Positions 1-63,348 are shown, numbered from the whole stretch's first letter. The stretch: DNA of 63,348 bases, filler included, from Collodictyon triciliatum (GCA_043381765.1; 9 parts of 9 records of this genome joined end to end with filler, not necessarily neighbours in it); one strand, 5' to 3'. The notes: a model not told the origin generated them from the letters alone. Numbers and translations: made by a program.

Positions 1-83
1 AGAAGCACGAAGAGCACGGCGGGCACGAGGAATCCTTCCAGGAAAGCGCGTCGTTCATCGCTTTGTCTTACATATCCATAATT

Positions 84-317
84 TCATACATCATGCTTTG
101 CGGCAGCATTTGCTCTTTGTCGATATTCCGTCGGAACTTCAGTAGAAAGGATGATTCGCATCTGATGGAATGGACCCACTTCGCATTCTACTATGCCCTT
201 TCCTTCCTTTGCGTTGGTGAGTGACTTTGGAACATTTATTGGGTCTAATTGTCTAATTTCATCAATCAATATATCAATACTGATGACACCGCTTGAGTAA
301 TCAAACATATCGAACAT
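84..317 (-). CDS. Exon-like fragment of an unidentified gene, probably decayed or spliced
   Basis: Protein-like ORF (ISIDILIDEIRQLDP...GPFHQMRIILSTEV) with no family recognised. Upstream minus-strand frames (about 330-1450) are interrupted by stops. Confidence 0.25.
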   Translation of the reverse strand: MFDMFDYSSGVISIDILIDEIRQLDPINVPKSLTNAKEGKGIVECEVGPFHQMRIILSTEVPTEYRQRANAAAKHDV

Positions 318-1895
318 AAGATAGTGATATTCAAGAGCCTTTCTTTTAAAATTATCAACCTTTTTTTAAAAAAAAAAACAATATTTTTTTATTCAGTTCG
401 AATCGTGGATATCCTTGTTCTGATGTATGCAACGGAAGTGAAGGGTCTTTTGATTAGCCATGTAATTCTATACCGTATCGGACTGGTGGTTCTCCTGTTT
501 TCTTTTAGCTGCGTCGTCTATAGAAGGTTCTTATTCTAAATTTTCCACAATCTGATACTGATTTGATTCTCTTGTGCTCTAGCTTCATCTCAGAAAAAAA
601 AAAGGCAAGTAGTAGCTAAAAGAAGTTGTTTTTTTTTTCACACAGTGTCATCGTGCTTTATTTCTTTGAGGAAAATAAAATGAGAGTCAGCCTCATATTT
701 ATCATCAGTCTGAATCTCATCGCGCTGGTTGAAACAGCTGTTTGCGTTTTTGTCGCTTTGAGCTTCTTCGAGTGGGGGGATACAGAAGATGTTTCAGAGA
801 TTGGGCATTTATTAGACGATAATAGAGGAGTTCATATTCTGCTAGATGTAACCAAAAATCTCAAGAAGCATCTGTTTTATTTAAAAAATACCATTTTCCG
901 GCTTATCTAGAAATCATTTCCGCCTTATTGATGCTCTCTATAATTATTTTTTTTGCAGGGAAACACAACATCTTTGGCCATATTTTCTTTCATAGTCTCT
1001 TCATACTTTAGTTTTTTTATTACGAAAATCAACAATAAATTGGTGCAAAATATTTTGGATAATCCATCAAACAGCAGGAAAGTATGGAAGGTAACCTATG
1101 AAGCACTATGTTTTTTCAGTCCTTATGAAAGCATTTAAAGTATTAAAAGCATTACGACTGCATCACGATAGGCCAACCTGCTAGGAGTTGCTGCTATTTT
1201 CTTCTTGCTCCATGGAGTGGCGATTATTTATACAAATGCAATTCATGCTCATGATATATCATACATTTACATGTTGATGAATTACTCTCTGCCAGATTTA
1301 CTGCCTTGCACTACCATAATAATTTCGAATTATATCTCCTTGAAAAGAATGGAGGAAAAGGACAAAATGTACAAGCACCATTCCTCCCCATATGGCTCCA
1401 GCCAGACAACATCTACTCACGACTCTATTTGATTCCATGTCTCAATTTAAAAAAGTCTCAAGATAAAAATAAATTAAACATCATTTAAGCACTTTGCTCG
1501 TACATTCAATTGAATCCCTTGAAAGAATCTAGTCTCGAAAGTCTAGTGCTACCAAGCAAAATCTTATTGTTTGTTTGTTTGTTTGTTTGTTTGTTTGTTT
1601 GTTTGTTTGTTTTTGTTTATTGCTGTCTTGGGCATTTTTATTTCCACATGATTTTGCTGTCTTTATGCCATCACATAACTGTTCCTCTCGGAACTCTTAC
1701 ACTCCTGGAAATCATTTTCCTGCGTCAACCCAGCGTTGTTATCACGCGAGAGTAAAAATGCGTGATAATCCCAAACGAAAGACAAAATAGAAAATGTATC
1801 CACTGGACTCAACTTCTCTTTATTGTGTGCGTCGTGGTTTTATTATAGATAGTTGTCTAGAATGTGAGCTCTCAAGGCTGCTATATTGCTATTTT

Positions 1896-4800
1896 CTATG
1901 ATTTCACGTTGTAGTGGTAAACTCCATCCCATCCAGGCTCTGGCGGGCTGACTAGAAACTCCATGGAATGGTCCCTTACAAGTTTCATGGCCTTGTCTTT
2001 CGGATATCTAGAGTTACGGAGGGAGACTTGAGTTAACCAAAAAAAAAGCTCTGTAAAATAGAAATTTATCTGCTCCTTAAAGAAATGATTAGAGAACAAA
2101 GCATTTACGTATCCAGATATCTGTCTATCTTCTTGATGGCTTCGGCAAACTCGCTTGAGAAGTAAAGATTCAATATCTCTTCACACATCTCGCACCTTGA
2201 AAAAATTTTATATTTATAACAGTAAGGCTCCAAATGTCTTTATAGGAATCTAATAATATGCTCCTCTTCCAATAATGATGGATAATCAGCCTCAATCGAC
2301 ACACTTACTTTCTTATTTCAGCATCAGTGGCTTCCTGCTTCGTATTCACAAGCTCGTAAATCAAGACTCCTTCAGATCTAAAGAAATGACATTAAGGTTC
2401 GTTCACATAGGTTGATGTAAATAAAGAGCCATCAATAAAGAATAAAACTGTGAGTGGAGGCTGTAGTAGCAGAAAGCGGTGCAGAAAAAATTCTTACTTT
2501 CCAGCAACAGCTACTTTATCGATGGGTCTGCAAACAAACTCTTCCTTCACAATCTTATAAGTCATATCGCTTATTGTAATCATGACACCATACATTTTTC
2601 CCATTCCCTCCAAGCGAGCGGCAAGATTGACCTTGGGATATTCATAATTTAACATCTCAACCCATATATCTCATGGATAATTGTAATCAGAGAGGGACTT
2701 ACCGCATCACCAATCAACGAAAACTTCATTCTCATGTTGCTTCCTGTTTGTAAATGGCAAGTCAATGGTTACCCAATAAAAAAAATTAAAAATGGAAATA
2801 GAAAAAAGTTTGTCACAAACCAACGTTTCCACTGAGAACTGTCCCTGTATTGACCCCCATTCTTATCCCAACATCAGGAATTCCGTGCTCATTTTTGGCA
2901 TTCAATTCCATGAGCCTAATGAAGGGGTTGTTAGACAAATCATTCACCAGGAATTTTAAAAAAAATTATATGGTAATGCCTCACTTTTTCTTTTGAAGCA
3001 AGCAAGCATGGCAAGCCTGGAATTCATGGTTTTTAGTAAATATCACAGATATCATGTAAAAAAAAAATTGTCATGTATTTTCGAAGCGATAAAAAAACCT
3101 GTCTAGCGTGGTCTGGGACATCGTTGGGGCTATTCCAAAATGCAAATATGGCATCTCTAGATTGGGATATGGAAAAGTCAGCACAATTATATCGTCTCTT
3201 TGAATTTATTTACATATTTTATATATCGATATAAACCCGATGTAATCTCCAATTGTCCCTCCATGTCCGATGATGACTGAAGCCATAGCCTCAAAATAGT
3301 CTGCCAAAAACTACAATAAATTTCAATTTTAGGAATGGAGAGAAAAATGAAAAGCAATATATAACATACAATCGCTAAGATAAATAAAATCATTTTTATA
3401 CTGCAATAAGCTTATGCGGAGGGTTTTTCTCTGAGATGGTGGTAAAACTGGCGATATCGCTAAAGAAGATTGTGCAGTTTCTCTTTTCGACCCAGAGTTT
3501 GGCTTCAAAGTTGTGATTAAGTAGTAAACTCTTCAGAACTTCCATGGGAACATACCTAGTACGTTGTATGGTATTGTTTGGTTACAAACAAAAAATTCTA
3601 GTTTATCAGAAAAATGCATAAATAAGCAAAAAAAAATCAAGTGATTACTTTGTGAAGGACTTCAAAGCTTTCCTCATGAATGAAAATGATTCTTGTAGCC
3701 CATGAATCTCTCTGAAGAGGGACATTTGCTTCATATTTTCTATACTGTCAATGTTCAATCTTGATATCTGGAGCATCTTCGATGACAAGTCCACTAGTTG
3801 CCCTAAATTTTAACACATAATACATATATATTTATTTATTAATTTATAATTTATAATTTATAATGTATAGCTAATAAGAAAACTAGACTTAAAGATAAAA
3901 AATTTCTTCGGTTCATTACGGGTGATAAACGATGTCACTATGAAGTTGAGTATGACAGTTGCCAGGATGAAGGATGACACCACAATCAGTGTTATGTTGC
4001 TCTGTCTCTTGATGTCGCCGAGATAAATGTCCTCGTCGACAACAATGCAGATAATCCAACTGACATGAAGAAACGGTTATCATAAATGGTTCATTAAAAC
4101 ACGTTAACACAGTTTAATTGCTATTGTTGGTCTAGGCCAGACATACTCAATATTTGACCACTTGAACGGCATGATGTCCACAAAGTACTTGCTGCTGCCA
4201 GATGTGTATTTGCCGGGAATAAAATCTTGGATGCTGTCGAGCCCTTTTGATTTATAAAGATTAATTTTTTTAAGAAAAAGAATCGGAATATGTATATGCT
4301 GCTTATTCTTCATTATCAAAAAAAAACCTCCATATTTCTCTATAAACTTGGAAGCAATACGAACGAGTTCGTGGTCTATTTCTCCCAATGTTCTAAAGAA
4401 AATATTACATGTATTGGTTTAATAAATTGCTTGGATATTTTCATGGTGTCTTGTCTTTACTTTAACTTGATCTGTCCATTTTCATCTTTGTAAGTGACTG
4501 GAACAGGGATAGATAGGCCAACTACGTTTAAGGTGTCTCTTTCAAACACAAACTTGATAGAACCTTTCTCCTATAGATGTCACAGTTGTTATAGGAACCG
4601 TGAGATTAAGATGCAAAAAGTTATGAAAATTATCATATAGCAGGCGATTTGTAGTTCTCACATCCTCCTGGCTCATAGTTTGGGACAGAAAATCGAGTTT
4701 AATTCCCACTCCTAGGACCCCCACAAACGTTTCATTCTGGTCAACCAATGTGCGTGATACTGATAAAAGGAATCGATTGTTCCTGTGTTTTATATATATA

Positions 4801-6310
4801 GAGTAAATGCTACCAATAAAAAAAAGTGCAGACCTTTCAAGTAATAGTTGTGTGTCTTTTTCCTTCGTTCGATTCAAAGTGGGTAATAGTTGTGTGTTTG
4901 AAATAAGATTCGCATTCATTTACCTGAAGTAAGCATTTGGTACCCATTCCATGCTTTCCTCGTCAGACGCGTCGACAACCTGGTAATCAAGCGACTCATT
5001 GAACATGGCATTCACCTCCCATCCCACATCCACGTATTTCCCACTAAGACCAATAAGGGGCCATATGAATCATAAGTGACGTTTAGAGAGACTTTGGTTG
5101 TTGCTTATGTAGAATCAATAATAAAAAAAAAAATAAAAACAGGTAGATTTCGTCTGCTTTTTTTACACTTGATTCAAACATTTACTCTTTGATTAGCTTC
5201 TCATGAACTTTCCCGTTCTCGGTGACCCACACGCCAAATTGGCAGGCGCCGACTTCTGGACCGCCGTGTCTTCCTGAGGGATATTTCCGGTGCATATTGC
5301 GGGTCATTCTTTTCTCGTGCTCTTCGTCCTCATGGTGCTCTTCTTCCTCTTGTTCTTCATCTTCATCGTCATGCTCTTCATCTTCCCCCTCTTCCTCTTC
5401 GTCATGATGTTCGTCTTCATGTTCTCCTTCCTCCTCTTCCTCTCCACCCTCATCTGAGGGGATACAGAAGACACCGTTCATGGAACCATCCGCACCGATT
5501 ACATAGATGCTACTGGAAGACTGAAAACTAGAAAGCTTTTGGGATATGAAATTATTATAATAGTGCAATATATAAATAGTTGTAGAAATGAAAAAAATAA
5601 CGGCATGGTTGTTGAAATAAAGGCGTCACAAATACCTGAGGAATTACGAAGGATACCAGCTCCTCGTGATTTAGAGGATTGAAGAATCCTTCCTCGACCA
5701 TTTTAGTAGCATATTTTGCTGATTTTTCGCAATTTGTCATAGTTTTTGACAAAAGGTCAGAAACGTCCTCTGTCATGTGCTCTCGAATGTCTGTGGACAA
5801 TTTCTTTATACTTGTCAAGCTTGAATCGTATGTGAAAAACCTATTAAGACATATTCCAAATTAGATTTGCTTTTCTATACAAAACATCTTTTTTTAACAT
5901 TTATTTTCAATATGCAGGTTTTTTTTTCCTCTTACCAAGAAGAATATGTGGACACTGAAAGAGATACGAGGCTGAGAATCACCAACAGAACACGGACTGA
6001 GGTAAACTTTGACCACCAAGCCTGGGGTCAAGAATTAAAGATCGATTAAAAATCTGAACTTTTAATAGATTGAATAATTATTGCGCAGTAATCGAGCATT
6101 TGAATTTTTAGTTAAAGGTTTACGTAATCTTTGATTGTTGAGACGGGCTCAACAGCTAAGACTTTTAGAATAAAAAAAAAGGTTTACATAATCTTTTCTG
6201 TTAAAATTAATTAACCTTTTCAACTACTATAGGAAAAGGCAAAATGAGAGAATCCGTTCTAGAACGGTTCACTTCCTGTCTAGGCTCCTCTTCTTCTTCA
6301 GTGCTCTATC
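1896..6310 (-). CDS. Multi-exon receptor-type class III nucleotide cyclase: TM - Cache-like - TM - HAMP-like - cyclase - WDGV tail (5' end uncertain)
   Basis: Spliced translation gives CTIFFSDIASFTTISE, GTIGDYIGDAIFAFWNSP, IRMGVNTGTVLSGNVG, SNMRMKFSLIGDAVNLAARLEG and C-terminal PPEPGWDGVYHYNVKS* (stop 1896-1898). TM segments lie near 5935-6020 and 3920-3995. Introns are GT-AG. Confidence 0.9.
4841..4897 (-). mobile_element. Micro-retroposon scar, family A, in a cyclase intron
   Basis: 15-bp direct repeat GTAATAGTTGTGTGT (4841-4855, 4883-4897) flanks a 27-nt insert reading CCACTTTGAATCGAACGAAGGAAAAAG on the minus strand. Confidence 0.75.
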
Positions 6311-7187
6311 GTAAAATTAGATAAGCAGCCGCAGGTAATCCGGTGTCAGTCTCAAATTTAACATAAATTCATTAGATATTACTATGTACCTTATCTTTCG
6401 AACAAAACATTGCGCTGGATGCTTGAAGACTGTCACAATCCTCAGTTTTTACATAATTTTTACAAAATTCATTAAATACTTGTCCATTGATAAAGTTGTT
6501 CATCCACCCTGAAAAGCTGTGATTCGATTGTGGTAGACTATTGCAAACTCTTCCATTCATATAATCACAAAGATTTAATGTTTTGTTTTATATGGAAATA
6601 TTGCTTTGAATTATATCAATTTATCTCGGCAGGGTAACATCCCGTGTTTAGTTTTTGAATGTAGAGGTTCTCTTCCGCCGGTGAGAATAAAGCGATGAGT
6701 ATTAGAAAAAAAATTTGCACCAAAAGATGAATCAGAGTGCCCTGATGTCTTCGACTACCGTGGGCACGTACCCAACGATTCGCTGGCTATTTTCTTTCTC
6801 CGTTTTTCTCTTCCCCTCTAACGGACTAATTCAATTTTCTTTACCATGGTTCGTCATGGCGAAATAAACGATGAAAAGGCAACATTTTATATCCGAGATT
6901 TAGCCACATTCCCTCGCTTCTTGTGTAGGGAGGTATATAAATAATTTTCTGTACCTATGTAGTCTTTTGTTAATATATACTTCTCTGGGTGTTATGTGGT
7001 CTACTAATATGTGAGTTCCTTCCTTTTGGAATTGGGTAAATCCATGAACCGGATGGCTATGGTTCCTGGTGGCTGGATGTTGGTAAATTGAGCAAGAATT
7101 CCCTCCTCCTTTGAACCAACGGTTGATATTTAACGTTTTTAATGAATTTTTTACTATCTCAGTTTTTTTTGTTTTTTTTTGTTTTTT

Positions 7188-7248
<61 letters not shown>

Positions 7249-7348
7249 NNNNNNNNNNNNNNNNNNNNNNNNNNNNNNNNNNNNNNNNNNNNTTAATTAA
7301 TTAANNNNNNNNNNNNNNNNNNNNNNNNNNNNNNNNNNNNNNNNNNNN
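7249..7348. other. Artificial contig-joining linker (N44-TTAATTAATTAA-N44)
   Basis: The same 100-nt linker with stops in all six frames occurs at 14597-14696, 21939-22038, 29282-29381, 36619-36718, 43961-44060, 51295-51394 and 58624-58723. Confidence 0.98.
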
Positions 7349-7349
7349 G

Positions 7350-7518
7350 GCTTGTTCCGAGCTTTTTTTTTATTGTTTTTTTTAGGTTAATCCCAAGCTT
7401 TTTTTAATAATTATTTTCTTGCAGCTTGTTCCGAGCTTTTTTTTTTTTTTTTTTTTTTTTTTTAGGTTAATCCCAAGCTTTTTTTAATAATTATTTTCTT
7501 GCGGCTTGTTCCGAGCTT
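7350..7518 (-). mobile_element. Tandem-duplicated short poly(A) retroposon fragment, family B
   Basis: GCTTGTTCCGAGCTT occurs three times (7350, 7424, 7504). The copies separate two units reading GCAAGAAAATAATTATTAAAAAAAGCTTGGGATTAACCT(A)n on the minus strand. Confidence 0.55.
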
Positions 7519-8048
7519 CAAGGCAAGATGCATTATATATGAATCTTGCCATTTAGAATGGCAATTCTTATACACACCACCACTCTTCTATTTATTTAAC
7601 AAGAACACGCCATCGGGACGCATTATTTCTGCCTGAGCTCGCATCGATTGGCACCTTGATGAGTTCCACCTCTTCGAATAAATCGGAGATGCAAAAATAA
7701 AACACAAAACAAATAAAAATACTTTTACTTAAAATATAAATAATTAAATCGGTAAAGATAATTCATTAATTGATAAAAACTTTCTCATTATAATACAAAG
7801 TCTCAATAATAAGTATATATTGATATCACCAGAAAAATTGATCTCTTTCTATTTGTTATTTTATCAAAAGTATTGATTTTAATTAAGAAAAAAATTGTTG
7901 GCCTCTACTAATCTAATAGTTCAAACTGCATAGAATATATGCCTAACCTTTGACTTCGCTCTGTTACAAATAATCCAGAACAAATTAATTTCTTTTGAAA
8001 ATCACAATATTTATTCCCAAAATAATTAAAAACTCCACAGTTGAATAT

Positions 8049-8105
8049 AGTGCTCGAATATAGAACTTTTTTTCCTTTATTCGATTCAAAGTGCTCGAAT
8101 ATAGA
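8049..8105 (-). mobile_element. Micro-retroposon scar, family A
   Basis: 16-bp direct repeat AGTGCTCGAATATAGA (8049-8064, 8090-8105) flanks a minus-strand insert containing TTGAATCGAATAAAGGAAAAAAA. Confidence 0.8.
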
Positions 8106-10171
8106 GCTTAATATATTGAGAAATTAAAAATAAACAATTTATTATGATTAGAGCTGCATCTTTAAATTATTAAAATAGAAAATATATTTGTTCATACCAT
8201 ATATCACCATTAATTTGCTTATCTGATGGCATTAAAATGAAGCATGTATCTTAGAATGATTCACCTTTCAATTTAAATAAATTCGTTATAGATAATAACA
8301 GAGCGATGACTTTCAATAAACATGGTATTGTAAAGGCTTTAAAAGATCTTAAATTGGAGATAGATGGTTACAAAATATCTAAATATTCTTACAATAATAA
8401 TTCTAGTTATGATTTAAATTCTGTATTCAAATTTTTATGAATTGTCACAACAGATATATTTTTAGGGGCATCATTTAGTTTTTTCTTTTTTAAAACAATA
8501 ATATATTTACATAATTTATTTAATAGATATTGTATCCGTGAAAACGAGTAAATACTTGTATATCCAATTGTTAATGATAATTTCATGCAATCATACCATA
8601 ATTAACGCTCAGACCTGCTTCAAAATCACAAAAAAGTAGTGTATTTAAAAATCATATCAATATACTTACGAATCGCAATATTTATTTCCATGTTTTTTTA
8701 ATAAATTAAATTCGTGTAGCCAAAAAAAGTTCTTATTTGGCATAATTAATATTTTTATCTAAAATTATTCAAACACTTTCTGGCTTGTTCTTATGTCATA
8801 TATTTACAAATAATCATAACTATGATCCTAAAACTTTGAAAGATATATAATACTATAGAGCCGATTATCATTTAAAATTTTCTTCAATTGCTTGGCGTTA
8901 CTATTTTAAAGTAGACCAAATACAAAAAATTTGGATTTAATTGATTATTTGTTAATTTTAATCAACAATAGAACATTATTGTAAAAAATTATGACACCTA
9001 ACATATATTTCACTTGCTTCATAATTACGACAATAATTATAAACTTTGTATTCATGATAATTTTTCTAATTTTGTTAATATTTTTGAATCTTTGCAATAT
9101 ATTATGGTTTTCCTTTTTTAATTCAATTGCTACCTGAAAATTGGTGGGAGACAATTTTACTTTTATAACTTAAAAAATTCTTTCATTGCATTTATATTGT
9201 ATTAAAGATATGTTTTTCCAAATTAAAGATAAAGATACATCTGAAATTGTGGATTTTGCTTTATTATTGATAAAATATACAACACATAAATTTCTTAAAA
9301 TATAATAAATGACTTACATCATCGATAATTTCTTGTTAACCTGCTTTAATTTTCAGGTGAGGAATAAGTTAATATATAAAACAGTTGATTTTTCAAATGG
9401 TCTTGTTGTCCAAAATCCTAGTCTTTTAATACATTAAAATTTATGATGAAATTGATAATGACTTTTAGATTATCCTTTCAACTGTAAATTTTTTTATATG
9501 TTATTAGATTGAATATAATTCAAATACTGGACATTTCTGCAAAATGCAATTTTGTTTTGATTTTATACTGAAATTATAAGACAAAGAATTGTTGACTATG
9601 TATTTTTAATATAAGAATTTGGAAAATCATATAAAATTTCATGTTGTAAATAAATACTTAATTGGTGTATTAATTTATATTAGATGAGCAACTTGAAGAA
9701 TTCAATTCGAATAAATTTTAAGAAATATAATTTTAAAGTTTTAAGAATTAATCATGAAACTATTTGACTTGATCGAAACATACAATATAATAATCAATTA
9801 TTCAAGAATTTAAAAAATCATATAGCTTCTCTGAAATTTCGAGCTAAAAATATTATCATGAATGAATCTTCAACAAATTGATGGCGGAATTTGACTTTAA
9901 TCAAATTAAGAGAATTATGAAATTTTTAACGTAATACAAAACAAGGACATACTATTAAGTAATTTTGCGGCAATTATAGAAAATACATACCATAAGAAAT
10001 GATTTTTCAAATTATATAATATTTTATATAATATTAGGTTATTTTTGTTCTATTTTCTTTGTTTTCTCAAAATATATATTTTATCTATATGAAAGTAATA
10101 TCATGGTTTACATTTTTGAAGCTAATCAAAATCAAAACTCAAATGTATTCTATATTTGAAATTAATATAGG

Positions 10172-13100
10172 ATGAGATTGAATCCAAAACCTATTGCAAC
10201 CACTCTTCTTTTTGGTCGGTATTAAACAATACGTTAAATTTTTTATGATATTTATCTGTGTCATATACTATTTCTTTATTCGATATAAATTTACATACAT
10301 AAGTATTTTATCACGTAGGATTGACAATATACAGCCAGTTTTTTCGTGCTCAAGGTCAGAATGAATATCTGATAGGCAATATCGATGACGATAGTTTTTT
10401 TAACAGTGTTACTGTTACTCCTGATAATTCAAAAATTGTTTCTGGAGGTTATAGAGCCATCAAAATTTGGAATATTGCTGATCAGATTCTCATTCGCACA
10501 TTGTCAGGTCACAATTATGTTATGACTGTAGCAGTTACTCCTGACGGATCAAAAATTGTTTCGGGAAGCGACGATATTACAATTAAAATTTGGAATCTCT
10601 CCAGTGGAGCATTGATTCGCACATTGACTGGTCATAACGGCTATATAAAAAGTGTTGCAGTTACCCCAGACGGATCAAAAATTATATCTGGAAGTGACGA
10701 TAATACAATAAAATTTTGGAATCTTTCTGATGGAGCGTTGATTCGCACATTGACTGGTCATACTGACGCTGTTAATAGTGTTTCTGTTACTCTTGACGGT
10801 TCAAAAATCGTTTCTGGGAGTGGTGATAAAACAGTCAAAATATGGAATCTCTCCAGTGGAGCATTGATTCGCACACTGACTGGTCATAGCGGCTATGTGA
10901 ATGGTGTTACTGTTACTATTGACGATTCAAAAATCGTTTCTGGGAGTGGTGATAAAACAGTCAAAATATGGAATCTTTCTGATGGAATATTGATTCGCAC
11001 ATTGACTGGTCATACTGACGCTGTTAATAGTGTTTCTGTTACTCGTGATGGTTCAAAAATTGTGTCTGGAAGTGAAGATAAAGCAGTAAAAATATGGAAT
11101 CTTTCTAACGGGGCTTTGATTCGCACATCAAATGGTCATACTTATGGTGTTAATGGTGTTGCTATCACTCCCGATGGAACTAAAACAGTTTCCTCTGGTG
11201 ACGATTACACAATCAAAATATGGGGACTATGTAATTCTGGCTTTTTTTATGATTCTGCTTCGAAATCATGCAAAATATGTGGAACTGGTAGCTATAGTTA
11301 TGGCGGAACCTCTTCTTGCTCTTTATGCCCAGCTGGAACATACAATCCATCTACTGGCTCTACAAGCTCAAGTGCTTGTATTTTATGTCCATCTGGAACT
11401 TACAATCAATTGACTGGAAAATCTACATGTCTTTCATGCCCAGCTGGAACATACAATCCATCTACTGGCTCTACAAGCTCCAGTGCTTGTATTTTATGTG
11501 CGTCTGGAACTTACAATCAATTGACGGGAAAATCTTCATGTATTTCATGTCCAACAGGTACTTACAATCCATCAACTGGATCTACAAGCTCCAGTGCTTG
11601 CCTTTCGTGCGCTGCTGGTACTTATAATCCATCGACTGGCTCTACAAGCCCTACTTCTTGTCTTATGTGCGCTGCTGGTACTTACAATCCATCAACTGGC
11701 TCCACAAGCTCCAGTGCATGCCTTTCATGTCCAAACGGTACTTATAATCCATCAACTGGCTCCACAAGCCCTAATTCTTGTCTTTCGTGCGCTGCCGGTA
11801 CTTATAATCCATCAACTGGCTCCACAAGCCCTACTTCTTGTCTTTCGTGCGCATCTGGCACATATAATCCATCCACTGGGAAATCCTCCTGCCTTTCTTG
11901 TCCAACAGGTACTTATAATCCATCGACTGGTTCCACAAGCTCCAGTGCTTGCCTTTCGTGTGCAGCTGGCACATATAATCCATCCACTGGGAAATCCTCC
12001 TGCCTTTCTTGTCCAACAGGTACTTACAATCCATCCACTGGCTCTACAAGCTCTAGTAATTGCCTTTTATGTGCAACTGGCACTTACAATCCATCAACTG
12101 GTTCCACAAGCTCCAGTGCTTGCCTTTCGTGCGCAGCTGGCACATATAATCCATCCACTGGGAAATCCTCCTGCCTTTCTTGTCCAACAGGTACTTACAA
12201 TCCATCAAGTGGCTCCACAAGCTCTAGTAATTGCCTTTTATGTGAAACTGGCACTTACAATCCATTGACCGGATCTACAAGCTCTAGTGCTTGCCTTTCG
12301 TGTACTGTAGGTACCTATAATCCATCCACTGGGAAATCCTCCTGCCTTTCTTGTCCAACAGGTACTTACAATCCATCAAGTGGCTCCACAAGCTCCAGTG
12401 CTTGCCTTTCGTGCGCGGCTGGCACATATAATCCTTCAACTGGCTCTACAAGCTCTAGTGCTTGTCTTTCATGTGCAACTGGGACGTATAACCCATTAAA
12501 TGGCTCTACAAGCTCTAGTGCTTGTCTTTCATGTGCAGCTGGAACTTACAATCCATCAACTGGCTCTACAAGCTCTAGTGCTTGTATTTTATGTCCAGCT
12601 GGCACATATAATCCATTAAATGGCTCTACAAGCTCTAGTTCTTGTATTTCATGTGAAATAGGAACATATAATCCATCAAGTGGCTCTACAAGCTCAATTT
12701 CCTGTATTTCGTGTGCATCTGGGACCTATAACCCATCAACTGGAAAGTCTTATTGCCTTTCATGTGCAGCTGGTACTTATAATCCATTTATGGGCTCTTC
12801 AAATTCAACTGACTGTATTTTATGCGCAGCTGGCACATACAACCCTTCTACTGGTCAAGAATCATGTCCTTTATGCAAATCTGGTACGTATAATCCCACG
12901 ACAGGACAAAAAGAGTGCATATCGTGTGGAAGTGGCTGGAATGGAGACAAATTGGGGTCGACAACAATCGATGATTGTTTGTGTTTTCGTTCAACCTATT
13001 TAGAATCAAGTTCTAGACAATGCAAAGACTGTCCAAGTGGATTTGTTTGTAACGGAAGCAGCCAACTTAATGTTAAACCTGGATACTGGCAAGCTCCGAG

Positions 13101-43490: not shown

Positions 43491-44585
43491 GGCGAAGTCG
43501 ACTTTCTTGCTTTGTTTCAGGCGTGTGATTAATAGTATTGCTGTCCGCAAATGGATAACGTTGAACTATTTGGGTATGCTCGATTTTTTTCTTTTCAACA
43601 GTTTATTGAGAGAAAACAAAAGCCAAGGAAACCGCCTTCGCCTCTAGGACAACAAATGAGCTGTGGACAAGACAGTGGAAAACCCCGGATTGTGTGGTTG
43701 GATTTTTTGTGTTTTGGGTGGAAAGAAAAAAAGGAAAAGAAAAGGAGAATACGAAGTGAAAAAGGTGTTCTCACACGCAGACTATTCTACCCGAGGTGAA
43801 TCAGCTCCAACGCGATTTCTGGTTGTATTCGAGACTGACAGAAGAGCGGATAAAGTTGTCGGGTCGATAAAAATACGCACATGGCAGTAACTTCTCAAAT
43901 CGATTCCAACAAGACCTTTCAACCATCTATCTCAGACAAGATTTACATCCTTTTTTCATTNNNNNNNNNNNNNNNNNNNNNNNNNNNNNNNNNNNNNNNN
44001 NNNNTTAATTAATTAANNNNNNNNNNNNNNNNNNNNNNNNNNNNNNNNNNNNNNNNNNNNATGGGATGATGGGATGATGGGATGATGGGATGATGGGATG
44101 ATGGGATGATGGGATGATGGGATGATGGGATGATGGGATGATGGGATGATGGGATGATGGGATGATTGGTTGATTGGTTGATTGGACGATTGGACGGGTG
44201 GATGGATGATTGCCGCTGTTTTTTTGTTTTTTTTTAATGATAAGAAACCACGTTACTCAATAAAGCCCAAATTTTTTTTAAAAGGATTAGCATGAGAATA
44301 TAACAAAAAGTTTACCTTCTCACTTCTCTATTTAATGGTTCTAGGTCCAAAATTAATGTTACTTATATAGGTCTGTTGAATTGAAACCCTCGTACAAATA
44401 AATTGAACACCGATGCAAATTGAATAAATGAAAATATAAACATGTGGACAAATGCATAAAGAAATAAGGAGAAATAGATAAATACCTTCCAATTCCACAC
44501 GAAAAATGAGAATGAAATAAAAACCAAAACACAGAATTTATGAGCTAAAAAAATCGTGTCCATAAATATTTGTCAGAATAATTAC

Positions 44586-45105
44586 CTGTTTCGGCTTAAA
44601 GACCCGATAGTTTGTATGAATCACATATATTGAAATTCAAAATTAAATTCTGTTCGCTGCTTCACATAATCAAATCAATAAAGAATCAAATATGAAAGAT
44701 GGTTTTTATTCAACAGATTTATCATTTACAGTCTAAAAAATATCGGAAAGTGAGTAATTCAATATAATTTATATTCCCAAAATAATAAAGTACCATCTGA
44801 ATCTTATTTCGTTTAATGAGTACATCATAAAGAGAATATTTAACTTCATAAGACGAAAATCAAACCATCCGATGCTTTTAGGAGGGTTTAGAACGTAAGA
44901 ATTTTCATAAAAACACCATTTTCTATTCTAATTAAATATTAATTACTGCCTAAATAAAAGTTTGAGGTGAAAAAAAGTTTTTGCGCAGAAAAAATTAAAT
45001 TAAACACACATTCAAGATTTAAAAATATATGATACCAAATTTAGATTATACAAGTCTTACAATGTCAACCTATAAACCAATAATAGGAAAATATTTTGAT
45101 TAGAA

Positions 45106-45202
<97 letters not shown>

Positions 45203-48200
45203 GAAGCACTGACAAGGAAAAAAATTACCAAAATTATCTTGAAAAGATAAATAAGATAATAGTTATTAGTAAAAATGAAAAAACATACATGATTATCAAT
45301 CTTAATTAGTATTTAAAATTATTTACCGCCATCTTTTAAATAAAAGAATTAGTCTGATAGATATTTTAACAAATGAAAAAAAACAAAATTACTTGCTTTT
45401 TTAAAATTTTGGTAAGAAGTTGAAATATATTACTTTATCAGAAAAAATAAGAAAATTTTACATCCTAAAATTGATCGATGTTTAGAAAGACATAGTTGTG
45501 AGAATTTAATGACTTTAGGTCTTACGCCCTAATACAACAGACTCATTTTTAATGAAAATTTATTAACATTGAAAATTTGTAAAAATAATACAAATGATTC
45601 AAATTTAAATCCTCACTCCCTTAATTTCATAGATTGAATAAAATCATATCGAAGTAAAATCAAGAAATTAAGCGTTACATACCAGCTATGAGCGTTTTAG
45701 GTAATTATTAAAATTGTATTAATCATAGCCACTAGTTGGAAAATGTAACAAAAGCGTTACTTTCTAATAAAATGATTAAATTAAGACAAGAGGGTAAACC
45801 ACGAAACTTGGTATTCCAAAAAAATTACTCTCTGATTTTACGATCGCTGGTGTTAGATTTTTACTTGATTTCTAAATTAATAACATGAAATTTACTTGCT
45901 TTATGATTTACAATAGGATATGTAAATAGCCTCACATTTAAATGAAATTCATAAAAAAATTTACATTTTTTTTAAAAAAATCTTACAATCTTGAATTAAA
46001 AATTTGTATAAAAGACGTCAAAAAAGTCAATAAAATATAGAAAAATGTAATTAAATGCCTACATGCTAAAATTAATGTGATTAGATTTAATAATAGTGCA
46101 AAGAATTTTCCTTATTTATTCTGGTTACGTACCCCCTTTAAATATTAATTAAAAATTAATCCAGAATTTAATTATAATATATCTTGATATTTATTTGCCA
46201 AATAATTTATATAGTAAGTTACCATCTTTAAAAAGAAATTTAAACTCAATATAATTCCCATAATAAAATCGTTTTGAATTCTACATTATTCAAAATTATT
46301 ACCTCCTATTAATAATAAAATGATGAGAATTTCATTTACATTTTAAAATGATGCGCAAAAAGTCAAACTTACGATCTAGAAATAAAAAAAATTGAGTTAA
46401 AAGACGAAAACCTATAGCATTCATTTGGTGGAGAACTAACCTTATGGCCCTATAATTATCGATAAAATAAAAAGAAATTAGCCAAATTCAAAAGATGAGT
46501 ATCTTGAATACAAAATCATTATCATCGCCTTAAATTAATGAAATAAATTAATCATGTAATAATCTTATGTACAAGAAATTACCGGCTTATCATTATATTG
46601 TGATATTAAAATCAAATTATTATGAATCGAATAAAGGATAATTTCTTAAATCCAATCAAAATTTAAGAAAGCAGTTTAAAAACTAATTATACCCCCTTTA
46701 ATTTTTAAAATTTTGTTTAGAAGAATTGTATCAGTATACTTTTTTTTTCCTTTATTCGACTTTGTATCAGTATACTTAATTTCTGAAGAATATCAAAATT
46801 TTACTTCCTGACGAATCGTGATACGAAAAAATTCTTTTTAGAAAAAGTTATGTTTGTGATTCTAATTTTCGAAAAAATTATTACCCACTTTATGAAACGG
46901 AGATAGTTCATTATTTAAAAAAATCAAAGCATTTACTCTAATTAACTAAAAAATTTCATACAGCCTTTTGAAAATCAAGTAAAAATCAGTAATTACCCCA
47001 TAATATGCTTTTGAATATTAATGAATACTTACAAACTGATTTTTTTATTTTAATTAAGAAAAATATGTGTCTATGCGTGTCTTATATCAAAAAAGATTAC
47101 CTCCTTACAAAAATTAGGATTTTTAGAATAATTATATAAAATTCAATATCTCGATGATAGAATAAAGACAAACCCACTAATGAACAAAAGAATTGTAAAA
47201 ATTCAAATCAATATATTCCACTGTAATTAATTTTCAAGAAATTTGATTAATATTACTTGCTATTGAACACAAAAATAGGGGTTTTTGTTTTATAAATAAG
47301 TTGTGGATATTTACTCAATTGATTAATGATACATATGTATAAAACTCACGTACTATATTTAATTTTTTAAATAATCAGTGCATTTCAAAAAAGACAAAAA
47401 TTAATGAAATACACTTACATTCTATTTCGATAGAAATTCAAATAATTAATCTAATAAAAGCAAATACTGATCGCATGCATTCATGCAATAATACTATTGA
47501 TACAACCCTTACCCTCTTAAATATAAAAATAAATTACATCCTTGAAACGATTAATGGTATTATAAAAGTCTTTTTACTTCCTGAAAATTATTAAACTTTT
47601 TTAATGATTCTGTTTCCTTAACAATCTTATATGTGATGTTTATTACAACCTAAAAATATTACTAATTTTAATATGATACAATCAATTTGTAATTTATTTT
47701 AACAAGATAATTTTATATTTAAATATATTACACTCTTTATTTAGCGCTATATTAGTTTTAATTCTGATGTTGAATTTAAAAATAAAGACAAAAAACCTCC
47801 TTTTGTAATAGACAGATTGATAATTTTATAATAAATCAAAGTAATGAGTATTAATGACTTCAATTTTTTACACTAATATTACTATATTCGTTGTCTATAT
47901 CAATATTTTATATAATTTTTGCATTATATCCTTACGATCTTTCATGTTATTAACCATATAATAAGTAAAATATACAATATTCATTCGATGCCAAACTATT
48001 TGAAAGTTTCAAAGAAAATACTTGCTTCAGTTTTATTGTTTTATAAAGAAAATTTACTTTTTTCCCTATATTAAATCTTTCCAATTACACGGATTATAAA
48101 AAAGACAAGAATACGTCATACTTACAGTTTTGGTTCCCTCCTATTAGTTTTCATTGTTCAAATCAGTAAAGCTAGTTAAAATATCAATTAATTTTGTTTA

Positions 48201-48992
48201 TTATGAATAATGAAAGAAACGAGATAAATAAAATGGACTTTAAATGATTTATGAAATTTTATATCATGACAAGCTATTACCAACTTATAATGATAATTAA
48301 TTTTGTTAAAATCAAATAGCCAAACGAATATTTAGTCTTTATAAATATGAAATAAAATGATTTAATACAATCTTAAACGGATAAGTATTTTTATTTTTCA
48401 GAATTTTTTTTAATATTTTATTGTTCAGAAACTTTTTATGTTATTCTGAGGATGTTCAATATGATAGCGGTGTTAAAAACATGTTTCATTATTTTCAAAA
48501 GCGACCTACCTGCTTATTCTATTTTTAGATATGAATTAAAAACCTTTACAAATTAGTTTGAAGCTTTATATATTTTATATTAAGTTACCCTCTATTTCAA
48601 TATATAAAATATTTTTAGCATAAAAAAGATACATTTCATCTTACAAATTTTAAAAAATTCTCCCTATTTTTCACTTTTGTAAATAATCACTAATTTTATA
48701 TTAAAATAATATTTAAAATTACAATCTATTTCATAAAAGCGGAGCTTTAGTTAAAATATGCATAAAATTGAAAAAATCATGTTCAATCAGATTTGTCTAC
48801 TCTCTAATTATTAAAAAAATTTTTACATTTAGTTTAAAAAATTATCGCAATAATGCACAAGCATATTAATATAATTGTTTAAAGATTCAAAAATTGCATT
48901 ATTTTGTTCTCTTTATACTTACGTACTAACGAGAGCGTCTTATTAAAAAATTATTACAATAATTTATTTGTTCATAATAATGTACTCACTTC
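44586..48992 (-). CDS. Micro-exon array: about 42 three-nt exons plus 6-15 nt exons forming the 3' part of the TRIM-like gene
   Basis: Regularly spaced AG|NNN|GT units on the minus strand with mostly 60-110 nt introns. None of the triplets is a stop. The array continues from a phase-0 donor at 49056. Confidence 0.8.
46726..46777 (-). mobile_element. Micro-retroposon scar, family A, in a micro-exon intron
   Basis: 16-bp direct repeat TTGTATCAGTATACTT flanks AGTCGAATAAAGGAAAAAAA (minus strand). Confidence 0.8.
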
Positions 48993-49056
48993 CTGAGAGT
49001 GAAATATTGATTCATTTTTTATTTTTCTAGTATGTAATGAATATATTACAATTTAC

Positions 49057-50823
49057 ATCTTGGATGCCCTGTAAAAGACTTTTAAAAAGGTCTCCCATGT
49101 CAAGTTTATCCTCTTCAGTCAATTTATATGTGTCCATTAAGTTCTTCAATCCAAGAACTTGTTTGCGTAAGGTACTATATTCAATTCCCTCCTTGGACTT
49201 TTTCGTGTTTACTAGCTTCAAGCTCTCTTTGATTTCCTTAATCGATTGATTAAATGTTTCCATGGCTTTGATTTTTTCGGAGGAATTTGCTACATTTTCC
49301 GTCATTCTCACACCAGGAACAAAAAAGAATGTTGGCACCGCAGCAGGAAATTTTTCAAATAGCTCAGGAATATCAGGAATCATCTTTTTGGAAAGATTAT
49401 CTGATACGTTTCTTGCTAAAGCGAGCTTAATAGGTGAATTTTGCTCCTTTAAAGTGCTAACTGATTGTTGAATAAGCTCCAAAGAATAGCTTATATGTTT
49501 TTCCATGTATTCCAAGTACTCTTGATAATACGAACAAGGTCTTTGGGCGATGTCATGAAACGTGGTAATCTTTGAAAAGATTTTTAAGATTAGTTGTAAA
49601 TTTTTGATAGAAATTCCTTTTGATTCATATCGTATGGATTTTATATAATGGACGGATTATGAAAGATTATGAGTGGAGTAAAATATGCCATTTTCACCTT
49701 ATCCATGTATGTTTTCTCTTCGTCATCGATCATTTTCCTCGCGAAATTAAACTCCATAGAAGCTTTCTTCTTCAGGTCAAATACGTATTTTTCGATCTAT
49801 TTTACCAATTTTTTTTTATTTCTCTGATAGATTTTACAAGATATGAAAATTGAATGCTCACGTTGGCTCTCTTTTTTTCGATGTTTCTCTTGCAGTTTTC
49901 GATGCTTTTTCCCAATTCTTCGATCTTATTCCTATTGATCTCTAGATGCTGACAGATTTTTTCCGTCCCATTCTCATAGGTTTCGTGGTCGTGTAATTTG
50001 TGCTCTCTCAAATGTGGACCGACACACGCGGCGCATAGAAAAGGATTATCCATGTTTTCCAACGTGCAGAATTCGGTGAATGGGCTTTGGTGTTGAGAGC
50101 AAGCTGTTTCGAAGGCTATCAGATTGCTTCTGACAACATCCCTTGTAACAAAACCAATTTGCATTATGTTGATTTTTCTTTGGAAAATAGAATGAATGGG
50201 TTTCCATTTTTTAAAATATATATATCTTTTTCGTTTCATATTTTCTTATATTGTAGTTATTTATATAATGACCCATCATGGCAAATGTTACTCAAATTGA
50301 AACTGATTGGTATATTATGAGAAAGAATAAAAGTAATTAGAACTATTTTGATATAATCATATTTGAGTAACCTTAGCCTGTGTTTTTTCATCACTTTTGC
50401 TGTTTCATGAGCAGAGGCACACTCTTGACAAATGTGTCCACATCCGTCTTCACAATATTTGGTTGCCTCACTATCAACATGCTCGTCACAATTGAACGAA
50501 AAGAAAGCAGACGCATCCTGTTTTGATTCTCGAAATTCGATCAAATCAAGGACATCTTCTGATTTCGGCATACTTGTTGGATTTCCGGCAGTAAGTCGAA
50601 AGGGAGTATCGCATATGAAGCAAGTCGATTTTGTTCCCTTTCTTATATCCGTGGGGTCTACGTAAGTTCGGCTCATATTCGAAATGCACTCCGTGCAATA
50701 AACGTGTTTGCAAGGAAGGACGCGTGGATCGGAAAACGTCTTCCCACAACCGGGGCATGCACATTCGATTTTCAACCCTTTGTAGGTTTGGCGTCCTCTT
50801 GGACTGAGCAGATGACCGTCCAT
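49057..50823 (-). pseudogene. TRIM/RBCC-like E3 ligase N-terminal part (RING, two B-boxes, coiled coil); this copy carries lesions
   Basis: RING CPGC..PRVLPCKHVYCTEC..CFIC, B-box CDEH..YCEDGCGHICQECASAH..H and second B-box CSQH..FC..LCAAC..H, then coiled coil. There is a frameshift in an A9 run (49809-49817) and an in-frame TAG (49797-49799). Confidence 0.8.
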
Positions 50824-52179
50824 ACCAGTATGTGAAGATTTTTCTAATTGATCATGTATGAAAATTACGTGTTCCCGGTTATTTTTATTCTTGATGTCAT
50901 TTTCTTTATCGATATTCCTTCTCTTTCTCTAACATTTTATTTTTATCATTTAATATTTTATATCTTCTTTTGAATCTATCCTTTTTTTCCTCGTTTATCG
51001 TCCTTTCTTTTCTTTTTTCTTTCTTTCTTTTTTCCTTGTTTATTTTGCTTTATTTTCATTTCTTTCTTTCTTTGTTTTTATTTCTTGTTTTTTTCCTTGT
51101 TTCTTTTATTTTTTTTATTCACGACAGACTTAGCTGTTGGCGCCCGTGCCAACAATCTTTTTCTTTTTCATCTTTGCTTTATTTTCATTTCTTTCCTTTT
51201 CTTTCCTTTTTCTTTCCTTTTTCTTTCCTTTTTCTTTCCTTTTTCTTTCCTTTTTCTTTCCTTTTTCTTTCCTTTTTCTTTCCTTTTTCTTTCCNNNNNN
51301 NNNNNNNNNNNNNNNNNNNNNNNNNNNNNNNNNNNNNNTTAATTAATTAANNNNNNNNNNNNNNNNNNNNNNNNNNNNNNNNNNNNNNNNNNNNTTTCTT
51401 TTCTTTTCTTTTCTTTTCTTTTCTTTTCTTTTCTTTTCTTTTCTTTTCTTTTCTTTTCTTTTCTTTTCTTTTCTTTTCTTTTCTTTTTTCTTTCCCTTTC
51501 TTCGGTTTCATTCAGCCTGTTTATGGATAAACTTCATTACAAAGGTTGTGATGAACTTGGTTTTATCCCTTTCAAGACACAACACTTTTTATACAAAGAA
51601 AGTGTACCAATATATAGCAATTTATTGCACAGACAACCATCGAATTGAATCCAGATTGACAAAAGCAAGTTTTGATGAACTCAGGAAAGAACCTGTATAA
51701 TATAATAGTATGATTAGTGTATATAATAAACTTAGAAAATACTTAATAATCTCATTCTATTCCTGTAATAAATTTATGTTTTATTTTCCATTATGTAATA
51801 TCACTATAATTAGAATTCAAAAAATTCAAAAATTGCGTTGGCCCAGACAGAACCCAGCCTACAAACCTGCCACCAAACATACATTTCAAAAAAGTATACT
51901 ATCCACACTTGCAGCGGCAATCATGTTGTTTGGGGCCGATATGTTGACTTTCAGTCGCAATGGCAAAACAGCTGTCATTTCGAACTCGCCAATCGGCTCT
52001 CAGCATCTTGTCTCAATCACTTATAAAAAACTTGATGTGTTTGTTTGCCAAAATGCGCACATTTTGAAAGTCTCGATAGATGCTTAATTTTACATAAATT
52101 GATTGTATGCAGTTTTTTTTTTAAAAAAAAAATTGGCTGATTGACTTAAGTTTTACTAAAATTGAAAGCTCGGTAGTTC

Positions 52180-54060
52180 TCTAAAGGAAAAAGTAAAACA
52201 AAGACTTTCAGGTGAAGAAAAGAAAATGTCTTGAGTTTGAGAATCTAAAGTCTGTAAAATCACTATCGAAATGTGAAAACATCTCTAAAGTCGATTGTAA
52301 AGAACGCAGATGACTGTAACAAAATCAACGATACGGTTTTATTGTGTCATACCTTGGTTACCGACACTTATCTGTTTGCAAGATGTTACATATTGAAATC
52401 ACAACAACTCCCAACAATCGATGAAATGTTTTTTTTTATACGCTTTGAAGACAGTTGGAATAGTTTCACATGATAGACCCGCATGATTTAAAAAACCAGA
52501 TATGAGTAAAGACATGATGACTTTTTATCTCAATATTTTTCGATTCCTTTTGTCCCGAGAAGAATGCTTTCCGTTGGTTGGACTGTCTCATGTATTACCG
52601 TACTTGGCGAAACAAGTGCTAACAACCTATCGTAACATTAAGGAGCATTTTGTAAAGAGGTTACTGCGCTTTATAAATCAAACAGTTCCTAAAGATGAGG
52701 ATATTACGGAATCTATTAAAAATGCAGAGTTACGAAAGTTAAAAGAAGCCATCGTCAAAAATCTCGAAATACCGGAACAATATAAAGAATGGGCTACAAC
52801 GCATTTGCATCATATCATTCCCAGCGATATTGTAAATGGTATCGAATATTACGCCAAAGGCAATCCAAACAAGTACATTTCATGTCTGATTTACATGAAT
52901 CCCATTTTTGAGGACATTTGAACCAAAAACTGTTTCAACCAATCTCTATAAAAACAAACGATATACCATGTCATATTACTCTAGATACTGCATATTTGAT
53001 AGATGTATTAGTATTTATGAAAAAATAACATTATTACTGAAGAATATATCAGGATGCAAAGAGACATATGGGATTATTTCTTTGAAATGAAGAGGAGGTC
53101 TTTCATCAATGAGACTACACTTTTACATACACGATACAAACAGACAGCTTGGCGGTGTCATTATTGTTTGAAAAGAAAGGTATTTCAAATTCAAGAATCA
53201 AATATAACCAAAAAAAAACCACAAGAATGTGTCTATATAGATGAACTTTCCGAAGAGCAGTTATCATTATTAGCGACAAAAAATAGTTTGAGTGGACGCA
53301 GGTAAGTTTAATTTTGTTTACACGGTAGATGAGAAAGGTAAGAAATTATGTTACACGGCACACCAAAGATGAAATGATAGCAAATCTTTTAAAAATCACA
53401 AAATACTCTTACGAGAAAAAAGAAAAGTACAATGCTTCAGGGATATGCATGGCAACAGGTTTACAAAGTGCTGTTTCTTTTGGTCTCATGACTTTTGAAG
53501 AGAATCAGCGGTTTGAGACATCAAGAGTATCTTAAATCGTTTTAGAGACAGAACGGATTAAACATAATTCATGCACAGTCGATGATGAAAAAATTCGAAA
53601 ATATGTATCTATGAAATCAGGATACCAGATGGAATTTTCCAGATTTTATGGACAAGTAACATTTCGAAAGATGAGATGGAGGCAGAATGTTAATACAAAA
53701 AGAAGTGAACAGTTGTTTATGGACTGAATCGAAAAGACATTAGGCAAGGATATTGTACTGGCGTATGGAGACTGGAACAGAAAATCTCCGATGAACCATT
53801 TTACGCCAACAATTGTAAGCGGGTTACGAAAAATACTATCCAAACGTTTTGGAACAGTTCGTGTAAATGGATTTAGAACCTCCAAGATGTGCTGCAACTG
53901 CGAAAAAGAACTGGAATATATGAAGCCGAAAGGAAATTCAAAAAAATGTGTTTAGATGTCTCATATGTAAAGAATGCAACCGCTCAGAAAGCAAACAAAG
54001 TGTATTCTTGACAAGGGACTATAACAGCGCTAATAATATACCCAAGCAAGTTCTTTTAAT
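52180..54060 (+). mobile_element. Decayed Fanzor (eukaryotic TnpB-related RNA-guided nuclease), Fanzor1-like
   Basis: Across frameshifts: KTSLKSIV, NIKEHFVKRLLRFIN, IQTDSLAVSLLF, IV*VDAGK (RuvC-I), FRKMRWR, LAYGDW, NGFRTSKMCCNC, CKEC and TRDYNSANNI (RuvC-III). Intronless. Confidence 0.85.
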
Positions 54061-55297
54061 CCTTCAAAAAATGCACACACCTTTCCTCAAAAATAAAAAA
54101 ACAGACTGTTGGGTCTTTCCAGGCAGCCTTCCCACTACACGACCATTGTGAAAAAAGTGGCGAGACCTTGGATACAAGCGGAACAGAGAAACCAATCTTT
54201 CGAAAGATGGTATACCCCTTCTGGTATGGAATATAATAAAAATTATTTTTACTTGTCTATTTTTGAGTATTGATGTTTATTTTAGTATTTCATTTATAAT
54301 ATTAATAACAACAATCTCATGATTTTGGGTAATCATGTCATTTAATCGAAACTAATAACTCCGCATTTATAGGCTGTGGACAAAACTTCGGGTTCGTGAA
54401 AGAGCGAAATCATACCAAAATTTATTTCCACAAAAGGACCAACGGATATTTGTTAGAATCTCAACCCCCGGTCGCTCGACCTTGTCATGTGGAAAGAAAC
54501 AAGGCGAAGCGTGTGATCAGTCCAACAAAAGACTCCCAGACGGAAGTGCCCTGAAGAAAAGCATGAAGCCTTCAATAGATGATGCGAACAACCAGACTCA
54601 ATTGTCCATTCATTCCCATATATATCTATAGGATCAGTGGGTTTGTTTTCACTAGTGATTCGGTGAGACTGATCCGATCGCTTCAAACAGGGCCTGATAA
54701 AGCCAGACGCTCAGTAAGTGCCTGCAGCTGTTGTTAGATGGAGGTAGGAAAATGTTACAGGACTTGTTTTTTTTTTTTTTTTTTTTTGTGCCCTGCTATA
54801 TCAAGAGAAGAAATTAACAAACATTCAAAGATTATACCAATAACCAAAACAAACAAGCAAACAGTAAAGAAACAAAGAATTAAAGAAATAAATTGCAAAA
54901 TAAAAATGAAAATAGTTGGATGAATAGATAAATAAAGTAAAACGAGAACACCATCATAATAGTGAACAGTTAAAAATAAGAGATAAAGGGAAATAATTGT
55001 GACTCAATAATTTCATTCATGCGCTCATATTCCCTCCGGTCCAATAATACTAAGACTACCGAGTCAAACTCTACACCACCTTTCTCAATTATAAGTTTTC
55101 TACTTATTCACTCGCCTTCATTCATGTGACATCAATTGTAAATAACTCAGAACTACCTAAATATTTATATCTCAAAGGCTAAATTTAAGACGAAAACATA
55201 ATCATAGAAGAGCAGAGATAATGGGAGCTTATTGGATATTATCTTATAAAATACCCTTTTTTTTTAAAAAAAAAACAAACAAACAAACAAACAAACA

Positions 55298-58200
55298 ATG
55301 AAGATAAGTGAAAGCTCCAAAATTCGATTCCAACCACACAACACTTCCCGACGAGATCAAGCATCATCACCCTCTTTAAGCTTAGGAAAGAAATCTGAAA
55401 TGGTCAGCATTCTTATATTACTAATATTTATATACACATACAAATTAGAGTGTTCGAAAGTAAACTCTTCCAGATTCTATTCTATTTTATTCTACCCTAT
55501 TCCATTCTATTCGGTTCCTTATTATTTATCGATAGATAGATAAAAAATACATCACTCAGCGTTGATCACATCCTTCATTGCTGTGAATTATATCACCACA
55601 AAGAAACTTCTCACATGTTCAACTATAGAGCGGACACAAACTACCTCGCAGTGTTCATTCTAGTATAGAAAAAGACTACGATCTTGTCACTGCAATTCGG
55701 ATGATATCAACGAAATCTCCGATTGCAGAACTTCATCATAAAATAGGCGATATTCATGTAATCAACGCTTTTTCATCCCATACTGCACATATGAATTATC
55801 ATTCATTTATAATATATCCGTTTCAACTCATATTTTTTCGAGTAAATTCATCTTTTGAAAATCTAGTATGAGTTGCTCGTTCCTTACTTCATAATCAGCT
55901 TCTCTATGCTACATTATGCGGCAGACCTCTATTTAATTGAGGTGAAAATATAACATGAACTAGATTCCTGACCAAGCCAGAGATCATATTAAGAAACTAA
56001 TATCCACAGACTTTCGACAAGGAAAATCTGATATGGTTCGTTTATAGTCGCATATTAGAATTCAATTATGATATCTGCCAATTAACAAATGATTCAGATG
56101 ACTTCTCTTAATAAAAATTCAACTTAGATTATCAAACCGAACTTTTCACCTAAGGACACAAAGGAGGATTCTTTTGTAGGAGAAGAAGATGTACTTATGG
56201 ATGGGAAACCAGAATCGTCTGGGACCCGGACGAGAGGAATATCATTTGCAAATTTGTCTCAAGACCAAGAAGTACGATTCACACGGCCAGTCAGTGTATC
56301 AAGCATAGGTTCTCTAATCGTCTATTCTATTTATCTCATGGATATCAAATTATACGACTCTTGGTGACATCTGAGAGGATTTTTCTTTGAAAAACAGAAG
56401 AAAAAAAAGGTTACACTTATCAAATAAATAAATACAAAACCTCAAGAAAACAATTTTTCACTTGCTCCTTTAAAGGACACGAGGGTTCTCGGGCGTCAAA
56501 GGAACTCGTCAGCATCCAAAAGTTGAATGAATTATACGACTCTCAGCAATCAGACGATGAAGTGTCAGCCATGTTTTCGGGAATAGACCCATTCCGAGAT
56601 ATGTAAATTGTTAATTCCGTTTAGACTTTCGAGATTATCCTTTACATAAAGCATTTCCTGAACCGAATAAAAAAATTTTTAAAAAAAATCATCTATTAAT
56701 GCGTTTTCCTTTTCTGGTTAGCAAGCCAGGGCTAACCCCATCTTTCGAAAAAAAATAATTAAACAAATATAAATATAAACTTCTTTAACAACAAAATATT
56801 ACACACATATCATAAACAGGTCTAGAATATCTGATGTACACAATGAAAGCATACTGGATGTAAATTCTCAATAGACGTCATTTAAAATTATCTTTATACT
56901 CATTTATCTAGTATCTAGAACTAAAACGTCTGTCCACAAAAACCGATGTTATCTTATCCATCAATTCGCCTTTTAGATATCACATGTTCCAGCAGCATGG
57001 GCACCATCCTCTCTATCATTCTCCATTCCAGAGAGATCTGACACCAGGCGGTCTAACACTTCAAGACTCAGGTTCAAACTAGAGTTGATGCCCTGATAGC
57101 ATATGTATGCAAAAAGTAATTTATTTACTTATCTCTAGGGAGCGGCGAATTAGACTGGCCAATCTTAAGGAACAGCTCAACAATGAAGAACTTGTTCAGC
57201 AAGAGCATATTGTATGGTGCTTTAGATAAGAAAAAAACATTCAGTAACCTTTAATTTGATTTGGTTTCAATTTGATGACAATTGCATCAATATTCAACCA
57301 TGCAGCGATATCTGTCAGAACTAGAGGCCATACGTGAGCAGCATAAGCACGAAATTAGAAAGAGGTTTGCTGGGGTATATTTATAATATGAAAAGGGTGT
57401 AATTTTTCTTCACACGCAAGATACATTCTCACATTTTATTTGTGTATATATTTCTATTCAGAAACGAACAAAAATATCTTGATGGTCTGGAGGATGCAAG
57501 GAAAAAAGCGGAGGCAGAAAAGTTAGAAAAGCGAAGGCTTGTACCTTAAAAGAAATTATTCAACCTACCTACATCATGTTGTACAAACTGAAAGGAGGAA
57601 AAAAGAAAGAAAAAGAAACTGATTAACCTAGCCAAAATGTCCGTTTTCTATGTTCTAACATTTATTTAAATTTTAGACTTAGAGTTAGTCAGAAAGAAGC
57701 GCAAAAAGAAGTGATATTGTTGCATAATTTACAGCAACGAAAAACTGAGATTGAGCGAAAAAAGGTGATAAAATGATGGCATATCGAATCTTACATTTTT
57801 GTGGTGGCTGGGGTTCCCTAATTGTATCTAACTAAACAATTTTTGATAAATGTATGGATAATATGTTGCCCTATTTCTTAACGATTGTATATCAGATTCT
57901 CCTAACAGAGTCAAAAAGACGAGCTGAGGATGCCATGGAGCAACAATCTCGCAGTCAGTTATACGAGCATCGGTCTAAGGAGTTTGTACTAATATTACAA
58001 ATTATAAGTATCAATGTTTGCATGGTTTTATGTATATACACATATTTAATTTAGAATCTAATTTTTCTCAGGAAACTAAAAAGGATGGAAGAATTCGATT
58101 CAAAGCAAACAGGGGTTGAAAAGAGATTACAGCAGCTTAAACATATGAAAGACCAGTGAGGTTTTCTTGGATGTACTTATCGTGGTCGTTGTAATGATTC

Positions 58201-58426
58201 TATACCAGAGCTGTTACTTATTGGCATCCTTAGGGAAGTTCGAATTAAAAAACTTCAAGACGCAATTAAGCGCGAAGAGGCAGCCATTCGAAAACAGGAA
58301 TATGTAAGATATATGACAAGCTGGTTGTCAATACAATTCTACCTCCAAATTATTTTTGAGACTCTGTGTACTCTCTAGGAAAATCAAACTAGAGCAAAGC
58401 CAGAATGGGTGAACAGATTCAGAAAG
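55298..58426 (+). CDS. Hypothetical multi-exon protein with C-terminal coiled coil (3' truncated)
   Basis: Many short GT-AG-bounded exons rich in E/K/Q (e.g. RYLSELEAIREQHKHEIRK, ILLTESKRRAEDAMEQQ). No family recognised. Confidence 0.6.
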
Positions 58427-58889
58427 GTATTTTTCTGGAGACAAGTACTTTCAAAGCTTTTAAAGTATTAACTGTGTCGAAAATCGAAGCTTAAATGTTC
58501 ATCTGGCTACATCTGCAATCTATTCTTTTCTTTTCTTTTCTTTTCTTTTCTTTTCTTTTCTTTTCTTTTCTTTTCTTTTCTTTTCTTTTCTTTTCTTTTC
58601 TTTTCTTTTCTTTTCTTTTCTTTNNNNNNNNNNNNNNNNNNNNNNNNNNNNNNNNNNNNNNNNNNNNTTAATTAATTAANNNNNNNNNNNNNNNNNNNNN
58701 NNNNNNNNNNNNNNNNNNNNNNNATAAAAATAAAAATAAAAATAAAAATAAAAATAAAAATAAAAATAAAAATAAAAATAAAAATAAAAATAAAAATAAA
58801 AATAAAAATAAAAATAAAAAAGAAAAGAAAAAAAGAGAAAAGAAAAAGAAAGGCACGATTTTACCACACTTCAATATGTTTCCTTTAGG

Positions 58890-61800
58890 ACTTAACACTA
58901 GTCAGTGCATGCGCCCCTCCTGGTGGAGGACGTCATCCATTGTCTCTCCGCTTTATGAGACATTTTAACATGCTGAACATTCCTACGCCATCTGTGGAAA
59001 GGTTTCGATTTGATGCACTTTATTTTATTGAATGAGATTGATGGCGATCAGTTTATATGATTTCATTTCATTTGGTCATTAATTTTGATGATTATGCTTT
59101 CATTATGTTTACTTGGTGATCGATTAAAGATTAAATAAAACTGAGATTAAAATTGCTCATGATGTAATCATATTATAATTAAATTAGATGAATTGTTAAT
59201 CTAATATTTCTTCTTTTTTTTTTTAAAAAAAAAATAAGTATGAAAACAATATTCTCACAAATCATGGACAATTGGATTCAGTTATTCAACCCCGAATTTA
59301 AACATTTAAGTAAGATATCATATACAATCATACTCGGCCATTAAATTATGAGTTCATGTTGACATCTATCAGTTCAAAAGATCAAAATATTTAGTCTTTT
59401 GTATTAATTGCAGGTGAAGCTATCGTTGATTCATCCATTTCATTATTTACGAGAATCTGCAACGATCTTCGACCAACACCAGCCAAGTCCCATTATACAT
59501 TCAACTTGAGAGATCTTTCCAAAGTGTTCCAAGGGGTTTATATTACTCTCTTATTCGTTTTTCTATTTCCACATATTGGTTGATATAAAGTGCCAAATAT
59601 AACTCTCATTCGAACCTCCCTTCAGAGAGGATTGGTCCTCAAATGAAACTTATACGTAACTTTTTTATGATAGGTGATGCAAATCAAATCAATCACCGTG
59701 ACTGAGAAGGGAACGATTATTCGCCTTTGGATTCATGAGACCACTCGTATATTCTGTGATAGACTCACCACGAACGACGACCGCCGCTATTTCAGAGAGC
59801 AGGTAAGCCATTCGCATCTTAAATTTTATTCATATATTATAACTATGGCAGATATACATCTATTCTATTCCCATACGAAAGAGAGTCCAGAAGAAAAAAT
59901 ATCAACTGAGTTCATAAACTGATTCCGTGGTCTCTGTTCCATCGTGAATACTAGATATCGGACTTGCTATTAAAGTATTTCGATATGCGTATGGATCCAG
60001 AACGAATGGCAAATAGCGACCCTATACTATTTGGAGATTATTTCATGAGAGGTGTCACCGGTGATGCTCGCATGTATACGGAAGTACCGACTCTATCGAA
60101 GACAGGTTTATCTTTGCAATATTTTTGATATTTGTTTGCCTTAGCAATATTCTTAAACTGCATCATAAAAACTCATCAAATCATCGCACGATTTTTTTTT
60201 CTTAAAAACACATAAAATTCAAACAAAAACTGTTTTAGCCAAACTTTTTGAGGACTACCAAGAGGAATACAACATCAATTCACAAAAGGAGATTCAGATG
60301 GTATTTTTTCGAGATGCTGTTGAACATTTATCTAGAATTTGCCGTATCATACGCCAACCAAGAGGAAATGCTTTGCTTGTTGGCGTCTCTGGTGTTGGAA
60401 AACAGTCACTAACTCGTTTGGCCTGCACTATATCGGAGTATAAATGCTTCCAGATTCAGTTGACCAAGGTTGCTATCAACCAAAATACTCACCTTTATTT
60501 AAAAGTTCACAACCCCGCCCCCCTCCCCCTCCCCTCCTTGCTATCCATGGCACATGTCATTACACAAGATATTTATTTAAACTGAAAGAAAATCCTCTAA
60601 CTTTATTTACATATCTATTTATGAGTCGATTCTTGATACCATTTTCCCCCTTTCTCTCTTTTACATAATCACACTGTAGTCTTATGGAGCGAATGAATTT
60701 CACGAGGACTTGAAAAAGATGTATCTTACGGCAGGTGTAGATGGCCATCCCATAGTTTTCCTCCTTTCAGATACCCAAATTGTGCACGAAACTTTCCTCG
60801 AGGACGTAAATAATATCCTGAATTCCGGTGAAGTTCCTAATCTATTTGAGGCGGATGAATATGAAAAGGTATTGTCATCACCTAATCACTCTATTTTTAT
60901 CTTTTATTCGAAATCATTCAATCACTCCATAATTGTAACTATCGTATGATAATTTTATTTTTCATTTAGGTTTTGAATGACATGAGGCCTCACGTGAAGA
61001 CTATGGGGTTATCCGAATCGAGAGAAAATCTGTGGAGCCATTTCATCCATAGAGTACAGGATAATTTACACGTAGTGCTATGCATGTCACCTGTCGGAGA
61101 TAATTTTAGAAGCCGGTTTGAAATACTTTTATTTCATTTTTTAAAGAAAAGAAGAAAAGAACGCACTCATTGATATTACTAACCAATTCAACTCTTAACT
61201 CCGATTTGATATAAATCCTGATATCCGAATTAAAAATAAAGATAAAATTTTAACCCATTCCAATTATTTGTTAGTTGTCGCATGTTTCCTTCACTAGTGA
61301 ATTGCTGTACTATCGATTGGTTCGAAGTGTGGCCTTTGGATGCATTGCAGAGTGTTTCAAAACAACTACTTTCCAAAATACCTCTTTCGGTTTGTATTCC
61401 TAATTATACTTACTCTATGTTTACACGTATTATCCCTCTTCAATAGTTTGCAGTTTCCTCGGCTTTGTTTTCTCTCAATAAAGTGTTGAAAAGAAACCAA
61501 AAAAAAAAATCCCTCTTCAATAGTTTACCGAAACTCTTAATTCTATCATCGCCTTTGCCAATTTATTTCCTTCTAGATAAACGAACTGGACATTATTGAG
61601 AATGTCAGCAACATGTGCGTTGAAATACATTCAAATGTGGCCACGGCTTCGGACGAATTTTATCAAGTAAGTTTAATTTTGCGCATGAATTTCCATACTC
61701 ATCCAAAATGTGCTAAATTTCAAACCGCAGATTATAATATATATGTAAAACAATTTAAAATACTAGGGTGCCATAAACTAATACACTTTTGCGTATCCGT

Positions 61801-63250
61801 ATCTTTTAGGCACTTCGACGACGTTATTACACAACACCGACAAGCTATTTGGAATTTGTGGGCTTATTCATCTCTATGCTCGATGAGCGTCGCAAAGAAA
61901 TTTTGTCATCAAGGTTCCTAATAATAAGAGTTCCTAACTTAGTTGGATGTAAAAATCTTTTCATATACTTTTCTTTCTTTCGCTTATGATACTTCAACTT
62001 TAGTCAATAATCATATATCACCTGTACTTTGTAGGGAAAGACTGAACAGCGGATTAACAAAGCTGTTGGAAACGAATGAGATGGTAGCAACGATGCAAGT
62101 AGAGTTGTCACAACTGCAACCAGTTTTGGAAAAAAAGGTTCCAAAAAAGATGTTCAATCCAATAATATCACCACACCAAAAGAGGAGACATTCTAATCTT
62201 CATTTAATGTCATCGAGTATTCATAACATGTAAAAGAATGATATAGAATAATTAATAATAATCGTAATCGTAATCGTAATCGTAATCGTAATCGTAATCG
62301 TAATCGTAATCGTAATCGTAATCGTAATCGTAATCGTAATCGTAATCGTAATCGTAATCGTAATCGTAATCGTAATCGTAACAATAATAATAAACAAACA
62401 AATAACAATAATAAACAAACAAACAAACAAACAAACAAACAAACAAACAAACAAACAAACAAACAAACAAACAAACAAACAAACAAACAAACAAACAAAC
62501 AAACAAACAAATAAATGTAATCTTCTGAATTTGTTAAATTTTTATCTCTATATAGGCGAAAGCTATTGAAGTGCTATTGGAGCAACTATCAAAAGACCAA
62601 CAGAATGCCGATGCAATTAAGAAGGCAACACTTCTATCCTTTTTTTTTTTTTTGAAATATTACCACCCAATGAAAGAAGCTTCAATCAAATGGATACTAA
62701 TGGATTTCGCATAAAGATATCTTCGAATTTCCCGGAGTCATGTTGCTTGATAATAAATTAACTGTCTATGTGTACAGGTTGTTCTGTCCGAGGAAAGTAC
62801 CGTTAAACAACAGACACAGGAGACGCAAGCACTTGCCGATGAAGCTCAAAAGGATTTGGATGAGGTTTGCAGCCGCTTGAATTTTATGTAGGAATTATTT
62901 TTTGTTCTAATCACTGCTCTCAATTTTTATGTATATCATATCGCTCATAGGCTATGCCAATTCTAAACGCAGCCCTAGAAGCACTGAATTCTCTAAATAA
63001 GAATGACATTTCAGAGATCAAGTCCTTTACAAAGCCACCGGAATTAGTTTGTTATACAATAATACTTTACTCTTTGATTTGAAAGATTTCTAGAATCATT
63101 TGAAGTCCTATTTACTCTTTTACCTGGACTAGGTTCTCACAGTTATGGAGTCCGTCTGTACACTGCTACAAGCCAAAACAGATTGGCCATCCGCCAAAGC
63201 TCTCTTAAGTGACCCAGGCTTTTTGAATAAACTAATTACTTTTGATAAGG
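58890..63250 (+). CDS. DNAH6: Axonemal inner-arm dynein heavy chain, DNAH6-like (internal fragment AAA3-AAA4-stalk)
   Basis: [105 protein letters not shown]. The paralog assignment is from memory. Confidence 0.9.
61432..61526 (+). mobile_element. Short poly(A) retroposed fragment, family C, in a dynein intron
   Basis: 18-bp direct repeat ATCCCTCTTCAATAGTTT flanks a 59-nt insert containing AATAAA and ending in an A-run. Confidence 0.8.
62260..62510. repeat. (AATCGT)n and (AAAC)n intronic microsatellites
   Basis: Directly visible. Confidence 0.95.
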
Positions 63251-63348
63251 TATAAGAAGGTCATCATACGAACTAGTGAATACTCTATTCATAGCAAAAA
63301 AAAAAAAAAACCTACTCTTTATTTTAAATTTTTTTTTTAAATCAATCC

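Follow-up and report, generated by a model that had tools for sequence, protein, structure and literature searches.

The AT-rich tract downstream of the ordinary exons of a TRIM-like gene of Collodictyon triciliatum (GCA_043381765.1) is very probably the downstream part of that gene, divided into 50 consecutive micro-exons that have their introns removed by intron definition, are constitutively included and encode a tail or linker in a design resembling that of micro-exon genes. The gene lies in a window of 63,348 nucleotides, the whole stretch of DNA that was analysed, on a contig piece (44061-51294) that carries microsatellites at both ends. N44-TTAATTAATTAA-N44 spacers flank this piece on both sides, and contiguity with the neighbouring genes of the window is therefore not implied; the dynein piece in the window is a separate contig.

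A TRIM-like gene and its spliced micro-exon chain

The gene, read from the minus strand as are all its features below, is of the RING/B-box-like/helical (TRIM-like) type, and its four ordinary exons comprise 448 codons. Exon 1 (50372-50823), coding from the ATG at 50821-50823 and supported by an RNA joint, specifies a RING finger and a B-box-like zinc finger; in the domain search zf-RING_UBOX scored 32 bits (cut-off 25.2) and zf-C3HC4 26.6 (cut-off 21), and zf-B_box (19.3) stayed under its cut-off of 24.1. Exon 2 (49862-50141), separated from exon 1 by a GT..AG intron of 230 nt (50142-50371), contains a second Cys/His-rich B-box-like stretch and the start of the helical region. Exon 3 (49698-49796) is 99 nt long, and exon 4 (49057-49569) adds 171 helical, coiled-coil-like codons that end with ...GIQD in phase 0 before the donor GT at 49055-49056; the only match of exon 4 in a homolog search was the window's own ORF. 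GT..AG joints of all three ordinary introns occur in contigs of X1 and X2, those of exon 3 also in X4, and the junction of exons 2 and 3 is present in X3 too. At the 5' junction (50843-50847; acceptor AG 50844-50845) a 23-letter leader is joined to exon 1, the cut being ambiguous by 4 letters. The leader forms loose ends at 50847 in both X1 and X2 contigs and is not encoded in the window, where it had no match with up to 3 mismatches allowed.

The micro-exon chain was read solely from the cDNA contigs X1 and X2, which represent two samples of one study and whose cDNA nature we infer from the joints, the leader and adaptor-like ends, the runs being labelled 'RNA?' by guess. These contigs depart from the genome at 49056, 48126, 47255 and 45227, and their onward letters, of which 30 were compared per contig end, are those of the predicted joined micro-exons. 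Matches at the six contig ends were 30/30, 26/26, 14/14, 30/30, 10/10 and 17/18, or 127 of 128 predicted letters, and the single mismatch is a synonymous SNP at 44869. The contigs show that the codons are joined in mRNA in frame and in the order predicted, and they verify 17 exons of one codon each and two 9-nt exons in full. An earlier note proposed that a run of one-codon exons extends the RBCC reading frame past ...GIQD, which these contigs support. An ORF-style gene call (P0004) stops at 49027, as would be expected if the sites were chance, non-functional pseudo-sites and the array remained unspliced. Such a reading has next to no probability: contigs from both samples leave the coiled-coil exon at 49057 carrying the chain, which refutes it provided that the contigs derive from RNA or an RNA-made copy, and the shuffle and spacer controls given below speak against it as well.

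The curated chain, built on the assumption that exon lengths are multiples of three and contain no stop, consists of symmetric micro-exons, 50 in all, of which 42 are 3 nt long, six 9 nt, one 6 nt and one 15 nt; their joined sequence is 67 stop-free codons in phase 0. An unconstrained splice-site chain overfits: of the 51 exons that it contains, 17 differ in length. The spliced chains of both X1 and X2 include the 3-nt micro-exons 1 to 5 (48990-48992, 48923-48925, 48801-48803, 48723-48725 and 48589-48591), micro-exon 6 of 9 nt (48510-48518; 9 of 9 letters, the upstream AG being the acceptor used) and the 3-nt micro-exon 7 (48369-48371). The chain of X2 continues through the 3-nt micro-exon 8 (48281-48283) to the first letter of the 15-nt micro-exon 9 (48126-48140), whose last 3 letters and donor use are seen in X1. 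Two X1 contig ends contain the 3-nt micro-exons 10 to 14 (48022-48024, 47936-47938, 47797-47799 with the weak donor GTTTTT, 47732-47734 and 47647-47649), and one X1 contig end contains the 3-nt micro-exons 15 to 18 (47578-47580, 47513-47515, 47419-47421 and 47350-47352). Farther downstream, the donor of the 9-nt micro-exon 44 (45229-45237) is used in RNA, X1 and X2 being aligned to 45227 and then spliced onward; micro-exons 45 (9 nt, 45061-45069) and 46 (3 nt, 44947-44949) are in the chains of both samples, and the first 8 letters of the 9-nt micro-exon 47 (44866-44874), which contains the synonymous difference, are in X2.

Because 30 letters were compared per contig end, micro-exons 19 to 43 and 48 to 50 (28 of the 50) are predicted from sequence. 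They comprise the 3-nt micro-exons 19 to 27 (47257-47259, 47174-47176, 47101-47103, 47033-47035, 46962-46964, 46885-46887, 46805-46807, 46693-46695 and 46583-46585), the 9-nt micro-exon 28 (46441-46449), the 3-nt micro-exons 29 to 42 (46373-46375, 46303-46305, 46223-46225, 46133-46135, 46063-46065, 45987-45989, 45896-45898, 45829-45831, 45761-45763, 45683-45685, 45617-45619, 45526-45528, 45462-45464 and 45393-45395), the 6-nt micro-exon 43 (45327-45332), the 3-nt micro-exons 48 and 49 (44794-44796 and 44730-44732) and the 9-nt micro-exon 50 (44586-44594), the last that could be placed. The one X1 contig that reaches micro-exon 19 joins 47255 instead, at an apparent cryptic AG (47256-47257), and meets a stop immediately after, a dead-end product. 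The first base of micro-exon 42 is a non-synonymous SNP (45395) in X1 and X2. The 3' remainder of the contig (44061-44585), which ends in a (ATGGGATG)n microsatellite, yielded no assignable stop codon, poly(A) site or terminal exon, and because the contig ends at 44061 the gene's 3' end is not placed. Since the gene may continue beyond that point, the assignment of the array to the C-terminus, made in the earlier note, is not established. Every 3-nt exon that the note listed is present at the coordinate given; the exon at 48510, entered as 3 nt, has 9 nt in RNA, and the 3-nt exon at 48022-48024 had been overlooked.

Site counts, introns and composition

Between 44586 and 49057 the minus strand contains 48 AG-N3-GT matches, compared with 0-18 for each other spacer from N0 to N9, and the anticipated excess of N3 was thereby found; the highest of the others, N7 with 18, merely echoes the GTAAGT donors. 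On the plus strand the same interval contains 11 AG-N3-GT matches, and 1000 dinucleotide-preserving shuffles gave a mean of 7.2 (sd 2.5, maximum 17). The extended motif AG-N3-GTA was observed 40 times vs 2.3 +/- 1.5 in shuffles. Forty-two of the 48 matches are chain exons, one is the 3'-terminal triplet of a 9-nt exon, and five were left out (48986, 48271, 47623, 47538 and 45539), each having a neighbouring site 4-45 nt away; the RNA chain lacks four of the five. Other AG-N3-GT hot spots of the window, at 11-15 kb, were rejected as similar arrays because they consist of a (TGAG)n microsatellite and a tandem repeat that is coding sequence in a plus-strand gene.

GC content was 0.438 in the micro-exons and 0.208 in their introns, in agreement with the GC-richer triplets noticed earlier, compared to 0.404 and 0.239 for the ordinary exons and introns. 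Intron 3-mers had a codon log-odds of -0.95, compared with 0.62 for the tail and 0.87 for the ordinary exons. Donors follow GT[AG]A in 36 of the 50 cases, and weak donors are offset by G at -1 (9/14 vs 11/36, one-sided P = 0.03). Upstream of acceptors the AG-free zone extends over a median of 42.5 nt, compared with 19.8 in 200 shuffles, which reached 30.5 at most, and introns contain 83 AG dinucleotides vs 124.5 +/- 8.3 expected from shuffles. The window and X1/X2 differ by 37 variants, none of them at an AG or at donor positions +1 to +6. Two of 27 substitutions fall inside micro-exons vs ~1.2 expected, which is no depletion. A homolog search detected no relative of the tail peptide that could reveal coding constraint, and its ~67 residues matched none of the domains tested.

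The introns between micro-exons are AT-rich and 60-159 nt long (median 75), with a sharp lower limit at 60 nt. It is improbable, in our estimate, that the array is a set of stepping stones by which an organism restricted to short introns removes an AT-rich spacer of 4.5 kb, the one-codon exons being the least costly landing sites that keep the frame and the peptide a tolerated by-product. The dominance of the smallest frame-neutral exon (3 nt in 42/50) and a tail with neither homolog, domain nor depletion of substitutions fit this explanation. However, it leads one to expect the maximal spacing that the machinery permits, whereas the observed spacing is close: 29 of the 50 introns, at 60-80 nt, cluster near the minimum, an (AAT)32 microsatellite (45106-45202) contributes 97 nt to the longest (159 nt, before micro-exon 45), and a 230-nt intron is spliced in the same gene. 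The composition of the micro-exons, coding-like at all three codon positions, also disagrees with a by-product.

Mirtrons have a length range that includes 60-100 nt, into which intron lengths of the array fall, and the introns show some enrichment of TGAT (35 vs 22.6 +/- 4.1), as would suit a small-RNA host gene whose products are the introns (mirtrons or snoRNAs) and whose exons are minimal. We regard this as highly improbable, given that the introns fold no better than shuffles (mean z +0.34, 1/50 below -2), have paired ends in 4/50 cases and share no similarity with one another, that no Rfam match at E <= 1 was obtained on either strand of the contig, and that exon lengths in multiples of three are left unexplained.

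Splicing mode and isoforms

In the architecture that we favour, the frame would continue after the four ordinary exons through 50 symmetric micro-exons, adding at least 67 residues. Each micro-exon is bounded by an AG acceptor and a GT donor of its own, and the AT-rich intron behind it is close to minimal in length. The GC contrast between exons and introns and the long AG-free zone before each acceptor suggest that every intron is recognised separately, that is, by intron definition. Because a donor lies just 3 nt behind the previous acceptor, neighbouring introns are probably not engaged simultaneously and are removed in turn. No fixed 5'-to-3' order of removal is indicated, since intermediates have both polarities: the one at 47255 is spliced upstream and unspliced downstream, and those at 48126 and 45227 are unspliced upstream and spliced downstream. 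These intermediates argue for independent intron-definition splicing over a ratchet.

Fifty serial introns might instead act as an expression throttle, in which slow maturation, prone to error, would let the completion of splicing determine how much protein is made, with retained introns and mis-splices meeting stops and being degraded. In X1, 26 of 30 bins along the stretch have cover from unspliced or partly spliced contigs, a contig that retains the intron after 44947 was observed besides the dead-end product at 47255, and the AT-rich introns, in an array devoid of long ORFs, would all give early stops. Contig depth, however, cannot measure the proportions of RNA species, and DNA carry-over or internal priming could explain the intronic cover; we consider this explanation rather doubtful.

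The chains of X1 and X2 that overlap at 49056 are identical, and two X1 ends overlapping over 48022-47647 also carry the same chain, with no exon skipped in either case. The chain is constitutive in the transcripts seen, contigs being unable to show rare isoforms. The earlier note had suggested that combinatorial skipping of one-codon exons yields TRIM-like proteins with single-residue differences in a substrate-binding tail, possibly for intracellular immunity. Substrate choice usually lies in the C-terminal parts of TRIM proteins. Any micro-exon skip would keep the frame because every exon of the curated chain is symmetric (3n, phase 0) and free of stops, and the same logic has been described for flatworm micro-exon genes (PMC7653826, PMC4350168). 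The unskipped overlaps are weak evidence against such diversification, since contigs drop rare variants; in addition, the tail matches no binding domain tested, and by inspection the predicted protein lacks the signal peptide that is typical of micro-exon-gene products. Combinatorial skipping is thus unlikely and, like the substrate-binding role, unsupported, and these data lend no support to a role in immunity.

Relation to known micro-exon genes

A literature search for 3-nt exons found only single ones in print, and the run of tiny exons described here far exceeds any described so far. Flatworm micro-exon genes are the closest known kind to this array. The encoded peptide would be a tail or a linker to a C-terminal part beyond the contig end. 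The architecture may represent an extreme micro-exon-gene design, one that would have grown by the addition of minimal exon-plus-intron units and not by the cutting up of one long intron.

The array and the gene that carries it

The motif AG-N3-GT, which leaves one codon between an acceptor and a donor, was counted 48 times on the minus strand of positions 44586-49057 and 11 times on the plus strand. On the minus strand of this tract, spacers of 0, 1, 2, 4, 5, 6, 8, and 9 nt gave 0 to 10 matches, and the 18 matches for the 7-nt spacer are an echo of GTAAGT donors. When the tract was shuffled 1000 times with its dinucleotides preserved, AG-N3-GT occurred 7.2 times on average (sd 2.5, maximum 17), and the extended motif AG-N3-GTA was observed 40 times compared to 2.3 ± 1.5 in shuffles. 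The comparison of spacers on both strands and in shuffled sequence that had been proposed in the earlier note thus revealed a clear minus-strand excess of the 3-nt spacer (48 versus 0-18), and each of the 3-nt units listed there was located at its coordinate. The list was right in the sites that it named and incomplete, as a 3-nt exon at 48022 had been overlooked; the exon at 48510, read there as 3 nt long, has 9 nt in RNA, with the upstream AG serving as acceptor. Other minus-strand hot spots of the motif, at 11-13 kb and 14-15 kb, are trivial, being due to a (TGAG)n microsatellite and to a coding repeat arranged in tandem in a plus-strand gene.

The curated chain comprises 50 micro-exons (42 of 3 nt, six of 9 nt, one of 6 nt, and one of 15 nt), which add up to 67 stop-free codons (201 nt). 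Lengths above 3 nt, found in eight micro-exons, are without exception multiples of three, in line with the earlier remark that the longer exons mostly are; this has a probability of (1/3)^8 if frame is irrelevant, with the proviso that five of the eight lengths were frame-guided choices. An unconstrained splice-site chain overfitted the tract by adding exons of 1-44 nt that are contradicted by RNA, and the curated chain was preferred. The introns of the array are 60-159 nt long (median 75 nt) with a sharp floor at 60 nt, and 29 of the 50 do not exceed 80 nt. The longest one contains an (AAT)32 microsatellite (45106-45202, 97 nt), without which its length of 62 nt falls at the shared floor. GC content is 0.438 in the micro-exons and 0.404 in the ordinary exons, against 0.208 in the array introns and 0.239 in the ordinary introns. 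Donors of the form GT[AG]A are present in 36 of the 50 introns, and a G precedes the donor in 9 of the 14 weaker donors versus 11 of the 36 others (one-sided P = 0.03). Upstream of the acceptors, the AG-free zone spans a median of 42.5 nt compared to 19.8 nt in shuffles, and AG is depleted inside the introns (83 versus 124.5 ± 8.3).

The array belongs to a gene on a 7234-nt piece (44061-51294). Joints in RNA define three ordinary GT..AG introns (50142-50371, 49797-49861, and 49570-49697), and the four ordinary exons, read from the ATG at 50821-50823, form 448 stop-free codons. Exon 1 encodes a RING domain (PF13445, 32 bits, cut-off 25.2; PF00097, 26.6 bits, cut-off 21) and gives a B-box match that scores under its cut-off (PF00643, 19.3 bits, cut-off 24.1). 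The RING-B-box chain of TRIM21 (5olm) aligned with residues 29-148 (E = 0.003), and the best PDB sequence matches were all TRIM RINGs (TRIM69, TRIM2, TRIM34, and TRIM21). Exon 2 had no Pfam match, and the region after the B-box-like part gave weak, sub-threshold Pfam matches to helical families. The only longer database relative was an 812-aa RING/B-box/NHL protein with 26% identity, and the joined tail, the peptide encoded by the micro-exons, gave nothing in a local blastp against this distant TRIM-NHL-like protein (best E = 15). The closest ESM Atlas clusters were TRIM2/3-like and mostly from molluscs, which we treat as leads only, and the RING/B-box look-alikes nearest to the gene were spiralian. 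The protein of exon 4 (49057-49569), which resembles a coiled coil, matched only the window's own ORF among 1.84 billion representatives and in a word-indexed set of 5.8 billion searched at near and longer lengths. Searches of metagenome contigs with the exon 1 and exon 4 proteins returned 31 and 188 pattern matches, respectively, with none confirmed. The gene thus resembles TRIM/RBCC proteins, most closely the TRIM2/3/71-like (TRIM-NHL) type, in its N-terminal RING, Cys/His B-box-like stretches, and helical region, but differs from them in the sub-cut-off B-box, the coiled-coil-like exon without relatives in the sets searched, and the absence of NHL, filamin, and B30.2 domains from its contig.

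Transcripts across the array

Fourteen sequencing runs matched the ordinary exons, two of them with more than half of the sampled words, and the runs with parts of the gene were freshwater or lake metatranscriptomes. Four runs, designated X1-X4, were compared with the gene over 44200-50980. X1 and X2 are two samples from one study, the one in which the micro-exon chain was seen; X3 and X4 are metatranscriptomes from two other studies, which support the junctions of exons 2-3 and 3-4 and stop short of the array. X1 and X2 carried the label 'RNA?' as a guess, and we infer that they are cDNA because of the three GT..AG joints, a 23-letter leader that is absent from the window, and a recurrent adaptor-like loose end, that is, contig letters leaving the genomic alignment. 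This loose end resembles a template-switch oligo.

The predicted string of joined micro-exons was built from the window sequence and matched to the consensus of the loose ends listed, with at most 30 letters per contig end. The loose end at 49056 matched the predicted chain in 30 of 30 letters in X2 and 26 of 26 in X1, so that transcripts leave exon 4 carrying the predicted letters; in these transcripts the array is spliced rather than bypassed, as the earlier note had anticipated. In X1, the loose ends at 48126 and 47255 matched in 14 of 14 and 30 of 30 letters, respectively. At 45227, the match was 10 of 10 letters in X1 and 17 of 18 in X2, where the lone mismatch is a synonymous difference at 44869. 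Altogether, 19 exons were verified in RNA as a whole and three in part, all with lengths divisible by three and with consecutive runs of exons 1-8 and 10-18. They include 17 exons of 3 nt (numbers 1-5, 7, 8, 10-18, and 46) and two complete 9-nt exons (6 and 45), with exons 9, 44, and 47 covered partially. The RNA chain lacks four of the five AG-N3-GT sites excluded from the curated chain (48986, 48271, 47623, 47538, and 45539). The remaining 28 of the 50 exons (19-43 and 48-50) are predicted from the sequence, with a length divisible by three assumed. X1 and X2 have no cover over 44200-44653 and 48740-48966. Pieces of 17-26 letters from X4 inside the array and a 33-letter 'between' joint of the same run were taken as chance matches from other organisms.

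Within the array, the window differs from X1 and X2 by 27 substitutions and 10 indels, none of which falls at any AG or at donor positions +1 to +6. Two substitutions lie in micro-exons: the one at 44869 is synonymous (9-nt exon 44866-44874), and the one at 45395 changes the residue of a one-codon exon (45393-45395); these are too few for a selection test.

Leader and other features of the window

The X1 and X2 mRNAs start with the same 23-letter leader, joined at an AG acceptor at 50843-50847 (minus strand), 20 nt before the start codon. The leader had no match in the window with up to three mismatches, and its string had no match in the literature searched; it was either added by trans-splicing or comes from an upstream exon outside the contig. 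According to the accessible text of PMC1925144, the spliced leader of bdelloid rotifers is 23 nt long and their introns measure about 60 nt, values close to the leader length (23) and intron floor (60 nt) of the present gene. Together with the freshwater runs and the spiralian look-alikes, this makes a rotifer source reasonable as a guess only. A literature search for micro-exons in rotifers or bdelloids gave nothing relevant among the matches listed.

The pieces of the window are 7229-7248 nt long, many with microsatellite ends, and are separated by spacers of N44, a 12-letter all-frame stop linker, and N44 (7249-7348, 14597-14696, 21939-22038, 29282-29381, 36619-36718, 43961-44060, 51295-51394, and 58624-58723). 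Since contigs of a fragmented assembly, apparently sorted by size, are joined end to end, gene neighbourhood across the spacers is meaningless, and a MORN-repeat gene and the dynein gene are not shown to be neighbours of the array gene. The dynein gene, to whose short introns the earlier note had likened the exon spacing, was recovered as a heavy-chain fragment at 60169-60585 (plus strand; Pfam AAA_8, 79.6 bits), on a different piece from the array gene. Two long intronless ORFs were found on other pieces: one of 1387 aa (10303-14466, plus strand) with WD40 repeats, about 35 Cys-rich repeats, and a multi-pass hydrophobic tail, and one of 683 aa (15892-17943, minus strand) with WD40 and an FG-GAP-like part. 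The nearest look-alikes of both are bacterial WD40 clusters, and the 683-aa ORF matched only bacterial-like WD40/FG-GAP clusters in the ESM Atlas; both may be horizontally acquired genes or may belong to another organism in the assembly. A string of ORFs with paired CxxC motifs (52487-54151, plus strand) recalls, in our estimation, a TnpB/Fanzor-type nuclease; four fragments of this candidate at 52.5-54.1 kb gave no supporting Pfam match.

Splicing, comparison with known genes, and possible roles

With fifty splice-site pairs at a distance of 3 nt, exon definition is ruled out. Every intron would be recognised singly, by intron definition. U1 pairs with donor positions -3 to +6. Its footprint therefore abuts the preceding AG, so that neighbouring introns probably exclude each other and are spliced in turn. 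The order of removal was visible in partially spliced contigs. In the contig ending at 47255, the upstream chain is fully spliced and followed by unspliced sequence; in the 48126 and 45227 contigs, the downstream micro-exons are spliced while 350-750 nt upstream of them are still unspliced, and the intron after exon 46 is retained in X1 and removed in X2. Intermediates of both polarities argue against an obligatory 5'-to-3' ratchet and thus against strict recursive splicing. Ratchet points share with the array the piecewise removal of a long non-coding stretch at acceptors closely followed by donors. In the long introns of Drosophila, however, they are zero-length AG-GT sites that leave nothing in the mRNA, and the upstream step is needed to create the donor. 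In the array, every site contributes at least 3 nt to the mRNA, the pre-mRNA already contains the whole donor, downstream introns may go first, and the stretch is only 4.5 kb long. Recursive splicing was therefore rejected, both on the retained nucleotides, which separate acceptor from donor, and on the order of removal seen at 48126 and 45227.

One low-depth X1 contig joins the chain at 47255 instead of 47259, keeps the downstream introns, and reaches a stop at once. The joint appears to use a cryptic AG whose A is the final base of exon 19 and whose G belongs to the donor, which destroys that donor, and we read this product, from a single contig, as a splicing error. A 1-nt insertion in X1 lies 3 nt upstream of the acceptor of exon 19.

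Micro-exon genes (MEGs) have been defined operationally as genes with seven or more exons, of which half or more are micro-exons (below 70 nt and divisible by three), with four or more of these in a row, a definition applied to tapeworm and fluke genomes in the accessible text of PMC7653826. With four ordinary exons and 50 micro-exons of 3, 6, 9, and 15 nt, the present gene falls within this definition and is, in our view, an extreme form of this design. The biological description, in the part of PMC4350168 available, includes a product with a signal peptide that is secreted or membrane-anchored. By inspection, the N-terminus after the ATG at 50823 is polar, has no signal peptide or hydrophobic stretch, and is directly followed by the RING, so that the gene departs from this description. 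MEGs are said to 'appear to be restricted to platyhelminths', and PMC4350168 describes VAL-6 as a composite gene with a MEG-like portion; alternative splicing of micro-exons into protein variants is covered in both (PMC4350168, PMC7653826). The MEGs of Schistosoma, Echinococcus, and Hymenolepis have in common with the present gene runs of small symmetric exons, divisible by three, that form a coding stretch between ordinary exons, whereas here 42 of 50 are single-codon exons in a run of 50, the introns are near-minimal, and no alternative splicing was seen. Single 3-nt micro-exons are on record in Drosophila homothorax (micro-Ex8), human MAP4K5, and RPS24 (accessible text of PMC7392893, PMC8632122, and PMC12207440). 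They likewise place one codon between AG and GT and are spliced into mRNA; as described there, each stands alone or in a group of three neighbouring micro-exons, is mostly spliced alternatively, and lies between ordinary or long introns, whereas at least nine consecutive one-codon exons were verified in RNA here and 42 are predicted in one gene. In the accessible literature on tandem, consecutive, or arrayed micro-exons and on 3-nt or single-codon exons, we found only single cases (hth, MAP4K5, RPS24, and PICALM) and no array, and a small-print precedent is possible.

With respect to origin, similarity among the introns does not exceed that among shuffled ones (23.8 bits for the mean best match versus 23.0-23.9), so that recent tandem duplication and an introner family left no trace here and were rejected as sources. 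A mirtron or snoRNA host was rejected as well, as the introns do not fold into hairpins and the contig has no Rfam match. We prefer a scenario in which many minimal exon-plus-intron units would have been added over one in which a long intron would have been cut into bites, because the introns are of minimal rather than the longest spliceable length and a 230-nt intron is removed in the same gene. The frame is kept to the last placeable exon, which suggests that the coding sequence goes on, and we infer that the tail serves as a linker, with a C-terminal part of the protein following beyond 44061. A possible role is that of a throttle, in which slow, error-prone maturation limits output. Diversification of the tail by exon skipping, as put forward in the earlier note, is also possible but finds no support in the transcripts seen: no variant occurs among the overlapping contig ends, in which rare isoforms are invisible. 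We consider it improbable that the array is a codon-by-codon assembly module, in which every residue of the tail is an exon that can be included independently and regulated or stochastic skipping gives an intracellular TRIM-like receptor a large number of somatic variants that differ by single residues. If true, splicing would here diversify a protein in finer steps than in Dscam or in the flatworm micro-exon genes.

With nine or more 3-nt exons verified in RNA one after another, the gene extends what is known of how small and how densely packed exons can be. It also raises the question of how one site serves both U1 and the 3' splice-site factors, since each, when bound, leaves the other unable to occupy the site fully. 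The locus is a natural substrate for studies of intron-removal order, splicing fidelity, and exon-junction complexes on junctions 3 nt apart. By our arithmetic, about one third of the transcripts would come through intact if each step had a fidelity of 0.98. One-codon exons are invisible to standard gene finders and RNA-seq aligners, and in the database the gene is represented solely by an ORF that reads on into the intron and terminates at a false stop at 49027, so that similar arrays may hide in other genomes. If skipping does occur, such an array would offer a novel means of varying a protein one residue at a time.
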